A DNA stretch of 63,203 bases, filler included, from Choristocarpus tenellus KU-1152 (Eukaryota > Protista > Phaeophyceae): assembly GCA_964200185.2 (NCBI GenBank). It is 10 parts of 10 records of this genome, joined end to end, with 100 filler letters (N's around TTAATTAATTAA, not from the genome) between each part and the next. Parts side by side here need not be neighbours in the genome. Positions count along the whole stretch, not along the records: positions 43,016 to 53,195 come from CAXNAD020003099.1; 9 more parts are not named here. One strand, 5' to 3'. Each line of letters opens with the position of its first letter. Within the stretch, counting starts at the first letter, position 1. Below are positions 1 to 63,203 of this stretch, one piece after another. The notes below the pieces were generated by a model, which ran no database searches, was not told the DNA's origin, and saw only the letters and a program-made list of their open reading frames with translations. Both the position numbers and the translations under genes were made by a program.

Positions 1-209
1 AAAGAAATAGTGGGAAATGGACGGCGAATAAGAGGGAGAAGCACTGTTGACAACAAAAACAACACCGGAAAAAGAGGGGGGGGGGGGGTGGAGAAAAGAG
101 GAAGCGCAGACAATAATCACTGTGTGCTTGTAGCTGTCGGTGTTCGCAGTGATAGTGGTACCAGCTGTAGTACTGGTGTGTAAGTAGTAGTAGTAGTAAT
201 AGTAGTCGT

Positions 210-467
210 GAGCCAAACCAATTGGGAGGTGGGCAGATTTGGACCCTTCCGCATTCTTAGCCACCTTTCTTACCCTGTGCAATGCATCCTATTCCACTTT
301 ATGTGTACAATAATAGTGTGTGCAAAATTGATATCCTCCCTTTCATCCACAAAGTGATACCACATTTTGACTAAGAAAGGCTCTCTAATTCTACAAAATA
401 GCGTCCGTTTGACCCTTCTCGTGATCCTTCGGATGCAGCCCTGCCTACCTCTCAAATGGTTTGTCTC
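210..467. mobile_element. MITE family B (TIR ~GAGCCAAACCAATTGAGAGGT)
   Basis: Terminal inverted repeats gagccaaaccaattgggaggt / acctctcaaatggtttgtctc. A colinear, diverged copy lies at ~37681-37937 on another contig. Confidence 0.75.
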
Positions 468-1955
468 AGTAGTACACCAAACAACATGCGTTCACACACA
501 ACCTTTGGGATCATGACAAAACAAACAAAACAGGTATCATTATCGCCACTGAGCGCTGTCAGTACACACCTTAAATTCCAACAGAGTATGTACACGCCAC
601 ACAACAAGGCGCTAGATTACGTCCAATTCCAACAAGCTCCCCAATAACGAGAAGGTATACCATGCATGAGAAAAAATCAAATTAGTTATTTTCTCTCACA
701 GAACTGAACGGACAAAAGTATTACATTTCTAGGAAATTTCACTCCAGTTTTCAATTAACGACTCTGAAATAAAAGACATTTTGTGTTACATGTAGGGTAT
801 TTATAGGTCTGTTGACTATTTTGGAGCAAAACAGGATGAAGGATCAGTCAGTGAGAAAGCTTATTTAATGAAACAACATTCCCATTAGACTAGCCCATTG
901 TCATGTAATCAAGAATCGCCCAAATATTTCCCCCGTTAAAACAGGGCCTTGTTTGACCAAGAATGTCTTTAATAATTTCCTCCATCAGGAACATCTGTCG
1001 GATAAACCTCAGGATCACAACCACACCATCGACATTGGTTTGTACTACAGACTCAAGCTTCTCATGTCGCACCTGGTAAAACATATGGCAGCAGAAAAAG
1101 ATCTGTATAAAGCAAGAGGTGCTGCATACTTTCTTACTACCTCGCTCTAGAGACGAATAAACTCCACATGCTGTGCGCATAGCTCTCTACACCCACTTGT
1201 AGGGAGTGAAATAGTGCATGCGTTACACATAGATAATGGTTGCTAAAGGAAGGTCCTCGTGTATGTGTATATCATTTTATGCCTCTTGACCTGACCTTTC
1301 AGTGTGCTCCTACCTCTTTACTTATCAACTATTTGTGGATTAATCAGTTTTTGGAGCAATGTATGACTGTCTTCATGGGCATTGTGAAGCCTGATCACCA
1401 TCACAGGGCGGTTTGAGGTTCTCCCACAAGTATCCGCATGAAATGTGATCAAAGTTATGTTCGCCAATGGACTATGAATAGCTCAATACAATACAGTGTG
1501 CGATACAAGGGACATTCACGGACCCTTCAACATCAAAAAGGAATCGTGATGTGCACCTTACGCTCAACACACTTTTATTTTCTCTTTTTGCATATACAAC
1601 TCTACACGCAACACACTATAATAATGGTCAACAACTTCACAGGAGACAGATACTTCAAGCACACTTTTCTACAAAGTGTCTTACAGCACTAGAGTATAGA
1701 AGTAGACTCGCATCACCATTCATTGCATAGTCTACTTGCACCCCTCTTCCACAAGAAGATTGGCAATCTACAATCAACCTAAAATACTTCCAGCGTGCAC
1801 CACAGGCTCAAAACAGAGAGTAGAAGAAGTACCGATCTTATCTACAATCTAGTCCTTCAAGCAATTCACAAACACAGTTCAAGCTGCAATGATAGGCTTT
1901 ACTCAGAATTAATTGGCAATGCCCTTTACCACCGAAACTAAGTAACCTTTTTGCT

Positions 1956-4200
1956 CTACTTTGCCTTCTTTCCCCTGACTCGACCTTTATTTCTTTGCTG
2001 ATCTCTGCCCATGGTACCGGTGGGTACCTCTCCTTTTGTACCAGTCTCCCGTTCGTGAGAGATGAAGAAGTGCTCCGCCAGCTCAATCAAGGAAAGGTCA
2101 TCCGACATGAGCCCTCCCTCCCTATCCAACAACCCCCCATCCAAGTCAGTCATAGTCACCAAGGCCCCACCATATTCCAAAGTCGATAGAGATTGGGGGC
2201 ACACAGGTTGGGCTGGCTCACGGTGGAGTTCTTGGAGGCTGCATGCCTGTCGACGCTGTGTTTGCCATGCCCCCTCATCTGCACTCTCGGCCAAACATGC
2301 TGTCTGCAAGATTTTCCAGTGGTTAGGGAAAAATAACCACGCTTTTGATACCTGGCCATCTTCTGATGGCAAGCACACTCCTCCTCCACCACCCACTGTT
2401 GTCACCTCAGCCCCAACCCCCATTGCTTCTGCCCTGCTGTTGTCAAATTTGATCTCTTTACCCCCAGTACTAACAGTAGTATCCCCTGTGCTCCCCCGCC
2501 TTTGCCCCCTTTCTCCTTCAACACCTCCCAGCACTGTTGCTTCCTTCTGACCTGCAGTGGACCTTCCCTGGTTCCCATAACGATATAACGACCCCAACAA
2601 GGCGAGCTTGAGCCATGAATAGAACAAGCGGCTCACAACCCTATCAGACTGTAGTACCAGCACGAAGCTGTTTGTGTCTGGAGGTACCCATGACCCAAGA
2701 GCTACAGCCACCGTGTCTCTTCGCCCACCCTCTCCATATGCCTGAGCCCGAAGGGGCTTGTGAACCTTCTTGGGCCCATGCTCCCACTGGAAATCTTCTG
2801 CCACCTTAGTCCCCTCTCCCACTGCATCCATGGTAACCACTGTCAAGCCCACCTCATCCCCCAGGTACTCTGCCAGTTCTAGACTCTTTAGCAAAGCTGA
2901 GAGCTGTACTACGCTGTGCCCACCAGTCCCTAATTCCCCACGTCCCTGCAACCGTTCCCCTACACTTCGCTCATCATGTACCACCAGGATCATCACCCGG
3001 GGTGTGTGCCAAAACACAAACGACTCTGGGGCTAGGCTCCGGAGCCAGGCTGCTGCCCCAGCTCCCCCTGCAGGTGGAAGTTGGATGTGGGGTACCTTAT
3101 GGTGGTAAAGGCTGGATGCTGCAAGAGCCTTACCGACCACATCATGTGAAACCGCCTTCTTAACAGTCACCACAGCAAGTGGGCGCAAGGTCTCAACTAC
3201 CCCCACAAGACCTGCCACGAGTTCCCCCACCAGCTCAGGAGTATTGAGTACCTCAGTCTGACTGCCCACCACCTTCCTCCCTTCACAGTCCCCTCCCCCC
3301 TGATCACCGATACGGAAGTGCCTGCCCACCATAAGGTTCCATGCACCCCCAAGGAGGTTGGCGTCACATAGGTCTGCTGCAGTTGCCATCACAGCAGCAT
3401 TAGTCATATCATCTCCTCTCACACTGTGCACACCCAGGGCTCTTGCAACCTCGGGGCACCCAACATCCTCATCTCTCCCAGTCAGTACAAGTCGGGCAGG
3501 GCGGTGGTCACTGGAAGCTCGGAATGTCTCCAGGGCAAGGAATAGGGGCCCCAGAGTCACCGCATCAGCCATGGAGTCCACCAAGAAGACCACTGGGGCC
3601 GGACGCCAAGCGTACTGGGGGGTGAGGAAGTATTCCCCTCCACGCTTGAGGAGACGATGCCATAGGCTGTCCCGTACCAGTACCATGCTATGGGTAGTGG
3701 TCCCACCAGCGCCCTTGTGGGGATGTGGTGCATTTTGAGGGGTAACACATAAAAAGGTTGTTGGTTGGGGTTTGGCCACACATCTGATGTATATGCAATC
3801 ATCTGGAGTGTGTTGGAGTGCGAGGGATTCTGGGGGTGGCGGTGGCGGTGGTGGTGCTCTTCAACATCACATGAAAGGGAAGGAAAAGGGTTGAACGGAT
3901 AAGTAGTTTGTTCATGCTTCACAAATTGTGTCTACAAAATCTCATGCAAATTTAGGACCCACCATACACAGGCAGTAGTGGTTTACACAATCCCATAGAG
4001 GCTTTTAACCCTTTCCTCATCTTTTCTCAGACTCAATTGAGGCACAAATGTGCCTTCCATCTGCCATTCACTCTCACCTGGTCCTGCATTTTCCAGTGTA
4101 CATCAGTATTGCCCCAGGTTTCACTGTCCCTCATGTCCATGGGCATCACAAACGATCGAATACCAGCATACTTCCTAAGTGAGTATGCAAGCATGTAGTC
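1956..4200 (-). CDS. Glycosyltransferase of the plant At5g60700-like (GT2-annotated) family, 3' part; exons 4200-4078 and 3713-1956
   Basis: Exon 4200-4078 (aag|GAC...CAG|gtgaga) reads DYMLAYSLRKYAGIRSFVMPMDMRDSETWG and splices in phase 0 to aag|GGC at 3713. The terminal exon contains VRDSLW, LLKSLELAEYLGDE, FQWEHGPK and SRLFYSWLKLALL. These match recalled plant family motifs (LSYQLQKY..SFVLP..ETWG; VRDDQW; LLKSLSNAYYLGDE; FDWPHGPK; SPYYYLWIKYALL). The 5' end is beyond the gap. Confidence 0.8.
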
Positions 4201-4265
4201 CTTTGGAAGGAGAGGCAAGGGGGGGGGGGGGGGGCAGGGGGGGGGGCGGGAAACTTGAATTTGGT

Positions 4266-4365
4266 NNNNNNNNNNNNNNNNNNNNNNNNNNNNNNNNNNN
4301 NNNNNNNNNTTAATTAATTAANNNNNNNNNNNNNNNNNNNNNNNNNNNNNNNNNNNNNNNNNNNN
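4266..4365. other. Artificial contig linker (44N-TTAATTAATTAA-44N); also at 7349-7448, 23571-23670, 27794-27893, 34737-34836, 39073-39172, 42916-43015, 53196-53295, 57990-58089
   Basis: Nine identical 100-bp spacers. TTAATTAATTAA gives stops in all six frames, a standard concatenation linker. Confidence 0.98.
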
Positions 4366-4393
4366 GAGGGGGGTGACCCAAATGAGGTAAACA

Positions 4394-4428
<35 letters not shown>

Positions 4429-4440
4429 ATTGCAGCTCAC

Positions 4441-5869
4441 CTTGTCAGGTTTTATCCCCTTGGAAGGCATCTCATCAAGAAGAGCCCTTGCAGAAGAAGA
4501 AAAAACGTGTTGTGTGGGTTAGTGTAAGGGTTAGGACAAACTCTAGGGACAACAGGGTTATGTTTCGACTGACTTTTAATCAAAGCGACGTGTGCAATAC
4601 AAGTAGCAGAGTTTTGAAATGTCTGAGAGACAGAACCTGCTACACCAAAGACACTACAGTATCACTATCATTTATACTTCAAAAACTCTACCCCCTAACT
4701 CATCTTCCTAGAAGAGTTCATCAAAGCAACTTAATCCCATACCTGGATCTTAGCACATGAATTCCAAACCCCCCTCTTCCTGTACTCAAAACTTTAAATA
4801 AAAACACTAAATCTACCTAACTAATCCTTATATGACCTGCTGTAACTAATAACCCTCATTCTCGGGAGACATCCATTCTATGCCAGAGATGTGTGCTTCT
4901 TCTGCCAATACAATATATCGCTGCCTACAAATTAAAATTATTAATATAAAAAAAGATCAACCTGGCTTTCAACCCAACAAATTAACACCCTCTCGGTACT
5001 CATATCCATCCACAACAGTGCAACCCTAACCCTAACCCTAACCCTAACCCTAACCCTAACCCTAACACTGCCAATTGTGTCAAAAGAGACAGACACAGTA
5101 GTACACCAACACACTCGTAGAACATCCTCTCCTCTTAACAATACTAAAAAAGGTCGCCAGGGTAGTGCCAACAGTTAACCCACAACAGAGTGCTTCAAAG
5201 TACCTCAAGTAGTTCATCAGAACTCATTCACATCACAACGGGCCAATCAGATGCCTTTTTGCTCCATGACCAAACCCCCAGACACTCTCATTTCGTGTTT
5301 TCAACACCACTGCACTTTAGTTGGCAGTTCTTCATGGCTACGCAAGAAAGCATTCAAGATACACCCCACAAATCATTACCTACTATACCCAGATAACCCG
5401 ACTTAAAATGAACACTCTCCAACCTCCAACTGTACAGCCAGCAGAAATCAGTCATTTTCCAGATTTAGGTCACTAGAGTAGAGTCTGTACCCAAAAAAAG
5501 ACCCTACTTGAACAGCTCGAACCAGTCCCTCCCCTCCCCTCCCCTCCCCCCCCCCACCCCCCCAAAAAAGTCAAGTAAATGACGTACTTGGCTTCTTTGG
5601 GTCGCCCTGCCCTTGACAGTGCAGACATGGCTGAGTTGTACGATACCACATCTGGGGTTACGCCATGAGAGGCCTCCATACTCCTCAGCAGCGACAAGGC
5701 TCCATCGGGGTCTCCCCCCCTGCCGCAGGCGTCTATACCAGCATTGATTGCAACTCGGTTCGGCGTTACGCCTTCCTGCTCCATGTCCGACAGGAGCTTC
5801 AGGGCCGACAAAGAGTCTCCCCCCCTTCCGCAGGCGGTGATCGCTGAAGCGTAGCACTGGAGATTGGGA
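4441..5869 (-). CDS. Pentatricopeptide repeat (PPR) protein, internal exons 5869-5588 and 4486-4441
   Basis: PNLQCYASAITACGRGG..ALKLLSDMEQEGVTPNRVAINAGIDACGRGG..GVTPDVVSYNSAMSALSRAGRPKEAK|ALLDEMPSKGIKPDK gives about three 35-aa PPR motifs. GT-AG sites are in compatible phase (2/2). Confidence 0.9.
5024..5065. repeat. Interstitial telomeric array (CCCTAA)7
   Basis: Seven perfect CCCTAA units inside the PPR intron. Confidence 0.9.
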
Positions 5870-6530
5870 CTTTTGATTTCCAGTTCCGGAGGGGAGGGGA
5901 GGGGAGGGGCACACAGGAACATTCCACATAGGTGTGAACAGGTCCATGGCAGAGAGGGGGGAAGGGCACCAGGCGAGGTGAAAGACACAGGGGAGGTGAA
6001 CCCGTTTGAGGTGTGAGCTATAGGGAGGGATGCAAATAAGACACAAACATGCACTGACCACTTAAATAAGAAAGAAAAAAAAAGGGAGGGGGTGATAGGT
6101 TGGCATCACAGAATAAGGCATGCTCAGTAAGCTATCATTATGACCTAAGTTCAGTTTCTTCATACTTACACCATACCACCTACTAAATCACATAGCACAC
6201 ACTTTATCTACACCCCTTGCAATGGCTACATAACTACAGCCCTACACACTGTATCGTGTTTATCAAAGGGTGGCATCAGAGGTACAACCAACAACAGAGC
6301 ACCTGTTCTCAACAGCAAGAGAGGACTAGGGTCATTCCTATTGTTCCACTGACTAAAAAACCAAATAGAATTAATGTGATGTCCTCCCATCAGTCAACAG
6401 AGAGTGAGTCAGTGGACTCATCCTGCTGGCTTGTCTATCAAATAATCGAGACTACAACGAGAGCATTTAATGGCCATGGAGTCAGTCTATCCAGATTCTT
6501 GTCTAAGTGAGCTTGCCCTGGATAATCAAT

Positions 6531-6789
6531 GAGTCAAAGCATCTTAAAGGGCAGGGCTGTGTCCATTTAGGGGTCAAACTCCATTGTTGCGATTTTGATG
6601 TAATCTTGGCTATCATATTTGTTATGAAGTGTCAATATCCTTGTTCCAGACACACCTTTTCATAACGTGTACATTTTACCTACTCCAAAACATTTTGGAG
6701 TAGGAAAATGTCTTAAAAAACCCTATGGGAAGCCAAGCCTCAAATGGACAAACAGGGCAAAAATCGTACCGTCTAAGATACTTTCACCC
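6531..6789. mobile_element. MITE family A (TIR ~GRSTSAAAGTATCTKRGGGG), full copy with AAT TSD
   Basis: Ends gagtcaaagcatcttaaagggg / ccgtctaagatactttcaccc, flanked by aat on both sides. The internal sequence recurs at ~25145-25358, 27700-27793 (inverted) and ~30845-31106. Confidence 0.8.
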
Positions 6790-7154
6790 AATATGGGGTG
6801 TATCACAACTGGCATGGCTTATTGACACAGTACATACCTTCAGCAAAAGGACCCAATCACAAAACATGATTGACTAATTGATGTTGTCACATTTTCCATC
6901 TTTGAAATGTGCCAGGCATGACCATACTCCATTCCTCTCGTCATAATAACGCTCTCTCTCTCTCTCTATCTCTCATTAAATTGCGATACTTTTTCCAATA
7001 CAAAAATAATATGAAAAGTTGAATTCTATACTTCATCTAATTCTTTAAAAAATGTTTCAAAATTTCCATTCATTTCTTCAGCTAATCCCATCATACCACA
7101 AACCAGTAGCAGTAACGACCCATTCAGACCGAACTGTCTCCAAAGTGTGAGAAC

Positions 7155-7348
7155 AGCCAATCAGCTGTCAAGAGAGTTGTGCATGGGGAACTCTATCAAG
7201 CCAATCAGCTGTCAAGAGAGGTGTGCATGGGGAACTCTATCAAGCCAATCAGCTGTCAAGAGAGGTGTGCATGGGGAACTCTATCAAGCCAATCAGCTGT
7301 CAAGAGAGGTGTGCATGGGGAACTCTATCAAGCCAATCAGCTGTCAAG
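7155..7348. repeat. 44-bp minisatellite, at least 4.4 near-perfect copies, truncated by the gap
   Basis: Unit agccaatcagctgtcaagagaggtgtgcatggggaactctatca repeated head-to-tail with no spacers. Confidence 0.95.
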
Positions 7349-7448
7349 NNNNNNNNNNNNNNNNNNNNNNNNNNNNNNNNNNNNNNNNNNNNTTAATTAA
7401 TTAANNNNNNNNNNNNNNNNNNNNNNNNNNNNNNNNNNNNNNNNNNNN

Positions 7449-7516
7449 AAAAATCGCGATATGAAAAAATTGACCCCAAATGGACAGCCGCCACCCCCTC
7501 CCAGATACTTTGAGCC
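7449..7516. mobile_element. MITE family A end (truncated by gap)
   Basis: aaatggacagccgccaccccctcccagatactttgagcc, the same end as 25363-25406 and 47597-47634. Confidence 0.75.
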
Positions 7517-9814
7517 TTGTGTATAGGGCAAGCTCATACAATATGCAGCTATGGTCACGATAAAGCGCCAACAATAGACAAGCTAGATAATGGAACAGCT
7601 TTGGTGATTCCTTGGGGGCATGCACATATTTGTGCGAAAAACAAGACACTTCTCTCCCTCCAGTTGATCCAACAGTCAGTTCAACAATGTGTTACATGGC
7701 ATGACCCCTGGTTACATAGACTTCAACAACAGATTTTCAGTGTTGTGAGAGGAGGATGATTATTTTCGGTAAGCTAGCAAATCAAACTTCTGTTTCCCGT
7801 CTTGCCATCTGGAATGTGGCCAACCACAAGATCAACTCATATGAACAAGCCCCACATGATGTGGTTCACAAGCATGCTCTCCCTTTTCAACTGTTTTCGC
7901 CGAGCAGTGCTCCTTCCGAGATATCTTACTCCACCAATCCCCGACCTTTTGCTGTCCTCAACAACAATCTACGTCAGAATTCCGTCCCAATGCAGGCAGC
8001 ATCCGGGTAGGTGTACGATGCTGTCAAACACGCACGACATTATGACCCTGGCACAGTTTTCCAATAACCCATGCACAAGCAATGCATGGAAAAAACTCGA
8101 CTAGAACCATAGTTTCCAGGACTATTCAAGGACAGAGTTAGATGGCACAAGTAGATATGACATGGAATTATTGTTTACAGCTATACTCATGCTCTCTTTT
8201 TGCGAGAAGCTGAGGCGGACTAATCTGAGGGTCGACCCAAGGCACACACGCGATGCGGCTTTCTTACTTGAACCTGGCAAAGCGAAGAAACAACGGGATC
8301 AAGCTTGCAAAACAACTCCTCCATTTTGTTATTCCCACTCTTCACTACCTTCTAATAAGGCGAGTTAATTCACAGAGTCACACCATTTGTTTCCTCTCCA
8401 CAAACCTAACGAAGCATATGGTTCGACCCAGTAATTTTCTATATAAACAAGATTTCTTATAGAGTTATTTCCCCCTTTGAAGCCTGATCAAGCACATCAA
8501 TATTCGATCCTAGAAGGCATTGCTAGATCATCCCTTTCCAGATTCCAAAACAACTGAAGGGCAGATATGACAAGATGATGACCAAGCATCAGGAGTTTCC
8601 GTCTGTCTTTCGGTATCTCTGTTGCCGATGAATATTTGCACCGCGACCATAATCCTTTGAAGTTAAGTCATCCCAGTATCCAATCTATCTGCTCTGTTCG
8701 CCCTGTAGAGCTGTGGTCCCTCTTCAGTCTCTACCTCTTGTAATACAACACCAAGGACAAAAGGAAACTGAGGAGTAACGGGTGAGCGAACATTTCCCCG
8801 TTAAAAAAACAAAAAAATAGGTACGAACGTGAAATTGGGTGGAGGGGCAAAGTTTGCGGTTGTGCAAGGACTCCGAGCCACCTTAACAGTTCAGCAGCAG
8901 CGGAGCAGGAGTGAACCTGTGCCACCTGGCAGCTAGGTTCTACATCAGGTGAGAAAAGTGAAGCCCTAAGTGGACTGATGGTGTTGTTGTCGACGGACTT
9001 TGTGAAGAGGGAAGAGGAGATTAAAGAGATGGAGAGGGTTCGATTGGACACGATCATGGATGGTCTTCTGTAGGTTGGGTGATGGATCCTGGTTTAATTT
9101 TTCTCGGTGATTGCGATCGCAGACTAGGACATACAGGTGGAAACTGACTTGTTCAGCCTATCGGACATGACAAGGTGTCTTTCTTTTACTCTGCCTTAAC
9201 CTGAAGTGGTCTCGCACACGGACCTTTGCCTCCTCACAACTAACTCCCTGTGAGTTATTGCGATCTGGTAATGACCGGGAAGTTGACCCAGGAACCTTAG
9301 TGAATTTTTTTGAGTTGTCTTTATGTAGGTCGAGATTGCGGTGCATAATATCCCTTGATGGCCATGTTCATTGGCCACAACATCAACACTTCACTCGGGG
9401 ATGGCCCTGGGTTACTCTCCCTCCCATGTATTGCGATGAGAAGTGTTGTTGCTTTACATTTCTTCAAAGTTATCCTTCACTGAGCAATTAATCAGGACGC
9501 GCATGAGTGAAAGGAAACCGTATAAACTTTGACAACAGTAGAGGTCGAGGGAAGGTTGGGAGTGGTGCATTTCTACAGGTTGCTAACCCTATAAGTTCTG
9601 CGTGAGATGGTGCCGTAGTGCCTTCACTATTCCGCATCGTCACACGCAATGGAGGTTGCTCTGAGGATGTTCGACCTTGTTCTCGTTGTTGAGGCACTGA
9701 ACCTTGATTGAGCTTGTAGATCGATTCAAGGTAGTGAGATGGAAACGTGGAGTTGAGCCCTATTGCCTAGCCGACCTTGTTCTCACCTCTCCTTTCCATC
9801 CCTGACCAGTTAAT

Positions 9815-12800
9815 ATGGGTAAGGGAAAGCCGGCAGGAATCCGCGCTGGGCGCAAGCTGCGCGTACATCGCCGCAACCAGCGGTGGGCGAGCAAGGTTAG
9901 TGTTCCCAGAGGTCCTAGAATGCAGAAAAGTAGTCTTCTAGCTATTGCCAGGGATTTCTCACTGGCTTGATCACAACATTCGATCATTTCACCTTCTATT
10001 CCAATAACATATCAATGTGTTCTTTGTTTTGGCTTGGTGTTGATAGGGCTGTCGTAGATCTAATGTGTGAGTTATTGGATTTGTCAAGTCCCAGAGTTTA
10101 TCGAGCATTGGGATTATTTAGGATATTTTTGTGACAGGCATTGCCTATCAAGGTTCTCCAGCCTCTTTTTCCTTTATCATTACATTTTGTGAAGCATGCT
10201 GCAACATCCTGCCTTTCTGAGGAGATTGTGTATTGTCTTTTGCTTGGAGAAAGTGGAAAGGGCTAGACACTCCCATGCAGGGATAGAAACAACAGGAGGG
10301 GGAAGTTTGTTGAGCCTACCTGGAGTCAGAGTGGGTTGGTTTAAAAAAGGGTGTTCCAGGCTACAGCTTACCCTTGCAATACGTCAATTCTTATTTCCTA
10401 AGAATAGTGGCATTCTGATTAGTCCCTCTTCCGCCTGTTTTGCTTACCCTCATATTGTGAGGACTTCCCTTGTGTTTATTGTGATTGAATGCAGTGGAAA
10501 CACTGAGAGGACAAAAGTTCCCCTTGAGCCCTCCCTCTTTTTGTTTGGATCGTGCATAAACCTAAAGTGGTCAAACTTGCTGCTCACGATTCCAGATGTT
10601 TGACATTCTGGAATAAGATAATTAGCTTGGGCTCCATATCTCTAAGAGTCAATTTTTTATGTTGTGATTTTTGAGTGATTTGGTTGCGTACGTCTAATGG
10701 ATAATAAAAATGCACTTTTCCTGGTTTTGGTTCAAATGGACACCCTGGTGTAGACCCCCCCCCTCCCCCCAAAAAATACTTTGGGTCTGTTCACCCCTTC
10801 GCCTGATTGTGCTGAGACACTCTTGATTAACCTGTGTTTTTAATTGTGCATTAATTGATACTTACTGGGAGAGAGTTTTTTTGTGCATTGCCTGTATATT
10901 ACTGAGGTGTCATTATTTGTATTGTTATCTGATTGAACTAAAGTGAAATCAAGTCTTGAGTTGCCAATAGGGGAGTGTCTTCTTATATGAGTTTGATGAT
11001 GTTGCTTTGTTCCAGGAGGTAGTTGATCCCACTTTGCTCAGATATCAAAATAAGCAATTCAAGAAGTGTCCTCATCAATCACGTAAAATGTTGATGTTCT
11101 TGGCACTGCTGGTTGTTGTGCTCCCTTCCAAATGTTGATTTTTATCGCTGTTCCTTATCACTTGAGACATTTGCCACCAACATGTCTGGGTGTCAACAAT
11201 TTCAGACAAGCTTGCGGTGCTAAATAGATAGCTGTGGAACCTTGACCATGACCTCTTGTCTTTGCGATTTCATTGATTTACTTTCTATGTTGTGAAAAAC
11301 AGGACTACAACAAGTCCCACTCCGTGACAGCGATGAAGGCTAACCCCCTCGGTGGGTCCTCCATGGCTAAGGGCATTGTACTCGAGAAAATGTGAGGTTG
11401 GCACATGACTTTTTTTTTCGGGTTATTAAGGACTGAGAGGCGGGTAATAACTCACTTTGATATTTAATCTTCCCAGGAATGTACTCTGCCGCGTAAAGCC
11501 TTTGCTGCATTTGGTTTATTGCAGTTACTGGGGTATGGTGTTGTCCACACAATTAAAAAGGTGTTTCGAAAGGACAGCAGTGCAATTTGTGCATATCCTA
11601 GTACAGATGGCTCTATGCGAATGTTTCATAATGTTTTATGCCAGTAGATGCATATTGTAGTCCTTGTGCATTCTGTTGCCATGTTACTCATGGTAAGTCA
11701 TGTTGTTTACTAGGTTGGACTGTAACCTGTACTGTGTTTGCAAAATGGTCAGAGGTGTAAAGTGTGGTGAAAGATCAGATTCTGTGTTACTTCTCATTAT
11801 ATGATATCTTCACTGGCATTGCATGTTGACATCTTCAAATTGAAGCAGTTTGAAGCGTGTATTTTTTTTCGGGGGGGTAGCCATGCATTATATTTTTCCA
11901 TTTCACTTCTATGCCTCTCCTACGCACCCCTTTGGAAAAACATCTTCATATACTAAATCTTAGGTATTTGTTTCGAGAGGTATGGTTGTTTGATTGATGT
12001 TTTTGTTTTGTTCCTTACAAGTTGGCAGACTTAATCTGGTTATATATATATTTTGTCGATATTCAGATTTTGGACTGATACGCACTTGGCTCCTATACCA
12101 TTGAGATTAGTAGATTATTGGCAGTGCTACATTGGATTGTAGTTGATTACTGATCATGCCAAACCTCACTTTGCAGTGGGATGGGTTCTGCCATGGGTGA
12201 GGCAGGGAGGAGTTCCGTTTTGTTTTTTATTTTGTCATATTCTGTGAGTTTGAGACTAATTGGAGAGACCCTTATGAATGAAAGTATTCTACTAATATGT
12301 TTCTTGTTAAATAAATAGTCATACGCACTTTATGATGTCCCCGTTTGTGGTATACTTTTGGTTGTTGTAAGTGTATTCAAGGCAAGGAAAATGTACAAAC
12401 TCCAAGAGAAGGTTACGGCATTTTTTTAATGCCTGGACTTGATGTTACTCTGTTTTTACATGTAATCAGAAAGGCACAACAGAAGATGTGGATCGCGCTG
12501 GTTGTAAAGAGTAGTCCTTTTTCACTCAAGTACAAGACAAACTATCTAGATTATACGAAGTATGGGAACGACAGTTGCCTGTGCGTGCACTAGGTATGTA
12601 CCATACGTTAATGGTGATAAGAGTCTGTGGTTCCCTTTCTTGCTTGTCTGGAGAAACTCTTAAGGGTAACTGATTACTTTCATGTCTGGAACAATGGTAT
12701 CAATAGTGAAAGTTTTCTTGTTATCTGTTTGTGACTCTTGATGCTCTGACTTGAAAAGAAGATTCAAAGTGGAACCGTTTAATTGGAGGAGCTTGCTAGA

Positions 12801-14284
12801 GGAAGCTGGAGGTGGAAATATGTACAGTGTGTTTATATATTTTTCACTCTTGAGGCAACTTACCGTTTGAATAATAATATTTATTGTATTTTTTATTTAC
12901 AGCTTCATGAAAGAATGGTATAAGGGTGAAACCCTTTTGTCTGGCTGCGTTATTACCCCAGATTGAAAGTAGAGTGTATATACTCTCGTGTATGCTGCCA
13001 TCACATTGACTATGATGTTTCATTCATGATTTGTTTCTTTAAAACTGCAAGGCTTCGATTGATGTAGTGTCTGAGATCCCCCTGATACCCTTTCGATTGC
13101 TGGTGCAAACGCTCCTTTTGCCTGTCTGAAAATCTCTCTTGGGGTAGATTTGTAAGTTTTGTATCAGAAAAATATATATTTTCACACAATTTTTTTTCAT
13201 CTTCATCGTAAGAGTTTCCATGGTTTTTCCCCCCTTGAACGAATATTATTTTTTGGGGTTAAGATAAATACATACATACATATATATACATAATTTTATA
13301 AATATATACTTGAAAGGCCTGTTCTGAAACATTCCGACACACTCTCAAGGGTTCCTCACCTATCCAACACTTCTTACTCCACTCTACTCGCCGTCATGTC
13401 TTTCCTGCAGTGGGATCGAGGCTAAGCAGCCTAACTCTGCTATCCGTAAGTGTGTGCGTGTGCAGCTGATCAAGAACGGGAAGAAGCTGGCAGCTTTTGT
13501 GCCTCGTGATGGTTGCCTCAACTTTACAGATGAGAACGTGCGTTCTGTGGACTGTGGGTTGTGGGTTGTTGTGTGACGGGTTTGCGAGGGGGCGGATGAG
13601 TGAAGTTGTCAGATAGTGCAGGCGCATGGAGTGGGATGCGCGTACCTTTTTGTGTGGATTTATAATTATATGTAGAGGTTTTTGAAGGTGCAAGTGGTAG
13701 TTTGTTTGTCTTCGTTGAGTGTGGATGGTGAGCCCTGAAGAGAGACTGCAGGCGGAGCATTGAGTAGTTTGAGACCCTTACCGTGACAGGGGTTTGTTGC
13801 ATCTGGAGACAACGGTAACTTGAGTATTGTGTGTGGTTCTAGTGTTGCAGTGAGAGACGATGTTAGCACGTCAAGAGGTGATTGATTGCTCAGAGAGTTT
13901 TTTTATGTACGGTTAGACCCAGAGGTGATGCACAATCTACCCTTCGTACTGAAAATGTCAGACCATGCTCTCATAATATTTTTTTTATCATTTCAGAAAT
14001 ATACTTCGCATTCCCTCTTCAAATTGAAGAGGACCATAGAGGTATGTTTTACGACCCTTACCATATTTTTTTCTGTTCTTTCAAATCTTGGTTACCTCCA
14101 CCCACTGTCCTGTCCTTCTAATGCCATTACTCATCTATTGCAGGATGAAGTGCTTATCTCTGGGTTTGGACGCCGTGGTCATGCCGTGGGAGATATCCCT
14201 GGTGTACGATTCAAGGTGGTGAAGGTGGCGGGAGTTGCGCTCTTAGCCCTTTACAAGGAGAAGAAGGAGAAGCCCCGTTCTTAG
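9815..14284 (+). CDS. RPS23: 40S ribosomal protein S23 (uS12), 145 aa; exons 9815-9895, 11303-11391, 13411-13537, 14144-14284
   Basis: Spliced product [27 protein letters not shown]|[30 protein letters not shown]|[42 protein letters not shown]|[46 protein letters not shown]. All introns are GT-AG and in phase. A 5'UTR intron at ~9731-9809 is possible. Confidence 0.98.
10630..10787. mobile_element. MITE family A subtype copy in RPS23 intron 1
   Basis: Internal gcacttttcctggttttggttcaaatggacaccctggtgtagacccc is shared with 41132-41309 and, inverted, with 47454-47634. Confidence 0.7.
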
Positions 14285-17200
14285 GCTACCAACTAGCAAG
14301 CACTATACTGGACTGGTAGAAAAGAGGTGTTTCGTTTTTTGTTGTTGTACTGGCTGTGATGCTGCTGCTGCTGATAAACTGTTGGGGCTGGTGTGGATCA
14401 TCTGCTCCTGCTTTGGATGATGAGCTCCGGGTAAAACGTGTTAATTGATGCTCGTTTTTTCCTCACCACAAGAAAATGATCCTTCGGCCATAATTTTTCT
14501 TTCTGAGCTTTCACCACAATTGTGGGATTCCCTTCCTTCGCTCGTGTGTCTCCTCCAGCCCCATCAATGCACTTTGAAGTAAAGTCTCATCATTCGAGTG
14601 TTGAGAAGAATGTGTGCCCTGTATTGCACAAGTTCATACACAGATGGAATTGCTGCTCTTAAACCTTTGATTGGGTTACTCCTATGATACACATAACATG
14701 TGATTTGAGATCAATGAGAGCATAGTCATTGTTGTATATAGGTACGTACATCAACCCTAGACCTACACCTTTATCAAGGATTTACCATTGCGGCAATGAG
14801 GGATGTAATAATTTGTGTGGCCTGTCCTTGTGGTTGCAGCATGCATCCTGTCCCCTCTGTTTGTGGATGATCGTGCAGAACTAAGGCTAGGGGGGGGGTG
14901 GTAGTCTGTGCCCTTCTGTTGAGGAAGGACAAGGGTACCACTTTTTCGTTCCACTCTAGAGGTTTGTATCACTGAATGAACATGCAAGATGTGTGACAAG
15001 AAGGAAGAACAGTTACTTTATACCCATTTTAGTGACAAAGTTTATTATGTACTCCTATGTACCATGTCATAGCATGTTACTCATGATCTTGTAATCAGTA
15101 TGGCTCTATGGCTACACTGTAAATGGAAAGAATTGTCTCTGATACGATGGGCTGAGATTGAGGTAGGTCATTGGATTCATGTGGGTGAGGGCGTTCACCC
15201 CCAATCTCTGCAATATGCGTAAGAAGAGGTTGGAGCTACCATGGTGTAACTAGTTGGCACTTTTCTTCAATTTAACTTTTTTTGGGAACTTTGAGCTGAT
15301 TCAAAATTAATCGTACTTTTGTTGTGCAGACTAGACTACTACTTCCCCATGCAGAAAGGGCACTCTACCCTGTGCATATTTCACTTCATATATATACTTT
15401 TAAGCACAATTGCATTCTCAAAAGTAGCTCAACTACGGTGGGGTACCTCTCGAAGTAGTATGCAAGAGCTCTTATTTTGTACTCTGGAGTGTATTGTAGT
15501 GTATGTGCTATGTACTGTACTGCTACAAAGAATACCACTAGCTGCTGTCCTGTACCTCTTGTGTTCTGGTGATAGTGTTCAATTCGGATTTATGTTTAGT
15601 TAGTGGTACAATACGACTATGAAAGATTCTGGCAATGGTAAATGTGGAAATATATCTGTTAAAAACATTTGCAATGAAAGTATAATGCCACATTGCTCTT
15701 AGAACAACTCGCTTCCGAGGTGGTGGAAAGTAATACATTTTCTGAATTTGTCAGCGGCTTGCCCAGTAAAGGACTTGACTGAAAACACTAGCTACTGGTG
15801 CAATGCTTGCCGCTGTTCGGCCATGTGTGGCAGTACAAACACCTTTTAAAACACGTTTTTGTAGTATGCAAAAACTATCTTTGACGGTATCTTGACTACG
15901 GTACTCTAAGGGTGCTAAATAATATTGCTGTGTCAGTATATAGACGTATTAACACTAGTGTTTGATCCCTTCAGTATTGTTTCGGAGAGTGGGATATGTT
16001 ATCCCGTTGTTATCCCGTTGTTCACTATTACCAAAAACCCGTAGATCTTCTCAGAAATAATGAAGAGTGTTCATGTATACATTTGGTGCAAATATTTGCC
16101 AAGCAAGGGAGGGATGAAGTCATATTCTAGGCATACGTAGGATTGAGTATGTGGGAGGAAGTTATGTTCGCTTATCAGATTGTATTATCAGCTGCGGTAT
16201 GTGTGGAAGTATTCTCTGTTTTGATCTTTACAAGGGTTGATCTTAACAGATTGCTGCATTGGCATGTCGAAATAAGGGCCTACTCCCCATGAGGAAGCCG
16301 TTCGTGACCACCCCCCACTCTGTCTGATTCGTCCTGTGGAGGGATAAATTTCATTGGGCGTACACATTACCATGGTTGTCCTGAATTGGTGTCGATGGTA
16401 TGTAGTGTTAATAGTACAACATTATCCTGTGGTGATGGAAACCTAGAACTTCAGATTAGAGAGGCAAACCTGTTGGATGCAATCCCACCCAAGACGCATA
16501 CTGTGGATGAAATGTATGCATGTATGGCTAATAATTACTTTGGAGTACAATGTGTGCGCCGCTTCCTTCATGATTCAGTTTATGAAATGCCTGGAGAAAC
16601 TAGCACGAAACGTATCAGTACGTGTTTCAAAACACCCAAATCTCTTTGTTATATGTGACTTACAGTTTGATGTATTTTATCGCAAGTGGTTTGGATGTTG
16701 GCGAGTTGACTTTTTCAGCGGAAAAATTCAAGTAGCTGAACGAATGGAGTAATTGATGGTTGTGGTTGGTCGGCAAGGGTGCTATTACTACGTAGTCACT
16801 AACTGATATTATTATGAAGCGGAAGATTACCCGTCATTTCGAGTATAGTAGGTTTGTTATAATACATTTGTGCGGGATTTATCAAAAAAGCAATCATGCA
16901 ACAATCGAGAGACCTTACCATAGTGTGCAGACACTCTGTAACAACATATTAAAATGGTATTCCCAGTAATAATAATAACAATGTATTGGGTAGAAAAGGT
17001 ATCTTGCTTTGCGCACGAATTCACGATTAATCGATTCGCCCCGTCCTAGCCTTACATCCATTCCTCAACCGACATCACATAACTCATTCCTTACTACACC
17101 ACCATCCCCATACCGTCCTTGCTACCCCACCAATTATGTGGTCAATTTGTGCTTATCAATCACCAACCAAATGCAGTCAGTCTCCGCGTATCCAAATTAC

Positions 17201-17679
17201 CAATCAAGCGGCCAATCTCCGTTTATCCAGTCACCAACCAATACAGCCACAGCAATTTCTGCGTAGCTACACCTAGCATGCAGCATTGTACAGGCAATTT
17301 ATGTGTGTCCTGTTGGTCACAGTCGTTTTTGAAGGGGGTATCAGACTGACCCCCGCAACACCTGAATCCCACTTGAGATGTATTGAGGAGTTACAACTAA
17401 GATACTTTTGATAACGCTCTTCATGGTAGAGATGCTCAATAAACTCGACAACATTTGGGAGACTCAATCTCGTCCTATGTTGTGGGCATATGTGCATGGT
17501 CTGTTGGCGATTTAAGGCTGAAAAAGAACAACACTGTGTTACTGGCCAGGTGTACCTGCCCCACTTTATTGTTGAGGTGACTGGTGTGTCAGAATATATG
17601 TGATGAAGGTTCTTCTAGATGCCAAAAGATTAGCTAAATACTGTGTTCCTATTCCGAAAAAAATCAATTCGCTGATCAC

Positions 17680-20600
17680 CTTTCCAAAAAAATCACGTAC
17701 AGGGATGAAGATACCTGTTCCAGTTCTTTGAAACATCTTCGCTGACTAAATTCATTCTCTTTCTCTTTATTAAAGACGTCAAGGGGTTCAGAACTAGCTC
17801 CAAAAATGTTCGGTCCTCCTTGTGTGTGCGCGCGGATGTGTATCTGGAGTGAGATCAGCTCCCAAAGGGACCTGTCCGTCACACATACATTGAATAAAGA
17901 GTTGTATTCACCTGTCCGCACTTCCAGTCCAACCATCCTTCCTCATTCCAGCATCAAATTTCTTTTGAGGCACCAGTCACCACAGCAACAGCGAGGAAGC
18001 ACTGCATAAGCTGGTGTGGAATGCAGTTGACCTAGCCTTCCCAAAATGTCTCTGATCGCCCTAATGAGACATCGTGGTGTTGTTTTTGTCCATTTTGAGG
18101 TTAAAAAATACTGAAAATGATAATAGTGATAAGTAGTTTTGGACATAATTTCTAAACTCTTTGGCATCTTTAACATAGAGTAAACAATGAATATAGTGGG
18201 AGAAGAGGTTTCGAAGAAGTGGAACAGGTCTTCTCGCCCCTGAATGTGGTCTTGTCGGAAAGTTGATAGTAGTGTAGATTTGTGGAGTATTGATTTTTTG
18301 GGGGAATAGGAACACAATTTTTTGTCGGCTGTTTGGCATCTACAAGAATATTCATCACATATATTTTGACGCATCAGTCACCGCAAACAACAAAGTGGGG
18401 GAGGTTCAGTAGGTCAGTCAGATAGTGTTCTATGTTGGCCTTAGAACACCAACAGAGCTCGCGCGCACAATATGACGCGAGATTACGTCTCATTTCATCA
18501 AGCTTACCACAAGTGATGAACTACAGCATCCATGAGGAAATTCCAGGTCAGGTCCGTCTTGTAGAACTCAACGACCAACAAAGTCATTTTCTAGGAAATA
18601 TTACTTCTGGGTTCCAATAACCGACTCTGGGCTAAATAATCCGGTGTTTCTTCACAGGCACTCCAAATTTGGCAAGCACAGTCCACTCTGGATAACACGG
18701 TCAAAAAAGTCACCTACAGTTTTGTACACTTTGTAGTCATATTTGTCACAAATGAACGTGTTTGGAGACACTCTACCTGGTGCTGGTTTCTACCTACTAT
18801 ATTGCGCCCTTTCATTAGGTAGTAGTAGATGTTGGAAGAACCAGAATTGTGGTCCCCACTGTGGATGCAGTTTTCTATCTTTTTGGTGTAGAAGGTGTGT
18901 CGAGGAGTTCCTTCAAGGCAGATACGCTCACTCACCCTTTGTTTGAACTACTTGCCACTCACCCGCAACACCTTATTGGAAATGGCGTTTTGGCAGTCTT
19001 TGAGCTGTTGTTGTTTGCATGCCCTCTCCTTGGACTGGCTTAGCTCCTACTACTATATTTAGTATGATATATGTCACCTATCACACTTGTTACAGCCTGG
19101 GATCCCCTAGCTCGGACTAACCATAAAGAAGCACAGAAGAAAAAAATAGAATAGTTGTAGTAGTTGTTGCGGTGGAGGTAATTTTTTAAAAACACAATTC
19201 AGAACGAGTTTATTGTGAGCAGGTGCAACAATCTCTCTTGGAAGATATTTCACTATGTATACTTAATCACCGCCATACCATTGTGTTAGCAAGTGTGACA
19301 GATTGTTAAGTTCAATAATAATCATTTTAAACGTTCTCTAAGAATAAAAGTTGCCTCCTAAATAGTAATGGAGGGATGGTGTCGTATTGTAGACATGGTG
19401 TCAATATGTCGTAATAAATCGTGTTCAGCTTTCTTTCAAATTATTGAAGCATCATCAAATAATACTGGATGAAAGGGTCTCTCCGTTTTTTCCCACACTA
19501 GGGTTGGTTATGCTGGGCAGGATAATATTCAGGAATGAAGAGACCTTTTCCAGTTCTTAAACTCCTTTCTACTCTATATTAAGGATGTGAAGAGGTTAGT
19601 AGAAATAGTTGAACAAAATTACTTGGTCGCTATTCTCACGTCCAGTATTGTACACCACCCCTCAGACTTGGACAAGATCGACAAACACACCACCACAGGT
19701 GTTGAAGGTGAAGGCTATATATATATTGGTTGTCCTGGTGGGGGAGCAGGATGGGTGAAAAACCAGCACATCACACTTTGTGGGTGAGTCAAAGTAAACC
19801 AAAGGTACCCACAGTTACATTTTAAGGATGCTGACAATTGGGTGCAAAATTCCTCTTTTTTTCAAATGCGTGCAGGATATTTTCTTAATTATGTCGAATA
19901 GTATCAATAGAGAAATGAACACTGTAAAGTCAAACTTAGCATTTCATCAGTAGGAATATGAGCAAATTGAAAAAGATTGAAGAACTGACCTAAAATGCGA
20001 TACGGCCGAAACCTGGGTACTTCTCGCTTACTTTTACTCGGCATCAATGCGTAGGTGCCATATTAGGTCTAATGGGGCATTGTGATGGTGTGTTTGTTTT
20101 ATGTCCCTGGTGAACTCTGAGGGGTAAAACAGAAATGAAGATGAGAACAGTAACCAAGCAATTTTGTTCAACTATTTCTAAATTCTGAAGAACATTCGTT
20201 AGCATCTGTAATATGGAGTAAAGAATGGATTTAGAGGAAGAGTTTTTAAGGACTTGGAGCAGGTCTATTGATCAAAGAAAGGTTTCTTTTCGGAAAGTTC
20301 ATACTTGTTTTGATTATTAAAGCATTGAAAAATTTAGAATAGAAACACAATATTTTGTTTGCCACTGGGCATCTGGAAGAACTTTCATCACCTAAGATTT
20401 GACAGTAGTAGTAAATGTGCCAAGCGTTTTTCTGAGGGAAACTGAATAATCAATCATACACGCCTGCCCACTTCCAGTCCATCCCTCCTTGCTCATTCCA
20501 GCATCAAATCTCTTCTGAGCCACTAGTCACCACAACAACAGCGAAGAAGCAATGCATTTGCAGATGTGGAATATAGTCAACTCAGCCTTCCCAAACTTGT

Positions 20601-20750
20601 CTAAGTTGGACCTAATGAGGCAGAGTGGTGGTTGGTTTGTTGATTGTGTCCATGGGGGAAGTCCGAGGGGGTGCAAAATACTGGACATGACAAAGAGGTG
20701 TTTTTATAACTGGAACGTGTCTTTTGTCACTAAATCCGGTCTATTCCGAA
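17680..20750. repeat. Cluster of about 5 diverged copies of an unidentified repeat in direct and inverted orientation
   Basis: 17920-18080 aligns directly with 20460-20630. 19540-19695 is the reverse complement of ~20085-20270. 17700-17800 is inverted relative to 18140-18240. Confidence 0.65.
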
Positions 20751-21114
20751 AAATAATTTTATGTTCATTTTTGTACGACATATTTCTTTTTGAAATGGGA
20801 AAACAAGGTTTTGTAAACTGTTCTGTATGTAGAAGAATAATTATCATACTATCTCCACAAATGTACTCAACTGTTTGAACAGAACTTGAAGCAAGAACCA
20901 TACACATCTATCTGTTCAGTTCCAATCTGATTCCCCTTCCGACTCAGCATTCACAACAAAGTGTACCAAGGAACACTTGGACAGAAATATATCTGATGAT
21001 TTTGTTCTTTCATCTTTTTTATGTGATTTTCTTGATATTGGATTTTCGGTGAATTGTGGTTGGGTGACAACTAATTCCCTGATTGTGCGTGTATTACTTT
21101 GGCTTCTTCCCCCC

Positions 21115-21162
21115 GAGTGAAGGTATCTGGGGGGGGGGTGCCGGCGTACGTTTTTGACGCTC
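21115..21162. mobile_element. MITE family A-related end
   Basis: gagtgaaggtatctggggggggggg tgccggcgtacgtttttgacgct is the reverse complement of the end at 42427-42473. Confidence 0.6.
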
Positions 21163-21650
21163 CTCAAATGCACACAGGGTTGGTTGAATCGTAAGTCCTA
21201 GATCAATGTGATCTGATAGTCTTGGAAAGAAAGTCACACCAACACCCACCTCCAAAATGAGAGGTCCGTAAAGTAGTGTAGACTTCGATTGGTCCTTGAT
21301 CAAATACATCATGGATTGGACGTTACACCTTCATATTATCCAAAAACCAATTCACTAAGTTCAATCTTCCTCAAGAAATTCTTAACAAAGGACCTAGGTT
21401 ATCCATAATAGGTGACGTGATGCTGACACTTCTGTCCAATCAGAGCACTCCAACTGATCCTCTCACCTCAAGCAACTGCCTCTCCTCAGTCCTCTCCAAT
21501 CAGAACTATCCAAACTCAAATAGAACTGAAAGGGAATTTTTCGTCCCGTGTCATTTCCACAACCTCAACCATACAATAATACCCCCTTTCAAAATAGGTG
21601 TCAAATTGGTGGAAGGTTTGCACCAAGTTGAAGTACCATCGGGCAATTCA

Positions 21651-22982
21651 ATGCCACTCTTCGGTAATCTGAGCACGTCACTTGTGCGAGAACGGCATGG
21701 TGGGCACGAAGACGTGCGCCGCAGTGGAAAACTCAGGGAAAATCTTGTTCACGAAGAGTTTGTCGTTGACGTTAGGAATGTCTACGACTTCAGGTGAGTA
21801 GAGAGGAGAGATTCTTCGCAATACTTGGGTCCTGACAAGTACGATTTTCAATATTTGTAGGCTCCTGGATCGGCTTATGCATTTAGAGTCTTTGTCCGGG
21901 AGAGTGATTAATGGTAAAGGCTTTGTCGATTCACTACTGTCAAATATAGTCGCTATACTGGGTGAATCTTAGTGGATTCAGTTAATGATAGAGTTTTGGC
22001 CTAGCGTTGATCATTCTCTATCGTGGAAGATAAATACCCCCTTTTGGCGATTTTTAAAAGGTGATATGAAGCCGCATTGCATAAACTATAAACGATGCCT
22101 CTCGAGTCCCCATGGACGTAGTCCTTGACAGCTATGTGTCTTTTTCCCTTTAGAATTTGCACGGTGATTCTCTTTTTTAAAATAAGGCACGTCTCTTCTC
22201 TCGGTGGTGATTGCATATCCCGACTTAAACCTGAGGGGCCAGTCCAGCTGGTTTCGTCTTAATTATTTTTCTGAGAGCTTGGTCAGACCCAACTCGGCTA
22301 AGCCCTCTTGACTTGGACAACACCTACAATACCCGATCCCCTCCCTCCGTGAAAGAGATACGCTGGAAAACATGTTTTTTGGTCAATATAGCTGTCTCGG
22401 TCAAACAAGGCGTGTGATTGCGAAGAGTTTGAACTCTCGTAAGGCGTTCATTTAGTCGAGGTGACTCTCAACTGTTATGGTCCAAGGTAATCCCATGAAC
22501 AACAAGAATGTCTTACTAGTGCTCCTAGCACCTTAAGCGCTGAAGACCCACCTTCTGATCATCCGCTCAAGAATTTCACTTGTACTTGAACGCACAGAGG
22601 TTGTCGAGCGCCCTGTTCCTTCATATCCACCCTCTACAGATCAAAACCTTTTGATGATCACCTGTACCTGTCAAAAACGTCTTCACACACTTAGCACTGT
22701 TTCCCTTGTACTGATATGCTTTGCAATCGCTCAAACGTTTATTCCTACTGTCCCTGCTCTCCCTCTCTGCTCTTGTCTGGACCCCCAAGCGAGGGTAAGA
22801 AAGAGGGCAAGATTGGGGGTTTCGGACATGTCCAGGTGGTGACACACCGGACAACAGGAGTCAAGTACGCCATGAAGACCGTTGCACTCACAGGAATCAA
22901 GACCAAGAAGGCGTTTGACTTTATTCTCCGTGAAGTGGACGTGCTCAGGGGTTTGGACCATCCCAACATCGTGCGGTTGCAG
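21651..22982 (+). CDS. Ser/Thr protein kinase, CAMK/CDPK-like, 5' part; exons ~21651-21793 and 22790-22982
   Basis: ..RENLVHEEFVVDVRNVYDFS|EGKKEGKIGGFGHVQVVTHRTTGVKYAMKTV..FILREVDVLRGLDHPNIVRLQ covers the Gly loop, the VAIK-equivalent YAMK, the alphaC Glu and HPNIV. The phase-2 junction is AG|C. The second exon probably ends at a GC donor (CAG|gcaagt). The true start is uncertain because there is an in-frame acceptor at 21597. Confidence 0.88.
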
Positions 22983-24618
22983 GCAAGTGTGACATTCAGG
23001 GGAGGAGCCAACTTGGGGGAGAAACCTTTAGGGACCATAGAATGGAATGGGTGGTGAGTGACAGGCTGGTAGAAGAGGGTGGGGAAGTGACAGGGGCTGC
23101 AATATGGTGTTAAACACTAGGATACTGCGCTTTACTGTGACATTGTTCTTTTTTCGTGCCGGCAAAGGGTTCCAGGAGTCGAGGCATTGGCCTGCTCTTG
23201 AGCTTGCCCTCACATATAGAGTGGTGGTCAAGAGGACTGTACAAACTGCTTTCTCTGGTGTCTTTCTTGGGAAGGACTGTTAGAACATTGTAAGATGAGT
23301 GGGATGTTTTTGTACGTGTTTGGAATGGAGACACAAGAGATTGGCATCACACATTTGCTGCCACTTGAAGACGTCATATGCTCAAGAAATTCAGGATTTT
23401 GAAGTATTCATGAGATCATTCTTCCCTGCCTCACACCCTATCCCTCCTATCCCTCCTATGGCTACTCACACCTCCTTGCATCCTCGCTATGCACCCTTGT
23501 CTCCTCAATAGCTGCCCCCTCCACTCCCCCCCCCACAACACTGCCCACTACTTCTCTTTTTTCTTTTCAGNNNNNNNNNNNNNNNNNNNNNNNNNNNNNN
23601 NNNNNNNNNNNNNNTTAATTAATTAANNNNNNNNNNNNNNNNNNNNNNNNNNNNNNNNNNNNNNNNNNNNCATGTGATGCAACTATTGAGATAGTACATC
23701 CGGAGTATGTATGGGATTATGTATTGGTGTTTATTCTGCATTCAACTACTTTAACATAACCGTTTGACTTAGATAGGAAGCACAAATAAATAATAAACAA
23801 GCAATGAGAAGACACCACACAAAGGTCGCTCTTCCAATTTCAACCATTTAATCACGTTCAGCAAAGGGGGTCGTGTGAGGCTTCACACCTTCTTATCTTC
23901 ACTACTAGCGAATAGCATTACCTCCCAAGGTAATTTGCACACACGCTGCCACTGAATCGCACGATTCATATATGCGTGGAATCTAATTAAATTTAGAAAT
24001 ACACGGTTTTCACAATTTGGCACGGCATGACGTATCCTGACCTTGTGCTAAAAAATGGATAGTTTATTACGTAATCTGAGTTTTGCGCGTGGGAGAATTT
24101 TGGACTGACGTAGAGGGAAGAGAGGGTGATTAGGGAAAAAGAAAATATCAAAGGAACAAAGAATTAAGTACTGGGTGGGTAGGAGGCAGAAGAGGTGGAA
24201 GAGAGGTTAAGAGAAATCGGTGGTGGGTGTGGAACATGAGGTAGGAAGGAATGGTCTGAAAACGTAAGGAAAACCTGAGGCTGGGGGTACGGGACAAGCA
24301 GGGCTAGAACAAGACAACCTCTGAGCAATCTCTCCCACCCACCCACCCTTTCGCTTACTCACGAGCAACTGGGATGTTGGGTAGGGGGGGGGAGGTCAAG
24401 CTTGGGCGGGGTAGATGTCTTCTAGTTCAAAGGCACGGTGGTATGTAGTGGATGATCAAGGGGTGTTCTTGTATGATTGTGGAGTGATGTTGAGTGGTGT
24501 GGGGGAGTGGAAAGTAGTGGAAAGTAGTGGAAAGTGTTGGAGGGTTGAGTGGTGTTGAATGGTGTGGTGGAGTGGTAAGTGGTGTGGGTTTGGGTGGGGT
24601 TGTAGAGTGGGGTGGGGT

Positions 24619-24778
24619 GACTGGAAATCAGTTGCGAAGGAGTTACACTGGTTGGTAATCAAATATGAGGGGTGACTGGAAATCAGTGGTGAAGGGGTCG
24701 CACTGGCTGATCATCAGAGGTGGATGGAGACTGGAAATCAGTGGTGAAAGGGGTTCGCACTGGTTGGTCACAAGTGGT
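24619..24778. repeat. ~55-bp diverged tandem repeat, 3 copies
   Basis: gactggaaatcagt.g.gaagg.g...cactgg.tg.t.a recurs at ~24619, 24674 and 24729. Confidence 0.8.
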
Positions 24779-25144
24779 GGTACGATGGGGAGGAGGAGAA
24801 TGAGCGGAATGCAAACATAGTACAAATAATGATAATCCAGAATTCGTGAGCAAAGCAAAAACTGACCTGGCCGGCCATAGATAAAATGTTCTAACATGTC
24901 CAAGTCCATGGTCGTCACTACTCATCGTGACCAGGTTCACAAGCTAGCCATGTACAGTCAAGTTTGGACATGACACGTCGATATTTTGGACATGGCTGGA
25001 CCATGGACTGGTCCACGGCCGTATGACCGACAATGGCATGCTAATGCACGGCCCAGAGAGAAAACCCATAGAAATAAGGGTGAACTGTTCCAAAGATAAA
25101 AAAAGTGGTTAAAATGCAAAATGTTCGAAGTCTGGGTACCTGGG

Positions 25145-25406
25145 CCAAATCCAATGTTGCGATTTTGATGTAATTTTAACTATCGTGTTTGTTAGCAAGT
25201 GTCAATATTCATGTTCCAGACACCTTTTCATAACATATACACTTTACGTGGTCCTAAACACATTTGAGTACGAAAAATGTCATAAAAGAACCCATGGGAA
25301 GCCAAGCCCCAAATGGACAAACAGGGCAAAACTCGTACCCTCTAAGATACTTTCACTCGATTGGTCCCAAATGGACAGCCGCCACCCCCCCCAGATAATT
25401 TGAGCC
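25145..25406. mobile_element. Composite of two MITE family A ends
   Basis: A 6531-type body ending tactttcactc (25358) is followed directly by a second end, ..cagataatttgagcc (25406). Confidence 0.75.
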
Positions 25407-25849
25407 TTTGTTCTACTCGTGTAAGTCCTATACCAGACGGTGCCTTAAATATAAAAATGTACTGGGGGAAGAACTTTGCAAGTTTATACATGGCTTTATT
25501 CCAAATTCCAACCAACCTTGATGGGGAATAAAGCACTGCCTGTCCAAGTAGTAGTCCTGTACTCTTTTGGTATTGACAAAATACTTTTGGACAAGAGTAT
25601 CATGGCTGCTCTGAAGCGATTGGGATAGAGAAAGAACTAACATTTGCTGGAAGCGCCGTTGGCATTCCAGTCACTCATGATATTTCTCCTGTACCCATTG
25701 TTAATCCACCACCTACCAGCGAAAATACTGTTCACACCTTCTCAACAGACACGACAGTTGCTCAGCAATAAGTGAGTTCCCTATATTGTACATGTAACAC
25801 AAAAAACATATTCACCTCCAGGAACCAAAAGTGTTGTTTCAATACGTTC

Positions 25850-27590
25850 TTAGGTCTTACTTGGGGCGACCAAAGATGCCGTGGTGGAGCATTGTCCAGA
25901 TGGACGTGGATTTAATCAACAATGAGCGTCACCACTCTCCATGGAAAGACAACATGGTCAGTCGATCTCTTTAACTGTTTGGGAAGAGGATGGATCTTGC
26001 CTAATCAAAATTGCTGACCCTTCTAGTAATGATGTTATACTCCCCTCTCAATTTGTATTGGGTCTTGTATCACCAGTGGATCCAATTCGAACTCTTTCAG
26101 ATGCACAGACCGGGTCCATAGCTAGACCAACTAATCCAGAGGAGCTTCAAAAAGCCTGCGATGATGATTTTGAAAACGTTTTTGATAAAAACACCCTGGT
26201 AGATACAGTGTTGTCTGACAATGAACACCGACAACTCTTGCCCTTGTTGCTAAATATTGACCTGTTTGTTTCCTCACTTCTGAGGAACTAGATTGTTGCA
26301 ATAGTACCAGTGTTAAATCTCCACCTAAACCAGGCAAAGTTCACGTGAACTGTCCACCATATCGAGCTGCATAAAAAATACTCGAAACAGTAAGTAGATG
26401 TGCGCAGGACATAGAAAATCAAGGGACAACACAACCCTTCTCAAGTCCTTGGGCGTCATCAGTAGTCATAGTTACAAGAACTGATGGATCTTCTCGGTTT
26501 TGTGTAAAGAAGAATTTGGTACGTAATTCCTTGCCATTACCATCAATGGAAGGTTGCTTTGATACACTCGAGGGAGCGAAATATTTGTCGGGTCTTGATG
26601 TCCAGTCAGTCTGCTGGAAACTACTGATAACCAATGCCTGCGAACACCAAAAAACTACTTTGGTCGTACCGTACGGGAAACGCGAATTCAAACACCTAAT
26701 GTTTGGCGTTGCTAACCCCCCATTGATACACCAGCGCTTCATGTTGGAAACGTTTTTGAATGTGGAAATTAGAATAGGGTTACTGATTATCTTGGTGTCG
26801 TCGTACTAGGTTCCCCAACGAGAACCATCATATCCACCTTGAGAGCGTATTGTCGCTACTACAGCATATTGGAGTAACCAACCTGTAACCATCTAAAGCC
26901 CAATTTGTTCGCTATAAATCAATTAATTTTCTGGGACATGATGTCAGCCCCAGTGGTATTGCGTTTTCAACAGGTCAAATCCAAGGCAGTACCGCTCTGA
27001 AGTCCCCTTAACTCTTCGAAAGAAATACAACCCGTTCGGGGTAGAGTGAATTTTGTTCAGAAATACATCCCCCAATTGACTTACAATGACAACAGAACCC
27101 CCTAGTATCACTTTCAAGGAAGAGTACAAAAAATATATACAAGAGACAGAAGTCTATCTCAAGTATGGGGACAACCACAACAAAATTGTTCTGATGAGTG
27201 TAAAGAGTCTACCAAGTATGGTGCCAGTCTTAAGTTTCACATATTTTAGTAAGGAATTCATACGTGGATGGTAGTGATGTTGGGATGGAAGCCTTTTTTG
27301 GCACACAAAAATGATGACAGTTTCCAAATTGTAGCTTACCATAGTGTCCTTTTAAGCCATCGCAAAAGACAATATCCAGCAACTCAAAAGGAAAGGTCTA
27401 TCCGTTATTCTCGCCATCATACATCAGCGCCCATATGTTTGGGGTAATCATTTGATGGTTGTATGTGATCATTTCGCATTGCGTTGGTTGCATACAATGC
27501 AAGGTACTCTCAACATTTTGACCTGATCGGTGTTAGCCCTCCAATATTATTATAACTTCACAGCACGACATAAATCGGGATCTTTACAAT
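25850..27590 (+). mobile_element. Degenerate Ty3/Gypsy LTR retrotransposon pol (RT-RNase H), pseudogenised
   Basis: Frameshifted motifs PPYR, SSPWASSVVIVTRTDGSSRFCV, PLPSMEGCFDTLEGAKYLSGLD, TTLVVPYGKREFKHLMFGVANPP, FLGH, IVAYHS..RQYPATQKE, RPYVWGNHLMVVCDHFALRWL and HKSG. Confidence 0.9.
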
Positions 27591-27699
27591 GCATTCTGGA
27601 GATGTTATCCCCGACAGAGATGAAGGAAATTATGTTCCATGAAACACCACTCCCACTAGGCCCACTCTGCCGTAATGTCGGCCAATCAGACTCAGATAT

Positions 27700-27988
27700 G
27701 ATTGAAAGTATCTTAGAGGGTACGAGTTTTGCCCTGTTTGTCCATTTGGGGCTTGGATCCCATGGGGTTTTTATTGCATTTTCTTACTCAAAANNNNNNN
27801 NNNNNNNNNNNNNNNNNNNNNNNNNNNNNNNNNNNNNTTAATTAATTAANNNNNNNNNNNNNNNNNNNNNNNNNNNNNNNNNNNNNNNNNNNNCGCTCAC
27901 CACAACCAACAAAAACACCCCAACACCGGGGGAGGAAAACATGGCCCCTGAAGTGACACCCCCCCCCCCCCCCAAGATACTTTGAGCC
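27700..27988. mobile_element. MITE family A ends on both sides of a linker (27700-27793 and ~27935-27988)
   Basis: gattgaaagtatcttagagggtacgag.. on one side and ..ccaagatactttgagcc on the other. Confidence 0.7.
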
Positions 27989-29060
27989 AGAAGGAGAAAG
28001 TAGTTTAGTACATGTGTTTGTGGACACTTTGATACGACAGGCCCAAGCTGTTACCTCAAACATACTACTACTACTACTACTACTACTAGTGCATTCCAGA
28101 GATTTGCACTAGTGAAATACCATGGGAAATTTTGTCGAGAATGTGGGAGAGAAGCAACAAAATGATAGATAGGTGTCAATGATAGGTGTCACCAAATGTA
28201 CCACAAAATGTATCACTAAATACCTACAGGAGAAAGGCCCCAAGAATTTTCCCCCAGACATTCCAATAGGACAGTATATGAACAGCTGATTTCAAGGACA
28301 CATACATACCCAACACCAACTTGATGCCAAGGTACTAGTGATGGGGCATTCTTTGAGAGTGCTGCTTTGTGTTCTTTCTCCTGTTTTTAGTTGGGGTTGG
28401 GGATAAATTGAGGAGGAGTATTCACTCTGTCTGACAGGAAGGAAGGAAGGTTTGTTGGGGATGGTGCTGTACCATTACATTGTAGACACCACTGGTGGAG
28501 CAAGCAATCAATGGTAGAGCCGGTGATGTATGAATCAACAACTTGTGCTGTTCAGATACTTTTTTATTTTGTTTATTCATCATCGTTAACTATTTTGTAT
28601 AATAATAATAATATTAACGCTTATAAAATTATAATTAATGTAAGCAGTGTGTCCAAGCAAAAACATCACACATCTTACTACAAATATGATTGGTCAACAG
28701 AATTAGTGATGGGCAGGGTGAGGTCAGCAAAAAAAAAACACAACAAAATGTCAGGGTGTTTGTGCTCAAAAGTATGACAAGAAGAAAGAGTTCCGATTCT
28801 AACGGAGTGTCAAATGAGGCCTATCAGAACAATGACTTAATACTTTTAAAAAAAGGATCCAAAATAATATATTTACCGTTCTATTGTTAGTAAGAAAGCA
28901 ATGATTCCATTAGAAACCTTTTTCAAAACTATCATGTAAAAAAAAAGCAACAAAGGAACTTGCCATACCAATCAAATTACGTTAGATAGGTACGCCTGCC
29001 CTCTATTTGAGAAACTATTCTCTAGTGGTGGCATATAAAAGTCAGTAGCGCTCCTATAAT

Positions 29061-32000
29061 CTTAGGGTTAGGGTTAGTGGTATTAGTGGTATGACAATAT
29101 ACTACAACAACAATAGATTAGGGTTAGGGTTACTACAGTCATGTTAAGAAAAACCTCAGGGGGGACTCTACATCAGAATAGATCACTATCACAGATACTC
29201 TGTATAGAACACTATCATAATACTTTGAAGGATATGACCCAAAGTATACCACAGAGGGGGAGTAGGTGAGTTCAAATTGTTAGGGTTAGGGATGTCCCTC
29301 TTACGTCTTGGTAGTGCATGCTTTTGGCAAAGAGTTCAGTTAGTTTATTTTGGTACTGTTTGGTGAGTACATTCACTTTCAGAAAAAAAATATACCTTTA
29401 TTGACACCCTCTACTTTAATACCCTTGCATACAATGTAAATACAAAACAAAACAAAAACTCTTGCAAAAAACACCCCCCTCTAACAAGATTCACTTGTGC
29501 TTAGTCTACAGTAGGGTTAGGGTTCAATCAAAATAAAAAAAGGTGTTCCAATGGTGTGATCAAGCAAGTCATGAATGCCCCTCCCCCCTCCCCCCAGAGC
29601 ACTCACATTGTTTCCAAAGTAGTAAGCACTAGAGAGTGAAATGAAGAGGTATGTGAACGACGCCAAGGACATGGAAATCCACACCACAGGGCTGAAGGAG
29701 TTCAAAAACGATTGGAGGCATTAATGCGTCTGTCGCCTAAAGGCACTGACAGAGGCAGAGAGCTACAAATCCTAACCCTAACCCTAGCCCCAATCCCTAC
29801 AAGAACAAAAACCGGTAATAATAAAATAATAAAAACAGGTCTAACGATTGGTAACATTCAAGGACAGTAGTATCACATAAACACAGCAATAACATAGAAA
29901 CCCAACAGAAGAAAGAACACAAACTCCACATCAAAAAACGAGGGGTATCAATCCTTCAAAAAAAGATATATTATTATTATTATTATATATTTTGAATAAC
30001 AAAAAATAGCACTGAACTCTCTGCTAAAAAAATGACCACGATTGAAAATAAGAAATAAATAAATAGAAATATAAAAAAAAGAACTGTACCTACCTACCTA
30101 CCTACGGGGCAGTAACGATTTCGAGTGCTGCTCTCACCCAACTTCTGTCTTGTCCTCCAGTGCGTGAACCAGTGTTGGGGCCTTGGACGCTAGCATCAGG
30201 GCAAACATGACAGCTGGGATGGCCGTGGTGACACCTTTCCACCTTATCAACGGGGTGGTTCCAATGAGAGATCCTTCCTGCAAACACCAAGGACAACACA
30301 TGTTGAGAGGATAACTTCTCGTAGGTAGATGAGCGATACATTTGATAAATCGATATATTTGATACAATCACCACATTCGATAGATAGATAGTCACTATCA
30401 TGTTATCACCTCACTGGCATTGTTGTTGTTGGTCAATGGAGATGATCGATTCCCTCTACCAGTCGATTGCTGTAAGGTAAATATACATACATACATACAT
30501 ATATGTACATATATATATTATCTTTCAGAAGGGGGTGTGGGGTGGGTGCTGTTTAGGGCATGTGTCCATTCAGGGCTTTGTGGGGTGTAGTGTAGTATAG
30601 TGTAGTATAGTATAGTATAGTATAGTGTAGTGTAGTGTAGTATGATGTTTCAGTTTTGATGCCCGTTTTTCAGGATGATTATTGTTTGGATTTGGTTGAT
30701 GCAGGGGGATATAATAAAGGGAAGGCGTTTGTATTCAGATCAAGGAAATTGTCGATAGACCTAACGCATTCCACTTAGATGACATGACATGACATTAACA
30801 CAAGTGTTCAACAGAACCCTAACCCTAACCCCCTCAAGGATACTGAGTTAAAGTATACTATCCTAGAGGGTAGAGCTGCATCCATTTGGGGGGTCAAAAT
30901 CCAATGATTCGCTGTTGATGTAATTTTGACCATGATATATCGTGTGTGTTTGTTAGGAAGTGTCCATATCCTTGTTCCAGACACACCTTTTTCAGAACAT
31001 ATACATTTTACCTACTCCAAAACATTTGTGGAGTAGGTAATATGTCATAAAAAAAACCCCTGGGAAGCCAAGCCCCAAAATGGACAAATGGGGCAAAAGT
31101 CATACCTACTGTTGTAACTGCATCAAGAACAAAAACACACAAGTGGTTTGCAATGGTGAAGATAAAGGTTCTGTCTGCACAGAGTTTGTACTAAATTATT
31201 ATTATTATTCCCTACAATGCCTGTAACTGTATCAATATATCTGTATGTTGATCATGGTACCAATCCAATTTTGGTAATAGCCCCAACTCTACTTAAGTGT
31301 TACATTAAAATACTTAAAAATAGTATTTATTTTCAAGTGAATTTCTTCAATATCAACAACTTCAACAAAAATTACTCAGTTTCAGAATGAAGATACCTAC
31401 CTGCACCTCTCTCTCTCTCTCTATTTGATCCTAGGCATTGCAAGTATACATATATTATTATTATTAGTACACAACAATTCATCAAAACAATGAGAACCCA
31501 AAGAGCAAAATATTGTTCTCTTCCGAAATAGTTAACAATGTCCAAATCTATCTCCCAACCTCCCCCTCTCCCCCCAAGAAAGGTCAAACAATAAAAATAA
31601 ATAACAGAAAGTTAAAAAAAACTAACATAACTGCCAAACTAAGTAAGGTAACAGACCTTAAACAAGTCGGTACACACACCAGAAATAATAATAAAAAATT
31701 CAAAGAAGATGTAACCCAAAGCCCAACAAGATCTTTTTTGTTCATATTGTTCCATGCTCATCATATGACTACCTATTGATAGTACACACACATCACAGCC
31801 CAGCCCATGAGGGTTATGGGTAGGGTTAGCCTCTACATCTTCACTCCCATCAACAAAAAAGAAAAACAATAAAATAAAATGTTGAATATCATCACTAACC
31901 CTAACCCTAACACACACACATTTCCAATCATTACATTTGTTATGATTTATATGATGCATAATACCTATCGCCAACACTCTAAAATAAAAAATAAAAAAAT

Positions 32001-34600
32001 ACTTAAAATGGTTCTATGCGATGTCATCCCCGAGGTCAGTGGACACTAACTCTCTGATGTGACAATGTTAATACTGGTATTATAATGCAATATGATAGTA
32101 ACTTCCTTCTTATATCATCACCTGCAAAATAATATATTTGTGCTTCAAAAACATATCAAGTACAAAAATAAGTTACAAATGCAAGCATGTATGTATGCAT
32201 AAGTACATATTCCTCTCACCTCTTCCCCAAAGGGGTTTGTATCAGAAATCAAGGCATATAGGACAGATCCCACCATACAGACCAAGATCAAGAACCGCAG
32301 GTAGGTTAGGAAAACCTGATTGTTCATTGGTTCATTCATTCATACCATTTGTTAAAAAAAAAGGAATTGTCATTCATTCATTTCAGTATATATACCAAGA
32401 TGAGGTACACCTTTTCAATACATTAATAAATAGATATGATATCATACAATGCTAGTGTCATAATGCTATGATCAGTACATGACAAAAGGGGTACACTTTT
32501 TTTTATAATTAGGGTATTAGGAAATAATATATATATGATAAACACTAATTGGTGTCAAGATTAATCTTAACAATATATTTGACCATTTGTGAGATTAAGA
32601 TTCTAATCCAGATTGAATGTACGCCCAGACGATGGTGTGGGACATTTGGAATAATTATTCAAACTGTTGAGTCATTTGGTATTCTGAGTCATTTGCTGTA
32701 AGGCTTGGTGAGCCCCATCTAGTGATAGTGTCTCTCTCTCTCTCTCTCTCTCTCTTCTCAAGCGTGATGCAACCTAATGAACAATGATATAACTGGTTGG
32801 GTTGGGTGGGACAATGATATGACAACTGATCGAATTTGTCAAGGGTTAACCCTAACCCTAACCTTAACAATGGGTGTATCACTAACATCAGTATTTGACA
32901 AGAAGAGGTACACCTTTTCTAAAATGAAGGCATTAAGAAATTAATGATAAACACTATTGGTATATCACTAACATCAGTATTGACAAGAAGATGAACACCT
33001 CTAAATAAAACAACACCAAAACTATTCCCCTATGATCGCCACATGTCAAGAAGAGGTATATCCTTCAACTAGAACAGTACACTACTACAGATACCAAAAA
33101 GAGATACAGTCACCTATACGCACCAATCAACACAAAAAGGGTATACCCCTTACCTACACAACACATTTCACCTCTTTACCCTCACCAAATAGGTAAAAAT
33201 AAAACAAAGTGCTTCTTCTGACCCAAACCCTAATTCCAGCTCCTCCTACACCTCTGTATACATGTTCCTTGACCACACCATTTCCAACATTGATCGCCAT
33301 CTACAGCATGTTCCTTGTAATTCAGGGTGTGCCTGCCCCCACCTCGAGACTTCATAACTTCATCACCTCATAACTTCATATTCCTGTAAAAACAAAAAAA
33401 GACTCACAGAACCGTTACACAATATAAATAAACAAGAAATACACCAACCTAACTACAATAAAACAAAACAAATAATAATTCCATCCTTGCTTAGGAAAAT
33501 TAAGAAAATAAGTTCAGTCTGGTACTATTTTTTAGTTGTACACACAATTAGTAGGTTAGGGTTAGGGTTGGGTACCACGATTGATCCTAAACTCACAGTA
33601 AAAAAACATACGCTAACCCTAACCCTAACCCTAGTCACATCTCCAAACATGAACAAAAGTCCTATTTGTTTCCAGTCAAGTATTGTAGTAGATAGTAGAT
33701 AGTAGATAGTGCAATCCAATGGTGTTGCACTCCCAACAGGGACGGTAAGAATCAAAATACCCACGTGAAAATGTGCAATATGAACCAAACTTTTTTTTTT
33801 GTGATGGCCACTCTTCTGCCCATAACTCTAGTGAAAGAAATAAAATTAATCTAAAATAAATTAAAAACAATAGAGTATTTTAAAAATAATTGTACATACT
33901 TCAACTTGCCATTTTCCCAATATTTTCATTCCAAGAAAATGAACACATGCACACACACACACATATATGTATATATATATTTCATTTTGTCAAACCCTAA
34001 CCCTAACTTGAGAAAATCAAAACAATGCATTATTGAGATTTTGTTCAACCTACCAGAAGTATCATATCGACTCCAGGTCACTCCCTGACAGGCTCATTAT
34101 AAAAAAAAAATTGAACTAGGTATTAAAATTTGAATGAAGGTAATCCCCCTTGGACAGACCAATCTTCTATTCTGCAGGTTCTTATTTTCTTTTAAAAACA
34201 TAAGAAAAAAACTAAATACATGTAGCTTCAATATTATTGTGAATAATGATAGGGTTAGGGTTAGGTCAAATAAACATTGGGTTTCAGAAAACTAGAATAC
34301 TTTTTCTCAAAAACCATTTCACTAAAAATTAAAATTAGTAATCAACCACTGCAGATCTATAACCCTAACCCTTGAAAAGAGGGTTGCACTCTTGCACCTA
34401 CCACAAAAAAATATAAAATAATAATAATAAAAAATAATCATACACGCCAAGAACGGTATTTCGTGCTGCAATGATAAACACTTACACACTATTTTTTTTT
34501 TTGAAGTACAAAGAAGAACAGAAAAATAATCTTCTGCAAGACACAAATATTTCTATAGTATGCGATCATAACCCTAACCCTAACCCTAACCCTATAACCC
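29061..34600. repeat. Dense short interstitial TTAGGG/CCCTAA arrays in transporter introns
   Basis: Arrays of 2-5 units in both orientations at ~29061, 29118, 29280, 29513, 29771, 30816, 31897, 32846, 33554, 33613, 33993, 34252, 34361 and 34570. Confidence 0.85.
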
Positions 34601-34736
34601 TCACCTGCAATCCCGCCTGCTCCTTGATTTCCAATGTGGACATATAGATAGTTATCACACCAAACACCCCCACATACACTCGGTAAGCTCCAACAATGTC
34701 CATTCCAGGAATGGGGGCGTAGGTGGACAGGGCCGC
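29607..34736 (-). CDS. Amino-acid transporter (Aa_trans/SLC38, TMEM104-like), internal exons 34736-34605, 32315-32220, 30277-30138, 29691-29607
   Basis: Spliced in phase: AALSTYAPIPGMDIVGAYRVYVGVFGVITIYMSTLEIKEQAGLQ|VFLTYLRFLILVCMVGSVLYALISDTNPFGEE|EGSLIGTTPLIRWKGVTTAIPAVMFALMLASKAPTLVHALEDKTEVG|PVVWISMSLASFTYLFISLSSAYYFGNN. Four hydrophobic helices and the AYRVY, Q..LQ..T..R, P.L...L.DK and YYFG motifs fit the family. Confidence 0.78.
30845..31106. mobile_element. MITE family A diverged copy
   Basis: Colinear with 6531-6789 (tccatttggggggtcaaa..ccttgttccagacacacctttt..gggaagccaagccccaaaatggacaaa). Confidence 0.75.
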
Positions 34737-34839
34737 NNNNNNNNNNNNNNNNNNNNNNNNNNNNNNNNNNNNNNNNNNNNTTAATTAATTAANNNNNNNN
34801 NNNNNNNNNNNNNNNNNNNNNNNNNNNNNNNNNNNNAAC

Positions 34840-35005
34840 GGGGGGGGGGGGTGGTTTGTGAGGTGGCGTCCGTTTCGGTCAAACAATCCTTTTTTTTTCT
34901 GACATTTCAAATCCGACACGTGCGACCAAATCACGCCAAAAAAGTGAAAATCGAAAAAATGGTGAAAAACGGACGCCGACACCCCCCCCCCAGATACTTT
35001 GACCC
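34840..35005. mobile_element. MITE family A-related element (third internal subtype)
   Basis: Subterminal inverted ggcgtccgttt / aaacggacgcc, ending cccagatactttgaccc. Confidence 0.65.
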
Positions 35006-35849
35006 ACCTCCATTACTCCACAACAAGTTCAGTATACACTTCGAATCGAATCAAAACCTCAGGTTGAACGTTGACATGTATTACATTATTGTGTATCCGT
35101 AGCCGACAATTAAAACTCGATCCGTAGGTCCTAGAGAACCCCTTGTATGTGTTGCATTTTCCTGAGTGATACAGAGTACTTCAACCAGAGAAATGTTTGA
35201 GGTACATTGCAGGGCGAGTGCTTTTCACAAACAAATTAATTGCTACTATTAATGCTACTACCCTATCGGTGTTGCAGTGTGTGCCATTATTAATGCCAGA
35301 GCATGCCCATATTGTTGTCCGTTGTGGTCAAGAACCAAGTAGATAAGACTTCATAAATATTTTTAGACAGTCCGCCTTGGTTTGGCCACTACATTTGCTA
35401 AGAATAGAGCAGGGTTACCTTGACTTTTTTGCTTTCCCTTTTTTTACTTCACAAGACTAAGACTACTTATAAACTACTCAAATCCCTGTTTTTTGGGCAC
35501 CCCACATCGTAAACGCATACTTCTTTGAGTCATGAATTTTGAGGTTTGCTTCTAAATTGAAGACATCAACTCCTCGTGTACAGACTCTTGGAAGAACCCC
35601 ATCTTCGAATGCTATTTTACCTGAGTACTACTCTGGAGTGATTTTATGTAAATATGAGTCTTATATCTCAGACATACCTTCATGCCACCGCTCTGAGAGT
35701 CCACAAACCTTGCGCGAACACTACACACAAAAAAACACAGACGTGTATGTCCACTGACAAAATTGTTGGAATTATGTTCTGGATCTGGGATGTCTGTCAG
35801 CACAGTGTGTGGAGGGTAGTTCGACACGTTCAAATGGATCAAGGGCCAA

Positions 35850-36740
35850 GGACTCAACCAGGAATCCACAGAGACGTGTTTTTAATGGAATCACTGATTA
35901 TACCAGGACAAGCAAGGAGAATATCTTGACCCAATGAGGTGGGTTATTCCCGGTGGAAGGTCTTGATACATACTCGGAGTGCTTTCCTCATAAATTGGAA
36001 CTGTGTAGTATTGGTATCAAGAAGTGGCCAAGGGACAATAAATAACTTTGGAACGAGCTAGTATATGCTGGCACTATGGAAGGTGACTGTTTGGACATGC
36101 TGAAATGGGCCGGAGGCAATGAATGTCTTTGGGATGAGGCTATTGTGTGTGGTGGCATGACGTAAGGGGGTATTTAAAACCTGTCGTAGGCTAGGGTCAA
36201 CGACCGCCAATAGAATGAGCTAACCACTTCTGGAGCTATAGTGGGTGGAGGCTGAGGCGATTTGAAGAGGACTAGAACTAACAACAGCCCTTGGGATGAG
36301 GGTACTGGCTTTAGAGGGCTTTGGGGGACACCTGAAGACTGTGAAGGTGCATAGGATCGACCACCGCTCTTGAAACAAGCAGATCGACTCTTAGATGTGT
36401 CAGCAGGTCTCACAGCTGCCCATGGAATGAAATAAGTTGCTCTAAAGCTGTGATAGTTGAAAGTGTGGACACATCAATGTGGGACAATACAAGAGTTGCC
36501 CATGGGATAAGGATACATGTCTAGAGGCAGCAAGGAAGGGGCATCTGGTCGGCCTTGGGACACCAGTTGTATTACTCAGCCTGTTAAATACTGTTGCTAT
36601 GCTGAAGCTATTGAGTACATTAATGACTGCCGACCCAATGATGAGGATGCATTGGAGTGAGAGGACATTGGAGAGGACAGCTCCTGACATTCCAACAACT
36701 GGACAGTTGGAGGTTTTTGAGTTGTGGGCGACAGACTTTT
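35850..36740 (+). pseudogene. Decayed intronless ankyrin-repeat gene of the 'LKWARxNGCPWDExTCxxAAxxGHLE' type
   Basis: Remnant repeats DMLKWAGGNECLWDEA (~36095), NNSPWDEGT (~36280), SCPWNE (~36415), CPWDKDTCLEAARKGHL (~36495) and HWSERT..GQLEV (~36650), interrupted by stops and frameshifts. Confidence 0.75.
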
Positions 36741-37166
36741 CACTCAGACTTGACTGTGAGTCAAAGTAAACGAGAGGCAGACAGGGTTTGACTGCATAGC
36801 ATTTTAAGTCTGTTTTTCAATCTTTGCAATTCACCCATATTTCCATGTATGAAGTTCTAAGTTCGACTTGAGTTCGTTTGTTTCTCTGTTGTTTGAAACG
36901 TTTCGACACCAGTGAGAAAACACTCTATAAGCACTTACGCAGGAAAGTCGAATTTTGCACATATTTGTCAGCATACTTAAAATACAACTCTGGGTACTTC
37001 TCGTCTACTTTGATTTTGTATCACTGAGATCAACCATATGGTGTGTTGCAATTGAACTCCATTGAATAAACATGTGCTGCAAGAGTATATCATTTGATCT
37101 ATACGTACGTCATATACATACTCAGTATATTTGTGTGTGGTGTGTGTGTGGTTGTAAGGATCCAAG

Positions 37167-37937
37167 AGTCAAACCAATTGAGAGGTGGAAAGGGTTGCGT
37201 TTTAAGAATCCCTAGAATTGGCTAAGAGATGCATTTTGTATATTGGCAGAAACAACCTCTGCTGAATTGTGGTGTCGCGTTGTGTGTGGAAAGAGGGAAT
37301 AGCAATGTTGGGTACGTGCATATAAAACTGCTGATATACACACAAGGAGTAGCACGATATTTGGAGTTGAGGTATGCAAACTCTTATGGTACTAACGAAC
37401 AAGATATCAAAGGCGCTTATTCTGCAGGTTCAGCTCTGTTCTGTCTGTGCTTTGTGGCGAGGTGATTGGCTTGACAATTCCTTGTTTCCATGCAGGACTC
37501 AGTCTGGGCGATATATGCAGAGAGCTCTACTGCAGCGACCACAAATATAGTATGATGCATTCTCACAACAAATGTTACATGAACTTAGATTCCTCCTTGG
37601 TTTCGGTGGTCCAGAAGCAGAGCTCAGAAGTGTAGTACATATGGTGCGATTTTTATAAGTCATGTATTGCAACAAGCTACACCAATTAATTGAGAGGTAG
37701 GCGGGTTTGGATCCTTTTGCAATCTAAGTAATCTTTCTTCTTCTGTTCAACGTGCTCTATTCCATTGCTAGATGTGCACAATAATGTAAGCAAAATTGAT
37801 ATTCCCCCTTTCCACACACAAAGTGACACCACAATTATGCAAAGGCTCTCTCTGCAAATGTGAAAAATGGTATATTTTCGTTCGTTTCTTAGGATCCTTG
37901 AAATGCAACCTAACCTACCTCTCAATTGGTTTGGCTC
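37167..37937. mobile_element. MITE family B copy (37681-37937) plus an extra inverted end at 37167-37215
   Basis: 37681-37937 is colinear with 210-467. gagtcaaaccaattgagaggtgg at 37167 is inverted relative to cctacctctcaattggtttggctc at 37937. Confidence 0.7.
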
Positions 37938-38515
37938 AGCCCATATATTTCCTCCAGATCTGCTTCCTCCCTTATGTCAAATGAAAATCAAATTCGATCT
38001 GCCACTACTAATAGTCCGACTAAAACGACACCATATGCACTATTTGGCACCTTCTGAACAGCACTTTTGGACTGCCTACAAGAGAGAGTCTTATTGTTAG
38101 GGTAATACTACGTATAGTACCGTATGTACCAAGGATAGGGATAATAGTTTTAACAAAACTATTATCGCCTTTTTTCCGTCCTCCACTGCGTGGATATTAG
38201 AGGCAAGTACGCGATCGGGTACAAATGGCTTGTTGATTTATGATCACTCTCAATGCTTCTTGGCAGGAAAGGAAAGGCAAAGAAACACTCACTTCTTGTC
38301 GACTTAGGAATGAACATACTTTATACTCAGTGTATCTAATAATAAAGTTATTCTTCTCCTGAAGCACTGGCAGGGCATTGTAAGCAGGGCAATCTAGGAA
38401 GGAGGGAGAGAAGGAAGATCAATCTTACCCACGAGCCACTCAGACCCTGCCTGACCCAGCAGTGAAAGGTATTTGATATTGATCCTACCAAACAGGAATA
38501 ATTAACAGTGTATGG

Positions 38516-38961
38516 CATGACTGTTGGAGCTGCCTTGAAGGTCCATTTCTTCACAAACTACATCCATCATATACACTTCGAGTATGTATTATGTATATAG
38601 TGCTGCCACGCTCGAGTCACAGCAAGAAATGACAAGAACAATGGAGGGCACATTCTGATTAACAAATTGGACCACAGGCAGCTGTCTCGATCCAAACACC
38701 GTTCAGTCAGGCTGGTTGGGGAAACTATTGCAAGCTCCATGACGGTAGGAGCTGCCTTGAAGGCCCACTTCATTGCAAACTACATGCACCATACACACTT
38801 GGAGTATATATCATGTATATGGCGCTGCCACGTTTGAGTCACTGCAAGAAATGCCGACTACATTGGAGGGCACATTTTCCTTAAAAAATTGGACCACAGG
38901 CAGAGTCTGTCTCGACCCAACCACCGTTCAGTCAGCTTGGTTGGGAAAGTGTTACACACTC
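38516..38961 (+). repeat. Tandem duplication, 222/224-bp units
   Basis: catgac..ggagctgccttgaagg..cacttc..caaactacat..ctgccacg..gagtcac..caagaaatg..ggagggcacatt..aattggaccacaggcag..ccgttcagtcag starts at 38516 and again at 38738. Confidence 0.9.
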
Positions 38962-39172
38962 CATGGCCAGTCAAGTACCACGTAAAACGAAGGCGAAGTA
39001 AACATAAATTCCAAGCAATAGTGGAGGACGGCCCAAAGTATCTGGGGGGGGGGGGCTCAAAGAATCTAGGAGNNNNNNNNNNNNNNNNNNNNNNNNNNNN
39101 NNNNNNNNNNNNNNNNTTAATTAATTAANNNNNNNNNNNNNNNNNNNNNNNNNNNNNNNNNNNNNNNNNNNN

Positions 39173-42100
39173 GGCACTGGCTCCCCCGGGCTTGCATTGC
39201 TACCCTCCTACATGCCCTGGAGAGGAGGTGAGCACACTCAGAGAGTACAGTGTATACTGTGAAGGGAAGAAGTACTCACCCCTCTTGTAGCTCTCGTTGA
39301 TCGCCTATCATTTTCCACCCTCCTTCAATACTTTACCTCCAACTTAACAGCGTAGTGCTCCTTAACGGAACAGGACAAGACATGTGGGAGAGGTGAGTAA
39401 TGTTTAGGTGGACCCAAATTATGATTCTACTGATTGCTGTCTTCAACCACCTTTGGCATTGCTCATTTCCTCTTTTCCCTTTGTCCAAAATTTACTGGGG
39501 TAGATTCCCTGTAGGTGGAACTGCTATGTGTACACCTTAACATTGATGGATAGAACCAGTACTCTCTGGTTCATTCTATCACATACCTATGATACATGAG
39601 TGAAGTGCCCTATGAGGGGAAAAGGAGGAAACCTCTGCTAAGACCATATCCACTACATCTCACTGCCTTCTCCTGTTCATCTTACACGACAAGGTATTAG
39701 CTGTCCTTCCCTCGGTGCATGTTGGATCTACAAATCATTCATTTCGAGCTCTCTTTCCAATCAACCACTATTGTGAAGTAGTATACTACCACTATTGCTC
39801 TTGGGACCTTCACTCCCTCGCTGCAAGAATTTGATAATGTGGTTAGCCAGGGTGATGTCCCCCACACCCAGTGGCTAATGGGCAGTCTTGATGGTGTTCT
39901 GAAAAGAGACCAATAGTGCTGTCAGTCAATATTTGTCGAGTCTCCCATACCCCCAGTGTGGCGTGACTTCCATTACCTCACATACTGCATCATCTGGTTT
40001 GCCTCATGTCACTGCACTCTCTTTCCTCCTCACATTTCCACATCAACGACGAAAAATCGAAAGGTGATCAACGCCATCGATATGACAAATCCAGCGCATC
40101 ATTTTCACCAGGATCAAGCTGTCTCCACCTCCAACAAGTGAGCAATCCCTTGCAGATGGAGTCCACAACAACCAAGTTCACACAAGTACCATATTCCTCT
40201 ATGCCTTCTCTGGACATTTGGCTAGGATCTTTGATCACTAAGTGATACATCTATATTTGACAGATAAGCCTGCAAGATTCCTGGTATTGGGGTACAGCAT
40301 TGGAGTATGAAGGTCACTAGAGTTCTCAGAAGGACAGATTATCAAGAAAAAGTGTTGCAATTTGATCTCCTGCCGAACCAAGTGTCTCTAGGGTTGAACA
40401 TACAAGAGGGGAGTTGATTAATGTAGTTTTCAACCCCAAAGTATATTCGAAGTCTGAATTTCTACAGGTTTTGGGAACAGGAAAGTGCCTGTGTGTAGAT
40501 CCCATATCCTTACACAAGTGGGTTTTCAACAGAGACGAAACAGGAGCTTGTTGTGCTGATTGTTGGGTGAATTCCAACCATTTGATATGTGATGATAATA
40601 CTCCACATTTTCTATAGTAGAACATAGTATCACATGTTCCAAATATTCCCTACAACAAGATGTGTGAACACTAAAATATTTGGGCACACGACAGCTCTTG
40701 AATTTTCATGAGCTTACCACCAATATCTGTGATGAAAGAAGGAAGCACAAGTATCAAATCTTCCTGGGCATTCCTTCTCTACATACAAACCTGCTACCTC
40801 CTCCTCCACCTACTATTGACTGCAGAATTATGTGGTGTGTTATGTGCTGAGGGCCGTGCCATATTTATCCTGGTATATACATAATCATATATACTGCATT
40901 ATCTTTGCTGCCTATTGCGGATGCTACCAGTTTCACCCCTTCAAACTGTTGTACCATGTAGTATCACATCCTTATTATTTGTTCTAGAAATTTGGATATA
41001 TATATATATATGTTAGGTTCTTCAAATAATTTGTTCAATTCTTGTGTGTTAAAATATCATATAGTAGTATGTTTGCCATATCTTAGAGTAGTATATAAAT
41101 TTGGAATTTTGAATAAGTACTGCGTGTGAGAGGCTCAAAGTACCTGGGGGGGGTAGCAGCTGTCTATTTGGGGTCCATTTTTTCATGTCGTGATTTTTCG
41201 GTGATTTGGTTCCATACGTCGGATGGATAATGTAAGTGCACTTTTCCTAGTTTTGGTTCAAATGGACACCCTGGTGTAGACCCCAAGCCCCCCTCAGATA
41301 CTTTATGTTAGATGTTCAACACATGACGACTCGGATATTTTGATTTCACCACTGATTCAGTAGTACTAGTATACATACTGTATGTAGGATCTTTGAAGTA
41401 GTGTTTGCTTGGTTCTTGACACTGACTGTGCCTATGGCCTGTGGGTACGGCAAAGCTATCATTATTCTTGTACCATTGTATTATCCTGCACAATACTACC
41501 TCTACCCACAATTGTTTGAGATTTTCTTCCTTCCCCTTGTTGACAGAACTGGTGATGATGCTCTCCTACCCCGGCATATATTTGCACTGTAATTTGATCT
41601 CCCTTTGTTACATATTTTCCATCTTCACACACCTTTGTCTCTTCATCGTTCAATTGGATTGACCCAAGCTAACAGACTCCTGATGGCTATGAAAGACAGA
41701 ACCAATACATAATCCCAGTCCAAGTATATGAGAACAGACTCGTATACCTCCCTGATCTTATTACGCCACTCAGCAAGGCATTATGCAATGGGTAGACCTT
41801 GTTGTGCATGGAATGCTTCATGTACATGCTCTGCCCTGATGGTGGCATAATTCGGACTCGTGAAGGACATAGGACAACTCCTGCCACTCCCCTGTGGCCT
41901 ATGACCTATGGTCTGTAGTCCTTTTCCCTTCATTACACAGAAGTATATGGTCCTACAAGGCCAAAACCCCCCAATGCAATAATGATACACAACAAAGGAA
42001 TACACGTTGGAAAATGGTTTGAGAATTTGATTAATGTGTCTAAGTACAAATATTGTTCAAATTGGATGAGTAGTATCAGGATCACGTGTGATCATCTTTT

Positions 42101-42806
42101 GATCAATATCACTTCAAATGTTTCAATGCCTAGTCCTCATCAGAGAGGATCAGCCTATGCTCCAAATGTACCTGTCACATCCGAAAGGCTTTATGAATTC
42201 AACACAAATGCAAAGAGTATTGTTGATGGATTTGTGTAGTGCAAGAGAGGGGTTCAGTGCACAACATGATCTTCGTTTCTGTTACTTGAGGTACATGTCT
42301 CTATATCCACTCAACCGTTCAGCATCTCCAACCTAGTGCACAATTTGTATCTCTATGTACGCTTTTGTGTACCAGGAATACCCAAGATCCGAAGAATGTT
42401 TGACATATTTGGGTATTTATCACAGTAGCGTCAAAAATGGATGCCGGCACCCCCTCCCCAGATACTTTGACCCATCTATCAAATCTATAGTGCCCAAGAG
42501 TATCAGATATTGGATCCTTTCCCAGTACATGAACAATTGTTTTGCTTAGACCATGTACTTCACTATACATATTGTGGGTATTGTGGGTGGTAGAATAGGG
42601 TATGGCACTTTGGTGTCTCTCTCTTGTGGAATACAGTAAGTGCAAGTCCCACCTCTTCCACTGAGTCATCCCTCTTCTCCCACCTCCTACTGCACAGGCA
42701 AGCCATTTTGGTGATAATCGTAGCTACGGTACTGTTCGGAGCAATGTTGATCTCTATAAGAGGGAGGTCAAGAAACCGGGTCCCACACCACAGCCTGGGC
42801 CTGTAA
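39173..42806 (+). CDS. Putative exon pair (39173-39227, 42698-42806) of an unknown gene; possibly a C-terminal transmembrane tail
   Basis: Strong donor AG|gtgagc and C-rich acceptor cacag|G. The phase-2 join reads HWLPRACIATLLHALERR|QAILVIIVATVLFGAMLISIRGRSRNRVPHHSLGL*. An alternative phase-0 frame is also open. Confidence 0.35.
39780..42400. mobile_element. Highly decayed retroelement fragments (LINE-like RT trace on + at ~39780-40250; Gypsy-like RT/connection/RNase H traces on - at ~40300-42400)
   Basis: Faint motifs VVSQGD and FHYL on +. On -: SLLK..WGS-like..LKTTLINSPLV, YMPG*ESII (cf. YKPGKEN) and a YLE(D)-like RT core. Confidence 0.4.
41132..41309. mobile_element. MITE family A full copy with AGA TSD
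   Basis: ggctcaaagtacctgggggggg ... ccctcagatactttatgtt, flanked by aga/aga. Confidence 0.75.
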
Positions 42807-43586
42807 TGAGGCTGCCGTAAGGGTAGGGACAGGGGTAGGGCAGGGGCAGGAGAATTTGTGGGAGGAATCAGGTGGTTAATGCTTCCCCAATCCCACCCCC
42901 CCTTTCATCATCGGGNNNNNNNNNNNNNNNNNNNNNNNNNNNNNNNNNNNNNNNNNNNNTTAATTAATTAANNNNNNNNNNNNNNNNNNNNNNNNNNNNN
43001 NNNNNNNNNNNNNNNGTATTATCTGTTTTGGTCAGTTAATTTTGAAGGGATTTGTTTAGCAGCGGGTGTTTAGGAGTCACAAGGCACAATATTCTCTTCA
43101 CAAAACAAAAATAAAAGGATCGGCACCATGGGAAAAAGGATGCGGATCTTTGGAGTTGGTTACAGGGAGTATTGTAGACCTCTTGCATTTTCTTTCCGGT
43201 GAGAAATCCTATCCTATCAATTAACACACTGCTTGAAAACATACCACAAATTTGAAAAAAACAAAGAGTAAAATTTTCGATCTCTCCCTGCATCTTAGCA
43301 TACAGCCCAAATCAAACCCTAACCCTAACCCTAACCCTTACAATCGCAAAGCGCTAGCGGCATTCAACTGATAGACCCCACACTTCCCTGCCTACAACTG
43401 GACAAGTAAACTTCTGCTCCCTCGCCTGTACCCTATCAACAAAAACCAACCTGTCTGCAACAAAAACAGAACCACGACTAACAACCCCCCCCCTGAAACC
43501 ATCAAAACAATAGGCAGTTACTCTGCCCTGCCCTTCCCCCCCCCCCCAACAAACACACCAATAGTCATACAATAGAAAGCACTCAC

Positions 43587-46263
43587 AGCGCTTTATCGGG
43601 ACAAGCCTCACACACGACCACACCTCCATCGCCAGGATCACAATCAGCAGCACCAGGTCCCAAGTCACCAGCTATAAAAAAGGCACACATTTCATACACG
43701 TAAGCATGAATCACAACAGGTCATCCACCCAAATACCACAAGGAAACACAGGAGTAGTACACCAGGTGGAGAGATATGAGGGGGTGAGTGCTCGTGTGGA
43801 CATGTGTGTCTGTATGACTGTGTATGTGTCTGTGTAATAGTCTGTGCTTGCCTATCAGTCTTGTCTGCATGTATCTATAGCAAAATTCTTCAACACAGTG
43901 CTCCGTTCTATTTCCAGCACTTCCATTCATGGGAGTTCAACGTAAGCACGATTACCCCTATCACACAAAGCAATAAAAAACACACCCTACATGATGTACC
44001 TTCAACATGGAAAAAAAAGGGACACTTAAAGCAATCTTCTAGTGGGGGCTGCTGACGCATATATAGCCTGAAATACAAGATTACGTTGTTTTGTATATTT
44101 CACACCAAGAGTCACCAACAGCAAGCCATCCCTAACCTTAATGTTTACGCAAAATCTAACCATTACATTCGAACAAGATATTTGACAACACACACAATCA
44201 TCTCTATTCTGAAAAAGGGTGTACCTCATTTTGGTCAACCAGTACCTGTGGACTTTAAAGACGGAGGCTAGAAAGGCAAAGAGTAGGGGACACACAACTC
44301 TTGATTATAATCCTTACCATAAGTTGCCATAACCCCAAAGCGCCCATGCCAACCCAAACACCCCAAACCTAACCCTAATCCCATGGAGCAAGACCACAAC
44401 AACCACAACAACCACAACAAATTGTTTAAGATATTACCCTACCCCCCATGAACTCAACCCCAATATCAAACCCTAACCCTAAGTATCACCATGGGGTTGA
44501 CACAAGTACTGAAACTACTTGGTTGACACAAGTACTGAAACTACTTCAAAGTACTTGTTGGTACAAGGAACAAGCAAATATATGTTACACGTATTTTCAA
44601 ATAAACAATGAATCAGCGGTAGGAACGGGGTTTTGATTTAGTCAGCAGTGCAACTATTGCAACAAAAGAAAATGTGGACAACAGAAAACACTTGGACAGT
44701 ATAAGTTCAACTGCTTGTACCACTAGGGGTAAGCTCTAATCACACCATACACATCACTACTCTGACCGCGAATAATTTCCAACAGCGGAAATCGCGAAAT
44801 TTCCGGAAATAGTTGACATCCCAACCCCAAAAAACAGTCCAATTTAAACCTCTGAAATCCACACCTGGTCTCATTAAATGATTGCCATGCATGCTTTTAA
44901 TTTTACTGTCTGATGATGCCCTACCGATCCAATCAAATTACTGTTTTTAACACCTGGTTCAACACCACTGTGCTCGCAATGTTGTGTTCTCTCTTTAAAA
45001 ACATTACCTCAACAATCCGGATGTGTTTGATTCCATCCTCTTCCACAAGTTCCCAAAATAGGAAGGCAAAGACCAGAGCAGGGAAAAGAGCTTGAGCCGG
45101 AGAGTTCCGCCTGCTCCACATGAATCCATGATGCAAGATCTCTGTACAGCACTGAAGGACCCATGCCAAGACAAAGAGCACATTGGTAACGTCTGATGTC
45201 CAGGGGAATGGGGTGGGAGCAGAAGGGAGAGCTGAAGTCGGGAGACGAGTTCGGGTTCTTTGAACATTGAAAGTGCTAAGGGCAATAGTGGACTCTCAGG
45301 GACTACTGTAGGGGGTGTCATACGATCTGAGCACACTCGCACACATTGCACCACGAACATGTAGTTGGACTAATTGTAGCGCAACAATAAATCTAAGGGT
45401 TGCAATTCAAAAGATCAGTTTCTCAGCGGATTACTTTGTTATTGGACACCACACGTTTGTTGGTGCAATTATGGTGTGAACCAAATACATGGTTGATCTT
45501 CAAAATCAACCCACAAATAAGTACGGCTTCGCGCACGTGGTCAAGACTCTGCGAAATAATGCACTAGATATGATACTCTACACCGCGCAACATAATCGAG
45601 AGGTGGTATGTCACTTAGCATGCTTTGTACCAGGATGTACGAAGATGCACAGTGATACGACTACACACTTGATCAAATAGCAAAAATAAAACCAAATAAA
45701 TTTCCCATATTTCCCGCCATCGCGAAGCTAGTAACGTTATAAAGAGTAAAGTCACGCATGCTCTTCGTGGCACCCTTACATTTGTAAGGGTCGTCAGCAT
45801 GCCCGTCCACAAGGTCGTAGGATCCGTCACCGAGATGATATGATATTTGCAGCGTGTACAATATAAGCTTGAAGAAATGTACGCTTGTACCCTTCTTCAA
45901 ACTGAGCTCGTGGGTACTCTTGTTGCCTCCCGTGTACTCATCCGCCTCTATACCATTTGACCTGTCTCCCAAGAGTGGTACATCTGCACCATCCCCCTTG
46001 AACTCCTCATCTCCCTCTTTTGTCTTGCCACCCATAAAGCCATTCAAGGATACGTCAGCAGCGAGGAGTCCACTTCCATCGCTTCCACTCCCATTATTAC
46101 CCTTACGGGATCTGGCGTAAGTGATAAGGTAGGCGAGGGCAAGGAAGGACGAGTACAACAAGGGCAACACTGCACCCAACGTAGCTACAGAGCAGGGGCC
46201 ACTAAAACTCCAAAACTTGGACCACGAAAGATCTTCATCACATAGGCCCTCGAGAAAACCCAT
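43587..46263 (-). CDS. Multi-pass membrane protein, probably the N-terminal TMD0 region of an ABC transporter (ABCC/MRP or ABCB6/HMT1-like); exons 46263-45780, 45192-45008, 43671-43587
   Basis: MGFLEGLCDEDLSWSKFWSFSGPCSVATLGAVLPLLY has the C..W..PC pattern of TMD0. It continues in phase as ..DDPYKY|VTNVLFVLAWVLQ..QALFPALVFAFLFWELV..IVE|LVTWDLVLLIVILAMEVW, about five hydrophobic segments. No nucleotide-binding domain is in the window, so the family call is inferred. Confidence 0.65.
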
Positions 46264-46506
46264 TGTGCGTGTGTCTTCAGGTGCCTTCCGAAGTACCTCC
46301 AACTATCTCGCAGCACGAGTGAACTTACTGCTGGAGTGGAGTAAGCATTGTGTATATTTTCCTTGAATCTATAGAGTACCGTCATGTAGGGTTCAAATTA
46401 ACACCTCCGGAGGTAGTATCAGCTATTGGATGGTGTACAAAAAAGGCAACCACCTACCTCTTGTGGATGAGTTGTGGGTGACAAGAGGAAACCCACTCAG
46501 TTTAAC
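46264..46506. promoter_or_regulatory. Probable bidirectional promoter
   Basis: Only 243 nt separate the divergent ATGs at 46263 (-) and 46507 (+), within a CpG-rich zone. Confidence 0.6.
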
Positions 46507-47984
46507 ATGAATACACCTTCATCTGTCCATTCTCCAGGATCAAGCGTCGGAAGCGGGCCCGGGCACAAGCGAAGCGAAACCTCTGAAGGTGAACAAAGAC
46601 AAACGAAAGTCAATATCCACTTACAGTGTTGGTATCACAAAGTAGAGTTTGTGTCGTTGGTAGTGGGATGCCAAAACACTTTAGTGCTTATTGCAATGTT
46701 CGACCCTATCCATGGCGTCTCGTTTGTTATTGCGTTTAAAAGATATTGATGAGAAAAGGTGATCACAAGATGTTACGGCATGCCCTCAGCAGTTCTCGCA
46801 CCATTCACCCGTTCGGGTTTTTTCTATCTCTGTTTCTACTGTTAGGACGATCTACCAAGCGCGGGGTGGATGACTTAATACGGTGGGCCTTGGTCGCAAA
46901 TAAAGTTACAGGGGAAGAACGGCTTGCAGAGGAGGCAAAGAAGGCAAGACACTCTACACCCCTTTCGAAACAGCGTACCACTAGACACCCCATGTCCTTA
47001 CCATACCTCCCATTTGTCAAAATGGTCGAAAAATTTGTTCCCTATTAGCCCTGGTGGATGGGTAGAGTAAGATTTCCCCCTCGTATGTGTGGTCAGGTGA
47101 CTCTTTTAGATCAAGATCGTCCTGGAGGGGAGAATTGACTTTGTGTGATCCGCGACAGATTGAAGTGCGTCGTGGTGGAATCCACCTGTCCTGGAAGACT
47201 ACGTACATGGTAGAAACGCCCGTGGTATATAAGCTTTATTAACGAGGTTGAGGGTCATTATCTTGTGATATTTTAACGTTTTTCGATGTTTCGCTTCAGA
47301 GAGGTGGATTTATGTTACTTGTTGGTTTAACACTTCGATTTTGGTCTTGGAATCTAGAGACCAAGAAATACTCACAGAAAGACTGTTTGAAGGGTGCATG
47401 TGCATGTGCAAGTGGACGCCCCACATATATATATGGAAGCATGATTTAAATTTGACTGAAAGTATCTTGAGGGGGGAGGAGTGTCTACACCTGGGTGTCC
47501 ATTTGGGTCTTGACTGGGAGAAGTGTACGTACACTGTCCATTCGACGCATGCAACCATAGCACCCAAAAATCGCAATATGGAAAAATGGGCCCCGAATGG
47601 ACAGCTGCCACCACCCTCCCAGATACTCTGAGCCTTTACTCGAGGTTGAGCAATCAATGCACTGCTTCTTCTATGTAGGGTATGTGCATTAATGTACTTT
47701 TTATCAACATCGCATCAAAGATTATGTAACTCTAAATTCATCACAGGACACTGTGTGAAGCATCATCTCAACAAATGCCTGTCCCAAACAAGAAAGAGAC
47801 AATTGCATGCTCTACCTGATTGGCTTTGTGAAACCTAGAAATAAACCATCTTCAATATCCCCAGGTGTTGGCAGCTGACATGATGACCAGCTTGCGCAGG
47901 CTTACAGATGACCTCAATGACGATGAGTGGATGTATGACCCCCCCAATCTTGGTGATGGAGGAAGATGGAAGAACCGCCGGTAA
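46507..47984 (+). CDS. 99-aa SAMBA/APC16-like small protein (candidate APC/C subunit or regulator); exons 46507-46588, 46846-46943, 47865-47984
   Basis: 82+98+120 nt = 300 nt: MNTPSSVHSPGSSVGSGPGHKRSETSEG|RSTKRGVDDLIRWALVANKVTGEERLAEEAKK|VLAADMMTSLRRLTDDLNDDEWMYDPPNLGDGGRWKNRR*. Intron 1 is GT-AG and intron 2 is GC-AG. The C-terminal helix and DxW[M/R][Y/F] motif resemble SAMBA and APC16 as recalled. Confidence 0.75.
47454..47634. mobile_element. MITE family A full copy with TTT TSD, in intron 2 of the SAMBA-like gene
   Basis: gactgaaagtatcttgagggggg ... ctcccagatactctgagcc, flanked by ttt/ttt. Confidence 0.8.
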
Positions 47985-49224
47985 TATTACATTAAAACTC
48001 AAAAAGCACCTCCGTGTATTATAGAGTGGGCTTCACTGGCCTGTGGTGACAGTTCTACCAGTCCAACCTTAAATGAAGTAATGGAGGTACTGGAATAGGA
48101 GGTTAGAAAAGAACTGTATATTGAGGGTATGTTTGTAAAGACGTACACCGCAGTATCATCCTCCTGGAGTTGCCGCAGTATGTCAGCCAATCAGTTGACA
48201 CCAATAGATACTATTTTCCGACCTGAAATGGAGAAGTGTATGGTTGGCATGATTGGGTAGTATGATAAGTACCCTCTTCTGAACTGGACTGTTGTCAGTG
48301 GCACTGGCTCTGAATGGCAAAGATCACGTGTAAAATATGGTGTGTTCCTGTTTATTCCTACTGTATGGTTGTTGTCCCTTTGATCTTTCAAAATGCCCAC
48401 TTGCAATTTCCAATGCTGTAACCATCCCATGAGCCCCATGTTGTCCTGCTGTGAGCTCTGGTAGGCTGTGTGGTTATTTTCTGTATATATATATATATAG
48501 GACTACTGATAATGAAGTGCCCTGAAATATGTTTATGTACAAATTGGATGTGCAGCGATAAATGCAAACTGACTGGAGAGTATAGTTTGCACCAGTGGAA
48601 TAAGATGCTTTTGGAACTGTCAATATTTTGGCATGGTGTGGAACAGACTACTAGCATTATAAAAATGACAAAATGAGCAACCTTTTCTAGGAGCCCATCT
48701 TTGCAATTGGTGAAGTACTTCACAGTACAGAAAAATTTCAAGCCTACAAGACTGGGCACAGAATTTACATGCACTTCACACCTCATTCTACTTCAAAGTT
48801 GTAGACTAGTTTCCATCAGGGACTCCAGTGCACTCAATCTCATGCTTGACATAACTGGCAGGCATTCTTAGATTACTTGTGGCTACATTCCACTACCACA
48901 AGTCAACACTTTGACATTGACCATTTTGGGGACTGAAAAGATCAGTCCCCCCAGGAATGCTGTGGGTCAAGAAATAAAAAAAGAAAATAATGTATCTACC
49001 AATTCAACCCCCAAAAATAAGGTTTACCACTTTTTGCCAATAACAAAAATAAAACCTACAGCACAATTATGTGTGTTGGCCTATCCTTGACAAAGCAAAA
49101 CATATGCTGCACTGAGTCAAGAGTGCTGTTCTAGGTGATATCCCTCCTTTCAACACAACAGTACGATGTCTGAATCTCTTACGTATCAAGATATACTCAC
49201 AACATGTACCCCCCCATCCACACC

Positions 49225-49323
49225 TTATCTCCAAGGCAAGTGGGCAGAGTCTTTCTTGACCTGGAATTTCTTGAGGGAATCAAGACGAAAGAGCATCATC
49301 TTCTCGAACTGCTGGTAGCCAAC
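49225..49323 (-). CDS. Terminal exon of a probable EF-hand (calmodulin/centrin-like) protein
   Basis: ttgcag|VGYQQFEKMMLFRLDSLKKFQVKKDSAHLPWR*. V.Y..F..MM is the exit helix of an EF-hand. Upstream exons were not found on this contig. Confidence 0.55.
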   Translation of the reverse strand, partial: VGYQQFEKMMLFRLDSLKKFQVKKDSAHLPWR

Positions 49324-49699
49324 CTGCAACCCAAGTCCCCAGACAGATGCATGAGGAAGACAAGGATTTAAATACTACCAACTTACATTGTACCTACTCC
49401 ATGCTACAATAAAATTTAGTTTCCCTCCAAATATGCATATAAATTTGTATTGCTGTACCTGTTTCCTCAATTTCCTGTTGTGAGGTCTATTTTAATTTTT
49501 CAAAAGCAAAGTGCTACTGTAACTTTAGGTCTAGTTTATGAGAGTGTTCCTTGATGTCATACAGAAAATACTATTTTTCTTACTCACAAAACGTTAACCA
49601 CTTCTCGCCAACACAGCCTCTGGTTTTCCAAGACATTGTTGCTCCTCAAGCTGCTCATGCCTTGATTTGTATACCCATTTAACTGCCTATCTTCACCTC

Positions 49700-52600
49700 A
49701 CTTGCCCTTGCCAGTAAGTAGGGACTTTGAGAGAGAGGGACAGCATCTCTGAGACATTATTCTCCAAAATTTTGATGTGGACTAATAAGTCGCTAGACTT
49801 CTAGTTTCCAGCACACATTACCACAACAACGTAGGTTTGCACTACTCACGATGTCCTTGAAATTGGCTTAATTTGACGTCCTTCAACACTAAACCAAGGC
49901 CTGCATGCATGACACCTTCATTGGTCAACACTATGGGGGCATCCCTAAGGAATCTAGTGTTATCCTACCACAACTTAGAACCGCAAGAATGAAGAGACCT
50001 CTGCAGTGCTTGTTGCCAAGCATCCCAATGATAATTTTTGTGACCTATGACGAGCTGTTGCCATAGCTAAAGGCAGGGTAGAAATGTAAGGTTCTGCCCC
50101 TCTTGAGGGGAGTTCACATCAACCTTGCTACAGACAGCCTTCATACATTACAATAGCAACTCAGTGCCAGGCCCCAATGGTATGCGACTCAGGTCATATT
50201 CAATCTGCCATTATAACAGATGTGCAATGAGGAGGTGGCAGAGGTGTTCACAAAGTTATGGTAGCTGGCATGCATCTTGCCAGATTCCTCATCCCCTGAG
50301 TTTTGGAACCTTCACATCACTTCCAGGCTCAGTCATAGGGGAGAAATGTCGCCTAGTATAATGTGGTTCTTTCTTCAGGAGGGCATGCCCTCAGCACCTT
50401 GGTCTGACTGGTGCCCGCACCTAGAGGATAGATTTGGGTCATTGGTCTAGATGGGAAAACGCTTTGAATATTGTACACAACTTGCCCTTCATTGATGCCC
50501 TCCCAGAGGTACTGTCAGGACCCCTCCCCTATGTGGCAAACATGGATGGTAGCAATCAAGATACCCTTTTCCCATCAGATGACAGGGTTGGCCCTCTTGG
50601 CCCCTGCCTTCACCGCTGTCGTGTCTTGCCACTACCAAAGCCCTAAACAGATAAAGTTCATATTTAGACCCCAGAGCACAATTGATGGTGTATCAATCTC
50701 TATCAGGGAGATAAACCTCATGGCCATTACCGAATTTAAGCAGCTGAAAATGAACCTATTTGAGGTGAATGTAGTGCTCAACACGGATAAAACATACGCA
50801 GCACCACCCCAGGGTCACCAACCCATGCCATTGGGAACTGGAACTTCTAGTCACTTCAGGTATCAACCTTACTCTAGACCCCAATAGTTTTGCAACTCTC
50901 AGGACACCAATGTAAATTACAGTTTCATCCAACCGCAAGTTGTAGAGTTATTGAGAGCTCGAGCTTACAGATGTTAACTGTGCGCCTGGCTGAGATGGAA
51001 GACAAGATATCGGCTATATGCCTCCTGAACTTCCAGTCCCCCTTTCCCCATTTGAGTTACAAGTGATGGTCACTCCCCGACACCTGGCTAGTTCTGCCAT
51101 GGATCAAGCAGAAAAATCTCTTATAGACAATGGAGAAGCCCAAGTAGGTGGCAAACTCAGTGGAGGCCATGGAGATCTTTGATGGGGTGTGACAATGGGT
51201 CTCTCTGCCTAGAAGCACACCTGCAAGCACGAGTGCAGATACCCACAAGTTTGAGGGGCCTAGATCTGATCTCTGTGATGCATCACCAACTCTCTCCACT
51301 CTTCTGACTAGATAACAAGGGCCCCATGGTGAAGCCATTACACAAGTCGTTTGTATGAACCCTGCAGCACAGGGCTTGGTATCATCGAACCATGCCATCA
51401 TCTCATCGCTAGTCCACCTGGAGGACCTGGTAGCGGTTATTGGTAGAGGCTAGGTTGACTGGTCGGATACAATCACTCCCACTCCCGTACCAAAGGTTCT
51501 CATTGCGACAGCTCATGATGACAGGGTAACAAGGAGGGCCCAGCAAAACACCACGCACCTACTGAACAGGACCTGTTTTGAATCCTTGAGGACACAAGTT
51601 AACCTTACTGCAAATACTGAGGAACAACGAAGGGAAAGTTCCTTGCTGGTTCTAGTTCACCATAGGAGCCAGTGTTGGCAAGGATTTAATGCATCGGCGA
51701 CAAAAGAGCTACCACACCCGGCATGTCAGATCCGTTGTGTGGAATTTTAGCCCTGCTGCCAGTAGATCTCTAGGGAGAGAGGAGGTACTGACCCAGTGGC
51801 CAGGTGCAGGAGGTAGATTGTTGATACCCAACATACAAGTATCTTCCCTAGAGCAGGGGGACAAGTACACCAGCATACACCAATGGTGATAAGGTTAGGC
51901 CAAATCTGCAGGGGAATGGGCATCCTTTTCACACTGGAGGATGGCAGTTCGTTCACACTGGACAGAATCTTCGACATTGATGTGGTGTTCCATACTAAGG
52001 CATTTTTGGAGGCTGGGTCAGGGTCCCATATGGGCTAAGGGCCTACTCCTGGATGTGGCTCTTGCAGAGGTCCAGGCAGCTTGCCACCAGGCAAACTTAT
52101 TCACCAGCAACGGTGTTGCTACTGAAGTAGCCTAGGTGCAAAAGCGCACCCACTTCAAAGGATTTATTTATCCTTGTAGTTTTAATCTCAACACTTCAGC
52201 AGTGGGAAGTTTTGGTCACCTTGGTATGAGCAGAGATGTTCCTTGATCAGATGTGCACATAAACCATTAGGTAGAGAGGGGCTGAGGGTTGCAGTAGGAA
52301 TGGAGATGTCAAAACTCCTTTGAGACAAATAGTATCCATAACTGGATAGATGACTCTTTTGAGGCATGCTTTGCGCTTCAACCTAGAAACACCTTTTTGC
52401 TGAGCAAGAAGGGCCCTCACAATGAGATTCGTCCCTAGCTTGTCAACCTCCTTTGTAGGGATAGGTTAGGAGGATAGCATTATGTACATCTGTTCATAGG
52501 GAATAATACCACAAGTAACTTGTTGTATAGTGTGGAATAAGGAGGGAAGCATGTTGGAAACAACTGTTGCTACAAGAGTTCTTGCAGTTTTCTTCTCCAG

Positions 52601-52700
52601 AGTACATTGTTTTGGAATTTATCCCTCATTAGACACATCTGGAAAATTTCAGAAGGTAACCAATGAAGTAGCAAATAATACTTCCAACAATAGCAGTAGC
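49700..52700 (-). mobile_element. Decayed non-LTR (LINE-like) retrotransposon: RT and possibly RNase H
   Basis: Ordered minus-strand traces VALLS..ILA, QGFKTG, SPWGP..DASQRSDLGP (cf. G.xQG..LSP), VIYIGV (cf. YLGV) and LTNEG..AGLG (RNase H-like), with many stops. Confidence 0.5.
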
Positions 52701-53295
52701 ACTCCCTCTGTTCCATAAGCCTGCGACATAGGGGTGTAAGCTCTCAAGATGACCTCCAATGAAAAAAAAGGTTTTTATATTGAATTCCTTGATGTTTTTA
52801 CGTGAACATCAATCTTCATCACTTTCCTCGTGCCCACCAACCCACCAATCCACCACCACGTCAAAAGTCCTCTGTTGACTCCGACCAGTTTTGGCAGACT
52901 TCCCTAACACTGCCTTTTCTTAGTCCCAGAGTGCTGTACCTCAAAATCATTACTCCCTAACGCTTCAAAACTTGATTGTACCGTTTAATGAGAATCCGCC
53001 ACACCAAAGTAGCTGTGTTGTACGCACCGTACATGCTCTTCACACACCCTTTACAAGGTCATCTATCATACCGTAACGCTCCCTCTAAACTCTACTTTTT
53101 AGGGATGCAAAGAACCCCAAATCATTATGAGCTTGATATTTCACCCCACTCCCCCCCCCCCCCGCCCCCCACCCCCACTCACCCTCTTCTCCCTCNNNNN
53201 NNNNNNNNNNNNNNNNNNNNNNNNNNNNNNNNNNNNNNNTTAATTAATTAANNNNNNNNNNNNNNNNNNNNNNNNNNNNNNNNNNNNNNNNNNNN

Positions 53296-54050
53296 CCCCT
53301 TTTTATGGTTCTTGTTTGTCCTGTCTGTCGTTTTTGGTGCACACACACGCCAAACACCAAGACTACCATCAAAGGTGTGAGCCAAATCCGGGTGGGCGTT
53401 GGCTGCAATGATCATGGCTTTGGCAATATGACTCTTGTGCTGTACATTAGGGGACCCTTGGAAGGTCGTTATCATCCTCATGCGGAAATACCCTAACCCT
53501 TTCCCCATCAGCCATTACGTAAAACCAGGTTTCAGTCACATGGATCGTGTTCACCATGGAGGCGTACACACCACATTTCCGGTCCACTTGATCGCAAACA
53601 AAGTCCATTCTCCATACCTTTTTGCCACGATTTAAGCTTAGGTTTGATCCAGCAGCGATTCAGCATGGCTCCCTTATCACACAACCACCTGTTTATGGTG
53701 CTCGTGCTATACTTCAGCCCCTTCACAATCATCTTCATTGTCACCTGACGCACTGTGGATGACTGATTATCGGAGTTGATACTACGGATTGCAGTCATCT
53801 TGGCCAGTGTGAGCTCCGAAGGCCGGCCACTACGTGCCGCCACCCCTAGTTGTTGGCCACGGGAGAGCTGATTGGCGACGTCCTCCCAGAGCCCTCACAC
53901 GTAACACTCGGACACTCCAAACTCCATTGTGAGGGCCGGCCCAACGTGTTGCAGCTGTTTATGCTCACCAGGGACCATCACAAGGGCATGCCGCACTACA
54001 AGCGCAACTCTGGTATTCAGGGACACTTGGGCACCCTTCCTATGTGGGGG
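53296..54050 (-). mobile_element. Tc1/mariner transposase of the DD39D (plant/oomycete mariner-like) type, frameshifted pseudogene, truncated by gap
   Basis: RSGRP..STVRQV..STSTINRW..IKPKL, IHVTETWFY (cf. HIDEKWFY), VQHKSHIAKAMIIAANAHP..FDGSLGVWRV..RTNKNHKKG (cf. QSKRFI.KVMFL.AVARP..FDGKIG.W..RSS.NR.KG). Confidence 0.88.
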
Positions 54051-55606
54051 GGTTGACGGGGGTTGCCATGCCGACATTCTGACCCTCAACATGCCCAGCT
54101 CTGGCCTCGAAATCGCCCCAAAAGACTCCTACTTTGACGGCTTGAAGCACCTCGGGTTTGTACCTGATGATCCTCCACCCCCACCTTTTCTGAAAGCTGA
54201 GATTGTCAACCCTATTTGCTTTTTTGTGGTTATCTTCCAATTCGACGCCGTTCTCGCTCGACAAGCCCAGATGTTTCACGGCACAAACTTACGGCACATA
54301 GGTAATAAGAGGATAGTTGAGTTTATCAAGCTACTCCGACAATTGTATATATCAATCACCACATTTTAGACAAAAAACAAACGAAGGAGGTAGAAAGATC
54401 TGCATGTTCTCACCTGACTGAAGGCAAAAATCTGATCCCTTCCATGTCACCTCAAGGAGGAGACCAGATAATATAATCAGAGGAAGAATGCACCACCCAC
54501 TCTCTTGTGGTATGTATTGCAGCCATACAGATTTAATCTCTTCACCTCAACTAGCAGAGCTGAGCGTAGTACCCCTTCTTATCATTTCACCAAGATGAAG
54601 ACAAATAAGGAGGTAGAAACAGATAGCTACTGTAGGGTATCAGGTGAACACACACAACCAACAACAAACTAACCTGCCTACCCATCAGCCAGTATATCTT
54701 TCTGTTATTAATCCTTTTGATGACTGGACACTGCTTGGACAAAAATACAAACGGTACAATCATCGCATGGAGTTGCACAGCCCCAATGGGATTTATCCCT
54801 GAAGGGTGCTTATTCCCCTCCCCCAACATGAAGGCATTGATAGAGTATTCCCATACTCCCATCCAAAAATCAAGACAGACCACCACGTTCTTGATTCATT
54901 CCAATGGAATCCTTCCTTCCCCCTTGAAACCAAATTTCCCAAATCAGCCAGTGACCATACTTTCAATACCTTGCCAACACATAACGCCGTGTCTCCAGCC
55001 AAAAGCAACAATACCTCTAGTATACTCCCACCAATTTCTTGAGAAAAACTTAGGTTCTTGCATTGTACAACAAGTGCTTACAGTGATACAAACAATATGT
55101 AATAGTATGTACACACACAATACAAATAGTCTGGTCAGTAAACACTAACAAAATTCAGCAGTTGGAAAGAATAAAAAAAAACTGAGCCGCACCGAAAATA
55201 CACTTCAGACCATCAGACCAAGGCAAAATTTGAACTCAAGGTCGCTCCCTGCCTACCCTTCCTCTTGGGGAGGGGCAGTAAAAAGGCACATGAAAAAAAA
55301 AAAAAGGGAAAGCAAAACCTTTAACAATAACTGGGGTGCATTACTGAAACAACCGTAACATATCACACACCCATCTGTCCCTCTCTACTCCAGCCTTGCC
55401 TCCCTCCCGGAGCTTCCCTCTTTACAAAAAGAAACAGCAGTGAATGAGAAGTGGGCATGCTGGAGGCAGATGAGGGACATGATACCTGGACCGATATGGT
55501 CCGCCAATGGTTACGATCCCAAGTTCTTTAGGTGCTGTGCACACTACTCCTTGCTCCATTCTGATGGAAAACCCTTCAAAAATTTTTGTTATGTGTTACC
55601 CATAGT

Positions 55607-57532
<1,926 letters not shown>

Positions 57533-60500
57533 CTACCAGACAAATCGGGTTTGACAGAGAGGTTTACTCCGGGTTACATACAAAAACGACAAAAAAAGGT
57601 GGGCCGCCACACCCACAGGCAAGAAAGAAGTAAAGAGTGTGGAGATGCTAGAGCAAGACAAGACAAGACAAGACAACAGCATAGTAACAATAGTAATAGT
57701 AATAGTAATAATAATAATAATAACAATAACACAGTGATCCCAACCTGCATGCCCTTCCACTTCAACGTGAATGGACCTATCTTCACAGTGACACACGCCA
57801 TTACCAACTATGAACGCCTCACAGAGTACACGATGTTCAACACGCATCAATTTTCATCCAGAACATTTATTTCTTTTAGGTTCTTGCCTTGCACGAGTCG
57901 TACCACACTCTAAGAAGAAAAAAAAAAGGGGGGGGAGGGGGGGAAAACAATACATACAACAAAACAATTTTTTTTTAACCTCTCCAACANNNNNNNNNNN
58001 NNNNNNNNNNNNNNNNNNNNNNNNNNNNNNNNNTTAATTAATTAANNNNNNNNNNNNNNNNNNNNNNNNNNNNNNNNNNNNNNNNNNNNTTGTTGTATTT
58101 GGTAAAGGTCCTTCAGTTCATTCTCAGTTGTCTCTAATTGTCTCGAGCAGTAGGGGGGGGGGACTTTGACGATTGGCACTGTATGTGAAGTGAAGTAGAT
58201 GTGGTGCAGACATACACACACAAGCACTCTTTCTCATCTGTGGAGTAGTATGCGTTGGCTGTTGCAGGGAAAGGAGGCACAAATATGTTGAAATATGTTG
58301 TTTGCAATATTTAGTCCCACTCCTGCCCCCCCCACCCTAGAGATGGTCTGATGACACTTGAGGAGCATGCAGTATATTGTGTTCTACTATTAATTGTGTG
58401 AGAGTATATTTTTTACAGTATTGTAAGACATGCAACTACTCCAGGCAGTGGCAGTACCTAGAGTTTCACCAGAGGAATATGGTCAGTTGTAGCCTGTTTG
58501 CAACACTTAGGTTTGGTGCCCTCCCTCTCTCACCAAACTACCAGTCTACTGACATATCCACCTCACACCCACCTTTGACTTGTACATCATACTAAAAGGT
58601 TGATCTTATGGCACAACAGTATCCACCAGAGATTTGGAATATGTATGGAGTGCAAGGAGGGCTGCTCAAAGCAGTAGCAATATCTATCAGGTTGCCTGCG
58701 GAGGAGAGGCTGTGTGAAACAAGTGGAGTTGTGATGTCACCTCCATCATCTCATTGCAGTACTCCATAAGGCCTAAAAACCATGTAGTGGGTCACTTGAT
58801 GCATGAATATATGAATACCTGTTTGATGCATACGCCAAGCCATAAAAACCTTTCTGTATACACCTTAACATGGGGAAATTGTAGTCACATCAAAAAATAT
58901 TTTGTGGTATGGCGGACATGAAGTGTTCATACTCAACACTTTGACACAAGCCATTCAAAGGAGACACCGTTTGTTTTTGACCCAATTATATGTGTGTGTC
59001 AAGGCCCCTTTGCAATCTCTTACCATTTGCTGCCAACTTCTGGTGGTCTTGGCCATGTATAATAGTAGTTGATCCCTCATGGATAGTCCAGCACCGCTGC
59101 CTCAACTAACAGGGTAACTGAGAAAGAGGAGTGGACTGTCCATGAGGAATTCAATGTACCATAAAGTGACAACCAGTGGCAAATGGTCAGGAATTGTGAG
59201 AAATTTGCCTAGACACAAGGACAACAATGTCAAGAACGTGGAAACGCTTCATGTGTCAGGCGATGTGGGAATGGTAAATGTATTGCAATACAGGTGTACA
59301 ATGGACGTGAAGGTGGAAGGACTAGTTTGCATTTGCATGTACAATTTCTGCACTACTTTTCGTCTGTGTAAGTTACAGTGTGTTAAAACTTAGGCTACTC
59401 ATTGATTAGTTGTTGATTCGATACAGTATCACCAGTTCATACTGAATATTTATTTGTACATTATTATTCTGGTGGTCATTATTTCCACTTCCATCATTAT
59501 CTCATCGTCAATTACTTTTAGCACACAACAGTACATAGGGAGCAATAAGAACAGTCGCTACCTATCACACATACAGGAATAATATGTGTCTCATGAGTTT
59601 CCTGAGATATTGATTCAACATTTCCTTGTTTCTTTTTTGTTTTTATTTTCTTCTTCTTTACACCAGTCTTCAGTTGTGTATCATGTGTTGATAATTATTT
59701 TTCTTGACTGGCATTGCCCCCTCGTAAGACATCGAGCCCACTCTGCACTAAGAGTACCTGATACACACCTGTATGCAATATACTCAGAGTAAAAACATCC
59801 TCAGAAACTCTTCTCCGTCAAGGTGATAAGCCTCTTCACAGAGCATGCATTTCTTCATCAAATTTGAGCATCTCAATGAATAACTACAATTTCACATCAA
59901 CCATAATCTGATTGAGCAAAGCATGTCTTCAGGTTTACCAGAATAAATCCACCAGTGATTTATTGTACTATGATACCTCTTCGCCACGAACTATCCACTG
60001 CACAAGAAAGCACGATTCATACGAATTCAGGTTTCAACGCACACATAACGATTGGTAGAATGTACCTAAGAAACATGTAAAAAGTTCGGCATACTATAGG
60101 TTGCTACTACGTACACACCAGCATCAAATTTGCTTGGCAGGTGTGTTATTAGTCACTGTTAGTTTGGCAAGTATATGGGTGTAGTTAGATAGGGAATTGG
60201 TTTAGGTCCAAAGTGCAGTCTTCTTCAACATTTATACATGTACGTACGTTCTTATGTGCCCAAAAATAAAACAAATCTTAAGTTGGTTATTTTTGTTAGT
60301 AGTTCCATTGCTTGGTGGGGAGGGACCTGTGGAGAGAGAGATATATATGGACCCTGGAGTTGGAGTTCCTATTTGCTTTTGAAATACTCCCCAGCTCAAG
60401 CCATAGAATACATGTTCCTCAAAGCATTGTATTATTAATGTGGGTCCGATAGTGGTGTGACTTGCCTGCTGTCGAAGGGAGTAATGGGTACTAATTTCTG

Positions 60501-61440
60501 GGTCTTGACATCCTGGTGCGTATCGATATTTTTCCGCCTAGGTTGGTGTGTTGCAACAATTGGAAAACCTTCTGTGGTTTATTTTGCATAACATCATTGT
60601 ATTGTTGAGTAGTACGTACAGGTATACCCCATGTTACACTGCTTTTCTTACATGATTTTAAGTATATAAATGGTGCAGTAGTAGTGACTTCCATATTGTT
60701 AGGAATATTCTTCTCGTTCACCTCAATTGAAAAATGAAATATTTTTTGTTCCTTTTTCATCTCATGTATTTCAATTTGTAACAGTAAATTGTCGAATCTT
60801 CTACCCTACCTCACCATCAATCATTTGCGTTCTCCTTCTTGCACCACATGAGTTCTCCAAGGCTTCGTTGCAGCAGGAGTCGGCGAGTCGACGATGCTCT
60901 GAGTCTTGCTTTCGGTCTTTGTCAGTGCTGCATGGCGTACCTATTCCCCATGCACTTTATTGAATTCATCACAGTTGCGCTTTTCCACCATTCCCCTCCT
61001 TCATTCAATCCCCTTGTACATGAGGTGATGCTTTGTATAGACACAGGATGGACAAGGTATCTGTGGGAATCTCTACCTCTACAATACGTTGGTGAGAGAG
61101 CAACGCAACCCTTTCAATATCTGCTCTATTGATAGGGGGCTAACACCCACAGTTTCTCATCGCCGTGTGTCACTAGATGTCACTCTTAGCTGTGTGTGTC
61201 AATCACCTTCCACTCTCACTGCAGCCTTTGTTGGCCAATAATTCCGCTAAATAGGCAATCAGTGTATTGATAAAGATCGGGAATACCGCAGATTATCACG
61301 TCACTCTGTTGAACAACGAAGTCAGTCACTCGCTGGTGTGTTTTGGTGAAGGGCCAACCCCTCTAAAAGACACGGCGGTTCTTCCGTACTCTGCACTGTA
61401 TCGTCCTTTAGCAAGTAGTATAGCTAAGAACTTAACGAGG

Positions 61441-62605
61441 CTACGGCATAGCTGACTCATCGCCGATGTTGCCATGTCTCACTGCCATTGCTACTGCGCG
61501 GAAACCTGGCCAACTTATGGGACAGGCCAACTCTTCCCAACTCGTTGAGTTGACTGATACGGGTGCTGCACAGTTAGGATGCTACTATAGGCCTTTTGTA
61601 TCCAAAGCATCCAGTTCACCTCAGTCGTTCAGTGCATTACGATCAATAGGTTACCTCCAATACCCTGATGTACATCATGCCGTAGACCTTAGCCCACATT
61701 GCATCCTCCTCCACCTACATCAAGCAATCTGTACCACATATAGCCTAAGCAACTTGGCCATCACAACACACACGCACAAAGTTCTTCCCTCCTCCAAATC
61801 ACAACTGCACCCTCGATCGTATGTTCACACTACACAGTCCCTTCCCCAACTCAGTACTTCCCTTTCAACCCTTACCCAGACTTACCCATCACACTATCAC
61901 TCCCACATAATTTCCGCATACGCACTCCCCTGAACTCAAATGTGATTGGCATTCGTATCCTACCCTCAGAAGTATGTCAACAACAAGTATCATTGCCGCC
62001 TACATTTTCCCACAATGCCACACCCTCTAGAACAAATTCGAGTGCACTCACACACCCCTCAAGCATCAAGTGTACTCCCATCCCCACTCCAACATAACAC
62101 CATATCCTCACACCAAATTTGTCCCTAAGAGGCAGTAAAGATCCCAAGCCCGCTCGAACAGCTTAGTCGGAAGGCCGTTTTCCAACTGAGCCGTAATTTG
62201 AAGTGACTCTTCACTCTGGGCATGCTGGAGAGTCCACACATACCAGCTTCTTATTTGTTCATTCTACAAAGTATTTGTATGGCTGAAATAGTCCACCTCC
62301 ACTCAACTCTATTGTAGTGTAGGAACCTTGTTATTGTGCTAACATTTCCCTGAAGGATAAAATTTTGCCCTATTTTATGTATGATGACCTGTTTCACTAC
62401 AGAGTACAGAGTTACGTACTGTAGATTTCACAGCACTTAGAGCAGTACTTGGTTGTGTTTTAAGGTAGTGCTCGACAACATATTTCTGTAATACCCCCCA
62501 TACATCTTTGTCAGCAGTATTTCCTTTGCTCAGGGCAACATAATCACTGCTACTTCTCTCCTTCCGACTTGTGCACAATATGCTACTAGAAGTAGTATTC
62601 AACAC
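61441..62605 (-). CDS. Hypothetical protein, 3' exons 62605-62420, 62263-62114, 61581-61441 (more exons may lie upstream)
   Basis: Three stop-free phase-0 GT-AG exons: ..DVWGVLQKYVVEHYLKTQPSTALSAVKST|NEQIRSWYVWTLQHAQSEESLQITAQLENGLPTKLFERAWDLYCLLGTNL|HPNCAAPVSVNSTSWEELACPISWPGFRAVAMAVRHGNIGDESAMP*. No family recognised. Confidence 0.45.
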
Positions 62606-63203
62606 CTCAATTGTTGTTTGTGTATGGCCACAAACACAGACTTGTAGGTGATGAGTTGACGAATTCTGGATGGTCAAGAGCGACAACTGTGGCAGAGTCC
62701 TCAATATTGTGGTTTGATAAGGAGGTCCATTAGGTAGAAGATTGTGCGTAAGAAACGCCAAACTAGGTAGTAGGGTATTGTTGAAGTGCTTTCTGAGATG
62801 TGCCAGTCAGATCCTCTCTCGAAATTTCGAAGCATGTCTTGAGCAAAATACTCTTTGATGATCAGGTTAACACATCTATAAGGGTTTAGCCATTATTGCC
62901 ATTCCAAGAACTACCAGTGATGCCCTTCATATATATATATATATAACAGTGCATGTCGAGATAGTTGTATGTGTAAAAGGGTGCAGGTTATTGAGGATTG
63001 TTGTGTGCGTTGGCTGGAAATTATTTTGTAAGCATGGTTGTTATAATAGTATACACTTTGACGACACAACAACAAGTGTAGCTCACATGCCAAGAGATTT
63101 AAGGGGATGAAGTCACTCGTGAACAAAAAATGCAAACTGATGCCCAATGCCAGGGGAACCAGACTCTCACTACTACAAATAACCTACCCCTAACCCCTAC
63201 CCC

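Follow-up and report, generated by a model that had tools for sequence, protein, structure and literature searches.

Is SAMBA, an anaphase-promoting complex (APC/C) regulator that is described as plant-specific in papers up to 2025 and is being edited in crops for organ size and fruit quality, confined to plants, and is it related by descent to the metazoan subunit APC16? A short gene of the brown alga Choristocarpus tenellus raises both questions. It lies in a window of 63,203 nucleotides (the whole stretch of DNA that was analyzed, made of parts of ten genome records joined end to end), within the part from record CAXNAD020003099.1. The initial annotation had described it as hidden, with a product of 99 residues that matched SAMBA at either end and APC16 at a D-E-W motif, and had proposed it as a candidate APC/C micro-subunit from a family overlooked in stramenopiles.

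The gene is on the plus strand and consists of three exons. Exon 1 (46458–46588) begins with no fewer than 49 nt of 5′ UTR, as covered by an RNA-like contig, followed by 27 codons and 1 nt of coding sequence from the ATG at 46507. Its product is a Ser/Gly/Pro-rich N-terminus with the first residues MNTPSS. Intron 1 (46589–46845) has GT..AG ends and is in phase 1. Exon 2 (46846–46943) carries a G-V-D-D-L motif and the beginning of a long helix, and its last residues are EEAKK. Intron 2 (46944–47864) is a phase 0 intron with GC..AG ends (AAG/GCAAGA ... CCCAG/G), located directly 5′ of the Val codon of V-L-A-A-D. The coding part of exon 3 (47865–47984) comprises 39 codons and TAA, and it carries the conserved motif V-L-x2-D-h-x3-L-x6-h-x-[DE]-D-x-W-M-[YF]-D-P. 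Translation of each exon gives 82+98+120=300 nt, which is exactly the 99 codons plus stop that had been claimed.

The transcript data confirm this model, and the gene is real and expressed. Run X2 is RNA-like, with a depth of 600–990 over the exons and a depth of 0 in the intergenic gap and in intron 1 (bin 46626–46739). One X2 contig (record 12) covers 46458–46586 and is then spliced to exon 2. This joint (46586>46844) corresponds to GT..AG when the cut is shifted by 2 nt, giving 46588/46846. The second joint, 46941>47863, has a shorter anchor of merely 27 nt and a 3-nt ambiguity, within which the sole known splice class is GC..AG at 46944–47864 (the +2 position). Both junctions predicted from the DNA (46588/46846 and 46943/47865) are thus present in spliced contigs, and the non-canonical GC–AG intron is also found in the GenBank entry CAM9418575.1. 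X2 record 15, a further contig of 1462 nt with a depth of 267, extends without splicing from 47863 to beyond 49000. The transcribed stretch 3′ of the stop codon (47985–49000, plus strand) is either a long 3′ UTR or belongs to another, overlapping transcript. The joint 46111>46458 was ruled out as the link to an upstream exon of the 99-codon gene; its CT..AC ends are those of a minus-strand GT–AG intron only, and a neighbor on the minus strand overlaps the gene head to head.

The word hidden was only partly justified. Exons 2 and 3 had already been annotated in CAM9418575.1 (104 residues, called P0017 here), in which the exon 2–exon 3 join is identical to that of the 99-codon model. The gene range of this entry is 46749–47984, and its start codon at 46749 falls in intron 1, at a place without X2 coverage. 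The 99-codon model corrects the deposited one, and the locus illustrates how GC–AG introns and tiny exons lead to truncation of such genes in annotation. Intron 2 also contains a short repeat of very high copy number (about 47506–47651), where the contig depth in all three runs is 3,700–12,000 compared with approximately 17 alongside, and where many contigs end. The initial annotation had called this repeat a MITE. The identity as a MITE does not follow from the inverted arms, which are weak (47456–47474 and 47614–47632; 19 nt, 74% complementary at seed 6), and no inverted-repeat pair was seen around the repeat at seed 9.

Annotated full-length relatives of the protein are present in at least five brown-algal genera. 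Those from Ectocarpus, Pylaiella, Laminaria, and Ascophyllum are 94–100 residues long, start with MNTP, and are annotated as unknown proteins. The start MNTP..SPGS.VG is kept in these four and in Discosporangium DNA (locus L001, 4683–4775), where each of the three exons has a conserved, collinear counterpart. Exon 2 is 59% identical to its counterpart there (L001 4974–5069). The Discosporangium intron at the intron 2 site has GT..AG ends, unlike the GC..AG ends in C. tenellus. Between the two species, exon 3 shows 16 codons with a synonymous difference and six in which the residue is replaced, and the differences at codon positions 1, 2, and 3 number 3, 2, and 20. The divergence is dominated by third positions, and purifying selection on exon 3 is strong. 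The exon with the L..D.W.[YF] motif is conserved across brown algae. The searches detected the family nowhere outside Phaeophyceae and plants, and no relatives in other stramenopiles; they are weak for short proteins, as they work with a word index and length windows and scale their E values to 5.8 billion sequences. Calling the family stramenopile and overlooked was an overstatement, with relatives in brown algae only and several of them already annotated.

The AlphaFold2 model of one brown-algal relative (P0009, 94 residues) predicts that residues 1–26 are disordered and that residues 27–80 form one helix, with pLDDT values of up to 98. A disordered N-terminus followed by a long C-terminal helix is also the architecture described for human APC16 (110 residues), and a size of around 100 residues with a low-complexity region is shared with SAMBA. 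For the searches, the exons were queried singly, with residues 34–104 of P0017 as a substitute for exons 2 and 3 together and natural full-length brown-algal proteins in place of the complete product. Pfam gave no significant family for any exon or full-length relative, and phmmer against the PDB gave no match for exon 3 alone or P0009. An Atlas feature search with exon 3 returned nothing useful, and the Atlas fold search was uninformative, as expected of a model with just one helix. The homologue search with residues 56–104 of P0017 recovered only P0017 itself, and the metagenome search for related loci with alignment A4 gave 27 pattern matches, none of which was confirmed.

A metagenome locus (L006) supplied the exact sequence of SAMBA_ARATH, which showed that the C-terminal SAMBA peptide given in the initial annotation was nearly right, with K-A in place of K-T. 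BLASTP of P0017 residues 34–104 against SAMBA_ARATH gave an alignment to SAMBA residues 46–77, with 14 of 32 residues identical (44%), 21 of 32 positive, and no gaps (32.7 bits, E 3e-8 for a single comparison). The aligned stretch in P0017 is EEAKKVLAADMM...WMYDPP. In the genome, this SHR2-like segment is split into EEAKK at the end of exon 2 (46929–46943, plus strand) and 47865–47945 in exon 3 (plus strand), the latter also being covered by hhalign, shuffling, and the APC16 profile searches. The hhalign probability was 95.6% (E 1.1e-8, 52 columns) against a SAMBA alignment; SAMBA as a single sequence gave 92.3%. Exon 3 scored 67 against SAMBA, compared with 21.9±4.1 for shuffled versions of SAMBA (z approximately 11), and 0 of 20,000 shuffles reached this score. 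Judged by these comparisons, there is strong support for clear homology of the 99-residue product to plant SAMBA in the C-terminal helix, which corresponds to the SHR2 region. The N-terminal half behaves differently: exon 1 scored 24 against SAMBA residues 1–35, where the shuffle mean was 23.1 and 8,082 of 20,000 shuffles reached the score (p approximately 0.3–0.4), exon 2 alone was at chance level in shuffles, and for the SHR1 region only a weak collinear match of G-V-D-D-L with G-L-D-D-F was seen in the hhalign alignment. The proposed match to SAMBA at both ends is supported for the C-terminal half and not for the N-terminus.

A degenerate DNA pattern of 72 nt, built mainly from residues conserved in brown algae, was scanned against 241 million metagenome records and matched three loci, all of which are plant SAMBA exons. 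The information in this pattern is, by a rough estimate, 44 bits, for which well under one chance match is expected. The scan was not fully blind, as the SAMBA peptide of the initial annotation had been compared with the pattern beforehand and one position was dropped for that reason. The brown-algal homologue over the C-terminal helix indicates that SAMBA is not plant-specific, as the initial annotation had suspected.

The APC16 link is consistent but borderline. With C-terminal family profiles, human APC16 chains ranked 1–3 among 177,635 PDB sequences, and APC16 was the top PDB match in every such search. Its E value was 1.1 with alignment A3, 0.42 with A4, 0.22 with A5 (brown algae alone), and 0.042 with A6, to which SAMBA rows had been added. 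The matched stretch comprises residues 79–100 of the 110 in human APC16 and 64–85 of the 94 in P0009, both approximately ten residues from the C-terminus, and it falls within 47865–47945 of the window. In the same searches, noise matches reached E values of 0.33–0.5 (TAF62) and 0.14 (CdvA), so that APC16 was only approximately 3–10-fold better. The Pfam family ANAPC16 (PF17256) was matched by a single fragment, residues 42–77 of P0013, at 16.4 bits (E 0.013, profile positions 50–75 of 80), where the gathering score is 25 bits. Neither the exons in the window nor the full-length brown-algal proteins matched PF17256, and the gathering score was not reached. COX16 matched four family members in Pfam with E values similar to those of ANAPC16, and ANAPC16 was the sole Pfam-named cluster among the Atlas feature neighbors. 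Searches with SAMBA itself, whether its single sequence or a profile from Brassicaceae, matched neither APC16 in the PDB nor ANAPC16 in Pfam. APC16, which the initial annotation had matched at the D-E-W motif, is the best PDB match of the family profile, but only at an E value of 0.04–1.

We consider it likely (a probability of roughly 0.7) that the locus is the C. tenellus member of a brown-algal family of 94–100 residues that is homologous to SAMBA, and that it encodes a small APC/C accessory protein predicted to bind APC3. In this protein, a Ser/Gly/Pro-rich N-terminus, predicted to be disordered, is followed by a single long helix that ends in the motif L-x2-L-x3-[IL]-x-[ED]-D-x-W-M-[YF]-[DE]-P. 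By analogy with SAMBA, the helix would dock on the TPR subunit APC3/CDC27, and the protein may function as a regulator or a small TPR-accessory component, in a role equivalent to that of animal APC16. Going beyond this locus, we lean towards the view that metazoan APC16 and SAMBA belong with the brown-algal proteins to one ancient family, present before archaeplastids, stramenopiles, and opisthokonts diverged, in which SAMBA would be the missing plant APC16 subunit and not a plant-specific regulator.

Three other explanations have to be weighed. The SAMBA similarity might be a chance match between acidic amphipathic helices, the gene then encoding a small brown-alga-specific protein with an unrelated role. 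The aligned residues are merely 32–52 or so, no Pfam family was assigned, and the N-terminal halves match no better than chance; but the observed score was reached by none of the shuffles, the hhalign probability is high, the pattern scan yielded SAMBA only, and D-x-W-M-[FY] and V-L-x2-D are invariant in both, which makes chance highly improbable. Transfer of the gene from an archaeplastid lineage, by endosymbiosis or horizontally, bears only on where the gene came from and could hold alongside the functional reading. It would explain a family seen in brown algae and plants with no relatives from other stramenopiles, but those searches are badly limited for short proteins, the divergence from SAMBA is deep (44% identity over the 32 best residues, with nothing detectable outside them), and the intron phase differs between plants and brown algae. 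We regard transfer as improbable.

The remaining explanation accepts the SAMBA homology and denies descent in common with APC16, so that the shared D-x-W-x-[FY] would reflect chance or convergence on the APC3 groove. In its favor, the APC16 E values (0.04–1.6) are near those of noise matches, the PF17256 score is under the cut-off, a SAMBA-only profile does not find APC16, and yeast Apc9, of dissimilar sequence, can occupy the APC16 site (PMC11473103). On the other hand, APC16 is the top match of every C-terminal profile and its score rises with SAMBA rows, the overall size, architecture, and motif position are common to both, and SAMBA and APC16 have the same experimentally known partner, APC3. 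Taken together, we find independent origins rather unlikely and prefer the one-family reading.

A brown-algal homologue means that the SAMBA family is either older than land plants or has moved between lineages, and the family can be studied in a second lineage that became multicellular independently. In sequence, the brown-algal proteins are intermediate between SAMBA and APC16, and the human APC16 helix is matched better once SAMBA rows are added to the brown-algal profile; the question of whether SAMBA is the plant APC16 thus becomes directly testable. If it is, samba phenotypes would reflect loss of a core TPR-accessory subunit and, going by human APC16, APC7 incorporation could be affected as well. 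APC16 was concluded in 2011 to be an animal innovation (PMC3195147), which would not hold if the one-family reading is true. We found no literature joining SAMBA with APC16/ANAPC16 in this sense, within an incomplete coverage of the literature.

SAMBA (Arabidopsis At1g32310, 100 residues, with maize and tomato orthologues) is among the closest known proteins. Both proteins have approximately 100 residues and a low-complexity N-terminal half, and they share an ungapped SHR2 of the form [DE]-E-A-x-[KR]-V-L-x2-D-[LIM]-M-T-x-L ... L-x-[DE]-D-x-W-M-[FY]-[DE]-x-P. SAMBA binds APC3b and co-purifies with the APC/C, and SHR2 is required for binding (bioRxiv 10.1101/2021.04.22.440954; PMC11473103). The genes are also alike in having three exons, as in the maize cDNA (bioRxiv 10.1101/2021.04.22.440954) and in Arabidopsis, and possibly in an intron at the Val of V-L. 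The plant intron is in phase 1 and interrupts the Val codon behind its first base (Arabidopsis, L007; a second plant, L005), whereas the brown-algal one is in phase 0 just before that codon, the two sites being 1 nt apart. The proteins differ in host, in the SHR1 region, which has no detectable conservation in the brown-algal protein, and in the tail, which is P-R-S-R-I-x-L-I-S in plants and P-x-[DN]-L-G with a short basic end in brown algae.

Human APC16 (110 residues; PDB ID: 4RG6, 4UI9) resembles the brown-algal protein in size, in the Ser/Gly-rich disordered N-terminus, and in the single C-terminal helix, the latter two being predicted for P0009. In APC16 the helix comprises residues 52–110, with phosphosites 8, 16, and 26 in the disordered N-terminus (PMC5717348), and in animals it sits in the outer grooves of APC3 and APC7 (PMC11473103). 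The ungapped L-x2-L-[LV]-x2-[IL]-x2-D-x-W-x-[FY]-x-P-I-[DE] is common to both. APC16 has Arg after the Trp where the brown-algal family has Met, the upstream portions are unalignable, and APC16 is a stoichiometric APC/C subunit that contacts APC3 and APC7, whereas the brown-algal protein is a candidate for such a place in the complex. Searches of the PDB and Pfam gave no similarity to Apc13/Swm1, Cdc26/Apc12, Apc15/Mnd2, or Apc9. These subunits are likewise small and mostly disordered with short TPR-binding segments, and orthology among the small TPR-accessory subunits of the APC/C is barely visible in sequence (PMC11473103).

The gene occupies 46507–47984 on the plus strand. Exon 1 (46507–46588) comprises 27 codons from the ATG plus one base, and a GT..AG intron (46589–46845) separates it from exon 2 (46846–46943). 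Intron 2 (46944–47864) has a GC donor, whose context is otherwise consensus (AAG/GCAAGA), and an AG acceptor; exon 3 (47865–47984) ends with TAA. The coding total of 300 nt corresponds to 99 codons and a stop, and sequence and per-exon translations bear out this three-exon model of the initial annotation. Three public sequencing runs of one study cover the region, with RNA status on record for none of them. Over 45600–49000, run X1 has an even depth of approximately 17, like genomic DNA, and run X2 reaches a depth of 450–990 over the exons, with no coverage in intron 1 or in the upstream gap. Judged from this depth pattern and its spliced contigs, X2 behaves like a transcriptome. A 258-nt X2 contig (depth 963) joins 46586 to 46844; a 2-nt shift gives the GT..AG intron 46589–46845 and thus the predicted junction 46588/46846. 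The second predicted junction, 46943/47865, fits an X2 joint at 46941>47863 that has a positional ambiguity of 3 nt; it is the only one of the four possible cuts to fall in a known splice class, GC..AG. The shorter side of this joint is only 27 nt, so the evidence for the GC–AG junction is good but not overwhelming. As an observation, the gene as described is confirmed. An X2 contig of 1462 nt runs unspliced from 47863 through exon 3 to beyond 49000 (>1 kb past the stop codon), which points to either an extended 3′ UTR or a second transcript that overlaps.

Intron 2 holds a short element (47506–47651) at which many contigs end. Contig depth there is 3,700–12,000 in all three runs, against approximately 17 in the flanks; the Choristocarpus genome therefore carries this repeat in very high copy number. 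Its inverted arms are weak (19 nt, 74% complementary). Head-to-head with the gene lies an expressed, unannotated ORF of 209 aa on the minus strand (45673–46302), covered by X2 contigs over 45780–46254 at a depth of about 600 and without a match in Pfam. The joint 46111>46458 in one X2 contig has the ends of a minus-strand GT–AG intron (CT..AC), so that the minus-strand gene seems to use an alternative 5′ exon, which lies antisense over exon 1 of its SAMBA-like neighbour.

All queries were single exons or natural database proteins. Exon 3, searched exhaustively with phmmer, yielded seven relatives, named in follow-up searches as brown-algal proteins. Among them is P0017, an 'unnamed protein product [Choristocarpus tenellus]' (CAM9418575.1) encoded at 3734–4969 of CAXNAD020003099.1 (10,180 nt; GCA_964200185.2), which is exactly 46749–47984 of the window. 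This GenBank model already joins exons 2 and 3 over the same GC–AG intron, so to call the gene hidden was an overstatement. The deposited start is an ATG within intron 1, and 33 intron-derived residues replace exon 1. Exon 1 as initially annotated is the better model because X2 coverage is zero over the deposited first 33 codons while the exon 1–exon 2 splice is present, because full-length brown-algal proteins share its MNTP start, and because all three exons lie in order in Discosporangium DNA. The start MNTP.S..(S/P)PGS.(V/L)G, like that of exon 1, is common to the Ectocarpus sp. (94 aa), Pylaiella (94), Laminaria (100) and Ascophyllum (97) proteins. Several deposited models (P0010, P0008 and P0016; Ectocarpus siliculosus CBJ48467.1 and others) are 60-aa truncations that start at an internal Met (MDHW...) without the MNTP exon, which is present in the 94-aa model of Ectocarpus sp. 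CCAP 1310/34.

Choristocarpus tenellus is an early-branching brown alga. At the Discosporangium mesarthrocarpum locus (L001), the three exons lie at 4683–4775, 4974–5069 and 5224–5343, and DNA-level alignment with Choristocarpus is confined to the exons. Over codons 1–30 of exon 3, the two genera differ by synonymous changes alone in 16 codons and by a changed residue in 6; differences by codon position number 3, 2 and 20, and on this comparison the reading frame is under purifying selection. Intron 1 of Discosporangium (L001 4776–4972) needs a GC donor (GAAG/GCCAGT) to hold the reading frame and intron 2 is GT–AG, so the donor classes are reversed relative to Choristocarpus. In GenBank, the Discosporangium gene has only a partial model without exon 1 (P0001, 53 aa). 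In the family alignment, the Ser/Gly/Pro-rich N-terminus varies, the middle part is conserved moderately (G-[VMI]-[DE]-x-W/L, then L-x-E-x-A-K-K) and the C-terminal block strongly, reading V-L-x2-D-[IM]-x2-S-L-R-R-L-x-[DE]-D-[IL]-x-[ED]-D-x-W-M-[YF]-D-P-x-[DN]-L-G. For the Ectocarpus protein with this alignment, AlphaFold2 predicted disorder over residues 1–26, one helix over 27–80, where pLDDT reaches 98, and after it a loose tail.

Homologue searches by word index did not extend as far as SAMBA. A degenerate DNA pattern of 72 nt was built with the invariant or near-invariant residues of brown-algal exon 3 as fixed positions (V-L-x2-D-h-x3-L-x6-h-x-[DE]-D-x-W-M-[FY]), verified to match the window and all brown-algal loci, and run on a metagenome collection. 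All three loci found were plant SAMBA, in a scan that was not fully blind, as the SAMBA peptide of the initial annotation had been compared with the pattern beforehand and one position dropped for it. L006, a cDNA-like contig without introns, has an ORF of 100 residues that is identical throughout to 'Protein SAMBA [Arabidopsis thaliana]' (SAMBA_ARATH); L007 is the genomic locus from Arabidopsis, and L005 is the corresponding exon of another plant. BLASTP, hhalign and shuffle comparisons are independent of the dropped position. BLASTP of the deposited Choristocarpus exon 2–3 product against SAMBA gave 32.7 bits (14/32 identities, 21/32 positives, no gaps; E 3e-8 for this single pair). With hhalign, the brown-algal alignment matched SAMBA alone at 92.3% and an alignment of SAMBA proteins at 95.6% (E 1.1e-8, 52 columns). 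Exon 3 scored 67 against SAMBA, a value reached by none of 20,000 shuffles (21.9 ± 4.1). Exon 2 alone was at chance in the shuffle test, as was exon 1 against the SAMBA N-terminus (8,082/20,000 shuffles reached its score); the match claimed at both ends is thus restricted to the C-terminal (SHR2) end, where homology to SAMBA holds. In Arabidopsis and the second plant, a phase 1 intron splits the Val codon of V-L-K between its first and second bases, and in Choristocarpus and Discosporangium a phase 0 intron lies directly before the same aligned codon. These positions, one nucleotide apart, add a little to the SAMBA link and are suggestive, not decisive.

Some Brassicaceae SAMBA proteins (Eutrema, Arabis and Microthlaspi; P0044, P0049, P0053) read E-E-D-N-W-M-F-D-G-P, which resembles the brown-algal E-D-N-W-M-Y-D-P more closely than Arabidopsis SAMBA does. 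The G-V-D-D-L of Choristocarpus (46863–46877) and Discosporangium, some 15 residues ahead of the SHR2-like block, is collinear with G-L-D-D-F of SAMBA_ARATH (28–32), a pair that lies inside the hhalign alignment and is not significant alone.

Family members were found in Phaeophyceae (Discosporangiales, Ectocarpales, Laminariales, Fucales) and plants. Other stramenopiles gave none in searches that are weak for 40-residue motifs, so that this absence means little; with Phaeophyceae the only stramenopiles represented, the label 'stramenopile APC/C micro-subunit' is for now an over-generalisation. Transfer from an archaeplastid may have given rise to the brown-algal gene. SAMBA continues to be described as plant-specific in papers up to 2025, and a 2011 phylogenomic survey found APC16 in vertebrates only (PMC3195147). 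Literature searches of incomplete coverage returned no paper in which SAMBA and APC16 (or ANAPC16) are mentioned together in this sense.

The proposed resemblance to APC16 was examined by profile searches against all 177,635 distinct PDB sequences. With the brown-algal profile, human APC16 chains ranked 2–3 (E 1.1–1.6 in one search, 0.42–0.61 in another); with its C-terminal part only, human APC16 came first (E 0.22). Adding SAMBA rows to the C-terminal profile raised the score, and three APC16 sequences became the top three (E 0.042, 0.079, 0.24). The ungapped stretch spans residues 79–100 of 110 in human APC16 and 64–85 of 94 in the Ectocarpus protein, at the same position relative to the C-terminus. 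PDB entry 4RG6 is, we take it, the APC3–APC16 crystal structure, reportedly of Yamaguchi et al. in 2015, and the part that binds APC3 would then be its APC16 chain of 43 residues. Pfam ANAPC16 matches one family fragment at E 0.013 and 16.4 bits against a 25-bit cut-off. In a language-model comparison with the Ectocarpus protein, the sole neighbouring cluster to bear a Pfam name is ANAPC16 (rank 12, score 0.83). Several independent tools agree in pointing to APC16, all weakly. However, noise matches in the same profile searches reach E 0.14–0.9 (TAF62, CdvA, Bicaudal-D), Pfam COX16 matches four members as strongly as ANAPC16 matches one, and SAMBA alone as query found neither APC16 nor ANAPC16. 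On sequence statistics alone, the link is borderline.

What lifts it is context: the biology of SAMBA, the architecture of APC16 and the circumstance that, as far as we know, plants have no described APC16. SAMBA has approximately 100 residues, is APC/C-associated by experiment and binds APC3b, with SHR2 held pivotal for binding (bioRxiv 10.1101/2021.04.22.440954). APC16 is a 110-residue subunit with a disordered part and a helix that lies on APC3 and APC7 (PMC5717348, PMC11473103). The initial interpretation as a whole is partly supported: the protein belongs to the known SAMBA family, by homology at its C-terminal end, and brings that family into a new lineage, and the link to APC16 is plausible but borderline. 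The unification of SAMBA with APC16 is credible but unproven. We put the probability of common descent from an APC16-like ancestor at about 0.6. The brown-algal protein would function as an APC3-binding accessory subunit, and that it works like APC16, docking on APC3 through its C-terminal helix, is somewhat more probable than shared ancestry.
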